DNA of 64,000 bases from Octopus sinensis (lineage: Eukaryota), in the NCBI RefSeq assembly GCF_006345805.1, contig NC_042998.1, positions 154,876,001 through 154,940,000 on the forward strand, written 5' to 3'. Of this stretch, positions 1-64,000 are shown one piece after another. The notes beneath the pieces are model-generated. The model was not told the origin of the DNA and made no database searches. It saw nothing but the letters and a program-made list of their open reading frames with translations. How positions within the stretch are numbered: position 1 is the stretch's first letter; every line of letters starts with the position of its first letter. The position numbers and the translations under genes were made by a program.

Positions 1-241
1 AGCTGGCAAACGGCCACGAACGGATGGTGCTTTTACGTGTCACCGTTACGGGGGCCAGACAGAGCTGGCAAACGGCCACAAACGGATGGTGCTTTTACGT
101 GTCACCAGCACGGGGGCCAGGCCAGGCTGGCAACGAACACAAACGGATGGTGCTTTTACGTGCCACCGACACGGGGGCCAGACAGGGCTGGCAAACGGCT
201 ACGAACGGATGGTGCTTTTACGTGTCACCTGCACGGGGGCC
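1..241. repeat. Tandem array of ~62 bp units (about 4 copies), related to a dispersed SINE-like family
   Basis: GGATGGTGCTTTTACGTG recurs at ~22, 84, 146 and 207; related sequence lies on the opposite strand in elements at ~37960-38200 and 39262-39470. Confidence 0.8.
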
Positions 242-996
242 CTGATGTTGACTTGGTCACCTAGGTAACGGAAACTATCAACTACTTCTAGCTTTTCTCC
301 CTGGAAAGTGACGGAAGTTGGTCTCAGAGCATTTTCAGTGTTAATTGTTCCTGAGCATCTGCCACATACAAAAACCATCTTCCTAGATAGCCTTCCTTTG
401 ACATTGCTGCACCTCTTATGTGTCCATAGCTTACACTTGGTGCATCTTATAGAGTTTCTACCTACACCTTTTCTACAGATCGAGCAGGGCCATCTACCTG
501 AAGGCGTTTCTGATTGGTCTACCTTCCTACTTATTAGGACTTTGGTTTTGGCTAGGTTGATTCTAAGGCCCTTCGATTCTAAACCTTGTTTCCATACCTG
601 AAACTTCTCCTCTAGTTCTGATAGAGTCTCAGCAATTAGAGCAAGGTCATCAGCATAGAGGAGCTCCCAGGGGCATCCTGTCTTGAATTCCTCCGTTATT
701 GCCTGGAGGACTATGATAAATAGGAGGGGACTGAGGACTGAACCTTGGTGGACCCCAACCTCTACCCTGAATTCTTCACTGTACTCGGTGCCAACCCTCA
801 CCTTACTAGCAGCGTCTCTGTACATGGCTTGTACAGCTTTCACTAACCATTCATCTATCCCTAGTTTCCTCATTGACCACCAGATGAGGGATCGGGGGAC
901 CCTGTCGAAGGCTTTCTCCATATCAACAAAAGCCAGGTATAGGGGCTTGTCTTTGGCTAGGTATTTCTCTTGCAGCTGTTTTACCATGAAAATAGC
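242..996 (-). mobile_element. RTE-clade LINE reverse transcriptase fragment
   Basis: ORF 199-987 has AFVDMEKAFDRV, GVHQGSVLSPLLF, LLYADDLAL, an inserted Cys-rich (PHD-like) segment and FRYLG. Confidence 0.9.
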
Positions 997-997
997 A

Positions 998-1185
998 TCA
1001 TTTGACTGTAGCTATAGTGGGGCACCACCTTAAAGGGCTTTAGTTGAAGAAATCAATCCCAGGATTTATTCTTTGTAAGCCTAGTACTTATTCTATCAGC
1101 CTTTTTTGCTGAACTACTAAGTTATGGAGGCATAAACACACCAGCATCAGTTGTCAAGCGATAATGAGATGGGTAGGGACAAAGA
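998..1185. mobile_element. SINE fragment; second copy at ~51785-51945
   Basis: Shared CATTT..CTG..GC.AT.CTGG.GCACCACCTT..ACTAAGTTA..GG...TAAACACACCA..ATC.GTTGTCAAGC between the two loci. Confidence 0.6.
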
Positions 1186-1214
1186 CAGATAGACACACGC
1201 ACACATATATAAAA

Positions 1215-2195
1215 AGGGTGTAATGGGTAAATTGTCACCATTTTATATTTTCAATTTCGCGCATGCACATTGTTTTTGATTTTGTTGACTACACAGTATA
1301 GTAGGGTCAGTTGGTCACCATTTGTGAGAAAAACAGCACCATAACACAATTCACTCTGCCAGAAATTTGGAAATGACATGCTGTGCTGCTTGGCATTCAC
1401 AGCAGAAGCACCAATACAAACATTTCAGAGTGTTTGGGTATTAATCTGAGGACAGTGCAGAGGATTTGGAAAGAGTTGGATGAGTCTAATGGTGATTATG
1501 AAGGTACAGCAGCTCGGAAAAACTCACTCTGATCATTTTGATAAGAAAAGAACAAGTCAATGCCTCCAAGTCAATCAGGTCCATTGCTAGGGACATGAAA
1601 GTGTCTGAGTTTCTTATTCCTCATACAAAATGAGAAAGGGCCAATTTTTATCCCAAGGATGAGAGGAAAGACCATGCTACAAAGCATCCCCTCCAACTGA
1701 ACATGCTTTGGTTTTCCTCAGAAGAGAAAAATTTCTGCCAGGAACAGATGGTAAACACACAGAACAACTGTTAGCTTGCTGTGTCCTCAAAACATGTGCC
1801 AAGAGTGATAAAAATCAAACATCCAGTCAACATCATGGTATTTCAAGTGATCACTAGTGATGGCGATATTTTGCCTCCATTCATCTTCCCATACAGCCTC
1901 AGACTCAACATGGAGGCCTACATCAAGTGCCTGGAGGAAGTAGTGCTGCCTTGGCTCAAGAGGATGTCTGCTGGCAATAGGACTCTGCATCATGTCACAC
2001 AAGCAGGAGAACCCAGTCATGGCTGTCAGACAATTTCTGTGACCACATCACCCCTAGCATCTGGCCACCTAACTCCCCACACTGCAATCTCCTTGATTAT
2101 TATGTGTGGGGCACAGTTGAGCAAGAGACCAACAAAACTTATAACACTAAAGATGAATGGAAAGCAAGGATTATGGCAACATTCACCAACTTAAA
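1215..2195 (+). mobile_element. Degenerate Tc1/mariner-superfamily transposon (possibly DD37D/maT-like)
   Basis: Frameshifted motifs FSEEKNF, KHPVNIMVF.VITSDGD..PPFIFP, D(S)A.CH and WPPNSP....LDYY. Confidence 0.7.
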
Positions 2196-2547
2196 CTGAT
2201 TAAAAAATAGCACAGAAGGTAGCAATTTGAAAAATCACATACAAGGTGGTGGGGAGCCGTGGCTACAGTGGTGGTGGCATAAGATTTGTGTTTTGGTGAT
2301 GGCTGGTGCTGCTTGTATGAATTGCTTGTTTTGTTCTAGGTAAATGAGTGAAATTGCAGTTACTGCATATGCATAGTCTCTTGCATTGAGAAAACTGACA
2401 TATTTTGGGGTATCATGCATTTATAGATTTTATTTTATTTACGGTTGGCAGATTTATCATGTAGCTGTAAGGTGTATATAGAAGTTGACAGTGGTGGAAA
2501 GAAAGGCATGATAGTAGAGGTTATGGTTGCAGTAGTAGAATATTCTT

Positions 2548-2741
2548 TTCTACTCTAGGTACAAGGCCTGAAATTTTGGGGGATGAGGGGCCAGTTGATT
2601 AGATCGACTCCAGTATGCAACTGGTACTTAATTTATTGATCCTGAAAGGATGAAAGGCAAAGTTGACTTTGGCGGAATTTGAACTCAGAATGTAAAGACA
2701 GATGAAATACTGTGCTAACGTTTCTGCCAGCTCACCGCCTT
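2548..2741 (-). mobile_element. tRNA-derived SINE (octopus-type); related copies at ~21235-21385, 41283-41517, 41700-41885, 44590-44790, 48850-49110
   Basis: Conserved core GAAAGGATGAAAGGCAAAGT.GAC.T.GGCGGAATTTGAACTCAGAATGTAAAG with a B-box-like GAGTTCAAATTCC on the minus strand; multiple copies in the window. Confidence 0.8.
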
Positions 2742-3489
2742 TGTAGCAGTAGAATATTATGGAAATGATGATGATATGGGTCAGTTGTACTATTCAGAGA
2801 AAATGAAGAATGTGGATAGCTGGACAGTGAAGGGCTTTTCATTGTGGAGTTTAATAGGTCATCAATTGTGCTACTTTTGAGGAGTGACCTTACTAATGGT
2901 CATGTTGTTGTTGCTGCTGCTACTATCTATATATACTTTTAATTTTGATGTTAATGATGTTCAGTAGTATATCTTTCTAGAGAATTCCTTTGGAAATTTT
3001 AAGACCAATTTCATCAGTTAACATTTTGGACTTTTTATTTATTTATTTTTGTCATTTGTTTTGAGAAGAAAACTAACTTCAAGCAACTTTTTACAGATCA
3101 GTTTTTAGACACTATTTTCTAAACGTGACAAAGTGTGTTGGGGGTGCAAGGTTTGATTTTACACCTGCTAAAAATTTTAGTGGGTGCAAGCACACTCTGT
3201 TCTTGGGCCCATGTACACATGTGTATTGTCTTGTCTCTCTGTTACTTCAACTGGCATTATAATGGTTTCTGTTTCTAAGAACTGGCTAGCTTTGTGCCTC
3301 CTCCACTCAGGTACTCCTAACCTACTTGTCTTCCTCTCAGCATCTTTGTTGAGTCTACTCAGTCTTTCCTCCTCCAAAATACAGGCCCTATGGTATCTTC
3401 TTACAGTTCATTTCCTAACAGTTTAAAGAAACATTAACAGCATCAATCTCACTAATCTTAGAGTACCTGCACAGGCCTTCAACAAGTAA

Positions 3490-4398
3490 AGAAACTAAAA
3501 AAGAAAATATGTCAATGGGCTCTATTTATGGAGTGGCTTCTTATTAGATCTGAAGATTGTAATGTAAACTGATGGAACTCTCTCACCATCACAATATCAA
3601 CTCTAGTGTACCCCAGAATTGTTTTTGCTCCTTGCACATTAGTGCTCTTATGTATCAAGAACTTAACAGATGTCACCTCCAACAATACCCACAGCTATTC
3701 ATCCCTCCTAAACATTCTGTGCCCAAGTATCAGCTACAGGTAATCTAGAAACTTCATACCAAATTTGTGCTGACTCCCAGAATAGAAACCTTGAAAACAT
3801 CTTCCCATAGAGTCATACCTATCTTGTTTCCTTCAATCACAAAAACACTACACAAACCAAGGAAACATTATTGTATATCTCCAATAAACATGAATAGCAT
3901 GTAATTTGATCTGTTAAGATCACAACAAACACTAGATTTCACAGTATGCTGATCCTCAACATAGCAAAGACTACATCACAAAGATACTTCATATCTTAAA
4001 TACTACAAACAAAATTCATAATGGAGTACTGCTTCTACATTTAGGATGGTGCTGCTGCTACTCACAGACATTCCAGATTGGCATGGATTGTAACACCCAC
4101 ACACATTCCATACTGTCTCATCATAGACATGCTGTCTCCTTTCTTTGCCTTTTCTCTCACTACTGCTGTGGCCTCTGCTTCTCAGAGCTACTTAATCTTG
4201 TACCACTTGCACTGTAACCTCTGCTGGTGAACTTATACCATTCACTTCCTACTACACATAGCCTTCCTCCACAGAATGTCAAACCTCTAGAATTTCCACT
4301 CTGTATACATTATACATAATCCCTTTAATCATAAAGCATTTGCAACTTTCAAAAATAATGTCACTTACCTGGCACCTGAACTATTAACACCTTCTTAA
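3490..4398 (+). mobile_element. Highly degenerate CR1/L2-like LINE 3' fragment
   Basis: Remnant of INSGVPQ.SV.AP...Y.N near 3595-3670 and EYC..I..GA near 4020; no open frame. Confidence 0.45.
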
Positions 4399-4401
4399 TT
4401 A

Positions 4402-5598
4402 TCAGGTCATTTCATAAGTTCTGTCCAAATTTTGAATAAAGAAAACAAGTGATCAAATGTTATACTTAATTGAAATTTAATCATCAATGTACTTTCCCTG
4501 ATTATCTATAACTTCCTTTCATCTATTTACAAGCTTTTTAATCCTATCAACGTAAAACTATTTTTGGTTAAAAAGCAAATGTCAATTTCGACCTCCTCCT
4601 GGCTTGTGAAAGTTATGTCCCCCAAATGATTCTGTAAACTACGAAACAAATGATAGTCTGAAGGAGCAAGGTCAGGAGAATAAGGTGGATAAGGAATTTT
4701 TTCCCAACCAGGCTGATCTTTGCAGTGTGAGGTCACGCATTGTCCTGATGAAACATCACTCTTTTTCGATTCACTAAAGCAGGTCTTTTTTTTTCTTCAA
4801 AGCTTGGTTCAAATGCTCTAATTGCTGACAGTAGACTTGAGCATTGATTGTTGCATTAGGTAGTAACAATCCCACCACCTTTTTTCTATGAAGTTCCTTT
4901 CTTGGTTGTGGTTGAGCTTTTCCCGTTTTACCAAACCACTGTTTACGATGTTTAACACTTCAATAGAAGATCCATTTTTCATCACCAGTCACAAGTCTAT
5001 CCAAAAAGGGTGAAATGAGTTCGCAAGAATGGAGAGAAGAGCAGATGTCAACTTGAGATTTGCAGTTGCTTTCGGACAATTCATGAGGCACCCATTATTC
5101 GAGTTTAGGAACCTTTCCAAGTTGTTGAAGATGACAATGAACAGTTGTATGGTTTGAATTAAACTTTATTGCCAATTCTTCAACTGATAATGCAAGATTT
5201 TCTTCAAGTAATGCCTCAAGGAGCTTATTGAACTCAACTGGACATCCTGTTCGATCTTCATCTCCAAGGTTGAAATCTCCACTTCTAAATTTTGCAAACC
5301 ATCTTCTGCATTCTCATAAACTGAGTGCATGTTTCGAGTCGCTTCGGCTGTAGAGTTTCCTTTTTTGTATTCATAAAGCATTATGTGACTCAAATGCTCT
5401 TTGGATACTTCCATGTTAGAAAGGGTTTTAATCAAAGAAATTTTAATTCTATAATTCTGTAAAATAATATTTAATTAGTTTAAATGTACACAAATGCATA
5501 AAAATAATTTTTAATTCCATTAGACATTCTAAAATACTTTTAAATTTCATTCACTTTTAAAAAAGGTGAAATTGGACAGAACTTATTGGATGACCTGA
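4402..5598 (-). mobile_element. Full-length degenerate mariner element
   Basis: TIRs TCAGGTCAT..CATAAGTTCTGTCCAA at both ends with TA flanks; HIMLYEYKKG HTH, LVTGDEKWI, HQDNA and PPYSPDLAPSDYHLFRSLQ motifs. Confidence 0.93.
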
Positions 5599-6546
5599 TA
5601 TAATCTTCCTATTTTGTAATTAATTTTCTGAAGTTTTCATGAGAAAATTACTCATTATCAAAATTCAAACCAAGGCCATAAATACACAATGACACTCAGT
5701 AAACACATATATTACTTATGCCTTGTAAAAAACAAAAAACTGCTATAGTTATTTTAATGGTAAATGATAAGTAACACTCAAGAGTGAAGAAAAAATTAGC
5801 ATAAAAAAAAAGAAAACTAGACACTGAATAAATTCAATTTTATTATAGATTAAATAAATGAACCAGAAGTTACTTGACTATTTCACAAGTTTCTTTTTAT
5901 CATTGATATTCAGACAAACAAGAATAAGTTGTTGAAAAATAACAATAGCAAAACCCTATTGCTTTGCAATAGTTTTTCTCAGTAAGAATGGTGTTTTAAA
6001 TTATGATTTAATAAAAATATTTCCCTTATAATTAGGTACTATTAAGAAAAACCTTGTAATGAGGTCTCAGTATGAAGTCACTTTTGATATAAAGATGATT
6101 TTTACATAAGAAAATGCTTTTATTTATACTAACTGTCTAAACTTAAGAAATACTAAATATTTTTAAGAACTATTATTACAATTCATTTACCTGTACAACA
6201 AAAGAAAAATATGTTTTTTAAGGTAATTTTCTGAAATATGTCATTAATATTATTGAAATAACTGTAATAGTAACAAGGCAGTAAAAGGTTACCTTTACCT
6301 TAAGTTTTTTTAAAAATAAACTTTTGAATCCAATAAAATTCTTTTGAAGTATAAGGTAAGAGTTGTGAAGGTATCATGAATAGAGTTGTTCATATATCAC
6401 TTTAATATAATATATTCAGTGCTGACACAAAAAATGTAAAAAAAACAAAAAACGCACAGCATAGTGCTATACCCTGAGCTCGCCAAAAAATTTTTTTATA
6501 CTATTAACATTTTGGCAACAAGATAGATAATAGTGTCAAGACATTA

Positions 6547-6739
6547 CTAAAATGGGGGCATGTCATAGTATTTTTCATCAACTGCAATATTCAAATGTCT
6601 AAACATAGGGAGAAAGATTGCCATGAGCGTAAGTATGGCAAAAATAAATATTGATGTATATTGAGTGAAAGGATTTAAGCCTTTCCAAATGGAAGTGATA
6701 TCATTCTGAAATTCTCTGATGACTTCTGCAAACAGTGTC
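6547..6739 (-). CDS. Terminal coding exon of a host gene: C-terminal transmembrane helix plus short KASH-like tail (TLFAEVIREF...YTSIFIFAILTLMAIFLPMF-RHLNIAVDEKYYDMPPF*)
   Basis: Acceptor TATATTTTCAG|G; 193 nt open to TAG; ~20-residue hydrophobic helix; no recognisable repeat; AT-rich downstream region with AATAAA at ~5839-5844 and ~6120 (minus strand). Confidence 0.7.
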
Positions 6740-7029
6740 CTGAAAATATACAATTTTCTAATTAGATTGAAAACAAACAAAAACAAGAACATTTACATTT
6801 TAAAACAATTCAACCCTACTGAGAGAATTAAGATAAATAAGATATCGAGGTTATAAGAGGTAATGGTGTCATTGAGACCCAAAGGTGTCAGGTAATGCTG
6901 AATAAGTGCTATAGACAGACCATAGTTAAGTTCCACCTCCTCTATTACCGAACACAGTCCCCAAAATTCACCTAATTGTAATTGCCATCCTGGAACCATC
7001 TGCTCGTTACAAGCCCATTGCAGAAGATA

Positions 7030-7410
7030 AAATGTAATTTACAAATGCACGGTCCTTAATCTATTACACAACTCTACAGCCATATGCATAGGATCAACCA
7101 AAAATTTTAAGCAACGGTATGCTATTCTTTTAGATATGATAAACATAGTTATTCTACAACACTCGCCAACCACATACATCATCTCAAAAATGCAAATATA
7201 CCCTATACTCTATCATGGTCCATACTGGACTCAGGACTTCCCTACCGAGGTCAACGCTCAACTTGCAAGCTTTGCTTGAAGGAGGCACTCCACATGTTAA
7301 AGCACAACTCTCTAATACTGCTAAATAAACATAACGAGGCACTAAGCACATGCAACCACCGCTTTTATCACACATTCAAATTCTACCACAAATCCAAATG
7401 CCAAAATACA
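7030..7410 (+). mobile_element. Penelope-like element GIY-YIG endonuclease relic
   Basis: NVIYKCTV...ICIGSTKNFKQRY, a frameshift, then SFRYDKHSYSTTLANHIHHLK...WSIL...CKLCLKE...LLNKHNE..STCNH. Confidence 0.85.
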
Positions 7411-7504
7411 GTGCATTTCCACAATACCCCTTAGGTAATCCCAATAACCTTATAAATCTACATTCTATCTTCTAATCCATATCTAGTTCCTCACATGTAC
7501 AACC

Positions 7505-7750
7505 ATCTGATTATATTCATATGTATGTGCATACACCCATGTGTGCGTGTATATGTATGAGTGAGTGTATGCATGTATGTATGTATGTGGGTATGTGTAA
7601 ATATACGTATGCATGCAAGGTATATATACTTGTGTATACAGGGGCAATGATACATGCAGATGCTTGTATACGTAGGTGTGCATGTATACATATGCATGCG
7701 AGTAAGGATTGTATGTGTAACATGTCTGATATATACATCTTCACATATAT
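7505..7750. repeat. Degenerate (TG/TA)n low-complexity tract
   Basis: ATGT/GTAT-rich sequence producing spurious H/T/Y/I ORFs. Confidence 0.8.
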
Positions 7751-8289
7751 ATTTTCTTATATTACTAAGCACTGAACTGCTAATTCTTCAACCCCTCTCT
7801 CTGCCCCTACACTTAGACTCTATCACTATCACTACACATTTGTCATTCCTTTACCTTTTACCACCACCCCTCATTCCTTATTTCTTTTTACACTATAATA
7901 CCTTTCTCTCTCTTTCACCCTTCATTTCCCCACTCCTACTTTCAAATTATCTCCAATGACCACTGACTTATTTATATCTTCATTTTTCTTTTCTCTTTTT
8001 TCTTTATTTCCTTTATCCCTCTCTTCAGGGTTTTATGTTTTTTAATATTTTTTATCATTTTATTACTTTTCTTCTTACTTTCTTCTCCTTCTTATCTCTC
8101 TTTTTTTTCTCTTTCTTCATTCCTCTCTTCCTGTTTTCTGATTTGACCTTACTAATACACTCCCTATTTTTAGGTCACTTTAAATAAAAACCTTTGACTC
8201 TGCAACACTATATAAATTCTGTACTTGGAATGACCAAGTTTAAAAACTGCTGGATCTCACTCATAAGCTATTGGAAACTTACACTGCCT

Positions 8290-8458
8290 ATATTTGCATT
8301 TTTGAGATGATGTATGTGGTTGGCGAGTGTTGTAGATTAACTATGTTTATCATATCTAAAAGAATGGCATACCGTTGCTTAAAATCTTTGGTTGATTCTA
8401 TGCATATGGCTGTAGAGTTGTGTAATAGATTAAGGACCATGCATTTGTAAATTACATT
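8290..8458 (-). repeat. Inverted partial copy of the GIY-YIG segment at 7031-7200
   Basis: Reverse complement matches 7031-7200 with only a few substitutions. Confidence 0.9.
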
Positions 8459-8625
8459 TGGAAGGAACCATTTTAAACTCTGTTGGACTTTACTCATAAG
8501 GTATTGGAATCCTACATATATACCATTCTACCTAAAAAGTGGATCTACAACTTCAATATCCCTACATATCTTGCATCTATTTTCTTTCATCCACCTCACT
8601 CTCTATTTTGTATCACATCTAAACT

Positions 8626-9443
8626 GGTTGGTTGGCATCCTTTCTGTCTCGGGAGACAATGGAGTTGCGCATAAAGTAGTCTAGTCCGGCTTTTATATTT
8701 CATGTCCTGATACATTTCCTGCTGAGGCTGTGTAGTCCTATCCTGGACCTCCCTCTGGCAGGTACCGCAAATGTAGCGAAGACTGGTTGTAATGCCATAG
8801 TCTCTTGTTGATGTCTCTTCTTTTCTTTCCATTTGTCCTCTCTCTCTCTGTCACTCCTTTGTATTCCCTCTTTTACGGTACATCGCCATTCTCCACAGTT
8901 GCCGGCAACTGCCTCCCAACTGCTAATATTGATGTTGCAGGCCTTCATGTCCCTTTTGCAAACATCCTTGTAATGTAAGATCAGTCTACCCACAGACCTA
9001 GTACCCCTAGCAAGCTCTCCGTAGAGTATGTCCTTGGGGATTCTGCCATCTTTCATACGGCTAACATGCCCAAGCCATCTCATACGTCTTTGTGTGAGGA
9101 GTGCAAACATGCTTGGTATTCCTGCTTGCCTGAGGACATCTTTGTTGGGGATATGATTCTGCCATTTGATGCGGAGGATTTTTTGGAGGCAGCGCAGGTG
9201 AAAGATGTTTAGGCGACGCTCTTGGCGTGTGTATAGCGTCCAGGTTTCACTTCCATACAGTAGAGTGCTTAGTACACATGCCTGGTAGATCTTCATTTTC
9301 GTGGTCTTGGTGAGCTCGTTGTCCCAAGCTCGTTTGGAGAGTTGGGCCATCGCAGCAGCTGCCTTGCCAATGTGTATATTGAGCTCAGCGTCAAGGGATA
9401 GGTTGTAGGTGACGGTAGAGCCCAGATAGGTAAACTTCTCCAC
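8626..9443 (-). mobile_element. 5'-truncated RTE (BovB-like) LINE 3' end with (CCAA)n tail
   Basis: FTYLGS, STLLYGSETW, RRMRWLGHV.RM.DGRIPKDILYGEL motifs; the same 3' end recurs at 43020-43170. Confidence 0.9.
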
Positions 9444-9471
9444 CTATATGACTTAACCATCGTCTCACACC

Positions 9472-9523
9472 GTCTCCGATGAAGGGATATAATTAATAAA
9501 TATCCTGGAAACAGCTGTAAGAC
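9472..9523 (+). ncRNA. Minimal type I hammerhead ribozyme motif (CCGAUGA core variant)
   Basis: GTCT-CCGATGA-a-GGGATAT[loop]ATATCCT-g-GAAA-CAGCTG-TA-AGAC: stem I, core, stem II, palindromic stem III, GUA site. Confidence 0.75.
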
Positions 9524-9924
9524 CTTCTATCTATAAATGTTCTAATATCTACACAGCCTTCTTTTGTTTTTATTTTTTTTAAATGAGGCAAAAAATTCTT
9601 AGATAAATAAGATATCTTAATGATTTTAAATGAGTCATTTAAAAATTGAAATCTATCGATTAAAAAGAAAAGACAATAAAGCAATGAGAAAGATGATTAT
9701 GGCCAAAAATCATTATTATAATTTATGTGAAACCTACCTGTCTGCAACATAACTCCAGGTTTAGTTTGCAACACCCCCCTCTCTCAATCTATCTATCTAT
9801 ATATCTGTGTGTGTGCATGTGCATGTACACATGAGAACAAATATATGAATCTCTATTCTGTCCACATCTCTTTCATGCTTTCTTGGTAATGATACATACA
9901 TAACATATACACTCAGGTACAAAT

Positions 9925-12900
9925 AATGTGGCATCATCTTGTCCCCTTCCAGTCTTTTTCCTTTCCAGTTCAATTATCCTTACACCACATGCTCTCTGAT
10001 CTAAAGATCACTGCTGCCCTGTTCTGTTTTGTAATCATCCATCCACTTGGGGATAGGGAGAAGGGGGTGATGTTCCCTTTGAGATCTCTGTAGGGTCACA
10101 GGACCAGCTTTTCCTTTCCTTTCTTCAAATATTCAGGATGTGACGCAGCATTCTATCCACTGATACATTATTCAGAGTACTGATCATGGTCACCCTTCCT
10201 TTTTCTCACTGAGCATTCAGGGGCTTTACCCATACAGATGCAACCCCTTCCACCTCTGGCTGCTGTGGCACCACACTTGGGTGTCTCCATTTGTACCAGA
10301 ATACGGCCCTTTGTGGGACACCACTCTTCAGTTTGCTCTACCTTGGGTGACATGTTGTACAAGAAGACTGCCTCCATAGAGGAGATTTGTCCCCTCTCAG
10401 CTATGGTTTTAATCATATGGTGGTGCTGTTTCACAATCCTGTTTCCACCTGGCTTGTATGCAGCTCTGAAGAAGCATCTTGCGCTTCACCTCTCGAGCAT
10501 CTCCCTCAGCTGCTCTGAGCAAAAACCTGTGCTGTTGTCCATTAATAGCTTGCCTACAGGCCCCATTTCAGCATATTCAGCGCTTCTGGACTTTGGCAGC
10601 AGTCTCTGCCCTGATTTCTCTCCATATAGCCATTTGCCCCCATCCACAGTCAACCATTGAAAGGTACAGCTTTCCCTGATAGTGTGTCACGTTTATGTCT
10701 GGCCTCTTCCAGGTTTTCTCTAACTGAATCTTTCCTGTTTCATTTGTGCTTGAGGCAGAATTGATGGATTGGTACCTGTTGCAATTCCCCACTATCCTTT
10801 GAATGCTCTCCCTGGTGACATTCTGGTCAACCATTCTGCTGAATTCCATGTGGTGCATGTTGTGCAGTCTCCTCAGTTCTGGGCCCTCCAGGCAACAAAC
10901 TGCAGCTACCCCACTCAGAACATCCTTTGCTGTTTCCAAAAGATGCTTTTTCAATCTGGTTAGAATGTCCATATTATTCTTTTCCAAGGGCATGAAAACC
11001 ACAGGCTGAACTCAGCAGCTAGCTCCCTCAGGATTCCCGGGTGACACTTAATCACCATTTCTGCAGCTCCTTTTGTGCAAATCCTCTTCCAGTTTGCACC
11101 ATGGCAGAATCTGTCTGGACCTTGACAAATCACAATCCCCATCTCAGCGCTAGGTTCATGCCCTTTAACACAGCATCCAGTTCAGCTACGTTGATGTAGC
11201 TGCAGCCATCCTTCTTCTTAAGCCATGCCACATCTTCCACCTCAACACCTCCTATTGCCAGAATAACTCCCAATACTATGCTGCTCGCATTGCATCACAA
11301 GATCCCTTTTTTTGTATCAGGCATGTACCAGCTGCCCTTCACTGGATCTTCCATTCATATTCACTTCAAGACCTCTTGCATTATTACCATTGCCTTCTCT
11401 CCCACTTTTTCACCCCAGTTAACTTTTTCTGCTTGCCTTTTGATATAGCTACATGCTGTTTGGAGCCATCCTGTCACAGGGTAGTGACCCACCAGCTTCC
11501 CACATATCGAAAACAACTCTTGCATATTCATATCCTGATTTAGGTTCGGGATCTCATTTTCTCAGTGAAACACAAGCTTACCAGCTTTATCTCTTTTGAA
11601 CCTGAGTCCTGGAGCTGTACCTCCTATAACCTCTGGCAGTTTTGTTGTCAGTCTGAACCTCCCAAGAAGATCCACAATTTCCTCTGCCAATGCCACACTC
11701 TCATCTACCAGGATATCATCAATATATGAGCTGGTAGCCTGCTCCACTTTGGCCTCTTTTCCCAAAATTACCTCATGATCTTTGGCACCAAACTCAAGCT
11801 GTAACCTGTTAAGGCAGTATGTTCTGCCCCTGTACCTCCCCAGTTGGTACTTCCACAACTTCTCTGATACATAGAGCTGCAGACAGACTAACTTGAAGTT
11901 GATGATTGTAGCCCCCACTTCATTTACCTCCATTCATGAAGGGTTTTTCTCATGTCTGCTGTCTCACTGCTCATATGACAGGACATGTGTGTGTTCAACT
12001 CAAAGAAAGTCCAGCACTGGTCAAACCTTATTCTTTGTTGGCTGAACCAAAGCCATCAATGGCAGCACACCATTCATTGTCTCCTTATTCCATGACATCA
12101 GAATGCTCTCCTCTATTCATCAGTTTACCTCTCTCTTGAACCTGGTGTCTCCTTTCAGGGTGTGCTCATAGCAGCTCACCCTGTTTCTCAATACAGGAGG
12201 TTCTCCTTTCAAGTAGTACTCCATCGTACATCTTTCACCGTTAAACTCAGCATGGAAGTCTTCATCTTCAATTGTGCCTATGGAAACCACTCTCTCTGCC
12301 AGTAATCCGTCACTCTTCATTTCTCTGCCAGTAATCCACATTCTCTCTCTACTCCATGCTCATGGCATGCAGCATACCAGTCACAAAACTCTACTCCTGC
12401 CTAGCCAACACTGCTCAATCATATGATCATGTCCATTCCAACCACTACATCGATACCATTAACCACCTGCAGCCTCAACATGGATCTCTGTCTTCACTGA
12501 CACCCTTACATTTTGACCTCCCTGCCATTCACTGGACTGAGCCTGATGTTTCATCTCCAGCTCTTGACCATTCTTGTGGTTATCAGGGTGGTTATACAAC
12601 CCATATCCATGAGGGCTTGTGCTTCCCTTTCCCTCACCATAAGCCTTACTACAGGAACTAGCAGCACAATAGTACCCCTCTTCTCATTTTCCTTCTTGCA
12701 GTTATTTGATATGTGCCCAGGTTGGCCATATCAGTAACACACCACCATTGGTTTTGTTTCTGCACATTTCCTGACCATGTGTGGACCTTGACATCTGAAG
12801 CATAGTTCCTTGGCCATTCACCTTGCCAGACTCTTGCTGTCATTGTTCGCCACCTGCCTCTTCATTCTACTCAAATTTGTCGTCACTGTTGCCACTACAT

Positions 12901-13780
12901 TGCATGTGTTGCTTTGTGTTAACACCTGCAATTTGTCAATCATTTCTCCTACCAGCACCATTTCAATGTATAGCATCTGCTGCAGACAGAGAGATATGGT
13001 TGGGGAATCCAGTCACAAAAGCCAGCTTTACCATCCACTCCATCACTGCTCCCATAAACCCTGCAAGGCCTGCCAACCTAATGTCACTCACGAAGTTGTC
13101 AATCTGCTCACCAGTCTATCTCACTCTCCCAAGCTTATTATAGGCTTTAAAAGCCCCTCTGTGTACATGTCCTTCAATTTTTTCCACTATCTCCTGGTCT
13201 GCTTCATCCATCTCCAAGTATAGATTCATAGCACTAAGTACAGTGGCATGAGGTTAGCCACATCTTCTGTACCCTGCAGCTTTGCCACAAGTCTCACCTT
13301 TTTTATCCAGGCCACCACATCGCCTTCCGCAGTGAACAGTCTCAACACATTACTAACAATTCTGATTTTTGTGGTCACTGCATGTCAGAATGACAGAAGC
13401 ACAAAAAATGTGGAAGAACAACAGAAATAATAAATATATATATATATAATTCTTGGATGTATTTTCACAGCTGGTAATAATGTCCCAAAATAGCTTGTGG
13501 TTTAAAGGCATGAAATAAAGTTGCTCTTACCTCAAGTTGCAACCAAGGATGACCAGCCAAATCATTCAGGTGTAATCACATATTGACTACTGATCCCTCG
13601 CCAGTTAGGACCACTACACATGACTGCTAGCAGCACATGACTTGCCTCACCCGCAGACACCATAAGAAAGAGGCTGACTTAGATCTGTCAATCACTGACA
13701 TGACATCATCTTGTCTCCTTCTGGTCCCTTTGCGATATCTCTCTCCCTTCTGGTTAATTATCCTTCCACCACATAATCCT
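9925..13780 (-). mobile_element. Degenerate Ty3/Gypsy-like LTR retrotransposon
   Basis: Zinc-knuckle remnants near 12700-12810, RT YIDDILV (ORF 11562-11933), RNase H and integrase-like remnants; diverged direct repeat CATCATCTTGTC.CCTTC...AATTATCCTT.CACCACAT at ~9930-9990 and ~13703-13775. Confidence 0.75.
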
Positions 13781-14338
13781 TGAAAGCCCTTAGGTTTTCA
13801 GAGTGATACACATATATGGGCTTTCATTTCATATCACTAGTGGCATTTCCTCCCAAAAGAAATATCAGACAATTTTTGGAAACTTTAAATCCTGGTGATG
13901 ACTACTTCTTGAGAAATAAAAGTTCTAGCAGGCATGCACTTCCAGAAAAGTGCAGTTTCATCAACTTTGTACACTTACACTGATGTGTTGCCCCTTTCAA
14001 CTATCATTTTCTTCTACTGCTCAAGATAACTAGTAGCAGCCTCTATCAATGCTCACAGTTTCACCAGTCATTTTTATACTGTGCAAATTTGTGTGCTTCT
14101 TAAACATTTCAAATCAGCCTTTAATAACCAAAAAAGGTTTTTCATTAGAAATTCCACCTTCCTTTCTCTGCAAGTTGTTGTATAAACTTTTTTTTTAATT
14201 ACCAACATGTTTATTGGCACACTGCTCCGATTCCTTGGTCCATATACTCAAGAAATATTACTGTGAAAAATGAAGCCTGGACAGTTAATGGAATAACTTC
14301 TTCAGCACTTGACATAATTTTCTCTCTGTTGTCATGTA

Positions 14339-15558
14339 CGAGGGGTGTTCAATAAGTAATGCCCCTGACCCACTTCCCATAGCAGTAGAGCAACGAAACT
14401 TGGCACAGTTATTAGTCTTTTTCTACATAGGAACCACCCAGAGTTACGCATTTCTCCCATTGTTTGATTCAGCTCTGAAGACCGTTTTTGTAGAAGACCC
14501 CAGCTTGGTCCTTCAACCACGACGTGACTTCAGAAATCAAGGCTGCATCATCTGGGAAACGCTTTCCTTTCAAAAACAACTTCATGGCTGGGAAGAGGTG
14601 AAAATCAGAGGGTGCACTTCAGGAGATGGGGATGAGTTCATAGCCGCACGCCTGTGCTTCTGATCTAGCAACACGCGAGTTGTGGATTGGAGCGTTGTCC
14701 TGCAGGAGGAGGATGCCTTTGCTGATCTTGCCCCGCCTTATGATTTTGATAACTTCTCTTAATTTCCTCAAAAGTGAAGCATAATAGACTCCTGTAATTG
14801 TGGCACCCTTTGCCAAGAAATCTGTCATCACTACTCCGTCCTGGTCCCAGAAGACTGTGAGCATGACCTTGCCAGCGGAGGGCTGCACCCTTGCCTTCTT
14901 TGGAGGAGGTGAGTCACGGTGCTTCCACTGCATTGACTGGGCTTTGGTCTCTGGATCATAGTGATGGACCCAGGTTTCATCCTGTGTAATCAGCCTTTTG
15001 AAAAATTTTGACTCATCTTCTTGGCACATCTTCAAATTCATCCTCGCGCTATCGACGTGTTCTTGCTTCTGGAAAGGTGTGAGCAGCCTGGGAATCCATC
15101 TGGCAGACACCTTTTGCATATGCAAATGGTCATGAATGATAGTTTCCACAGACCCGGTACTAATCTTGACCTCATGGGCTATTTGGCGAATAGTTATGCG
15201 TCGATCTTCCAAAATGGCAGCCTCAACTTGACGGACAGATGCCTCATCAATGGCAGATCTGGGAGCTGTTTCCACAAAGTTCCGACCATGTTTGAATTCA
15301 CGATGCCAGCGTTTTACAAGGTCATATGATGGAGCATCATCACCATAAGTTACTTTTATTTCATCAAAAGTCTCCCGTGGTGTGCGTCCTTTCAAATACA
15401 AAAACCGCATCACTGCTCGACACTCAACAGGCTCCGTTTCACACTTGACTCAGTTCAAACACCTGTAAATCAGAAACCACAATTAGTTCAGAGCAAAATT
15501 TCAGCTAGATCAAACAACTGCAAGTGGGTCAGAGGCATTACTTATTGAACGCCCCTCG
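14339..15558 (-). mobile_element. Relatively young mariner element (irritans-like) with internal deletion
   Basis: Near-perfect TIRs CGAGGGG(T/C)GTTCAATAAGTAATGCC with TA flanks on both sides. Confidence 0.95.
14619..15413 (-). pseudogene. Mariner transposase ORF (264 aa) lacking the YSPDLAPSD motif
   Basis: WIPRLL, ITQDETWVHHYDPETK and LQDNAPIH are present; the frame ends before the third catalytic Asp. Confidence 0.88.
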
Positions 15559-15787
15559 TATCTCTGTAGATATTGCAAGATTTAATGTTTTGGTAATATA
15601 ACTTAATTTTTCTCCTGCATCAAGTCTTTTTAAAACATCAAGTTTAATATCCAGTGTCATCTTTTCATGGTTTCTCTTCACACTACTGCCTTCAGGTCTA
15701 TTTGACAGCTTCTTTCCAGACCTCTTGAATTAAAGGCAAATCCAACAGCAGTGGTAATTAATTATCCACAACAAATATGTTGTAAAA

Positions 15788-16098
15788 CAGAGCTTTTCAA
15801 ACTTTTTGGGCCACTGTCCTCCCTCATGGCCACATAATACCCTCAGTGCCCCTACTCCTATTTTTATGTATAAATAAATATTTTATATTTCACTAATTTA
15901 TATATACTATGAATCATTAGATATTTAATATAATATTATATAATTTGTATATAATACTATAATAATTTTATAATAAATTCATAGCATCCCCCAATCCACT
16001 GCCTTCCTCCCAATGCCTCCCTTGTCTCTACTGCCCCCACCTCCACAGGCAACAGCACCAACCTGGACTGTCTCAACGCCCACTTTGAGAACCTATTT
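15788..16098. mobile_element. Putative hAT-like MITE
   Basis: Diverged termini CAGAGCTTTTCAAAC ... CACTTTGAGAACCTATT. Confidence 0.4.
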
Positions 16099-16679
16099 TG
16101 TAAAACAACTGGCCCAGGAAAGATCTGATTTGTAAGAGTAGAAAATTGTCGTACAATAATTGATGCAATAATGAAAATGAGATGGAAAGGTGAAGGACTG
16201 ACAATTACTGTTAGCTGAAGGAAATCAGATTTTATAGGCAATTTGTCCTTTGCACTTCAGACTTAAGACATAAATACACACACTCTCTCTCACAGACACA
16301 TAGACACTCACATTCATGCATACACATGTGCTGGTATACATGCTGATAACTGTTGTAGTCAGTTGGATTCAAAAGTTGGTTGGTTGATAGTGGTAATGAT
16401 GTGGGTTGCATTGGTTTAGATGTCAGTGATAGTTGGTGGGTATTGCTGGTGTTGCTAATAGTATTGTTATAGCTGTTTAGTCTCATGTCAATCCTCATAG
16501 ACCTAAGATCAAAAACCTTTCATTCGACTTTTAAAATACACTAGAATACCACATATATTTTTATTTGAAATGGATTTGCTTATCTACTTCATACTGTACT
16601 GTTGCTCTGGTAGTTGTGTTTGTGTTAATGATAGAAATACACACATGTTCACATATATATGTGTGTATGTGTGTGTATA

Positions 16680-16888
16680 CTGGGTAGGCCAAAAGTCACA
16701 CACCAAAACATTTGACATTTTATTTATATTACTTTATTATTATTATTGTTCATCTTGTTCACTATGTACAAGAATGTGTGTATTCATTATTTTATTTATT
16801 TTATTCAATTTAAAAAAAACTGAAGCATGTCTTTGACAATTCCAGAGTGCACTGAACTTATTTTGTGCATAACTTTTGGCCCATACTG
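16680..16888. mobile_element. Tc1-like MITE (~210 bp)
   Basis: GGCCAAAAGTCACAC / GTGCATAACTTTTGGCC inverted ends with TA flanks. Confidence 0.65.
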
Positions 16889-17899
16889 TATATATACACT
16901 CACATTATATACATTATACATACATGTGTGTATGTTGGTCAGTGAGCTAAGAAGAAAATGTAGCTTTAAGTTGTTAACAATTTAAAACTATGCAATATGA
17001 GTTTCTGTAAGGCTGGATCCTGAAATTAATGGTCATACTTTAAAATTTCTGTAAGTGTAAAATTCTGTAACCTAAGGTAGCTGTAATTCTGGGAATGCCT
17101 GCAGATTATTGTATTTAGTATGGTCCATTCACACAGCTTGCAGCAAAAACATCCCACATTTTGCTGGTTGACTAAACCTCTGAGGTAAAATGTTATTCAA
17201 AAAATATTTTAATAATGTTAATGTGAAGGGATATATTTTTTTTTCACTTGGTTTTGAAAATATCTTCCCACTTTTATAGTTGATTTCTGAAGTTTCCCAC
17301 CACTTGACAAGTCATTTTCAGTGGTATTTCTGAAATTGTCTGGTAGTTGTTGGTCAATGTTTGTAAACCTCAGCTTTCAGATAATCCTAGAGAAACTATT
17401 ACAGGGGTGATGTAAGATAAGCATGTAAGCCCTCCAAGGTTACCACATATGGAGATCAAGTGTCCTGGAAATAGTTCTCTCAAATTTCCATTGGTTTTCT
17501 TACTTTATAAGCAGTGGCTCCATCCTTTTGAAACTATACATCTAAATTTCCAAGGCCTGTGAGTTTGGGCTCCAGAAAGTTCCATAACACTGCAACATAC
17601 TGATCAGATATTACTGTAACTATTTGGCCTCCATCCTCAAAAATGTGAGGGCCCCAAATAACAAAATTTGCAACAGCATTACTGGATACTGTTTATTAGA
17701 ATAAATGCTACATTTAGTTAGAGAGGGATGTAGTAAAGAAATGAAGGTTTGAGTTATACTTAGAGCAAACCTTAGTTCTATAATTAGCAGTGAAATAATT
17801 GTTATCCTTAAAAATAAATATGTTTTGGTGTGAATTTTGCTAAGAGAATTATTAGAATTAGCTATACTACAGGTGGTATGTGGAGTGACTTGCTCCAAC

Positions 17900-18375
17900 T
17901 TCTTTTTGAGCCTAGTTCTCTGTGGGACAAAACCTGTTGTAGTTCAGGTTTCTGCCACTAGAAGCCACTTGATGTGACCCTCAGGCATCAGTCTGCCAAC
18001 TGTCATTGTCCAGTGGGATCATATTGTCATGTGGTACATCTTTGTTTTGCAGTGCTTCACCCGTCTGTTGATTTTTGCGATGGCTGAAACAAAGGAACAG
18101 TGTGCTTCCATGAAATTCTGTTTTCTGCTGGGGAAAACAGTGACCAAAACAGAAGTTTATAAGTGGTTTCCACACTTTAGGAATAGTCACTTGTTGCTTG
18201 AAGATCAACCTAAATCAGGAGGACTGTTAACCTCCTGAACAAATGAAAACATCACAAAAATTCATGAACTGATCTTGGAGGACTGGTGTGACCTGGAACT
18301 CCTGCCAATAAATTTCGAGCAAGTGATTGCTCAAAAAAAAAGTTGCAGCATAATTTGTGCCCCACTTGCTCCATC
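17900..18375 (+). mobile_element. Mariner 5' fragment, same family as 28232-29073
   Basis: MAETKEQCASMKFCFLLGKT...VYKWF.HFRN.HL.LEDQP.SG. Confidence 0.8.
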
Positions 18376-19529
18376 TGACCATGCCCACCCTAAGAAATTA
18401 GATAATGTGAGTAAACACATAGCTCTTCTACAGCAAGAAACCTTTTTGTTCTGAATCCTTCTCTCACACTTTAACCCCTCACCTTCTACCATGAAGCTGT
18501 CACTCAAAGAGGGGTTTAGTCTTGCAAGCAATGTGGTACCTTCACTAGTGTTAGCACCATGATATAAAGCACTCAGCATGCTGTGAAGTAAATGTTTGGC
18601 ATGAGGAAGGCATTCCAACCATAAAAACCAGACTAAAACAGACATTAGAGTATGATGTAGTCTTTGGATGCATTGACTACTGTCAACCTATGCCAGCATG
18701 GAACACTGATATTAAATGATGATGATAAGATGCTGCTGAAATATATGCTGTACACACACACACACACACACACACATACACTGATACACACACACACACA
18801 TACATACACACAAATAATAAAAGATAAATATATATATATAAAAAATAGTAATTGTAAGAACACAGAAATGAATGAATAAAAGCAAGATAAGAGAAAGATA
18901 TAAAAATAAGAGTAAAAAATGATGAGGATAAAGATAAAACAAAAAAAAAACAAGAGTAACACAAATTAAAAAAATAGAAGAGACAAATAGAGATAATAGG
19001 CTATTAAATTACAGATAAAGCTAGGTCACAAGTCATAAACTCAGCAGAGCAAGAACTAGTGGGTTGCAATAATATTAAAGTAATTAGAGATAGTCTGAGA
19101 GACATGAATATGTTAGCTGGGAGTCTTAGACAAGTGACTTTATGATACACATTAAGATCTGTAGTGACATACATGACCATGATGGAACTGTATCAACCAA
19201 CGTACAGATACACCAGAAGAAAAAAAAGTACAACCTAAAACTTAAAACTTATGAAAGGACTCCAATTATATTGATACCTTATTGCATATATAGAACTTGT
19301 GCCGATACCTGTGGTGTAAAAAATTCTGTCACACTGTGGAAAGGGGATGGTAAAAGTGTATGATAGAGAGAGGGGAGAAGAGGGAGAGAGAAAGGGAAGG
19401 AGAGAGAGAGAGGGAGAGATTCAAACGAATGCTACATACATGTGCATGCACACATACACAAATTTCATTAGTGCACACATCCACATACAGACAATAATTA
19501 GCTGTGTGACTGTGTGTTTGTGCATTCAT

Positions 19530-21084
19530 CACTCAGGACGAAGTCGAACGCATTATTCAAGGCCTCTATGTCAACAAGGGTCACAGCCCTGACGGCATAC
19601 ACCCACAGGTTATCAAAGCGTTGGCTCCGGTCATCTGTGAACCTTTAACACTTCTATTCAATATGTCATTGGCGATGGGTGTTATACCTGCAGACTGGAG
19701 AACAGCGATAATCTGCCCAATTTTCAAGAAAGGGACCTGCGAAGATCCACTTAACTACTAACTTCGAAACCATCCTTAAGAAAAGTATGTTGCTCCACCT
19801 CCAAAACACAGCCTCTATCTCTGATTCCCAACACGGCTTCGTGCCGGAGAGATCATGTTTGACCAACTTACTGGTAATGGAAGGATTGGTGACGCGTATC
19901 CTGGATGATGGTGATGCTGTTGACATCGTTTTATTGGACTTTGCTAAAGCTTTTGACTCGGTTAACCACCGCCTATTACTTGTCAAGCTTCAAGCATATA
20001 GTTTCCATCCGGATATTGTATGATGGGTTGGTGCCTTCCTCTCAGATCGCTCCTTCCAAGTCCAAGTTAATGGTTCGCTGTCCGACGTCTCCAGTGCGAG
20101 CAGTGGCATGCCTCAAGGTTCAGTGCTTGGGCTCTTATTGTTTTTAGTCTTCATAAATGACTTGCCCAACAACCTCACGCAACACACCCTTCTATTTGCC
20201 GATGATGTCAAACTGGTTGCTCCTCGCGGTGATATAAATGATCTTTGTCGATGCCGCCACCAAGTTTGGAGATGGTCTAACGAATGGGACCTGTGTCTGA
20301 ACGTGTCAAAGTGCTGTTATCTGCCTGTTGGCTCTTCTCCTGCAACTCAACTTGATTTTGAGCTGGGTCGTCTGCTGCTGGAGAGGACCGACCAGGTAAA
20401 GGACCTGGGTATCTTGGTGGATTCTTCATTTTCGCCTTCGGCTCAGTGTGTCCATGCTGCCAACAAAGCATGCGGAGTACTGTTTTTCATTCGACGGTCA
20501 TTCGGAATGCTCACAGCAGCCATATTCCTACCGCTCTATGTCACACTGGTGAGACCCATATTGGAGTACGGGATTCAAGCCTCTTCTCCTTATCTCCTCA
20601 AAGACATACATCATCTCAAAAGAGTCCAGAAGCTGGCTACCCGCATGGTTCTTGGTCTCAAGCATTTGTCTTATTAAGAAAGGCTGAAGACGCTCGACCT
20701 TTATTCTCTAGAAAAACGATGACGCCGTGGTGATCTCATTCTTGCTCACAACATCATAAGCGGAAAGTGTAACCTCTCGAAAGAGCCGTTCTTCACTCCT
20801 GCTCCAGAGCGTCGGCTGCGGGGTCACTCCGAAAAGCTCTATCTGCAACGATTTCATCTCAATTGAAGGAGAGGGGCTTTCCCCGTCCGGGTTGCGGATC
20901 CGTGGAATAAGCTGCTGGATGAGATAGTGAAGATGCTGACGACCGCTCGGTTCAAAGTCTCTCTTGACCAGAAATGGCCTGAACTCTTTGCATGAACACC
21001 CTCCCTGTACATAACTCTATGTCCCCCTACATGGCCTTGCTTTTTGCTTTTTGAGCCAAAAAATTAACTTAACTTAACTTAACT
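19530..21084 (+). mobile_element. 5'-truncated CR1/L2-group LINE with (AACTT)n tail
   Basis: QHGFVPERSCLTNL, LDFAKAFDSVNH, PQGSVLG.LLF, LFADDVK, KDLG and VRPILEY motifs; few stops; tail TAACTTAACTTAACTTAACT. Confidence 0.92.
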
Positions 21085-21954
21085 ATGTTAGCATTCATAT
21101 GTTTGTTTGACTTTTTCTCTCTCTCTCTCTCTCTCTTACTATCAACCAGACAATTTAACAAGAGCAAAACATTGTCATGAAGACTGAACAAAAATCCATC
21201 CATCTATCTATTCTATTATCCATATATTGGTTTCCAATTTTGGCAAAGGAGCAAATTGATTTCATCAACTCCAGTGCTCAAATGATACTTATTTTATTGA
21301 CCCCAAAAGGATAAAAACAAAGACTGATCTCAGTAGAATTGAAAACAATAGCATACCACTGATTCTGCTAGCTTGCTGCCTTCAATTGTCAATATATCAA
21401 TAACTGTGTTCCTAACTTTCTTTGTAAAATGTGTGTAATGGTATACTCAACTACCTATAAATAACTATGTTCTAAAATTTTTCAATAAAAAGTATGACAG
21501 TATATCCTAGATATGGATTTTTCCAACTACCTATATATGTTAATAACCATGTTCTTAACTTCCTTTGAAAAATATGTATAATGGTATACCACAGAATGGG
21601 TGTTAGTAACTATATAATATCAAATGTTTCTTAACTTAATTGTTTTACCAAAATAGCATTTGGTGTGTTATGGCAAACAATGACCATAAAGCATGACAGT
21701 AAGAATTGAATTGAGAGGGGCAGAGAATATACAGGGAAAACTTGGGGAAAGAGCAAAGAAGAAATAAGAAACTGGAATAAAGATAAGAGAATTAGCAATG
21801 ATGCAAAGCTTTAATTCAGGAGGAGAGAAGGCATTAATTCAAGATGAGAGGAATAAATTAATACAAGTAATGGAGTTAGAAGGTGTCATATAATGAACAG
21901 CAAAGTTGAAGCTAATAAGGAAAGAATGAGAATTGTTAATCAAACAAAATATCA

Positions 21955-23520
21955 CAGTACAAGTTTAATTTGTTCCATGACTGAGCTTGTTTTACAAATC
22001 AATTGAAATTAATTAAAACGTAATCAATCCATCCCAGCAGCACCAAGCTACCCCAAAATCATTTTCTATGGATTTTAAAACAGCAAAGGTGCAGTTACAG
22101 GGAAAGTGACAATTATAAAAACATAATTAAAGAGAATGCAAAAGAAATATGTAAACTGGTTTCATTAATTTAATTACCTTAAAGATGGGATGATTTGTGC
22201 ATGAGGAAGACAATAGAGCAGAGAGAAGGATTATTATTTAAAGGAGACCCTCCTTTCATTAAGACTTTCATTAACGATTTCTGGTATTTTCTCTCTCACT
22301 TCATTTACTTTAGGCTTTTTGAACAGACTTTCTTCACTTTTCACACTTGCATGGCATTTCCTTAGAAACATATCAAGAGAAATCTGCTTTCTCCTGCCTT
22401 TCAAAATGTTACGGAAATGTACCAGAGCAGTGTTATTAAATAAAGCAGCTGCACGACCTGTAGATATTTTTCCAGGATGATTTTTTTCTACAAATTCAGG
22501 AACATACTGCCACTTTGCCAATACTGACTTTAGTCACTCATAGAGATAACCTTCTCCATTACAATGTCCTCCTCCAGGGAACCAATCTCTTCCACTGCAA
22601 CTGAATGCCGCTACTCTTGAAACTGCAGTTCATCTATCATCAGCTCCTCTGAGTGTTTCTTGATGAGATCGTTAATGTCCCCATCGTCAAACTCAAGGCC
22701 CATGGACTTACCAAGAGATACTATTTCCTCAACTACAAGTGTCTCAGACTCAAACCCCTTGAAGTCTCTTTTGGATACGCAGTCAGGCCACAGCTTCCAC
22801 CATGCAAAATTCAGCATTCTCCTTATTACACCCTGCCTGGCCATATTGATGATTTTCAGGCAGTTAACAATGTTGTAGTGCTCCTTGGTGACTTCAAAGC
22901 ACTGACAAAACAGGTGTTTGGTGTATAATTTCTTAAAATTAGAAATTACCTGTTGGTCTATGGGCTGCAGGATAGGGGTGGTGTTGCATGAAAGGTACAG
23001 AACTTTTATGAATTTAAGTTCAGTCAGAGTATCATCTTTGAGGTTAGGAGGGTGAGCAGGAGCATTGTCAAAGACAAGGAGGGCCTTGAGAGGAAGATTG
23101 TTCTCTAGAAGGTACTTTTTCATTGCTGGCCTGAAGACAAAGTTGACCCACTCAGTGAAGAATTGCCTGGTGACCCAGGTCTTAATGTTTGCCCTCCACA
23201 TGACCTGCAGCTTCTCTTTCAGGATTTCGTGTGAGTTGAACATTCATGGGTTTTGGGAATGGTAGACAAGGTGCAGTTTAGTCCTCCAATCTCCACTCAC
23301 ATTAGCACAAAGGGTGGGAGTTAGCTTATCTTTCATAGGCTTGTGGCCTGGTATTTTCTTCTCTGTAGTTATGTAGGTTCTTCTGAGCATTTTTTTTTCC
23401 AAAATAGGTTAGTTTCATCACAGTTGAATACTTGTTGTGTAATGTATCCCTTGACTGTGGTGAGCTGATGAAATTCATGCACAAAATCCTCAGCTGCCTT
23501 TGTGTCAGAACTCACTGCTT
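21955..23520 (-). mobile_element. Tigger/pogo DDE transposon relic
   Basis: FNCDET.L, KPMKDKLT, WVTRQFFTEW, LLVFDNAPAHP, NTTPILQPIDQQVISNFK. Confidence 0.88.
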
Positions 23521-23584
23521 CTCCACTATGAACACTGGCCCTCTTCTTGAAATTATCAAACCAGCTGCAACAAAAATTATCAAA

Positions 23585-23850
23585 CCAGCTCTCATGCAGC
23601 CCCTATAGACCCTTCTTTTCATCTTCAATGACAACCTTTTACCATATAACAACACTCCACATTCTCTGAACTTCACCCAGCTAAGTCTTGCTCTTGCAGT
23701 CACAGCTGCTTCACATCCTCCACTTACATCCAACCTATCTCCCAAATAACAAAATCTTCTCACTGTTTCCACCTCATCACATAACATTTACACTGGTTCC
23801 ACCAGCCCTCCAGCTCCTATCTCACATTTTCCACAAACAAACTCTCTTGC
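23585..23850 (-). mobile_element. RTE LINE fragment
   Basis: FCYLGDRL..SGGCEAAVTAR...WVKFRE. Confidence 0.75.
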
Positions 23851-24348
23851 CAGTTGAATAGTTAGTTGTTCAGGATTTGACATATTTTATATCATGTACA
23901 TAAAACTGAAGATATGTTTGTGTATGTGTGTCTGTGTGTGTGTGTGTGTAAATCCACAGAACTTCTGAAGTTTGCAACTGATTGGGAACATACATTACTT
24001 ATGTTCCAAAGATGGTTCTAAACTCTTAAAATTTTTCACATAATGAGTAATGGGGCCCCTGGGAGTAGAAAACTCCCCTTTCCTGGGGGTACATATGATT
24101 GCTCGCATGGTCCACACCTTGCTTCTGTTCAAACTGGGAAAAACAGCTACTGAAATGATATAAGTAGGTTGTATTAAATGGATTAACCAATGTAGACTTC
24201 AAACTGCATTGTCTACGTGGTAGCAATAACAGCCTGTTCCCATAGTACCATACGTTCAATTTGTTGGGATGAAAACTGCTTGGAATGCACTATGTTTATT
24301 ATGAAAAATATGCTAAAACATGTTAAATCCTGAACAACTATTCAACTA
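23851..24348. mobile_element. MITE with ~30 bp terminal inverted repeats
   Basis: AGTTGAATAGTT(AGTT)GTTCAGGATTTGACAT versus ATGTTAAATCCTGAACAACTATTCAACT. Confidence 0.7.
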
Positions 24349-25399
24349 TTTTCTTTTAGCTTCAGTATCAAAGTCTTCCTTCTAAGCATAGATGAAGCCC
24401 ATATAAATATTTTTCAGCCATTGATTACAAACTAAAATATCGCATGTACATTAATCTACTAATTTATGATGTCTAAGACCCAATCACATTAGTTAGAGAC
24501 TGTGTCCTTAATATAACCGCACATGCCCAGATACTGCATGCAAGCTTCTTACCACACAACCACACTATATATATATCATCATTATCATCATTGTTTAACA
24601 TCCATCTTCCATGCATGCATGGGTAGGATGGTTCACAGGAGCTGGCCAGGTAGAAAATCTACCTTATGCTACTGTGTCTGTTTTGGCAGGGGTTTTAAGG
24701 CCTTTTAAAACCCCAACCACTCTGCAGAGTGAACTCAGTGCTTTTTATGTGACACTAGCACAAGTGCAGTTAGTTTGCCAACCACTTTACAGTGTGGACT
24801 GGATACTTTTTACATGGCACCAGCACCAGCAGGGTCACTAAGTAACTTGCAAGACAAGGAATTATGAGAGGGGCAGGGGCATTTGAGGAGGGGAACTCAA
24901 GTCAGAGGATGAAAGATTAAAAGGGCCGAAGGTGTCTTGCTATAACAGAGGTGGCAATGGAGGAGGTGATCCAGTATCAGAAGATGAAAGGTTAGGGTGT
25001 GACAGAGAATTAGGGAGGCAGAAATAGGTGCCTTGCTATAGAGGAGGTACATGGTTACCCAGAGAGAGAGATAGGGGGAGAAAAAGAGAGAGAGAGACCA
25101 AGAATCAGGACTAAAATAGGTGTGCTGCTGTAGAGGAGATATGTGGTTACCCAGCCAGAGGGAAAGAGAGAGTAGGAAACAGCAAAAATGTGAGAACAGG
25201 AGAGAGATGGTGAAGTGCCAAGGTATACTGACAAGTAACAAGGATCAGAACATAGATGTAAAGAAAAGATGTAAAAATGTGGTCAGGTGTTGCCAAGAAG
25301 GTGCAAGTAGGGAGTGAGGATTGTAGTGACTGGTGAAAACCTGGGTGGAGGGCAAGAAAGGGGATTGGAAGACAATCATAATTTATGAAGAGGAAATGT

Positions 25400-27039
25400 G
25401 AGGAAAAGAAAGATGTTGTTTAGAAGGGGAGTTGTAGTTCGGTTTTTGGGGGTAGGATGTGTGAAAAGTTTGTTGTTATATGTGGGTGAGACACAACACT
25501 TCTAACACTCAGTTTCGCTGATGTGGGTGGGACTTCTCAAGAACCTCATATCACCAAACATCTTGGTCCATTGTCATTTCCTTTGTAAGCTCCAACATCC
25601 TAAGATCAGTTCTCACCATTTCATCCAATGTCTTCCTGGGTCTCCCTCTTCCACAGGTACCATCCACTTTCAGTGACAGACACTTCTTTATACAGCTGTC
25701 TTCACACATATACATCACATGTCCAAACCAATGCATTCTCCTCTCTTGTATGCCACATTTAATCCCTCTTATGCCTAATTTTTCTCTCAACACAGTTGTG
25801 CTTTGTCAGTCATGCACACTCATGTTGCAAATTCAACAGCGTGTACTACCTTCATTCCTCTCCAGTCTACACATGTCCTCTGCAGTCATAGTTCATGTCT
25901 CACTACCATCTAATATAGCTTCTCACACACAGACATCATACAATCTGCCTTTCACTCTGAGAGAGAGTGCTCTTGCTACCAACAGAGGTAGTAGCTCTCT
26001 GAACTTCCTCCATCCTATTCTTATTCTAGAAACAATATTTTCAGAAAATCCACCACCTTTACTAATTTGGTCACCTAAATAGCAGAAACTAACTACTAAC
26101 CTCAATACAGCCTCCTTGGAATTTGAGAGAGTCTAAGTCCTGTGTGCACTTAGTTCTTATTGTTCCAGTGCATCTGTGACCTTACCTGTTAACCTATCTA
26201 TGATTCCAATGCATAAGTAATGCATCCATAGCTTACACTTGGTGCAGCAAATGGAATTATGTCCCACTCCTTTCCTACATATTAAGCAGGGCCATTTATC
26301 TGATGGAAGGAGAGTTTTATTCATTTTCTTGCTAACAACAACTTTAGTCATTGCTAAGTTAACTTTAAGGTTTTGCTTCCAGACCCAGAATCTCTCCAAT
26401 TCTGCTTCAGATTCCCCAATAAGAGCAAGATCATCAACATATAATAATTCCCATGGGCATCCAGTTTTGAATTCCTCTGTTATGGCCTGGAGAACTATGA
26501 TGAATAAAAGTGGACTAAGAACTGATCAATGGTGAACTCCAACATGTACACTAAATTCATCACTGTATTCAAGGCCGACTCTCACCTTACTGACAGCATC
26601 ATTGTGCGTGGCTTGAACAGTTTTAACAAGCCACTCCTCTACTCCTAGCTTCCTTAGAGACCACCAGATAAGAGAGCAGGGAACCCTGTCAAAAGCTTTC
26701 TCCAGGTCGACGAAGGCTAAGTACAAGTTTACTTTAGGCCAAATACTTTTCTTGAAACTGTCTCACTATGAAGATGGCATCTGTGATATTTCTCCCTGGA
26801 ACAAAACCAAACTGCATCTCATGTAGCTTAATTCTATCCCTAATCAGTTGAGATGCAACACTCAGTAATTTTCATGAACTGGTCCAGCAGCTTGATACCT
26901 CTGTAGTTGTTTCTAAGGCATCACCTTTACCCTTGTAACAGCTAACAACAATAGTGCTACACCACTCTTTGGGGATGACACCTTCTTGAATAACAATAAC
27001 CTGATTAACTATGTGAGTGACAGGCTGTATACCACACTG

Positions 27040-27042
<3 letters not shown>
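25400..27042 (-). mobile_element. Degenerate RTE LINE, same family as 242-996
   Basis: LAFVDLEKAFDRV, GVHH, WPCLICRKGVG, FCYLGD and RRMHWFGHV motifs across frameshifted ORFs. Confidence 0.9.
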
Positions 27043-27086
<44 letters not shown>

Positions 27087-27126
27087 CATACATATATATA
27101 ACAAATAACAAAAAAAGGAATTGTGG

Positions 27127-27210
27127 TTCACTACAGCTGTTTCAGACATGTTTTTATTGATGAACAGAAGTGTTACAACATGCAAAAACAACTCATTTTC
27201 ATTGGGTGAA
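27127..27210 (-). ncRNA. Degenerate hammerhead ribozyme motif in a (TA)n-flanked Penelope-like end
   Basis: Minus strand TTCAC-CCAATGA-[long stem II]-GAAA-CAGCTG-TA-GTGAA; core G5 is mutated to A. Confidence 0.55.
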
Positions 27211-27859
27211 TACAGGTAAGTATTAAACATTTTGAACATCTCAAGAACAAGTAGATAGTGTTGCTTGACTCTACTGACTCAAGTTTGGTCAGAGAGTGAA
27301 GATTTTAGGTTAGCATCAAGTTTATAAAGAGGAACACGTTAAGGGGCCTGGATCTGGGAGTGGAGTGTATGGGGAAATACAAGGAAGTAAATGGAGGGAG
27401 AAATACTGAAGCATAATCTTGCTTGATCTCATAAAGAGTTATAAATACGATACATGGTTATTCAGTCAGAGGGAAAGAGCAAGAGAAAGCGAGAGAGAGT
27501 GGAAGAGAGCAAGAGTGCAAGAGAGAGCAGGAGAGACATGATGGCAAAGTACCAGGGCATACACACAAGGAATGGGGATCAGATTATAAATGGGAGGGTA
27601 GAGTAGAGCAAGAGATAGATAGATGGTGGAGAAATGCCGGGAAATTCCATAAAGGTGCAGGGGTCAGAATATAGATAGTAGGGTATTGCCAAAGGTGCAT
27701 GAGTAAGGAGTAGAGACTTCACATAAATACAAAGAGTGTGAGGGTTGGTGAAACCTGGGTATACAGAGAGGGTGGGGGACAACAGGATAGCAATGATGCA
27801 GTGAACAGAGTGGTAAGGACAGGATTGGGGAGCAAGAGGTAAACATAAGCATAGTGCAT

Positions 27860-29800
27860 GAAAAAGAGGAAATGTGAGGAAGAGAAGAGATGCAATTTGG
27901 TTTGTTAGAGTAGGGTGTATGAAAAGTTTTATTGTTATATGTGGGTAGAATACACAGTACTTCCAGAACTCAGTTTCACTAAAGTAGGTAGGTCTTTTCA
28001 AGAATCTCATCACTAGACATCTTGGTCCATTGTCATCTCCTCCATGAGGCCCAACATCCTGAGATTGGTCCTCATTACATTATCCCATGTCTTCCTCAGT
28101 TTCCCTCTTCCACAAGTGCCATCCACATTCAGTGATCTGCACTTCTTTATACAGCTATCTTCATTGATATGTATCATAGTACCCGAACCAAGATAGTCTT
28201 CTTTCTTGCAGGCTGCCTTTGATTCCCTTTATGAGGGCTACTCAAAAGAAACCAGAATTTTGCAATATTATTTTATTCACTTAGTTTTACATGTTTACAC
28301 TTTTATTGCCTTCAAAGTATTCTCCATTTGAAGCAATGCATTGGTCTAGGTGTGTTTTCCACTATTTGAAGCAGTACTGGAAGTCTTGTGAAGTGATGCT
28401 TTTTAATACCTCCATTGTTTTTTGTTTATCCCTTCCACATCTGCTAATTCCATAGCACCAGCTTTCATCACCAGTGATGACCTTCGAAAAAAGGTCCAGA
28501 TCAATTTACAACTGCATTCAGTCATGACTGCTTTTGATCTTCCATGAGCAAGAAAAACACAAATTTTGCTGCAACTCTTTTCATTCACAATTTATTGGCA
28601 GGAGTTCCAGGACACACCAGTTATATCAACAAGTTTGTCAATTGTTCAGTGATGGTCCTCCGAGATGTTTTCATTTGTTTGGGAGGTTGACAGCCGTCCA
28701 GAACAAGGTTGGTCTTCAAGTGATAAGTGACCATTCCTAAAGTGTGAAGCCCATTTGTAAACTTGTGTTTTACTCATGGTAGCATCCCTGTAAGCTGTTT
28801 GAAATATGACAACTGTTTTGGCCACTGTTTTCCCCGGTAGAAAACATAATTTCATGGAAGTACACTGTTCTTTTGTTTCAGCCATCACAAAAATCAATGA
28901 ACAGAGATAGATAGATGGTGGAAAAACAAAGACACACAATGTGGCAGTATGACTACACAGTTGGCAGACTGATACTTGAGGGTCACATCAAGTGGCTTCT
29001 AGAGGTGGAAGCCTGAACAACAATGGGCTTGTCCCACCAAAAACATTTTTGGTTATTTTGGAGTACCCCCTCATATGCCCAACTTTTCTCTCAACTCATT
29101 TGCACCTTGTTGTACATCCAATGGGGCATACTGCCTTCATTCCTCTCTAGTCTATGCATGTCTTCTGCATTCAGACCCCATGTCCACTACCGTGGAGTGT
29201 AGCCATTCTTACACAAGCATCATACAATCTACCTTTCTCTCTGAACTTTTATCCTATTCTTATTCTAGAAACAATACTTTCAGAACATCCTCCACCATTA
29301 CTAATTTGGTTACCTAGGTAATGGAAGTCCCTTGAACATTTGAAAGAGTCTAATTCCTATGTGTCCTTAGTGCTTATTGTTCCTGCACATCTGCCATTTT
29401 ATCTATTAATCTACTTCTGATTTCACTGCACCTCTTATGAGTCCATAGTTTACACAGGGTGTAGAGAATGGAATTACTTCCAATTCCTTTCCTATGTATT
29501 GAGCAGGGCCAGTTACCTGACGGAAAGAGAGTCTTATCTGTTTTCTTGCTAACAACAACTTTGGTCTTTGCTAGGATAAGTTTAATGCCTTTAATTCCAG
29601 GTTTTACTTCCATACCTGGAATTTCTTCTCCAATTCTGCTACAGATTCTGCAATAAGAGTAAGGTCATCAGTATACGGTAGTTCTCATGGGCATCTAGTT
29701 TTAATTTCCTCTGGAGGATTATGATGAATAAGAGTGGACTAAGAACTGATCCCTGGTGAACTACAGCTTGTACACTAAATTCATCACTATATTTACAGTC
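27860..29800 (-). mobile_element. RTE LINE copy interrupted by a mariner derivative
   Basis: Homologous to 25400-26580; sequence resumes across the TA at 28230/29074. Confidence 0.8.
28232..29073 (-). mobile_element. Mariner internal-deletion derivative
   Basis: TIRs TGAGGG.TACTCAAAA.AAACCAGAA / TTTTGGTTATTTTGGAGTACCCCCTCA with TA flanks; transposase N- and C-terminal remnants. Confidence 0.85.
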
Positions 29801-30089
29801 AATTCATGGAACAGAGAGGAAGTGATGGGGGAGGGAGAGGTTGTGGTGTGTGAAATGTGTTTTTTTTAACTAAGTTTTCTTTTTCTCTATTACTTAGCCT
29901 GTCTGCAATGCTTTCACACAATTAGTTGAAGGGAAAGGTGAAGAGTGAAAGAAAAAGGAGAGAAAAAGAGGGTAAAGCAAAGAGTGAGAGAGAGAGAGAG
30001 AGAGGGAGAGTGCTGTGTATTAAGTCTATAAAATTGTGCATAAATTATTAAAGTGTACATATAAAGTGCATTAAGTAATTTCCTTCACG

Positions 30090-31110
30090 TTTCAATGATT
30101 AGCAGGTGAGCAACTATCTTTTGAAACATACACAACACAGGCTACACTTTCAGGTGTTAGCCAGTGAAAAATTGCTGAAAATCTTCAAATTCCTCTTGCA
30201 ACTGTTAATAGAATTATAGTGCAATTCAAAAGCCAAGGAAAAGATTCAACAGAGTCTCGTCCTGGCTGACCTGGGCCCTCGGAAAGAAAGCTTTGCTGTT
30301 TGAAGAGAATTGTGGAAAATGAACCCCATTCAAAGGCTTAGAACATGTGTTACATATCTGCATAAGCTTGGGTATTATGGACGAGCAGCTCTTCAGCCAA
30401 TTAATATCATAAAAAGAAAGAAATGGGCTAAGGAGATGTCAGAAAAATCCAGTACATTTTGGGATAGAGTGATTTTCTCAGATGAACCTAGATTTGCATT
30501 ATTTTTAGACAGGGGATATGTTTGGGTCTGGAGGCTTCTCAATCACGAATTTGATGTGAAACAACTCCAACTAACTGTGAAACATGGCAGTATCTCTGTA
30601 ATGGTATGAGGAGCTGTCACCAGCAATGGTGATTCTGAGCTGATCGAATGTGTTGGAACCATAAACTCTGAAAAATACATCGAAATACTTAAACAAGGAC
30701 TACTTCCGATGTATTCACACGATAACATAATGAAAAATGAGTTTTATTCATGGAAAATGGGGATCCATGCCACACAGCAAAAAGAAATCAACAATGGCTG
30801 ACTGAAAATGGAATCAAAAAGCTCCCTTGGCCGAGCCAATCTCCTAGCATGAATCCAATTGAAAATCTTTGGAGCATACTAGATAGAGCTATATGAAAAA
30901 CTCGACAGAAACCTAAATCTAAAGATGAATTGTTTTGATTGTTGCATGAAAAGTGGGCAGAAATTCCACAAGAGACAATCACAAAGCTCATCAGTTCAAT
31001 GCCAAAAAGAGTTTCTGAATTAAAAACTGCAATGGGAATGTCAACTAAATACTAATGTATGTAGTTACACTTCAATTGTTCGCTTTGCATATTAAATAAA
31101 AGATTTTGAA
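30090..31110 (+). mobile_element. Degenerate Tc1 (DD34E) transposon
   Basis: WDRVIFSDE, TVKHGSISVMV, MENGDPCH, WPSQSPSMNPIENLW, ITKLISSMPKR. Confidence 0.88.
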
Positions 31111-31151
31111 AATTAAAGGTGTCTATTTACTTCCTGCATGTCTGTGTGTAT

Positions 31152-31221
<70 letters not shown>

Positions 31222-32974
31222 GTGTACAAATAAAGGTTACAAACCTCATTGAGGGATAGCAAAATCCTATGAAAGTACTGGCTAGTAACCTATACAAAGA
31301 ATGTTGAACATTGCAGTTAATACTCAACTGTAAGGTAACAATATAAACCGTGGTTTATAAATATTTATTTATTGGTGTTCAATTCCTTCATGTTGAGTAA
31401 ACAGCTGCAAACCATTAACTAATAAAATTTATACATAAAGATCATTATATCAGACATGGTATAGACCTTAGAAAGGGGAAAAAGGTTGTGTATACTGGAG
31501 TTATAAAGTAAGAATAGATCAACATATTCATCTTGAGTGTTTAGTATAAGAACAATTCAAGTAGATATATAGGTATAAATGTCATATATTGTGACATCCA
31601 TATCACATCAGTAGAAAATTAGTATGTAGAGTTTAATTCAAGTGTGTATTCTAGTCAATCTATTACTTAATATAAATATCGAAAGCGTTAAAAGACTTAT
31701 AAGATATATTAACTTAATGTTAGGGTTTATAGAATTTTTAAGTTAAAATTAAGAATAAAGTAAAATAAATAAAACAAAATAGAGTAAAAAGTAAAAATAG
31801 ATAGACTAAAAATAAATAAATGAATAAGGACTTACAAAATATAGCCTTTCAGCTCTTAAAAAAAACTTATTGAGCTAGACCAATAAAGATAAGGAACTAT
31901 TGGACAAAATTAAAAAATTTCATATGTGCAGTGTTCCCTTGGTGAGATACTGGATGTAAATATAAGAGGCACAAGTGAGAAGATAAAATATTTAACATAA
32001 ATAAATAAATAAGAATTAAAGGGAATAAATATATGCTAATAAAAATAATAATAAGGGGTTAAAAATGGATCAATTCAACAAGTTAAATAAAAAGATATTA
32101 ATAAAATTATTTGAACAGTTAAATATGATGCCCTCAAAACTGGAAGTAGGTATTAATATAGAAGTGAAGAGTTAAAGAATAGCTGGGAATAATCTAAATT
32201 AGGGACATACCAAAGCAAAACCAGGTAGAAATAAATATGTATTTTTTACAGTGAGTTAGAAAATAGCTTCAGGTTTGGTTCATATAATACAATTAATATA
32301 GAGGTGAAGAGCTAATGAAAAACTAGGAACAATCAAAATTAGGGACACAGAAAAAGTTAGACCTGGTACAGAAAGACTTCCTCCTGTTCCCCACTCCCAC
32401 CACCATTTTCTCACAAATTATTAAAAAAAAGTTAAAAATGAAGAATTTAGGGGGATAATTTCAAAATGCTGATTTTTGCCAATATTTTTGCAGATTCATA
32501 TTCTCCATAGCCAAAAACGGGGGTTTGTGTAGAAAAAAAAATTAAATAAAAAAAAAGGTGTTTTTTGTGGGGGTACAAAAGGACGTCATACCCCCGGTAA
32601 ATCTAAACATATATTTTACAGTGAATTAGAAAATAGCTAAAATGTGAGGTTCTTATAGTATAATTCAAAATTAAAGTAAATAAAAATAAAAATTATTATT
32701 ATCATAAGTGAATAAGTTAACAGATATACTTTCATGCAAGGAGATAAATAAACCATAAAAAATTTATTGTAGATGAGATAACAATACATAGAAAGAGAGA
32801 GAGATACAGAAGAATCATAAAAGAAGTCATGCTTGAGATATAGAAAATCAATAGAAGAAAAAACAGTTAAGGGGAGGTAATAGATAAGTTGCTAGACAGC
32901 TAAATGAATAAGTGATAAATGGGCTAGACAGGAGAGGTTTGCAAGGTATGAAGTAAAAATACAATACTGATGCT

Positions 32975-33666
32975 CAGGAGCAATAAACACTAAAAATGCG
33001 CAGAGACCAACTTCCACCATATTCCAGGGAGAAAAACTAGAAATAGTTGATAGCTTCCGTTACCTAGGTGACCAAGTCAGTAGCGGAGGTAGGTGTGCTG
33101 AAAATGTAACTGCTAGAGTAAGATAAAGTTCAGAGAGCTCTTACCTCTACTGGTGACAAAAGGCCTCTCACTCAGAAGTAAAAGGCAGACAGTATGACGC
33201 ATGTGTACGAACAGCCATGCTACATGGCAGTGAAACATGGGCCATGACTGCTGAGGATATGCGTAAGCTCACAAGAAATGAAGCCAGTATGCTCCGATGG
33301 ATGTGTAATGTTCATACTCAACAGAGTGTAAGTTCCTTGAGAGAAAAGTTGGACCTAAGAAGCATCAGTTGTAGTGTGCAAGAGAGACATTTGCGCTGGT
33401 ATGATCATATGGCGAGAATGGATGAAGATAGTTGTGTGAAAAAGTGCCACACCCTAGCAGTTGAGGGAACCCTAGGACGAGGTGGTGAAGCACGACCTTT
33501 GAACATTAGGGCTCATCAAGGAAATGACTAGTGACCGAGACCTTTGGAAGTATGCTGTGCATGAGAAGACCCAGCAGGACAAGCGAGACCATAACCCGTG
33601 GCTTCTACCTGGGATGTAGCCAGTTCACTTATGCATACTTTTCCTTCTTGGGACACAAAACTCTGC
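32975..33666 (+). mobile_element. RTE LINE 3' end; tail continues at 38661-38790 after the TIR insertion
   Basis: SFRYLGDQ, LHGSETW and LRWYDHMARM motifs; same family as 242-996. Confidence 0.85.
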
Positions 33667-33908
33667 GGTACTACTAGCGAAGACAGGACCCGGTGTGCGC
33701 TAGTCGTAAGTAGTCGATCCTACAACGACTTGCGCGTATGCAAATGAGTTGATTTTACAGAATAAAACAAAAGAGTTTTTTAAAGAAAGTAAATAAATTA
33801 TTTCTTAGAACAATGTATATGATTTTTTTAAACAAATCAAATAAAATGTGTGTGATATATTTAGTTTTTAGTTTTTGGACAGCATCCATAGTAGGTACAT
33901 CATTCAGG

Positions 33909-33985
<77 letters not shown>

Positions 33986-34109
33986 GTATATGTATATATA
34001 TATGTGTGTGCGTATGTGTATATGTGTGTGTATGTGAGTATATATATGTGTGTGTGTATATATGTGCGTATGTGTGTGTATGTATATATGTATGTGTGTG
34101 TAGTGTATG

Positions 34110-34145
<36 letters not shown>

Positions 34146-34146
<1 letters not shown>

Positions 34147-35775
34147 CTCTCTCTATATAAAAGGCAGTTTGTCTGTCTGTGTGTCTGTCAGGTTGTACCC
34201 TCACCCTGACCACGGCTTTCAACCGATTGTGATGAAACTTGACACACACATAGCCCAATGTCATAATTCAAAACTAACGCAGCGAAAATTTTGAAAAGTT
34301 CCCCCAGTTCTGAAAAAAATCGATAAATTCGACATGGGGTCGAGAATCTAAGCTTTTCATATGCAACACATTTTCTGTTGTAGTTTTCGAAACTTGCAAT
34401 CAATTTTCACCAAACTCATGGTGATACTTATTGTTACCCTAAGAAACTTAATTCTGATGTTAGTTTTCCATGCAATACCTTACCACCAGAAAAAATCGAT
34501 AAAATCATGCCATTTTGGGAAATCTCGAAATTCAAGATGACATATTTTTGACAATATCTTTAACAAATTGGCAGGAATTTTTTTAAAAATTCACAGCGAG
34601 CATCATGTCTGCTCCAAGGAGCTATATGGCCCTTTTTATTCCAATAGGATACTTTATTACTGTATATTAAACACAAACCACAGACGGTCTAGGGGATGCA
34701 ACTCGACCTTCTTTAACTCTTACTCCCCCAAATAACTATCAAACAGCTATCGATAATTCAACCCACAGGAGGAAATCTAGACTTAATCTTCAAAGTATCC
34801 CACATACAAACCAAATATTACATTGAAACCTTCAGACTAACCTAAGTTTTGGTGAACCAATTCCTACCAGGAAGAACTTACCTCCGAGACTTTACCCCCA
34901 ACACAGCCACTTTAAGCAGTCAACGAGACAAAACATGACCAGACAACATAACCTTGGCATACTTCTGCTAATCGCTGCTGCAGCTGCAAGTTATTTGAAT
35001 ACTTTTTTTTGTTTAAACTTTCTTTATAACTACCACCCCAAACGTTTTACCTTAAATTTTTGACATACCCTAAGGGTCCTCAGACGCTACTTGCAAACTC
35101 TTGGTTTATTATAAGCCGCTTTTATCCACTTCTCAGTTTCCTGTTAAACTCTGCTTCACAATGTCCATCAATAAATCCCAAGGCCAAATGCTACAAGTTG
35201 CTGGGTTACATTTGGGCGAACAGTGCTTTGCCCATGGTCAACTCTACGTGGGCTGTTCAAGCGTTGGGAGGCGCAATGATGTTTTCATGTTTTCGCCCAA
35301 AGGGACAGCTAGGAACGTCGTATACACAGAAGTATTGGAGTGAAGAGAAGACGTTGCAACCTACACATACGCCTTTGTTCCCTAGAGGGAAAGTACTAGA
35401 TCGGGATTAGTCGTTGCCTACTAGAGGCTCCCAAGCCCCCTTTCACTAGACTTAAGTTAGGATTAGGTAGGGCTTAGCTGTGGTCCGAACCCAACTTGGG
35501 TTCGGGGGCAGGGGTGTCAAAAGGGCCAACATGTGCAACCTTATCACCTCTGCCTGTCAAACTCCCAACCCAAACTCAAACTCAACTGGGTTGAGTGTGT
35601 TAAACAAAACCAGAAAATGCATGCAAGGGAACGGTGCTTTGAATGCCTTAATGCCTTTTAGGCTTCATTTTACAAAATAACGGTTCAATGAGTACAAAAA
35701 AGGGTAAAAAGGTAAAGGGCATTGCTTATCGACAAAGTTTCTTACATACCCAGGCAACGCCAGGCTATGCTGCTA

Positions 35776-35776
<1 letters not shown>
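34146..35776 (+). mobile_element. Non-autonomous Helitron with Pif1-like helicase remnant
   Basis: 5' A|TC(TC)TATATAAAAGGCAG plus (GTCT)n; 3' imperfect GC-rich hairpin at 35749-35765 then CTAG|T; QFPVKLCFTMSINKSQGQ...CFAHGQLYVGCS at 35130-35343. Confidence 0.88.
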
Positions 35777-35820
<44 letters not shown>

Positions 35821-35859
35821 TAAAAAATGGAGTTAACGCAGGTTTAAACAAGTATTTTT

Positions 35860-35946
35860 ACTTTCTACATATGTTTCAAAAATTCCACTGATACTTATTC
35901 AAAAGAATAAAAGGTATAAACAATGCAATCTTCTCTTCGGGAAAGT
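35860..35946 (-). ncRNA. Type I hammerhead ribozyme motif (left arm copy)
   Basis: Reverse complement of 37038-37124. Confidence 0.75.
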
Positions 35947-36494
35947 GAAAAAACGAAACTTGTCAATACGACATTTTAGCAAAAAATGATGGATTCGTAT
36001 AGCGATAGACAGAACGCTATTAATATTGTTTAAAAAAACGTTATATGATATAATGTCATAAGTAGCTAACAGAAAGAGTTGGGATATTAATAGTGAATGT
36101 TAAATATAAAGGAAATTAAAGTCTAAACTATATATAATGATAGAGACTACTTATATGCACTAAAAGTATGTTTCTGCCAATGCTTACATCTGTATGCTCG
36201 TTCTATAACCGTGTTTACTAGAGTAATTTTAGAAAAAATAATGAAAAATAGCTCAGAATTGCAGAGAAGACAGAATTTCTTGCCTTTGTCATATGGTATC
36301 GAAATTGAGAGGATCAACCATTCTAAATGAAATTGTTCATTATGGTCTTTTAAATCCCAAATCAGTTTGCTGAGACTGGTACTATTCCGTTTATTTCTAT
36401 CCCTAAATGTTGAGTAATGGATAGAAATTCTCTTAGATAACTCTAACGATGTGCTTCCAATGTAAAATCGTACTTTATTACGAGTACCAGTGTA

Positions 36495-36834
36495 TACACT
36501 GGTATATAAAGTACGATTTTACATTGGAAGCACATCGTTAGAGTTATCTAAGAGAATTTCTATCCATTACTCAACATTTAGGGATAGAAATAAACGGAAT
36601 AGTACCGGTCTCAGCAAACTGATTTGGGATTTAAAAGACCATAATGAACAATTTCATTTAGAATGGTTGATCCTCTCAATTTCGATACCATATGACAAAG
36701 GCAAGAAATTCTGTCTTCTCTGCAATTCTGAGCTATTTTTCATTATTTTTTCTAAAAATACTCTAGTAAACACGGTTATAGAACGAGCATACAGATGTAA
36801 GCATTGGCAGAAACATACTTTTAGTGCATATAAG
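36495..36834 (+). pseudogene. 5'-truncated Penelope-type GIY-YIG endonuclease; mirrored on the minus strand at ~36150-36494
   Basis: FYIGST...KRISIHYSTFR...STGLSKLIWDLK...W.IL...PYD...CLLCNSE...LVN...CKH. Confidence 0.85.
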
Positions 36835-37037
36835 TAGTCTCTATCATTATATATAGTTTAGACTTTAATTTCCTTTATATTTAACATTCACTATTAATAT
36901 CCCTACTCTTTCTGTTAGCTACTTATGACGTTATATCATATAACGTTTTTTTAAACAATATTAATAGCTTTCTGTCTATCGCTATACGAATCCATCATTT
37001 TTTGCTAAAATGTCGTATTGACAAGTTTCGTTTTTTC

Positions 37038-37124
37038 ACTTTCCCGAAGAGAAGATTGCATTGTTTATACCTTTTATTCTTTTGAATAAGTATCAGTAGA
37101 ATTTTTGAAACATATGTAGAAAGT
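37038..37124 (+). ncRNA. Type I hammerhead ribozyme motif with CCGAAGA core and enlarged loop II (right arm copy)
   Basis: ACTTTC-CCGAAGA-GAAGATT[42 nt]AATTTTT-GAAA-CATATG-TA-GAAAGT. Confidence 0.78.
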
Positions 37125-37311
37125 AAAAATACTTGTTTAAACCTGCGTTAACTCCATTTTTTATTCATATCATTCAAATATTCAACGTAAACACGAAGTT
37201 TCAACCTTTATAAACAAGGAGTTACAACATCTTTACTTGTGAGATTTTTGCTGCCCTGGTAACTATTCATTCATTTATCCGTGTTAATTGTTAACAAGGT
37301 AAAATACACTC

Positions 37312-37364
<53 letters not shown>

Positions 37365-37803
37365 TATTTTCACTTCTCGACCAATCATACTGCATTCGCA
37401 TCTAAACACTCAAAACATGTTTTTATCTATCTATTTTTATCTATCTATTTTCTCTACTTACTAACTACTAATTCGCTTAAACAGTTGTCATCGTATTCCC
37501 TAACTCCTCTCATCATTTCTCCATTTCTCCACCGTCCCCCCTCAATATCCCTTTATTAATTTTGCCCGTCCAAGTCCTCGCTCTCTCGTCTATCAACCTT
37601 CGCGTATTCGCGGTGCACCCGCCCTTGCCCACCCCCACCACCAATACCGGATATCTCTATATTTTTGCTCCATCTATACTGGATGTCGCTTCTCCCACCA
37701 CCATTATAGGTGTCTACTCTTCGAACCCCCCTCTTCAATACGCTATTTCACCATGCATTACCCCTCTCGTGATATCCTACGTTCTACTTGTCTAGAACCT
37801 GTC

Positions 37804-37983
37804 ATCGTTTCTCCGAACACCCCTCCCCACTGGTGCTCCCCTATATTCCTGCACCCCTCCCCCACATAAAAAGCACCATCCGAACATGGCCGATATCGTT
37901 TCTCCGAACACCCGTCCCCACTGGTGCTCCCCTATATTCCTGCACCCCTCCCACATAAAAAGCACCATCCGAACGTGGCCGAT
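37804..37983. repeat. Tandem duplication of ~91 bp
   Basis: ATCGTTTCTCCGAACACCC...AAAAAGCACCATCCGAAC.TGGCCGAT occurs twice. Confidence 0.85.
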
Positions 37984-38196
37984 GCCAGACCCCTCTGGCA
38001 CCTGTGCAGGTGGCACGTAAAAAGCACTCACTACACTCGCGGAGTGGTTGGCGTTAGGAAGGGCATCCAGCTGTAGAAACACTGCCAGACCAGACTGGAG
38101 CCTGGGGCAGCCCCTGGCTCCCCAGACCCCGGTCGAAACCGTCCAACTCGTGCTAGCGCGGAAAACGGACGTTAAACAATGATGATGATGATGATG

Positions 38197-38198
<2 letters not shown>
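37955..38198 (+). mobile_element. SINE/LINE-tail element with (GAT)n tail; near-identical copy at 39262-39470, diverged copies at 18555-18730, 24575-24860, 38925-39090
   Basis: GTGGTTGGCGTTAGGAAGGGCATCCAGCTGTAGAAAC...GGA.GTTAAAC.ATGATGATG. Confidence 0.85.
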
Positions 38199-38227
<29 letters not shown>

Positions 38228-39072
38228 TATATACACATATATATATATATGTGAGAAAGAGAGAAGAAACAAAATATCCTTAAGATGATAAGGAATGGAA
38301 AGTTGATATCGATTGATGGATTTGATAAGATGGAGATATTTTGGTAACAGTTCATTACACGTGTGTATCCGTGTGTAAGAATGTCTGAGCGAGAGAGGAG
38401 AGCATATTACAGCATTCCATGAAGGGTTTTGTTTTTTTTGGTTTGTTTTGATGTTTTCTTGTTTGTTTATTTACACTAAACCCCCCTCTCCACCACCCTT
38501 GTCTTGATCATTAATTAGACCCATTGGTTGTCTTCCAACCTACAACACAACTCATTTGCATATGCGCAAGTCGTTGTAGGATCGACTACTTAAGACTAGC
38601 TAGCGCGGACGCACGACTGCGCGTGTGCACACACTGGGTCCAGTCTTCGCTAGTAGTACCAACTCTGCTTGAGAAGACCTGTTGAGGCAAGTGAAATCAA
38701 AATCAAATTCGATGACTGGCATCCGTGCTAGCGGGGTACAAAGAGCACCATATGAGTGTGATCGTTTGTCAGAGTGGCTAACATGGAGGGGGTGGGCCAA
38801 CCGCAAACTAACAAACATGCACTAGGAATTAAAAGAGAGACAGCACCATGATGGCATGGTGCTGAAATAGACACAATAAGACAGAATAGAGGGAAAATAA
38901 TAATAAAGGTTTATGATGAATACATGCCAGTGCCATGTAAAATACACTTGTGCCAATGCCACATAAAAAGCACCCAGCACACTCTATAAAGTGGTTTGTG
39001 TTAGGAAGGGCTGTAGAAATCATGCCAAAATAGACAAACTCCTGTCAAACTGTCCAACTCATGCCAGCATGG

Positions 39073-39189
39073 AAAATGGATGTTAGATGGAGAATATGAT
39101 ATTGATTTATATATATATCTGTGCCTTGTTGTACCATTTATCTACTTCTATATATATATAAATCAACATCATATTCTCCATCTAACATC

Positions 39190-39195
<6 letters not shown>
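39073..39195. repeat. Short inverted repeat (~46 bp arms, ~31 bp spacer) next to (TA)n
   Basis: AAAATGGATGTTAGATGGAGAATATGATATTGATTTAT versus ATAAATCAACATCATATTCTCCATCTAACATCCATTTT. Confidence 0.85.
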
Positions 39196-39261
<66 letters not shown>

Positions 39262-39844
39262 CCTGGCACCTGTGCAGGTGGCACGTAATAAGCACCCACT
39301 ACACTCACGGAGTGGTTGGCGTTAGGAAGGGCATCCAGCTGTAGAAACATTGCCAGATAAGACTGGAGCCTGGTGCAGCCTTCTGGCTTCCCAGATCCCC
39401 GGTCGAACCGTCCAACCCATGCTAGCATGGAGAACGGATGTTAAACGATGATGATGATGATGATGATGATATATATATATATATATATATGTACACACAC
39501 ACATGTATATATATATAACTAATTTCATAATCTCAATTTATGCTGTATTGAGGAGCTCATAAGAAGAGCAAAATGGTGCTATCTACAACTCCTAGGACAC
39601 CTAAAAAGAAAGGAAAAAAGGGAGATTATATGGAAATGTTATTTCAAATGCTATCTTATAATAATGATAAAAAACTTTATAAACCAAAAGTGGTTCTCTC
39701 CCCTTAAAGAGAATCTTCATCCTCTCTTTTATCTCTCTGTAAACTCTCTCTCCCTCTCTTACTCAGGAAGCAACAGTAGGTAGCAGTAGCAAAAGCCCCC
39801 AGTCAAACTCCCCCTCCCACATATACATACATACATACATATAT

Positions 39845-39884
<40 letters not shown>

Positions 39885-40460
39885 CCTTCCAAGTCCTAAG
39901 AGTGGACTTTAAGACAAGTTGCTCATGGGAACTTATAAATGCTGATGACCTGTCAATAAAGCAAAGATAGTGGAAGATTTAAAGAAGAAATTTCAGTTCT
40001 GGAAACAAAACCCTAGAATCAAAAGGCTTCTCAGTAAACTTAGAGAAGACTGAGGTTGTTGTAAGTAAAAAGAGTTGACAGGACTCCAAAACTCACAGGG
40101 AATGGCCATACTCAATATGAAAAAAAAAAACAAATAGGTGAAAATTTCTTGAAAGGTACTCAGTGATTTATGGGTGTGAATAGGAATAGTGGAGTCAGGT
40201 AAAATGACAATGAATAAATACTATGCTTGTGGTAGACATATAAGAGTAGTTAGCCCTCAGAGCACTAAAAAAATATAATCACTAGAATATTCATATGAAG
40301 AAATGCTAGGAGATTCATGTGGAAAGACCCAGTGAAATAGGAAAACCAAGGAAGAAGTGAATAGAACTGGTGAAAGCTGATTTCAGAAAGCTGAACCTTG
40401 CAAAGGTGATGAAAAAGGAATGTAACAAGTGATTGGATGCTGTGTTGGAGATGATTTGTT
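39885..40460 (+). mobile_element. Very degenerate RTE LINE fragment
   Basis: FKT.C.WEL..ADDL and LESKG..VNLEKT remnants. Confidence 0.6.
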
Positions 40461-42579
40461 CTACCTCTGCAAGCATGGAAAAAAATAACATGATGATGAT
40501 GATTGATTGATTGATTGATGGATGGATACATACATACATACATATAAGGTAGACAGACAAACAAAGTGGCCACCTTGATTAAGGTTCTTCTACTATAGCT
40601 TCAGGCTAATCAATGGCTGTATGAATGAAACTCGGTGGGCAGAAACTGTGCAGAAACTTCATGTGTATTTATGTCAATAAGTTATTATACTTATTGACAT
40701 AAACTGGAGTTAAGTTTATGTCAGTAAACTTTTATGACAAATGCACACCTTAGTTATTGAAGCAACAGACTTTAATAAAAGAAGTACAAGACTGAAATAA
40801 ATACCAGAATTAATATGAATGACTAAAAATTTTGAATGAATTATGCATTATGGCTGTAGTCAAATGACTGAAACTAGTCAAAGAAGAGAATATTATGCAT
40901 TTTAGTTTACATATAAAGAACCCTAGTTTGAATCCAGTCCTACCCTACGTACATATGAAGGAACATTGCCATTTGATCATGATCAGTGATGAAGCTAAAT
41001 ATTTTAAAATAGTGATGTAAAAAAAGGTGTAAATATTTTAAAATGGTTATCTCTAAAGATGCAAATAATCATCTGGAAAATTATATGTGAACAAGATGCT
41101 GAGGACATTACTAAGTTCAGGTAAGAGTAGTCAAATATTTATATCTAATTTGAGAAAGAAATAGTTTCCTAGCAATTACAGTTAATGTTCCATTAGTGGG
41201 TTGATATATACTTTTTAAAAGTTTACTTGGTATAATTAATGCTTAATATCATTTATATCTCTAAAAAAAAAAAAAACTAAATAAGGCAGCAAACTGGCAG
41301 AAACGTTAGCAAGCCAGGCGAAATGTATAGTGGTATTTTATCTGCTGTTACATTCTGAGTTCAAATTCCGCCAAAATTGACTTTGCCTTTCATCCTTTTG
41401 GGATCGATTAAATAAGCACCAGTTAAACACTGGGATCAATGTAATTGACTTAATCCCTTTGTCTGTCCTTGTTTGTCCTCTCTATGTTTAGCCCCTTGTG
41501 GGCAATAAAGAAATAAAAAAACTAAACCATTCATGTTAAATACACATGCACACACACCATCATATAGTAATTTGGTGCAATTTTGGATGCAGACTAGGAA
41601 ATTTACAATTTCTTGTGCAGTTATATGAATGTAATGCATAAATACTTAAGAATTGAAAATTTCTTTTTTCATATTTTATTCTCTATCTTATAAGTTCTCT
41701 CTACTAGAGGTACAGTGCTTGAAATTTTGAGAGTGGAGGCAATTGGTTATGTCAACCTCCAACCCTGAAGGGATGAATGGCCAAGTCAACTTTGGTGATA
41801 TTTAAACTCAGAATGTAAAATTGGGAAGAGATACTGCTAAGCATTTCATGCAACATGCTAAAAATTCTGTCAGATCACCGCCTTTCTCTCTCTTATAAGT
41901 ATACATTTTATTTGCACCTTCTTTGTTTAAACATGCATTTAGTACTCAGTCGTAATTTAACCAATAATATATTAAATTTAATTGACATATGAAACATCTG
42001 CAGATATTTTTGAAGCTATGTCAAAATTGATATTCAGAATGTGTTAGATAAAGAAAGAGATGATTTACTGGAAATTGATTTCAAATAGATATTGCATTTT
42101 TGGCACAACACAAAGCTTTTTGAACATGAGAGATATGACAATAAATGAAATAAAATCATAAGTAAAAATTCAAAAAACTAAGATAAAATTCATAACTAAC
42201 AAAAATGAATGAGAAATTTAATAGATTACATTAGTTGAGTACACAATGAAATAAAAAAATTGAGTATAGCATAAAATAAAATTGGTCTAAAGTGAAAAAA
42301 AGTAAGTTAAAATAAACATTAAGAATTATTCTCTAGAAAACATGAAAAACAAAAACAAAATACATTCTAATTTATTATGTCTTTTATTTCCAGCTATTTT
42401 GGAATGATGCAATTTTCTAGAGGAGCTATGTTAGAAGTAGAGTAAATCAAAGCAAACTACTTAATATCTAAGTAAGTCTATCCCATATTGTTGATTAAAA
42501 TTATACTGAAAGCATAAAAGTATCTTCAAAACTGTGCTTCAAAATCCATATGTAAAATAATTGATATTTCTAATTTGGG

Positions 42580-42625
<46 letters not shown>

Positions 42626-42630
<5 letters not shown>

Positions 42631-42872
42631 GTAATTAGGGTTCAGCTAACTGCTTCACTACATACCGAAATTAGAAAAAGGAGTTAAAAATTCCTTTTCT
42701 ACTACTATAAGAATCTCCATGACGGTAAACATACTTTTTTACTAAGGCAAAGAGAAAAACAATGAATCAACACGACCAGGAGATTCTTATAGTAGTAGAA
42801 AAGGAATTTTTAACTCCTTTTTCTAATTTCAGTATGTGGTGAAGCAATTAGCTAAACCCAAATTTTAATTAT
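42626..42872. repeat. Inverted repeat (~93 bp arms, 60 bp spacer) within a (TA)n-flanked insert (42588-43018)
   Basis: GAAATTAGAAAAAGGAGTTAAAAATTCCTTTTCTACTACTATAAGAATCTCC and its reverse complement at 42779-42830. Confidence 0.9.
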
Positions 42873-42988
42873 GTGGATAATTTTACCTATAAAGGTTATT
42901 TTACCGATCTACTTGGTAAAATTGTTAATCAATTAATTGATTAATTAATTAATTAATTTAATTAATAAATTTTACCCTTCTATTATTA

Positions 42989-43019
<31 letters not shown>

Positions 43020-43031
<12 letters not shown>

Positions 43032-43170
43032 GGCATCCTTTTTGTCTCGGGAGACAATGAAGTTGCGCATAAAATAATCTAGTCCGGCTTTTACATTTCA
43101 TGTCCTAATACATTTCCTGTTGTGGCTGTGTAGTCCTATCCTGGACAAACACTCCCTCTGGCAGGTTTAC
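43020..43170 (-). mobile_element. RTE LINE extreme 3' end with (CAA)n tail
   Basis: Near-identical to 8632-8765. Confidence 0.85.
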
Positions 43171-43396
43171 GTGGAATATATATATATATAATAGACAGGA
43201 ATATATATATAATAGACAGATAAACAGATAAACAGACATAAAATCATTTTGTCTGCTTTCCTTTTGGCATTTGTTGGATAGATCATTGCTGCTATCTAAA
43301 ATGGGTTGGAGGACCAAATCTCACTCATAAGTTTCATTTGGGTTTGGTTTCCATGGTTAGGTGCTCTTACTTAATACCAACCACTTTAAAGTGTGC

Positions 43397-43445
<49 letters not shown>

Positions 43446-44804
43446 TGAGAGAGAGTGAGGACACACACATACATTATTAGTTTATGACTTTTGTGTTTAT
43501 ATTGAATATATGTAGTGATAAAAATGTCCTAATATCCAATTTTTCTACAAAACCAGCAAATATGCATTAAAGAAAAAATAGTATCAATGATAGTCCTATT
43601 TTAACAGCTTTTTTCCATGAAACTAACAATAAAGGAAACAATGTATACATCTGTACATCCAAAATAATGCCACTAAAATATTGAAATTCTCATTTACAGT
43701 TTTACATCAGATGCATTTTCCAAGTCACTCTTAACCATCATATTCTGGACGTGTTGAACCAAATTACTTTGTTGCTGGATTAGTCCTTCAAACATATTGT
43801 CCATTTTTATAGCAAGGCCTCTTCTGAATCTAAAAATTAAAAACAAAAATAAATGGAAATTAAATAACTATGTATTGGAGTTATTTCTGGAGCAGAATTG
43901 CATTCTTGTACAATTTCTGTACTATTGTATATTTAAATGTAGTATAAATAGAGATCTATTTATACTACATTTAAATATATATATCCTTAGGATTTTTAAG
44001 ATAGCTTACTTAATATGAGAAAGAATGGTGGTGGATATAGCCTTTTCATGCCATAATTAACTGGGAAGTAGAAAAAAAAAAATGGATAAATATTTATTTG
44101 AACTTTTAGAGCAGTAGTTGTGGAGAAAACATTGGCATTGGCATATGTAAGATGAGGGATTCTAAAAATGTAGGAGAGATCATTTGTAAACAAGAATCAA
44201 CAGAAGAAACAATAGGTAGAGGGGCAGAAACCTTAAGTGCAATGATAGAAGTAATAGAGAGAGAGAGAGAGGGAGATAGTGATGGTATGCAAATGTTTGT
44301 AGTGTGTTGATGAGTGAAAGTTGTGGCATTTACATGTGTGTATGTAAATGTGTGAATATACTCTAGAATGTGTATGTTGTGGAAGATAAGCTTGTATGTC
44401 TAAACAGTACTCCTTTATGAAGCAAAATTGTACTTTGTATAGGATTATCAGTTGTTCTCCAGAAGAACCACAGGCCTTTATCCTGGTCACATATTTAGCT
44501 TTTCTTTTTTTTTTAATTAAAAACGCTTTTTTTCTCTTTTTTTTTTGGCCAGCTCGCCACCTAAATAATAAGAATAATCTTTTTTACTGAAGGACAAAGG
44601 CTGCAATTTTGGGAGAAGAGAATAGTCAAATAAATTAACCCCAGTATCTCACTAGTACTCAATTTATCAACCCCCAAAATATGAAAGGCAAAGTCAATCT
44701 CGGCGCAATTTGAATTCAGAATGTAAAGATGGATGAAATATCACCAAGCGCCCTGCCCAATGTGTGAATGATTCCCCCAGCTTGCTGCTAAATTGTAATA
44801 ATAA

Positions 44805-45140
44805 GATACCCATCAGTCAAGAATGACCATGGGATTGCACCTAGAAAGTTACCCTCCAAGGCACAAGTCTGGACAAGGTTGTTTATGGAAGATCAGCAGT
44901 CACCCAAGCATACCAGCCTCTGGTCTCCATGCCACTGATGTTATCCAAGGGAAAGGCAAAGGCCAAAATAGCTTGGCATCAGTGACGTTGCAACTCATTT
45001 CTACAGCTGAATGAAATGGAGCAACATGAAATAAAATGTTTGCTCAAGAACACAACACACAACCCAGTCTGGGAATCAAACTCAGTACCTCATGATTGTG
45101 AGCCCGATGCTCTAATCACTGAGCCATGCACCTTCACTAA
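44805..45140 (-). mobile_element. SINE fragment
   Basis: tRNA-like end GGGAATCAAACTCA.TACCTCATGATTGTGAGCCCGATGCTCTAATCACTGAGCCA. Confidence 0.6.
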
Positions 45141-45154
45141 TAATAATAATAATG

Positions 45155-45197
<43 letters not shown>

Positions 45198-45314
45198 CAC
45201 TACCACTACCCCCACCCATTCTACTGTTGCCGGTGTAGCAACCACTGCTGCTACTACACATAAAAACAATAATATAGGTGATAACAGTGATGATAATAAT
45301 AATAATAATAATAA

Positions 45315-48300
45315 TGAAAGGAAATGGGTGGAGCCTCCTCCTCCTCATGAGCTGATTAATGATACATCTAGTGATGGTGTCACTATAAAAACACTGGTAA
45401 TTGCACAACCTGATAATCGCGAACTCATATGAGTGACAATGAAAAAACAAAATATTGTGAGTAATGAAACTGAAGCCAATGATGGTGACAGTGTTACACC
45501 CGGTAGGCTAAGAGATTCTGGTCCAGCTCCAGCCTGTCGATATCCAGAAATAGATCACCACACATGACATAGATGGCGCAAGCAAATTAATGCTGTGGTC
45601 ATGGAGTGTTACTAACTGAGCAGCCCGGTAGATGTAAATGGTGCTCAAATTAGGGGTTACCAACAACATATGTATGATCATAGGAGAGAAAAGGGATTGT
45701 TTCAACTCACAGAACAGAGACTTTGTGATGAAGCTAGAGCAATAGGGAAAAATTGTTGGTTCACAGCAGAGATAACAATGAAAATACAGCTCTTACTAAT
45801 AAGTGTAATCCATAGCACAGGAAAGGAGCAGTGGTAGTTTACTTGATGAGAGACATATAGATGATCTAAAAGATGACAATAAAACTAATGGCGACATGAC
45901 AGATGAACAAATGGCAATCTATGACAGAATAAAAGCAAGACTACAGGAGAACGATAGCGACATTATTTGCAACCTTAAAAAGGTTGATTGATAGAAATTG
46001 CACCAAGAATCGAAATGAAATTCTGAAATACATCAGAACAAACATCACAGAAACAAATAATTTGATCAAGGCAGTAAGTATTGTTGTAGCAGAAACGTGG
46101 GTGTTGATGTCAAGAAAAAGAAACATAATGGGAGTGACAAAAGAAAAGATCCATGGTGGAAAAGAAGAATCCAGGTAGGGTTAGACATGCTCTTGAAGGA
46201 AATCTCTGTATTAGACCAAAAAGAGCAAGGGGAGCTTAAAAGCAAACAAAAATACAGGGTGCTGTAAAGGAAGTATAATATTGTAAGAAAGGGCCTGAAA
46301 GTAGTAGTGGAGGAACTGAAACAGTGCCTCATTGCAAAGAAAGCAAAGGTGGTAAGATATGACCAAAGAATGAAGGGTTACCATCAGAATAGGTCATTCA
46401 GAGTAGATCAGAAGAGATTCTATAAAGAGGTGAAAAGTTGATACCAGATAACATTGAAAGTCAAAAGTTTTGGAGTGACATCTGGAGCAAAGCCAAGGTG
46501 CATAAGAAGGATGTTGAATGGTTGCAAGAACTGAAACAAACAGTAGTCTGTCCAAAACAGGCAGAACTAGTCATTTCAGTTAAGGAAGTGAAGGAAATCA
46601 GCAAAAAACGAGCAACTGGAAGGCCCTGGGACCAGATGGAGTTCAAGGCTACTGGAACAAAAGATTTGGTGAATGTCATGCACAAAGAGCTGCACAACTC
46701 AACACCTTGATAAATACCGACCAAGGAACACCAGAGTGGTTGACATTGGGTAGGACAGTGTTGTGCCTGAAAAACATTGAAAAAGGCAATACGATAAACA
46801 ATTACAGGCCGATATCCTGTTTGCCACTTATGTGGAAGTTATTGAGTGGAATACTCGCAGAGTCAATGTATGAATGTCTGGAAAAAGATGGAGTCCTGCC
46901 ACATGGGCAGAAGGGTTCCAAGCATAAGTGCAGAGGTACCAAGGATAGACAAAACTGTACTTAGAGACTGCAAGAGGAGGAAAAGTAACTTAGCCATGTC
47001 ATGGATCGACTATCGTAAGGCATATGATATGATCCCACATATTTGGATTTGGAGTGTATGAACCTATTTGGTATTGCATCAAATGTTGAGTGACTGCTTG
47101 GTAAAAATATGGCGAATTGGAGGACGGACCTGACAGCATGCGGAAGAAGTTTAGGGACAGTAGAAATTTGGAGGGGCATCTTCCAAGGGGACTGCCTGTC
47201 CCCACTGATCTTTGTACTGTGCTTGATACCACTAACACTGATTCTGAGGAAAGCAAAAGCTGGGTATGTATTCAAAAGCCGCCAGCAAAAAGTCAACCAT
47301 TTGTTATTCATAGATGACCTCAAACTTTATGGTAAAGATGAAGCCCAAGTCAGTTCCCTTGCTGATACAGCATATACCTTCAGTGCTGATATCAGAATGG
47401 AGTTTGGACTGAGAAAGTGTGGTGTCTTGAAGAGAGGCAAAATCAAATGTATGGATGGGCTAATGATACCATTGGGGGAGGTTATCAAGCAGATAGAAAA
47501 GACAGGCTATAAGTACTTGGGGATACTGGAAATGGATAAATTGATGGAGAAAGAAATGACTGAAAAATTTAAGGTGGAGTACTTGTGCGGACTGAGACTG
47601 ATCCTTAGGTTGAAATTAAATGGATGGAATAAGATTGAAGCTATCAACACTTGGGCTCCTTAGATATGGAGCAGGGGTAATCACATGGACAGTAGACGAA
47701 CTAAACAGCTTAGACAGAAAGACAAGGGAGTTGCTAACTAGATATGGGTTACTCCACCCAAAAAGTGACACAGACAGACTGTATGTACCAAGAAAAAGAG
47801 GGGGAAGAGGACTTACTGAATGTGAACACAGCATTAGAGCAGAAGAAAACAACATAGCATGGTATGTAAAGAATGCCACAGAACTGCTATTATTAGGAGT
47901 AGGAAGGTCAAGCTTGTGTAGGATGAAAGATTGCAAAGATAAAGCACTATACAAGAAATTGAAAATGAATGAAACTGAAAATAGGTGGGTAAAGAAAAGA
48001 AAGCATAGTCAATTTCATAGGGATGTTGAAGATAGACAGACAGAGAAAAAAGATGGCTGTGGATGACTAAAAGTGATTTAAAACTGGAAACAGAGGCTCT
48101 AATCTGTGCTGTCCAAGAGCAAGCACTAAGAACAAACTATATAAAATACAGAATAGACAACATAGCAGAAATCTGTGGACAAAACAGTGAAACTGTATGG
48201 CATATTACCAGCCACTAGCCCAGAAGGAATATAAGAGATGCCACGACAATATAGCCAGGCTTGTCCATTGGACACCCTGCAACAAGTATGGACTTGACAG

Positions 48301-48800
48301 AGCAAAAAATTGGTACGACCACAAACCTGAAGGCATCATCGAAAATAGAAATGCAAAGATCCTATGGGATTTTATGATTCAGTCTGACCATGAGATAGAG
48401 AACAGGAAGCCAGACATAATCTTAATTGAGAAAGAAAACAAACTATGCTGGATCATAGATATAGCATGCTCAGCTGACAACAAGGTATGCAATAAGGAAG
48501 AAAGAAAAGTTGAGAGATATGACAGGTTAGCTTGGAAAGTTAAGCAGTTGTGGTCGATGAAAAAGGTAGCAGTAGTACCAGTAACTGTTGGAGCCCTGGG
48601 AACAGTGAGCAAAAATCTCGAGAAGTACATGGAACAAATAAGGGTGGAGCACTTGCAGAAAACAGCACTGTTTGGAACTGCTCGAATACTCTGGAAGGTG
48701 CTTGAAAAATAAGAGGTGTTACCTTAGTTCATTGGTAGTGAACAGCTGGCAGTGTAGTACATCTCCAGCGTTAGAAGCTGTGCAAAGGCAATGATGATGA
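45315..48800 (+). mobile_element. Near full-length degenerate R4/Dong-clade LINE (RT plus C-terminal restriction-like endonuclease) in a (TAA)n microsatellite
   Basis: NYRPISCLP, WIDYRKAYDM.PH, GIFQGD.LSPL.F, HLLFIDDLKLY, YKYLG, (R)HDNIAR.VHW, KPDI...IIDIAC..D...K..RY..L; (AAT)n on both flanks. Confidence 0.9.
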
Positions 48801-48811
48801 TAATAATAATG

Positions 48812-48843
<32 letters not shown>

Positions 48844-49540
48844 GATAATAATGGCTTCCAATTTAAACACAAGTGAGCAAATTTTGTGGAAGGAAGTCAG
48901 TTGATGATGTCAATCAACCACAAAAACGATGGAAGGTAAGGTAGAGATTGAAATCTCGCCTTGGTGAGATTTCAAATCAAGAATGTGAAGGGCTGGGGAG
49001 TTGGGGATGCTACACAGCAATTTTACCTATGCTCTAACAATTCTCCTTGCTTGTTTAATAATTGTTTCAAATTTTGGCACAAGGAACAACAATTTTCAAG
49101 GGTGGAAGTTAGTCAATTCTGAGGGGAGGGGCATTTCTTGAAGCTCCCTGTCATTTGTCAATGAGGTAGTCTGAAAAGAGGGTGTCACAGAATCGGTTTT
49201 CTGTCAATCAGGTAGCCTCAGCTGAGGGGCATAGGCCAAGATAATGGTTGCTAACCCATGATGAAGCACTAATCTGATCTTAAGTATTCTTTCACATACT
49301 CTGACTACCTAATACACCACTAAATCTCTATAAATACATTCTTTCATGGCAATCATATATCTATAACCTAAGAACTCTTTTAAAGGCAACAAAATGTTTA
49401 ACAAAGCACAAACTTGTGCAACTGCCAAAAGCACATATGAACATTCTGTAAAGCATTAAAAATGGCAATCTGCCTTTAAACAATCTTTCTCTCGTAAACA
49501 CACACAGACATTAACCTGAAGGCATGCTGTATCACCCTTC

Positions 49541-49850
49541 TGTTGTTGTTGTTGTTAAACAACAAGACAGGTAAGGGTGATTTCACTGTGTCTGTTCTGT
49601 GGGTTGGGAGACATCTGGCAGGTCGGGAGCGGAAGTCCACTTTTCCCAGATCCGACGGACAAGGAGAGGGTCACTGGCCAGAGTGTCCGGGGGGGGGGGG
49701 GGGGCATTTGCGGCGGGCAATGGATCCATGGGCAGTCGTAGATGACATGCTCTGCTGTCTCCTCTCCCACTCCGCAATTTCTGCAGGTTCTGTCTATGGG
49801 GTTCGGTTGATCTTGTAGAGCCAGTACTTGAGGTCCGGGTACGACCAATG
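49541..49850 (-). mobile_element. LINE 3' end with CCHC zinc knuckle and (CAA)n tail
   Basis: CRNCGVGEETAEHVIYDCP; flanked by TGTTGTTGTTG on both sides. Confidence 0.75.
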
Positions 49851-51957
49851 TTGTTGTTGTTGCCACTGCTGCTGTCACTGCCACCACAAAGGTCTTCTGA
49901 ATCTCTGAATTGTGTACCACTTAATAGAGTGACTAGCTATCTGTACCTCACTCCGCAAACCTCCACAAACCAAACACTTTATACACTTTTTCTCAAGAAC
50001 TGAAACCCACTTGAATTCATTTTTTACCCATATCTTTCTCCCAAAACAAACAACCTGCAAAATAACATCATCAACAACACCAGTCTAGTAGGATATGCAA
50101 TGTACTTTCCTTTTATCTCAAAGATTAGCAAGACATAATGTTCAGAAATAACACCAAACAAAAATGAATTTACATTTAGCACCCATCTGTCCTAGAGCAA
50201 TGTTATAATGCATAAGAAAATTGGAAGACTACATTAAAAATTGAAGGTTTTCAGTTCAACCTTAGATTCAGGAAATGTGTGTACATAGATCCATACATAT
50301 GCATCTAAATATGGTAATTGAAAATAATCCAAAAATTATCTACTTCAAAAACAGTATAATAGTAAAATTGTATAATAAATAATACAATTTAAACTGCATG
50401 AAAAATATTAAGAAAACCTATACTGCTTATACAAACTAAGGCTATTATCATTACATATTTACATGCAAGTGAAATACCAATTGTTAGTAGATTTATTATA
50501 AAATTTATAAGAATTTAAATCCTTCTATTCATTTTGACAGCTTGAAATGATTTGTTCTGTAGCCATTTTAAAATTATTCCTTTATATTAAAAGTTGTAAT
50601 ATCAAAACTATAACATATTTCAAAAAGCAAGTTCTTACCATGTTTTTAATACAATTCAAGTTATAAGGAAATAAAAAAACCAATGCAAGTTTAAAAACTA
50701 ATGCTATTTCATTTATTAAAACAAAAACCAAAATTGGAAAATATATTTTATTATTTCTCCAAGAAAAAAAAATTGATCAAAATAAAACATTTGTTTAAAA
50801 AATAGAATGCAACAATCCCACTGTATGGTTTCTTGAGCAAATGTCATTTTCTATAGCTTTGCATAGACATACATTGTATCTATGCAAAGTTATGAAAGTA
50901 GATGAAAACTGGAAAGAAGCATGTTGGGTGCATTGTACTCCATTTCAAAGGGTACAACCTTATTACATACACACTGTCATATGTGTTGGTGAAAACCTCA
51001 ACCACTTACATGTTAATTCAGGAACAGATAAATCTGTTGATCAAATAACTGAATCCTCATTAGCAAACAAGAGATCCATCATTACCATCACCATCACCAC
51101 ACACACACTACTAAAGCAAATGTGTAGCTGTGTGGTTAACCAGTTTGTTTTGCCACATGTGATTTTGGGTTCTTTCCTATTACATGGCAACATAAAGAAG
51201 TGTCTTGTGTCTATCAAAGACTCTCATTCATTGATGAGGAATGGATACTAAACCATATACACATGTACATAAATTTTAAAATTTAAGAAACATGACACAT
51301 TAGGTTTATTAATAATGAGACATATTGTTTAAGAGAGACACATATGTGAAGTAACGAAACAGAAACTGAAAATAATTTTAAACAGATCATCAAATCTTCA
51401 TCAATGTTGTGATATGGTATAAAGGGACTTTAGTGCTGAATTTCTCTGAATGGCTTCATTTGATGTCATTCTTATGAGCCTTAACATTCTTAAATCTGGT
51501 AACTACTTTTAAGTTTTTTTTGGTCACTACCACATGTAAATTTTACAATCCATTCACATAGCTTGCATTATCAATTCACATGTGTTCCTATCACCATTCC
51601 TGTAAAAATTAACTGTTATCTTTGAGACATACTCATTTTCTCAGAATTATTTATCACCTTTTCTTGTAAATTAAACATTACACATCCAAAACGAAATATT
51701 CTGTTTACTAATTTTCAGTAATTGTCTGCACCCACTGAACATATTTCTCTATCTGCATGATTTTTTTTATTGACTGTATTCTTTTAGTCTTTTATTTGTT
51801 TCAGTCATTTAACTGAGGCCATGCTGGAGCACCACCTTTAGTCGAATAAATTGACCCCTGGGCTTATTCTTTTGCCGGACCACTAAGTTACAGGGATGTA
51901 AACACACCAACATTGGTTGTCAAGCAATGGTGGGGGAAAAACACAGACATATAAACA

Positions 51958-51977
<20 letters not shown>

Positions 51978-52001
<24 letters not shown>

Positions 52002-52165
52002 ATGGGCTTCTTTCAGTTTCGGTCTACCAAATCCACTTACAAGGCTTTGGTTGGCCTGAGGCTATAGTGGAAGACACTTGCCGAAGGTGCCATGTAGTGG
52101 GACTGAACCTGGAACTGTGTGGTTAGTAAGCAAGCTATTTATCACACAGCCACTCCTGTGCCTAT
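51978..52165 (-). mobile_element. tRNA-derived SINE
   Basis: Minus strand GGAGTGGCTGTGTGATAA.TAGCTTGCTT...CCAGGTTCAGTCCCACT head. Confidence 0.7.
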
Positions 52166-53064
52166 GGTATCTTTTTTGAAATATATATGACAAATAGTGA
52201 TTCATGGTGTTTTTCATTCATCTCTAGCACATCAGGTTCTCAAGTTATACAAAAATATTACTCTTACCTTATATTTAACTATCTAATTCATTTTCCCTTA
52301 TTTTCAGATTGTGAATATATCTAGAGGCTGCATAAATTCACCCCTTCAGATACCTTGAGTAATATTACTCCTTTGTTGAAGTGCAGTCATTTAGCTTACT
52401 GTAAAACCTCATGTAATTTGCACACCTGTGTAATTTACGCAGGTGATTTTCAAGATAAAAATTGTTAAAAATAGCCTCTACTCATTTTAAATTCACATCC
52501 AAAAGTTTTCAGAAAAGGGGAAAAGGTTTTCAATTTAGTTGTATTTAGCATAATTTCACTTACTAATGATTAGATTTTATAAAATTTTCATTAAAACAGG
52601 TATCACATTAAAAGCTATTAAATTACAAAGTGTTTGTGTTGTCTATATAAATAAAATCGGTTTTGTAGGACTGACATGTGTCAGTCTGTTTTACTCGCCC
52701 AGTATACTTTCCTTCTCCTGACAAAGTCAGTTGCTTTAGCCACTCAGTATACCCTTCTCCTCCCTTGATGTTATAATAATAATTTATAATAATAAATAAA
52801 TGAAAAATATGATGCTGATTCTGTGTGTTTTTGCATGCATGTAACAGTATGAGACTGTGTGTTTTAGTGTGTTTGTGTAGGCGTAACAGTATGAAATTGC
52901 GTATTTATATGTATACATAACTGTATGAGACTCTGTGTGTGTTTGTATGTGCATGCATGCATGTACCTGTATGAGACTGTGTTTGTGTGTCTCCATGTAA
53001 CCAGAAATAACCGAAGTATTATTTTACAAATTGTGAGCCTGTATATATGATATAATGAAGGAAA

Positions 53065-53355
53065 TTGTTATATACTGTGCTCAGGTGCACTACAACTAAA
53101 ACAAAAGAAAAAAAAGCCATCAGGTGTACTGTTGGTGGATTTCAGGAAGCATGGAAGTTTTGAAGGAAGTAGTGTCTTGATAGCTAACAACAGATGCAGG
53201 TAATTTATTCCATGCTTCAGTAATTCTGAGCATGAAAAAATGTTTCTGAAAGTCATGGGTGTTGTGTTGTTTTTTGATTTTATAAGCATGTCCATGAGTG
53301 TTTATCATATGAAATTCAAAAAGGTACCCAAGGTTGTTGTTGGAAAGATGGTGGA
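53065..53355 (-). mobile_element. CR1-like LINE 3' end
   Basis: NTHGHAYKIKKQH...KHFFMLRITEAWNKLP. Confidence 0.75.
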
Positions 53356-53590
53356 TTTCTTTATAATAAACTTTATTTTACATTTCTTGCCCACATGAGA
53401 TTATGTCCAATCTCTAGCATATAGCTGTATGTCTTCTCTAACCACAATCACAGGAAAAGTTGTTGATAAGAATTATCAACCAAAACAAAGCTGATAGATA
53501 TGCACAGGTATTGCAAATTAAGTTTAATTACCAATAATGGCACTTTACTCAACTGAGAAAATATGTAAAATATGGCCAGGGCCGTGATTA

Positions 53591-55701
53591 CTAGCCTGTA
53601 CATTAGACTTCAAAAAGTAGTTAACCATTTAATGGTTTTAGTAAATTTATACAGAAAAGGTAGGCATTATACTGTCCAGCATAAATAAAAGTCAACTTCA
53701 TTATATCTATTTTTTCTGAAAAAAAAAAAACCTATTCTGACATTAAATGTCTCAACTTCCAGTATGAATGTTTGTTTTGTACATCATTTACAATGAAAAA
53801 ATTTCTAAAAAAAATTCTGGAAATTATCTACTCATGTAATTTACCCACCCACTAAAGTTTATTTTTACTTTTGCGAAAAAGTGCATAAATTACATGGGTT
53901 TTTATGGTATTTTATTGCAAACTGGGAGACCAAGACAAGCCATTTGCATCTCACAAAGCTTGCAAAAGTTGCATTAACAAGCGCCAAATACGGTCAGTTG
54001 GAAAACTTAAATGTATGCTTTTTGGAGTACTGATGGTATGAACCACCATGATGACTGCTATTTCTGTATGATTTAAGTAGATGGATTCAACAAGAAGATC
54101 AAGGATCGCATAATATTCCATCAACAATAAAGCATGTTCCATACTAAGATAATATTCCTGTACTTGTGCCACAAGAAACATGGGAAATTTCATCAGACTC
54201 TGATACCAGTAATACTAATGAGATGGAAGTAGACTATGAACCAGCAACAAATGACAATCCCAAACTCTTCAAATAAGTTGAACTCAATGACTTGGTGAGA
54301 GACCTTAGCCTTCCAAAAGAAAGTGCATGGTTACTTGACTCTAGACTGAAAGCTCCTATCTCCTAGAACAACATTTGCTTGGTACTGCCATCATGAAGCA
54401 GAATTCACTCAGTTCTTTAAGAAACAGGATTATTTCATTTTCTGTTCAAATATTTCTGGCCTTATTGAACACATGGGGATGTCATACAAAGCAGATGAAA
54501 GGGGGCTCTTCATTGATTCTTCTAACAGAAGTTTAAAGGCTGTTCTTCTCTACAATGGCAATACAGCTGCATCTGTACCAATTGGTCATTGTGTCCAAAT
54601 ATCAGAAACTCACGAAGACACTAATAACTGTCAAGTACCATATTTACAATTTTCTCATTTGTGGTGATTTAAAAGTTATTGCTCTCCTGCTAAGTCTTCA
54701 AGGGAGACACACCAAATATCCTTGTTTCCTTTGTCTTTGGGATACTAGAGCATACAGCCAGCACTATGAACAAAAAGAGTGGCCACCAAGAACCAGCTTC
54801 TAACCTGGAAATCACAACATGAAAGCTGTGCCACTAGTTGATCCCAAGAAAATTCTGCTGTCACCACTCCACATCAAATTAGGGCTTATGAAAAATTTTG
54901 TGAAGGCTCTGAACAAGAATGGAGCTGCTTTCAAGTACCTGGAGTCAAATTTCCTCATATAAGATGAGGCAAGCTAAAGACAGAAATCTTTGCTGGCCCT
55001 CAGATTTGGGAATTGATGAAAGACAAGCATTTTGCGGAAGCATTAACAAGTGTCAAGGTGAATGCCTGTTTTCCTTCAAGCAGATTGTTCAAAATCTTTT
55101 GAGAAACAGCTACTCCCCAGAATTTGAAAAAATGATCCTAGACCTAATTTGAAGTTTCCAACAACTTGGGTCTAGAATGAGCATCAGGATGCACTTTTTT
55201 ACACATCTTGACTATTTTCCCAAGAATTGTGGGAACTCCAGTGAGAAACAAAGAGAGTAGAAACTCGATAGCAGGGAAAATGGAATGTTAGCATGATGGC
55301 GGATTACTGCTGGTCATTGAAACATGATGGTCCAGATGCACAGCACAAACAGAATTCAAAGAGGGCCTCCTTCTTTTGGAACAATATGTAAGCTAACGAT
55401 TAGGAGCATATTTTTTTAACATTTATTTGATTTGATGTTAATTCATGATTCATCTCATGTTGGTTGGAATACACGTGTTCTTAAAACTAACGATATGCTT
55501 TTCTATGATTACTTGCTTCATTTTAATAAAGTAATAATATATTAAAAATTCACATTTTTTAACATCATTAATTTATATTTTATTGAAAATTCTTATGTGA
55601 TAGAGCAAAATGGTTTAGATATTTAAAATCAGCAACCTAAGAATATGTAAGATCACATCTATGAATAAAATTTTTTTTAAATTCCCAAATGCAGACCAGT
55701 G
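53591..55701 (+). mobile_element. Degenerate Chapaev3-like DNA transposon
   Basis: DCYFC, LFIDSSNRSLKAVLL.NGN, ICGDLKVIALLL.LQG..TKYPCFLCLWD.RA, LHIKLGLMKNFVKAL, HLDYFP.N.G, MMADYCWSL; right end CAGTG|TAA; left TIR eroded. Confidence 0.8.
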
Positions 55702-55927
55702 TAATCACCCTTCTTATAATGCTTAAATGAACACAAAGAGCCTTTTCCTTTAAATAGAAGGAACAGTTTTACTATCTAGTTGTCTAGATACTTATATTTC
55801 AAATGAGCTATTTCAGGAGACCATAGTAGCTAGTTGTTAGGAAAAGTCAATCACATAAAACTATAACAGTAAATCAATTCACTATCATTAGGATACCTTA
55901 GATAAAATTCAGAAATTAAAAACTCAC

Positions 55928-55982
55928 CCAACTTGAAAATCATTTTCTTCTTTTTCCTCTTTTGCTTCATCCAAAGTCTGCT
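55928..55982 (-). CDS. Candidate internal exon (QTLDEAKEEKEENDFQVG), phase 1 to 2
   Basis: CTCTTTAG|...GG|GTGAGT; 55 nt open; end phase matches the terminal exon. Confidence 0.5.
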
Positions 55983-56059
55983 CTAAAGAGTGGTCTCTAT
56001 GAGTTATTTCACTATTAAGACATAAATATTAAAGGTACAGATAAAATTACCAAACTTAC

Positions 56060-56101
56060 TTGTGTTGCAATAAAACAATGGCGAAGCAGGAACACTTTTA
56101 A
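56060..56101 (-). CDS. Candidate exon end (KSVPASPLFYCNT); may be the 3' part of a larger decayed exon at 56060-56458
   Basis: Donor AA|GTAAGT; 77 nt intron to the next candidate exon with matching phase. Confidence 0.35.
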
Positions 56102-57432
56102 CTAAATTATTGTAGGGAAGTGAGGTAACTTATTGAGTCAGATTGTTCTCAGTATATTAGCACTGCCAGTGCATTAATTCCTGAGAGAATAAAGGTGAGT
56201 GTATCTTTCCTTGAATCATGACATGGAAGTAAGTCTTCAATGTACTACATATAGCAACAATATGTAATATTTTTAGGAGATGATTTATGTGTGTTTATTG
56301 AATTGACTGTAATGGAGTGTTACATTTAAATTAGATTGCTCAACTTGTGGTTTTGCTACATATTTTGTGCATGTATTGACTGAGTATTATCAGCATCCTT
56401 CCTTTCCTTTCTAACAGAGTGATCTTGACTGTTTTCTGGTGACTATGATTTTTTTAGACTAAAAAAAAAAAAAAAAAAAGAAACAAAGGCATGAATTTTA
56501 AAAAATACTCTAAGATTCTCCCCATTTTTAACAGTACATTTCTTTTAAACTGTCCCAAAAGTAGAATGGTTGACTATCTCTGTCTAAGATTTTTAGAAAG
56601 AAGCAATGTGTGTGTGTGTGTGCATGTGAGGGAGAGAGAGGGGGGAGAAAGAGAGAGAATATATGTGTGTGTATGCTTCTGCATGTGCATACATATGTGC
56701 ATGTATATGTATGAAAGATGTTCCAGTGGATAAGGTTTTCAATTCCTTGCTTGTAGACCGTAAGATAGATAACAGATGTCTGAGAACATCTGTGGTGTAA
56801 CAGCTTATTTCAGGTTAAAACTCATCAACTATAGGGTAACCACTGCCCAAATGTGGACACATACACACCTGCATTTGTATTGCAAAAGTTCAAAAACAGT
56901 GAGAGAACTCAACGCAAACCTTTCATATGTATGTGAGTTAGTTGAAAAAATTTATTTCCTTAGGTTTTGGAAAGGTGTTTTGGGAGTGGTTATTTGAGAT
57001 GTTCTTTGTCATTTTGAATCTATATGTGTGTGTATGTATGTATGTATGTATATGTGTGTAAGCGTGTCTGTATGTGTGTTTGTGTTAATTTTTTAAACAA
57101 AGAAATGAAAGAAAGTGGTGTTTTTCAGAGATGGTGTTTTACAGCAATAACTCCTGAGTATACATCCATTACCTATTTTTCTATCTTCAACTGTATTTCT
57201 TACGTATGCAATGAAACTAAATGTCATACATCCAAAGACATCAAGAAAACAAATAGAAGAAATTACTATTCTGTTTATCAACACACATGACCCAAGAGTG
57301 ATCAACATATTCTATACTATAAAAACAAACTTACCATTACTTCTTCAAAGCCCCAAAATGAAAAATCTAATAAAGAATAGCAAATGTCAACCAAAGAATC
57401 TTTAAAACATTATGTACCTTCAGTGCCCTTTA

Positions 57433-57464
<32 letters not shown>

Positions 57465-57668
57465 TACTGTCTGAAAAAGAAATTTATCAAAGTAAAACTT
57501 AAGTAGTTTGGCTCATTGTACATGTGGGTTTGTGAAAATATGTGTCATTCTCATATCATACTAAATGCTTGTATAAAATATGTCATCTATCTCTCTCTCT
57601 CTCTCTCTCTCTCACTCTCACACACACACACACATCAATTATTCAACAAAATGTAGAGAAACATTTAC

Positions 57669-57787
57669 TTGTCATTTGAATCCTCATAAGGGTCCTGATC
57701 TTTTTCAAATGAGTTAACACGTCTTAACAGTTTACCAGCTGGTAATGTTGACCTTCGGTGATACACTTCTTGTTTATTCATGATGCC
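57669..57787 (-). CDS. Internal exon (GIMNKQEVYHRRSTLPAGKLLRRVNSFEKDQDPYEDSND), phase 0 to 2
   Basis: CTGCTTTCTTACAG| acceptor and AA|GTAAAT donor; 119 nt open; no recognisable repeat. Confidence 0.62.
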
Positions 57788-58039
57788 CTGTAAGAAAGCA
57801 GGGTGGTAATTAATAGACACAAAATAATTACAATCACATATCTGTCTATTCAATGATTTCTTTCAACAGACATTAAATTTGAGTATTGACACTGCAAAGT
57901 TTTAAAGCTTAACTTAAAAATGTGTGTGTGTGTGTGTGCATTTTTATATGTGTTCTTAGAAAAAGAATAAAATTCAAGAACACGGAAAGACAAGTACAGA
58001 TGTATATATGTACACAAGCATAAATCACAAATTTTTTGC

Positions 58040-58640
58040 TGCTTTTTATTTATTGACTATGGAGGAAAGGCTACTTCAGAATCTCTAAGACTAGCGAGCT
58101 TGATGCTATTAATGTTCCATTTAAACTGTTCTAGGTCAACAGCTGCAGGAAAGATATGAGTAGGAATATCTCAGAGAGGTTCGGTTTGGAAAATACTGTG
58201 TGTGGCCTGTTGGGGTTGCCTGAGTGGTGGGAATATGAGATCAGCCAACTTTAAGAGATAGATGTAAATAGAAAAGGTAGAGAAAGGAGGTAGCTTGCTT
58301 GTTGGTCAGAGGCTGGAGCTTGACCATAACTGACCAATTAGTCAAATCCCTTTTTTGATTGTGGTCTAGGATATTGGTATGTGAAGCAGTAGAACCATCC
58401 CAGATATTGGAAAAGTAATCCATTATGAACTTTACTGGAGCCTTGTAGAATGTCAGCAGTTGTTAGGGGCTGAAATATTTTCTGATCCTGAAGAGAAAAG
58501 CCAATCGTTGGAATGCAGACAAAGCTATACCAGGAATGTGTTTTTGCTAGGAGAGATCCTTGGTAATAGTAAGTTTCAAAATTTTAAGTAATTATGAAGG
58601 TTCTAGCTGAATGTTTGATGTGAGTGTGGTGTGATGTTTT
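58040..58640 (-). mobile_element. Degenerate CR1/L2-like LINE 3' fragment
   Basis: LLTFYKA.V...MDY.SNIWDGS remnants. Confidence 0.55.
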
Positions 58641-59712
58641 TTCCAGATAAGAGTAATGCTTAAGTTTTTTTTTTACACACTCATGTATATTAAGGGAACA
58701 GAAGGAGTTAAGCAAAGTAGTGATGATCTGTATTGACAATTAGTGAGAATAAACAGTTCAGAAGCAGAAGAACTTGCTTTGCCATGAGCAAAAGGAAATA
58801 TATGGAGTATCAAAGAATGATTGTTTTTATTGTGTAGCCCTGAGCCAGATCTTTTTCACCAAATATTAAGCATGTACTGAGTGCAGTATGACAAATTGAA
58901 CATCATGTAATTCCTTTACTGTCTATTACATGAACAACATGTACTCTCTACTGCCATATAAATACAAATCCATGAAGAAACTGAAAGATCCAAAATATTA
59001 ATTAAAATCTTAAGATTTGTTCACTCAAGGCTAAATGTATAATGGACATAAACAAATATACATAGAGACCAATTTTTGAAAATATATATTCTAAATTGAA
59101 AAACTACAAAACTACAATTTAACAGGAATTAGAAAGAAAAAAGACAATAAAATTTAGCCATTTACAAGTATAATACACCCACACATATGTACTAGAACCT
59201 ATACAACAATAACATACAAACAAGCATAGATATAAATTTATAGATATACAAACACAGAATCACACACACAATCATGCTTTGCTCGATGCATAGGTAAAGT
59301 AAAATCAATTTAAAATAATGACTGACTCACTGAATACTTTTCAAAAGAAATTCAGGTAATGTGAATTTTAAACATCGACTAATTTATAAATACAAGTGTT
59401 TAGTAAGTAAAATGTTTGTGGCATGCAAACAAAATGGGTAAAGGTATGATTGTATAGTTAAGAAGGTTATTTTGCAACATATAGTTCCAGGTTTGATTAC
59501 ACTGTATGCCATAGCCTCAGTTTGATCACTGCTTTGTGAGTAGAATTTTTATAAATGGAAACTGAAAGGAAGCCTGCTGTTTATGTATATGAGTAAACAA
59601 TAAAAATATCATTGAGAAAAATCTTCAAGTTGGTACTTTTGAATGATAACACTATGTATTATTTGCCCAGCTTAAATTGCAGGGATACTCATTTGTTATT
59701 CTGGCCATCATA

Positions 59713-60585
59713 TGAGGTGATGTCAAAAGGTTCCTGGACAAGTTATGTTTAATAAAAAATAACTTATTTACCTAAGTTTTAACATCATTTCCTTTGAAAT
59801 AGTCACCTTGCACAACAACACACAGGTCCCAGCATTCCTGCCACTTTTGGAATCCGGCCTGGAAGTGGTTTACCATAAGCAAGTTCAAAACCTTCTGCAA
59901 TTTGCTCTTGATCTCAACAACAGTGTTAAAACAGTGACCTTTGAACTGCATATTCCTCTTGGGGAAGAGATGGAAGTCCACAGGTGCTAAATCTAGTAAA
60001 TAGGGTGGGTGAAGAAGTGATGCTATGTTGTTTACAGCAAGAAACTCAAAAGTGAGGAGAGCTCAGTTACAGGATGCATTGTTGTCATGAAGAATCTACT
60101 TCTTTGTGCTTCACAGATCCAGTTGCTTTTGCAGAATGTCCTTCAAATGCTTCAAAACATCATTGATTGTCTTCTGACAGTCCTCATGCACAAGTTGATG
60201 AATTTTCTCCACATTTTGGGGGGTGACACTTGTGGCAGGTCTTTAAAGGATGTTTTTATGCTTTTGAAGGACCTGTACTACCACTTGAAACATTGCGTAC
60301 AACCTATTTCCTCATTGCTGTAAGCTGTAGCAGACTTCCCAAGTTTAACACAAGATTTCATGTTGGCTCTTTATTCCAACTTCCTGTCAATGATAAAAAT
60401 CACAGACAACAGCATATGCATGATCACAAAAGCACAAATTTCACAACTTGCAAAGTAAACACAGTGATGTCACTTGGCACACTGCTTCATGAAGGTCACT
60501 GCTAGCTCTCACTGTGCAGCAGCTATGAGATGTCATCTGCTGGTGCACTACAGAACTAGTCTTGGAACCTTTTGATACCACCTCA
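59713..60585 (-). mobile_element. Mariner deletion derivative
   Basis: TIRs TGAGGTGATGTCAAAAGGTTCC / GGAACCTTTTGATACCACCTCA with TA flanks; DLAPVDFHLFP and FQKWQECW..CV...GDYF. Confidence 0.85.
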
Positions 60586-61718
60586 TAAATGCAATGAACC
60601 CATGATTGGCTTACTGGAAATCTGTTGTTCCCAAAAGTAAAGAAAATAACCAATTTTAATTTTTGATGTATGTAGCCACACTTTAGTTGCAATAGTACAA
60701 TTGTTGACAGACAGATACATAGTTATGGATGTGTGTTTGTGTGTGCTTATTTTACCAAATTGATAAATTAATGAACTCAAGACTCACTTTTCTCTAAATG
60801 TTTAAGAAAAATTATGTGAGCAATACATATCAAAATGTTTATTTCAAGCTCATGATTTCCATTTCATTTACATATCTCACACAAATACTCAAACAATTAA
60901 TTTAGGGATAGATATATAGTTGGTGAGAGCTGTCCAAGCCATGTATATGATATTGCGAGTGAAGATACTGCGAGTGAAGTAAAAGTTGGCAATGAGTATA
61001 GAAACAAATTTAGTGTGCAGGGTCTGAGGTTTTAACACAATGTTTACCACACCCAACATATTACATACAAAAACACACATACATATACATATGATTTTAA
61101 GATGGGATGCCCACCCTATCCTCTCCTTCCACTCACTCCTTGCACACAGACATATTTACCTTATATGTTTCAATTTATCCCAAGCTACAATACTAAATTA
61201 TGTTAATCTTATCCTATATTACAACTTATTCTCTGTTTACTTATATATTTGAAACTCTAATCTTTAATTTAATGTTGTTCATATTTTTCTCATTGATATC
61301 AAACTCTATATTTCATAAATTCTGGCTATATGAAGGATAAGTATATGACTTTCCTCTTCTTATACCAATACCAAAACTACCTAATAATTATATCTTACTA
61401 TTTTAATAAATCTCCTTTCTCCTCTTAGAAAACTGTCTTATTAATTTATATTAATTTTATTCTCATTGTTTTCCATACTTTCTATGAATTTTTAAACATA
61501 TTTACTTATATCTTCAAATTTCTAAATTTAAAAAAAATTTAATATTGTTCATATTTCTCTTGTTGATATCAATCCCTATATTTTGTAAACATTATCTCTA
61601 AATAATTTTATTAAGTTTCAGTTTGTTGTTATTTTTCTCTATTTTTTTCTGTATTTTTTCTCTATATTTATAATCTTTTATTTTCCAGATTTTTGGTAAT
61701 CGGTATATCTCTTTTATA

Positions 61719-62664
61719 TTAGGTCGTCAAGTATGAAATTTGTAGAAAAGAAAAAAAGTTTGCTAATATTTTATAAATACAAGGAATAGTTTTATTCATC
61801 AAAGTATGCACCCATATTGTCTTTGTAAGTTTCTGCATTATTTGGTCCAGTTGGCTGCAGATTGATGAGCCAGGTTTAATGGAATCCTAATGGATCACAG
61901 AAAACCAAACACACACCATCAGCTTCTTTTGATGAATTTTGCATTTTGGACTGTGTTTTAGTGGCTCATCTTTGTCTAACCATTGTGCTGAATGTTTATG
62001 GTTGTTGTATTGGATCCATTTCTCATCACGTTACAATTTGATTAAAAAATTATTCATTTTTGTGATGAGAAAGTAGCATTATGCAGGCTTCCAAACATTG
62101 CTGTTTCTGATTGTCACTGAGTTCATGTGGAACCCACTTATCCAACTTTTTCACTTTACTGATTCGAAGTAGGTGAGTCAATATTGTTTACTTGCTGACA
62201 CCAAACAACAATGATAATTCACAGGCACTTTGAGATGGATCTGACTTGACAGTGGCTTTCAGTTCATCATTATTCACCTTTGTTTCTGGTTGACTGCATT
62301 GCTCATTTGTGAGGTCAAAGTTACCAGAACGAAATTTTGCAAACTAATTTGATACTATCTGCTGTGTAATAACATTGGAATGAAATATTCCATTGATATT
62401 CCAAGCTGTCTGTGATGTTGTATTTCCAAGAAAGAACTCATATTTCAAAACTGTATGAATTTCCAACTTATTCATCTCTAAACAAAAATAGCAAAAACGA
62501 TTTATAAGTACTTTATAAAGCACAAAATGAGTTAGAATAAAGAAATAGATGTGTCAGCTTTCTAACAAAAAGTAAAGATTGTCAAAATATAATAATGGTG
62601 CAAAATGAGCAGTTGTCAAAGTTTACCATATATCTTACTACAAATTTCATACTTGACGGCCTAA
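61719..62664 (-). mobile_element. Mariner deletion derivative
   Basis: TIRs TTAGG(T/C)CGTCAAGTATGAAATTTGTAG with TA flanks; LDKWVPHEL and V(T)..EKWI remnants. Confidence 0.88.
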
Positions 62665-63059
62665 TACTATCTACTAGTTACATTTTAATTACATTACTAA
62701 AATTCCCTTCCATTTGTTAGACAATCATCTTATTATTTTATATTAATTTTATTAATATTGTCTTCCATAATTTTTAATGTTCTATTTAAATACTGACTTA
62801 GTAGTTAACAAAGATTTTCTTTCATTTGAGGGTGGAGCTTAATTTATGCATTGTTTTAAAAGATTTTTTGCATTAATGCAGAAATGTAATTTACTTATTT
62901 ATTATTTAATATAATAATATAAATTATCTTTGGTGTGATAGTTGAATTTTCTTATAGTTAACTCTTTCATTACTGTATTTATTTTGAGATGCTATGTTTC
63001 TTTCTATTACTTTAAATATAACAAAGAATTTAGTAAAATAATTTAGTTATCATTCAGAT

Positions 63060-63995
63060 AGTGTTAGGAACTTAAATTATGACTAAAGTTTTTGAGACTG
63101 CACCATTGTCTTGTATGGTGCCAGTGGATGAAAAAATGAAGTATACAAATTGACTGGGCTCTAAAACCATTTTGGTGGCTACACAAGCCTCCTTGAAGTT
63201 GAAAACAATGGTCAAAATTGGTCTTTTTTATTGTGCTTATGTAATGTATGTTTAATATTTGTTTCATAAGCCTCATGTAGATCTACATCAGGCTAAAAAA
63301 TTGTAGTGCAAGTGCATAATTTATTTTTAATGATTTTATGACAAGCATGGTTGGCAAAACTTTTTTTATCATAAATCAACAAAAACCTTCCAAGATACAT
63401 TTTTTTAAAGTATATAATACTCTTAAAGTATATAATACAAGTTTATACTATAAAAAGAATTCTCAGTACATACCTATTCAGCTGATTTTTAATAGGAAAT
63501 ATTATGACAAGATGTTCATTGTTCACTTAGACATTAGCATGGGAAACCCTACTGAAATATTTGAAATACATTTAACTGCCATTCCAAACTGCCCAGAAGG
63601 CTGCAGTTCAGGCTCCTAGCCTTTCTGTTCATGTGGAGGGTTCTCTTGCTCTCTCCTATACATAGTTGCTCAACCTCTAGTAGATTTTAAGATTTTTTAG
63701 TCAACTGTGTAACGTTGTGCTTGTTATCAAGTCATTAGAAATGAATTTTATACTTGCACCATAATTTTCTAGCTTAAATTAGATCTGCATGAGACTTATG
63801 AAACAAACATTAAACAGATACCTTTCAATTTGACACTACACAAGTGCAATAAAAATGGCCAACTTTTCAACTTCAGGAGGCTTGTGTAGTCACAGAAATG
63901 GTTTTAGAGCCCTGTCACTTTCTATACCTCATTTTTTCATCCACTGTCACCACACAAGTCACAAAAAATTTTGACTCTAAAAACAGGACACTCTA
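63060..63995. mobile_element. Foldback/MITE element with long (~250 bp) diverged TIRs
   Basis: 63110-63325 is the reverse complement of 63745-63957 (GTGGATGAAAAAATGA..GGGCTCTAAAACCATTT..CTACACAAGCCTCCT.GAAGTTGAAAA). Confidence 0.8.
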
Positions 63996-64000
63996 ATATA

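Follow-up and report, generated by a model that had tools for sequence, protein, structure and literature searches.

A spacerless palindrome in the Octopus sinensis genome is probably a single Penelope-like insertion primed from two sites

Is a transposon palindrome that has no spacer at its centre a mobile unit in its own right, a mistake of genome assembly, or the by-product of an ordinary insertion? The question is raised by a locus in a stretch of 64,000 nucleotides of the Octopus sinensis genome (NC_042998.1, positions 154,876,001 to 154,940,000; hereafter the window, to which all coordinates below refer), in which two nearly identical arms meet head to head, each carrying a hammerhead ribozyme motif and part of a GIY-YIG nuclease gene. 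We favour the third answer, to which we assign a probability of roughly three in four: the locus would be a single 5'-truncated head-to-head insertion of a Penelope-like element (PLE) in a (TA)n microsatellite, primed at two sites separated by 150 nt and probably without activity ever since.

The inverted repeat occupies 35814-36478 and 36506-37170 (665 nt, 99% complementary in the assembly sequence), and an alignment of the arms through the centre places the latter at 36494/36495, inside a perfect 20-bp core (36485-36504) of the head-to-head junction (36471-36515). The left arm (35814-36494, minus strand) is an inverted 5'-truncated copy of the 3' end of the element, corresponding to positions 2715 to about 2030 on the unit of the complete copy L061 that is described below, and it ends at a point that we call site A, the last letters of the left (TA)n target microsatellite (35777-35817) being common to the microsatellite and the element end. 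The right arm (plus strand) consists of a portion common to the left arm (36495-37170) and of a one-sided 150-nt tail (37171-37318) that lies between site A and a second point, site B, where the right (TA)n target microsatellite begins (37319-37360). In tandem copies of the family the tail stretch is located directly upstream of the ORF start. Splice-like signals ahead of the ATG, read from the sequence of L061 and seen in the window as well, predict a 71-nt intron in the 5'-UTR, and the window copy ends within this predicted intron, of which it would retain the 5' part (37299-37318, plus strand). The arms differ by six substitutions and by five extra left-arm letters in two small gaps near the centre. 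The arms, their few substitutions, the one-sided tail and the (TA)n flanks are thus all present in the assembly as a first-pass annotation of the window had claimed, and the palindrome is confirmed at assembly level.

Assemblies from long reads are known to contain long perfect palindromes as artefacts, and fold-back or missed-adapter reads could be suspected here too. Such reads would, however, have mirrored the flank together with the element, whereas the arms stop at two family-wide ends and their flanks differ. Nor is the centre symmetric, as it carries templated switches: read against the native element sequence, the junction runs antisense, sense, antisense and sense, with three strand switches that each show 3-4 nt of microhomology, that together span ~30 nt of the element and that are centred on a native imperfect palindrome. 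At four of the six substituted positions it is the left arm that deviates, at the other two the right arm. Two of the six are CpG transitions, and each is present in 0 or 1 of 34-64 other family segments, so that, as far as the letters tell, they look like decay after insertion. The same architecture also stands at dozens of loci. We therefore regard an artefact as highly improbable, given that the arms seem to have decayed after insertion, that their flanks are distinct and that both ends recur across the family. Among the contigs of two large DNA runs none extends over 36491-36504, a gap that proves nothing, individuals may differ, and the sole contig that crosses the centre in the four runs compared is ordinary family sequence with three other letters and one gap. 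Among the 24 sequencing runs listed, none contains more than 0.61 of 13 sampled words, and no RNA run is recorded as containing them; two contigs of one presumed RNA run match the right arm and are not assignable to the window locus.

Each arm holds one stop-free frame of 123 codons that matches the C-terminus of the family protein and includes the final 108-111 codons of the nuclease domain, which substantiates the C-terminal GIY-YIG fragment first proposed for each arm. The fragment of the right arm (36508-36837, plus strand) corresponds to amino acids (aa) 667-774 of that protein at 98%, followed by the stop, and includes the CxxC and CxH motifs; that of the left arm (36147-36487, minus strand) corresponds to about aa 664-774. 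Neither arm contains a start codon or the first GIY-equivalent motif (aa 656-660), and, judging from these frames, the window copy is unable to encode a reverse transcriptase (RT) or a complete nuclease. The fragment, the full 774-aa ORF and four homologs all went unrecognised by Pfam, so the GIY-YIG label is drawn from published Hydra alignments and from the homologs.

With the right arm as query, the genome of the octopus itself yielded 3261 candidates, and the 40 that were scored all match at 96-100%; in the 30 loci that were fetched the common sequence reaches upstream, over variable lengths, into an RT gene. The autonomous partner that such an arm search had been proposed to find is L061, a whole natural copy composed of an inverted arm, a pseudo-LTR, a 774-aa ORF, a second pseudo-LTR and a tail, in which RT and GIY-YIG are intact, which is about 98% identical to the window copy and whose unit measures 2866 bp. 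Partial tandem copies that form pseudo-LTRs are found at L061, L062, L063, L093 and L105. The L061 protein contains YRDD (aa 353), RIRWL (aa 35) and SDKTG (aa 122) and matches published PLE alignments by eye, and it has 47 homologs at E<=1e-20 that are 25-40% identical, the only named one being from Argonauta. The partner and these family traits uphold the Penelope-like identity that had been proposed, and, as judged from its copies, the source family is young, high-copy and endonuclease-positive.

By motifs and layout the family appears to resemble the Hydra clade most. It has a unit of <3 kb, RW[K/L], DKT, and CxxC and CxH around the catalytic E and N, and its protein lacks CCHH, as in the definition of that clade. 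The CxCX5C linker that precedes the endonuclease in all 10 homologs that reach the region is, on the other hand, absent from the L061 protein, and we therefore file the family as a Hydra-like endonuclease-positive PLE and not as a Hydra member. In the copies that were translated, an Asn-rich stretch stands in place of the cysteine linker at about aa 620-660, and (TA)n targeting persists despite this replacement: in a sample of 30 loci that was not chosen for TA, 28 site-B ends enter TA-type repeats and the other two continue as tandem copies. Naiad membership was considered and rejected, as Naiads bear their nuclease at the N-terminus.

The two ends of the window copy are family-wide. Site A (37170 in right-arm coordinates, the stop of the left arm) and site B (37318, the stop of the right arm) each share 3-4 letters with (TA)n, and exact (TA)n junctions number 275 at site A and 217 at site B genome-wide (reversed controls, 0). 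We sampled 92 of 100 listed site-A junctions (of the 275) and removed three local duplicates, which left 89 A-anchored loci: 57 simple inverted insertions that end at B, 17 lone A arms, nine complex loci, five inverted insertions whose far end is rearranged or lies out of view, and one unclassified. An inverted 3' copy, cited in the first-pass annotation as a known habit of PLEs, is the arrangement of 57/89 loci as a simple A+B pair. A sense partner is in view at 72 A-anchored loci, where it ends at B in 63, is a short piece near A in one, and is cut off or otherwise placed in the remaining eight. No RT part is in view at 71 of the 89.

Sampling from the other end, we took 39 site-B junctions in listing order and, separately, L170, which was picked as a suspected B+B pair; this B-anchored sample is biased against A partners because loci that had already been sampled were skipped. 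An adjoining partner ends at A in 21 of the 39 and at B in none; five more have a partner that ends near A, that reaches A after a break or that is fragmentary, two belong to complex or tandem arrangements, and the other 11 have no partner. B+B pairs are rare (L023 and L170). Inverted insertions, in short, nearly always pair A with B. L170 itself (G000:C9:690000-694300) is an inverted B+B pair whose 1.68-kb arms have identical inner ends and are separated by a spacer of 595 nt, and may be a local inverted duplication.

These counts bear on a second explanation of the inverted arm, in which a B-primed cDNA, or an antisense template, snapped back at the native palindrome, copied itself and joined the target at A. 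Fold-back of this kind has been published for rotifer Penelope copies (Arkhipova 2013, PMC3846280), and much at the window agrees with it: a native imperfect palindrome underlies the centre, the arms share one haplotype (see below), the symmetric junctions of L036, L060 and L121 likewise overlap native self-complementary stretches, and the symmetric cases, that of the window included, fit self-priming about as well as they fit priming from two sites. Fold-back is nevertheless unable to yield the 17/89 lone A arms or the pairs that do not overlap, which make up 27 of the 57 simple A+B pairs, and a folded copy would need a coincidental stop at exactly site A. The lone arms and the non-overlapping pairs argue instead that site A is an independent priming start, and we consider fold-back unlikely as the origin of the window copy. 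A pile-up of B arms at site A was also looked for, and only 4/57 fall within 2700-2730, so simple blocking on one RNA is unsupported.

The window junction occurs once in the 2.7 Gb genome. Palindromes of the same form are nonetheless more frequent than expected: the inner ends lie <=10 nt apart in nine of the 57 simple pairs as against 2.1 expected (p about 1e-4, 20,000 shuffles), and within 10 nt in 4/21 of the B-anchored set as against 0.8 expected (p 0.003), where the symmetry excess at 30 nt is not significant (4 vs. 2.3, p 0.15). These near-spacerless palindromes recur, each with its own centre, and a second RT-less palindrome is found at L003, where arms of about 930 bp meet at a different templated junction. 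The 680-bp stem of the window exceeds those of all 30 overlapping pairs of the A-anchored sample (maximum 638). RT-less palindromic copies had been predicted to recur elsewhere, and they do, at A- and B-anchored loci and at L003, so the idea of a recurring form does not fall for want of further palindromes. Because the centres differ and the window junction is unique, we conclude that the spacerless form is a recurrent integration product and not a spreading unit.

Subfamily letters tell the same arms apart from other insertions. The window arms are identical at 20/20 variable sites, and in 31 overlapping pairs the arms differ at 12/248 polymorphic sites, as against 1940/4253 between insertions; at the level of these sites, both arms are shown to derive from a shared source haplotype. 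In three pairs (L072, L120 and L123) the arms differ at linked subfamily sites, which suggests that two templates, or later conversion, are sometimes involved. Local unrelated palindromes of 120-1370 bp flank L009, L013, L017, L022 and L027, and the one that flanks L009 contains RT sequence of the window family.

The right arm carries a type I hammerhead motif (37038-37124, plus strand) with a C at position 4 and a 3-bp stem III, and the left arm carries its mirror as given by the arm alignment (35860-35946, minus strand). Read from the sequence, with its pairs checked, the right-arm motif comprises a six-pair stem I, CCGAAGA, a 56-nt stem II and GAAACA-UA-UGUA, and cleavage is predicted after 37118 (after GUA). 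Automated recognition was negative, with no hammerhead among the 26 Rfam matches but only hairpin families below threshold, and a pattern scan that allowed just 40 nt for stem II missed a hammerhead whose stem II measures 56 nt. Folding is no better than that of shuffles (z -0.65), and constraining it to the hammerhead costs 1.7 kcal/mol relative to the minimum. In 76-117 segments of the family there is almost no variation in the core letters; variants that are common occur at position 4 (C 61, T 21) and N7 (A 66, G 20), and further ones at the closing base of stem II (C 78, T 28), in loop 3 and at H17 (A 64, C 51), positions at which a hammerhead tolerates change. As the common variants fall at tolerated positions, the hammerhead identity is supported, and the motif claimed for each arm stands on its core layout and on this variation, with cleavage as a prediction. 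Subfamilies differ at hammerhead positions 4, 11.1 and 17 (37045, 37106 and 37118 in the window), and the lineage of the window has the less canonical letter at all three.

Activity at the window copy is another matter. In either direction of transcription the antisense copy would come first, so the sense ribozyme is likely masked in a window transcript, as its geometry implies. Minimal PLE hammerheads are moreover thought to require a tandem partner (Cervera and de la Pena 2014, PMC4209133), and self-cleavage here is therefore unlikely. Opposite-strand hammerheads 100-700 bp apart have already been described in the same work.

The first-pass annotation had gone further and suggested that the palindrome may be a retrozyme-like unit, non-autonomous and mobilised in trans, whose hairpin could feed ADAR editing or siRNA production. 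On this reading the unit would itself be transcribed and moved, or maintained because it supplies dsRNA. A hammerhead motif in each arm, an autonomous partner in L061 and the 71/89 A-anchored loci without an RT part in view are what such a unit would lead one to expect, and siRNA has been obtained from inverted Penelope copies in transgenic flies (PMC3681739), which gives the siRNA idea a precedent. The singleness of the window junction in the genome, however, largely refutes mobility as a unit, and the differing centres, the lack of tandem hammerhead units and the ordinary private decay of the arms speak against it as well. What survives of mobilisation in trans is that the parts would be made in trans by the autonomous partner; movement of the palindrome as such does not survive, and the retrozyme-like mobile unit has to be given up on the strength of its unique junction, differing centres and missing tandem units. 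The read-through hairpin fared likewise in part: if transcribed, the locus is predicted to fold as a 670-bp hairpin at -1115 kcal/mol, but the host gene that was to transcribe it was not found, 83 of the 140 window ORFs of at least 75 aa having been scanned with only transposon-type domains and no recognised host exon, a scan that short exons and long introns escape. Hairpin RNA from the window copy would need read-through from outside. The pre-ORF stretch, the expected site of a promoter, appears only on the right arm, from where it would face outward. We give the whole proposal, as a mobile unit or as a maintained dsRNA source, very little credence.

Other repeats lie nearby. Immediately to the left of the palindrome is a Helitron-like 3' end (35074-35776), in which a short hairpin and a CTAG precede the (TA)n target; a frame in it, which we take to be a helicase-like C-terminus from its resemblance to Helitron, gave no Pfam match. 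An older, diverged GIY-YIG fragment (7030-7431 and 8289-8459; 33% to the family protein, E 1e-4) has a 171-bp inverted duplicate about 1.1 kb away, and a 119-bp hairpin (39075-39193) beside SINE-like repeats gave below-threshold microRNA matches.

We reasoned that priming from two sites, for which the statistics of the ends argue, could have proceeded as follows. An enzyme of the element would cut both strands of the (TA)n target, and one cDNA would start at A and its counterpart at B on unspliced RNA, each primed by one of the cut ends with help from the 3-4-nt match to (TA)n. Both cDNAs would halt near the same point, at a shared template end or at a pause on the native imperfect palindrome, and templated repair guided by microhomology would join their 3' ends without a spacer; the arms would afterwards have diverged by six substitutions. 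The B+B pairs, the mismatches of L072, L120 and L123 and the lack of a B-arm pile-up at A count against a two-ended model. The family offers hundreds of copies that are nearly identical and whose two ends lie far apart and can be counted, so that two-site priming is testable in vivo. A broader version, in which one complex primes the strands at A and B nearly always and leaves about a sixth of the simple inverted insertions as spacerless palindromes, finds (TA)n by RNA-target microhomology after loss of the linker zinc finger credited with that task, and yields hairpins that silence the family, is one that we advance tentatively and would not bet on. If it were true, dozens of scattered hairpins would be a dsRNA source silencing the family. 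The missing linker makes the window family a test of the idea that the CxCX5C motif targets (TA)n. Taken by itself, the window locus is unremarkable transposon debris whose architecture has been described before, and it is likely a dead side product of the copying process.

How the window copy compares with known systems depends on which of its parts is considered. Inverted 5'-truncated copies with one-sided tails of 30-40 bp are typical of PLEs (Craig et al. 2021, PMC8557442), and junction palindromes have been described with fold-back self-priming as the proposed cause (Arkhipova et al. 2013, PMC3846280). The window copy resembles such inverted-pLTR insertions, as presented in the latter paper and in Fig. 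2 of the former, in its head-to-head 5'-truncated arms, its junction palindrome and its one-sided extension, but its tail measures 150 nt and not 30-40 bp, its 680-bp arms reach into the ORF, and no full ORF is attached. In Craig et al. (2021, PMC8557442), how tandem and inverted PLE structures form and how microsatellites are found are posed as open questions. We found no published description of the A+B pairing rule, of the 150-nt tail or of linker-less Hydra-like (TA)n targeting in a search for which subscription articles, older Penelope literature and supplements lay mostly outside the scope.

What defines non-LTR retrozymes is a tandem arrangement of units that each contain a type I hammerhead (preprint 10.64898/2026.07.22.740005), and they share with the window copy the lack of RT and a type I hammerhead derived from a PLE terminal repeat. 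The window copy differs from them in having two inverted units only, in that its unit is unrepeated, in its nuclease-coding sequence and in the placement of its ribozymes on opposite strands. The Hydra clade, which includes Hydra-1_Obim of Octopus bimaculoides and Penelope-13_HM (Craig et al. 2021, PMC8557442), agrees with the window family in a length of <3 kb, a single ORF, a C-terminal GIY-YIG, a hammerhead after the ORF and insertion in (TA)n, and the window hammerhead has the same layout as the published Hydra hammerheads; the annotation of Penelope-13_HM includes an inverted copy that is 5'-truncated, and one hammerhead per strand (PMC8557442). The window family departs from the clade in lacking the CxCX5C linker, in a 56-nt stem II and in often having C at position 4. 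Hydra-1_Obim, compared by eye, has kept the linker and differs from the window family in sequence.

The closest biochemical counterpart of the two starts is PAc, the protein of Poseidon from the green anole, which in vitro cuts both strands, extends each of them and starts synthesis at two RNA sites that delimit the tail, with the ribozyme dispensable for insertion (Frangieh 2024, PMC11167929). PAc and the window family have in common two preferred start sites that set the tail, the use of both target strands and AT-rich targets. In the window family, however, the sites lie 150 nt apart and upstream of the ORF, and A is paired with B within one insertion, whereas PAc showed no strand difference in its start site; and PAc primes without target homology (PMC11167929), whereas both sites of the window family match (TA)n by 3-4 nt.

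What the first reader, a model, noticed from the sequence alone, without database searches (positions are those of the whole stretch)
37038..37124. Variant hammerhead ribozyme: U4C core, palindromic stem III, 42-nt loop II
Seen: stem I ACTTTC/GAAAGT, core CCGAAGA instead of CUGANGA, stem II GAAGATT/AATTTTT with G-U pairs, GAAA, self-complementary CATATG and a GUA site; mirrored at 35860-35946. Known: minimal hammerheads with a short palindromic stem III tend to cleave as dimers. Inference: this family would be missed by strict CUGANGA searches, and the enlarged loop II is unusual for minimal Penelope hammerheads.
Basis: partly seen in the sequence, partly recalled or inferred. Interest (0 to 1): 0.72.

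Follow-up and report, generated by a model that had tools for sequence, protein, structure and literature searches.

The report
Eroding hammerhead in young Penelope lineage
This is a hammerhead (self-cutting RNA) motif at the end of a Penelope-type jumping gene; the youngest copies of that gene family carry a changed core letter that likely weakens cutting, yet they kept spreading, so the family would allow a direct test of whether these elements need their ribozyme.

Summary
The motif is real: a type I hammerhead in the pseudo-LTR of a Hydra-like Penelope element, here a 5'-truncated, inverted-repeat copy in (TA)n. Stem I, the CCGAAGA core, the palindromic stem III and GUA are as described. 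The '42-nt loop II' is wrong: it folds as an interrupted 21-22 bp helix II, and its proximal 12 pairs covary across sister families.

U4C is a lineage state (437 exact copies), not the family state. 372 matches carry CUGAGGA or CUGAAGA, and 0 of 70 sampled sister-family motifs have C4. Subfamilies form a ladder: canonical (3.5% and 1.3% private divergence), then U4C, C17A, G10.1-U11.1 and a shorter stem I (0.5%). The newest step has intact ORFs.

Most likely this is a weakened dimer-cleaving ribozyme under relaxed constraint. No cleavage or RNA data were obtained, and copy ends show no clear footprint at the cut site. U4C is known from a viroid, with low in vitro activity. The scan noted U4C hammerheads before on other DNA (unchecked notes). 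Verdict: new variant of a known kind, moderate interest.

The parts
37038..37124 (+). Type I hammerhead, right-arm copy: C4 core, G10.1-U11.1, GUA site; predicted cut between A37118 and G37119
37044..37050 (+). Core strand C3-A9, CCGAAGA (U4C at 37045)
   Evidence: lineage state
37051..37106 (+). Extended helix II: 37051-57/37100-06, G.G, C.A (private A37098; C-G in the family), 37060-63/37094-97, 37067-70/37090-93, 37074-79/37084-89, UUUU loop 37080-83
37110..37117 (+). Palindromic stem III segment ACAUAUGU; 8-bp intermolecular duplex predicted at -7.0 kcal/mol
35860..35946 (-). Mirror hammerhead copy in the left arm (family-type G at the 37098 position)
36506..37170 (+). Right arm of the inverted repeat = 3' end of a Penelope-like element (endonuclease C-terminus, 3' UTR, pLTR)
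35814..36478 (-). Left, inverted arm; 6 differences from the right arm in 665 nt
36506..36837 (+). 5'-truncated GIY-YIG endonuclease coding remnant (YIG, CxxC, CxH motifs)
36479..36505 (.). 27-nt inversion junction
37171..37322 (+). One-sided tail, the same sequence as the element's 5' UTR after the upstream pLTR; second common 3' end of copies
35776..35817 (.). (TA)n target, left side
37318..37360 (.). (TA)n target, right side

Best explanation
The motif is a type I hammerhead in the pseudo-LTR of a Hydra-like Penelope retroelement whose youngest lineage fixed U4C and then further non-consensus changes, so it is likely a weakened ribozyme that would cut slowly, and only as a dimer, after A37118, under likely relaxed constraint. 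Shown: full-length elements carry two direct copies about 2,860 nt apart around a 775-aa RT-endonuclease ORF; older subfamilies and sister families have the canonical CUGA / G10.1-C11.1 / GUC form; C4 copies are the majority of the family's exact matches and the least diverged. Inferred: the two pLTR copies pair through ACAUAUGU to form a double hammerhead that releases a unit-length RNA; U4C lowers the rate; retrotransposition went on because efficient cleavage is not limiting. The window copy itself is a truncated fold-back insertion and is unlikely to act: a read-through RNA would pair arm to arm.
For: Element context: (L031 and L270 with two direct hammerheads 2,860 and 2,863 nt apart; L270 and L271 with intact ORFs in the newest subfamily). 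Counts: 437 C4A7, 264 U4G7, 108 U4A7, 11 C4G7. Sisters: 0 of 70 C4; 983 CUGAUGA against 26 CCGAUGA in one sister context. Ladder linked to sites outside the ribozyme. Private divergence falls from 3.5% (n=17) and 1.3% (n=22) to 0.8% (6), 0.7% (4) and 0.5% (9). The nearest relative shares 17 of 17 informative outside sites with the canonical end. Structure: 86.7% of cells paired, 7 of 18 pairs with two-sided changes, slid controls 40-48%. Relaxed constraint: 9 fixed changes in 87 ribozyme nt against 12 in 246 UTR nt (p=0.08). Literature: U4C 'considerably decreases activity in vitro' yet supports viroid infectivity (PMC3088659, passage); single mutants of the CUGA turn show low activity (PMC9901934, passage); metazoan PLE hammerheads cut weakly and need dimers (PMC4209133). 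Recent RNA-mediated activity of the newest subfamily: L269 carries a spliced host mRNA piece.
Against: There are no cleavage or RNA data. There is no clear genomic footprint: 1 of 100 tail-bearing copies starts at 37119, and a genome-wide junction search gave 8 matches, about 6 independent junctions, split evenly between U4 and C4 lineages. 3' end architecture is similar in all lineages. Tree support is low (4 of 95 branches starred) and distant outgroups root it at the young end; 14 of 15 diverged copies are uninformative. Samples for the young classes are small. Two post-U4C changes improve the fold (perfect palindrome restored, distal hairpin lengthened; predicted open-core share 0.10 to 0.34), which fits continued selection. 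A17 (12 of 26 rows) and G-U at 10.1-11.1 (2 families) occur in other Hydra hammerheads, so only U4C is a true core deviation.
Confidence: 0.55

Rival explanations
1. The ribozyme is dead in the C4 lineage: U4C was the disabling hit, later changes are neutral decay, and the element spreads without any self-cleavage.
For: Further consensus losses follow U4C in order. The ribozyme does not evolve more slowly than the UTR. Naiads proliferate without canonical hammerheads, and the authors suggest hammerheads may simply parasitise PLEs (PMC8557442, passage). No lineage difference in copy ends.
Against: All other core positions are kept in the lineage consensus, although the time is too short for this to weigh much. 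Two changes improve the fold. U4C keeps enough activity in a viroid.
Confidence: 0.25
2. The C4 form is a fully working variant: tertiary contacts from the long helix II, the element's protein or the later changes compensate for U4C, or slower cutting is selected to keep longer-than-unit templates.
For: The extended helix II is kept across families 65-75% identical. The C4/A17 forms have a higher predicted open-core share than canonical forms (0.32-0.38 against 0.06-0.09). GUA did best co-transcriptionally in one viroid study (PMC1636495, passage). Unchecked scan notes report U4C in other repeat families.
Against: No rescue of CUGA mutants in pairwise mutagenesis except the C3-G8 swap. My loose search for independent C4 families was inconclusive (370 hits against 744 control). 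In one sister context C4 is sporadic (26 against 983).
Confidence: 0.15
3. The motif is a chance fold or a private decayed copy.
For: Weak whole-motif z-scores; no Rfam hit; A37098 is private and breaks a pair.
Against: Hundreds of exact copies, canonical relatives by the thousand, covariation, and the typical pLTR position.
Confidence: 0.02

Closest known systems
Hammerheads of Hydra-clade PLEs (Craig et al. 2021, PMC8557442; seen: passages, section 11, supplement parts 1, 2, 52 and one supplement search)
   Same: 3' pLTR position, palindromic stem III, A17 common, (TA)n insertion, inverted 5'-truncated copy, one-sided tail; protein with RW[K/L], DKT, CxxC and CxH motifs.
   Different: All 26 Hydra rows of File S2 have a CUGA core and loop 2 of at most 10 nt; here C4 and a 56-nt, 21-22 bp helix II. 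The linker CxCX5C is absent. The tail is about 150 nt rather than 30-40. The listed Hydra-1_oBim hammerhead has a different sequence, so this is another family.
Minimal and palindromic type I hammerheads of metazoan PLEs (Cervera and De la Pena 2014, PMC4209133; seen: parts 1-2 of 4)
   Same: Type I, two copies in the flanking repeats, palindromic positions 15.2-16.2, dimer model, low expected activity.
   Different: Their helix II is 6-8 bp, with a bulged base after A9 and conserved G10.1-C11.1; the core variant they report is U3-A8. No U4C in the parts read.
U4C viroid hammerhead (Ambros and Flores 1998, cited in PMC3088659; the original was not held, only the citing passage was seen)
   Same: Same core substitution; reduced in vitro activity compatible with replication.
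   Different: A viroid variant, not a fixed state of a genomic retroelement lineage with its canonical ancestors in the same genome.
sCYDV-RPV (+) hammerhead (table note in PMC1636495, passage seen)
   Same: Long helix II of 5+4+4 bp with internal loops and a 4-nt cap; A at position 17.
   Different: Plant virus satellite RNA with a 6-bp helix III; no U4C noted.

Membership tests
Hammerhead ribozyme, type I | Three helices around C3-U4-G5-A6-N7-G8-A9, G12-A13-A14, A15.1-U16.1, H17 | tested here: met
   All present except U4 (C) in this lineage; fully canonical in ancestral subfamilies
Hammerhead ribozyme, type I | U4 of the CUGA turn | tested here: not met
   C4 in the window and in 437 exact copies
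Hammerhead ribozyme, type I | Covariation in stems I and II | tested here: met
   7 of 18 pairs with two-sided change; 0/500 shuffles reach % paired or the covariation score, but the count of such pairs is not above shuffle (158/500); relatedness caveat
Hammerhead ribozyme, type I | Match to Rfam hammerhead models | tested here: not met
   No hit in the window at E<=1; none in 8 loci (7 canonical, 1 C4) at E<=10
Hammerhead ribozyme, type I | Site-specific self-cleavage | not testable with these tools
   Genomic footprint inconclusive; no reads obtained
EN+ Penelope-like element | Single ORF with RT and C-terminal GIY-YIG, pLTRs, inverted 5'-truncated copies | tested here: met
   L270: 775 aa, YRDD and YIG motifs, two direct hammerheads plus an inverted copy; 87 homologs at 26-40% identity; Pfam gave no family
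Hydra clade PLE | RWK and DKT motifs, C-terminal CxxC and CxH, length under 3 kb, (TA)n targets | tested here: met
   RWL, DKT, CLLC..E, CKH; 2.86-kb unit; (TA)n after the 3' ends
Hydra clade PLE | Linker CxCX5C | tested here: not met
   Absent in L270, present in 60 of 87 homologs
Hydra clade PLE | Placement in the RT phylogeny with reference Hydra proteins | not tested
   Reference proteins were not available as tool input; filed as Hydra-like
Non-LTR retrozyme | Short non-coding tandem repeats with one hammerhead per unit | tested here: not met
   The motif follows a coding endonuclease and belongs to an autonomous element

The most novel reading that the evidence does not exclude
The youngest, most successful lineage of an autonomous Penelope element has lost or strongly down-tuned its hammerhead in dated steps while still transposing. 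This would be a natural demonstration that PLE ribozyme cleavage is dispensable or selected to be slow, with ancestral, intermediate and derived ribozymes available side by side, and with a previously undescribed long-helix-II hammerhead class present in thousands of copies that Rfam misses.
Probability: 0.35. Interest if true: 0.65.

Novelty: new variant of a known kind. Interest (0 to 1): 0.45.

Why it matters
The role of hammerheads in Penelope-like elements is stated to be unclear (PMC8557442, passage). This family gives a graded natural series, canonical to U4C to U4C+A17+G-U+short stem I, each step tied to a subfamily with an estimated relative age. One cleavage assay across the series, and a retrotransposition reporter with swapped ribozymes, would test whether cleavage is needed. 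It also shows that a large class of long-helix-II hammerheads escapes Rfam models and short-spacer descriptors.

Tried and rejected
Rfam: no hammerhead hit for variant or canonical copies. Pfam: no family for the element protein. '42-nt loop': rejected. 'U4C is a private mutation': rejected. 'U4C is ancestral, or shared with sister families': raised, rejected. 'CUGA copies arise from CpG decay of C4': explains only a few (3 of 76 A17 copies have T4); the U4 classes have their own linked sites. Cleavage footprint in copy starts: no pile-up (1 of 100); 8 matches genome-wide, of which one is a mutated intact motif and two are a local duplicate; my rough expectation of about 2 is too uncertain to call an excess. 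Lineage difference in tails: none clear (14/30, 9/30, 14/30). Independent fixation of U4C in other families of this genome: inconclusive. Tree rooting by distant outgroups: conflicting (one row, L090_722m, was left out, and outgroup rows were projected onto the window arm, which biases them). A third weak model hit at 27122-27214 (19.7 bits) was not followed. Literature searches without a report of this family or of fixed U4C in PLEs; subscription journals are not covered; the supplements of PMC4209133 and PMC3088659 were not opened and could list similar variants. No RNA evidence was obtained, so expression and cleavage in vivo stay open.

Full report
OBSERVATION. Both copies fold by minimum energy into the hammerhead three-way junction with the core unpaired. 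The supposed 42-nt loop II is paired: after the 7-bp proximal stem come 4 bp (5 in the family, because A37098 is private; 37098 is G in every other scored hit), 4 bp and 6 bp, closed by UUUU. The mirror copy is the other arm of a 665-bp inverted repeat whose arms differ at 6 sites. Rfam gives no hammerhead hit, and none for 7 canonical relatives either.

CONTEXT. Each arm holds the C-terminus of a GIY-YIG endonuclease followed about 200 nt later by the motif; both ends lie in (TA)n. The genome is a 2.7-Gb animal assembly; a cephalopod host is an inference (best named homolog from Argonauta). Full-length copies carry one ORF with RT and endonuclease between two direct copies of the motif: L031 (2,860 nt apart) and L270 (2,863 nt, intact 775-aa ORF, plus an inverted copy). 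This is the layout described for Penelope-like elements (PMC8557442). The protein has RWL, DKT, CxxC and CxH like the Hydra clade but lacks the linker CxCX5C found in 60 of 87 homologs. I call it Hydra-like; no RT tree with references was built.

U4C IS A LINEAGE STATE. Exact 21-mer counts in the genome: CCGAAGA 437, CUGAGGA 264, CUGAAGA 108 (a few from sister families), CCGAGGA 11, CCGAUGA 26. The CCGAUGA copies examined belong to sister families at about 62-77% identity, where they are sporadic: 26 against 983 CUGAUGA. A pattern in the 3' half found 3,586 sister motifs; of 90 fetched, 70 had a readable 5' half and none had C4. All 26 Hydra rows in the published table have CUGA.

THE LADDER. 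Among 182 distinct copies covering the motif, ribozyme states are linked to diagnostic sites outside it (112 long copies). Order: U4/C11.1/C17; the same with G7; C4; A17 with the palindrome restored and one more distal pair; U11.1 (window type); loss of the outer stem I pair. Private divergence of pattern-picked copies: 3.5% (17), 1.3% (22), 0.8% (6), 1.4% and 1.1% (2 and 3), 0.7% (4), 0.5% (9). The tree on columns outside the ribozyme is a ladder with weak support and needs 7 changes for U4/C4; distant outgroups attach at the young end and the nearest relative at the canonical end. That relative shares 17 of 17 informative sites with the oldest class; 14 other diverged copies are split. The age gradient, the nearest relative and parsimony with sister families together make U4 ancestral. 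The newest class has intact ORFs (L270, L271), and one copy, L269, carries a spliced host mRNA fragment 99-100% identical to two exons, which shows recent copying through RNA.

STRUCTURE ACROSS FAMILIES. On 49 aligned motifs (44 distinct), stem I and the proximal 12 pairs of helix II are 86.7% paired, with two-sided changes at 7 of 18 pairs; slid controls give 40-48%. The number of such pairs does not beat the shuffle (158/500), and rows are related. The distal hairpin was left out of this count because the families are shifted by one base. It appears in the folds of the sister representatives, and the full extended helix in the minimum-energy or centroid fold of 6 of 8 of them.

MECHANISM. 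Shown: two direct copies per full-length element, an 8-nt palindrome with a predicted duplex of -7.0 kcal/mol, and a monomer stem III that costs energy. Inferred from the published dimer model (PMC4209133): the two copies form a double hammerhead and release a unit-length RNA that may circularise. Nearly all copies extend 52 or about 200 nt past the cut site (87 of 90), so the template is uncut, tandem or circular. U4C lowers activity in vitro yet supports a viroid (PMC3088659); CUGA single mutants are weak (PMC9901934); GUA is natural and active (PMC1636495); A17 and G-U at 10.1-11.1 occur in other Hydra motifs. Along the lineage the ribozyme took 9 fixed changes in 87 nt against 12 in 246 UTR nt (p=0.08), so no extra constraint is visible; two changes improve the fold. 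I put a weakened but not dead ribozyme at 0.55, dead at 0.25 and fully compensated at 0.15. The window copy is probably inert: its partner is antisense, and a read-through RNA would fold arm to arm (inference).

AGAINST OR UNRESOLVED. No RNA data. No pile-up of copy starts at 37119 (1 of 100 examined, of 146 matches). A genome-wide junction search gave 8 matches, about 6 independent, in both lineages; this second test was prompted by scan note e1-8669002. Scan notes report U4C in other repeat families; my loose search could not confirm independent fixation.

PAPERS SEEN. PMC4209133 parts 1-2 of 4; bioRxiv 10.64898/2026.07.22.740005 part 1 of 5; PMC8557442 passages, section 11, supplement parts 1, 2, 52 and one search; PMC3088659 passages and section 8; PMC7229834, PMC1636495, PMC3907566 and PMC9901934 passages; Ambros and Flores 1998 not seen. 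Hammerhead numbering is from established knowledge.

VERDICT. A real PLE hammerhead and a new variant of a known kind. Its value lies in the dated series of natural variants more than in this single copy. Interest 0.45.

Noticed in passing
L269:4062-4246 (-), G000:C20:16427561-16427745: A newest-subfamily copy whose near-complete ORF is fused in frame at its 5' end to about 185 nt of a spliced host mRNA (K319L-like PKD domain, PF22352). Source exons at C4:110006462-577 (100%) and C4:110008390-458 (99%), 1.8-kb GT-AG intron absent, ATAT microhomology at the junction: likely a template switch of the PLE RT onto host mRNA.
   Followed up: yes
L270:2710-5034 protein, before the YIG motif: The linker CxCX5C of Hydra elements is missing, yet copies still end in (TA)n, which argues against that motif being required for TA targeting.
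   Followed up: partly
window 37170 and about 37322: Copies end at two fixed TA-like sites (87 of 90 sampled), consistent with priming by annealing to (TA)n targets.
   Followed up: partly
L179-L268 and 3,586 genome sites: A large clade of sister families with canonical core and long interrupted helix II, often with a UUCG-containing cap; the five tested were missed by Rfam.
   Followed up: partly
window 7111-7434 (+): Second GIY-YIG remnant of another Hydra-like family (CxxC, CxH); no hammerhead found near it by the descriptor scan.
   Followed up: partly
L407 and L411: Two loci on different contigs share the same inversion junction at the predicted cut site, possibly a small re-mobilised derivative.
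   Followed up: no
window 27122-27214 (-): Weak match to my model (19.7 bits) with GAAACAGCTGTA, a palindromic stem III also seen in another hammerhead family; probably a decayed copy.
   Followed up: no
window 14619-15449 (-), 199-1011 (-), 8700-9443 (-), 20024-20677 (+), 47094-48712: Decayed mariner-like transposase and LINE reverse-transcriptase fragments, recognised by eye from the ORF list; labels are recalled, not from a family search.
   Followed up: no
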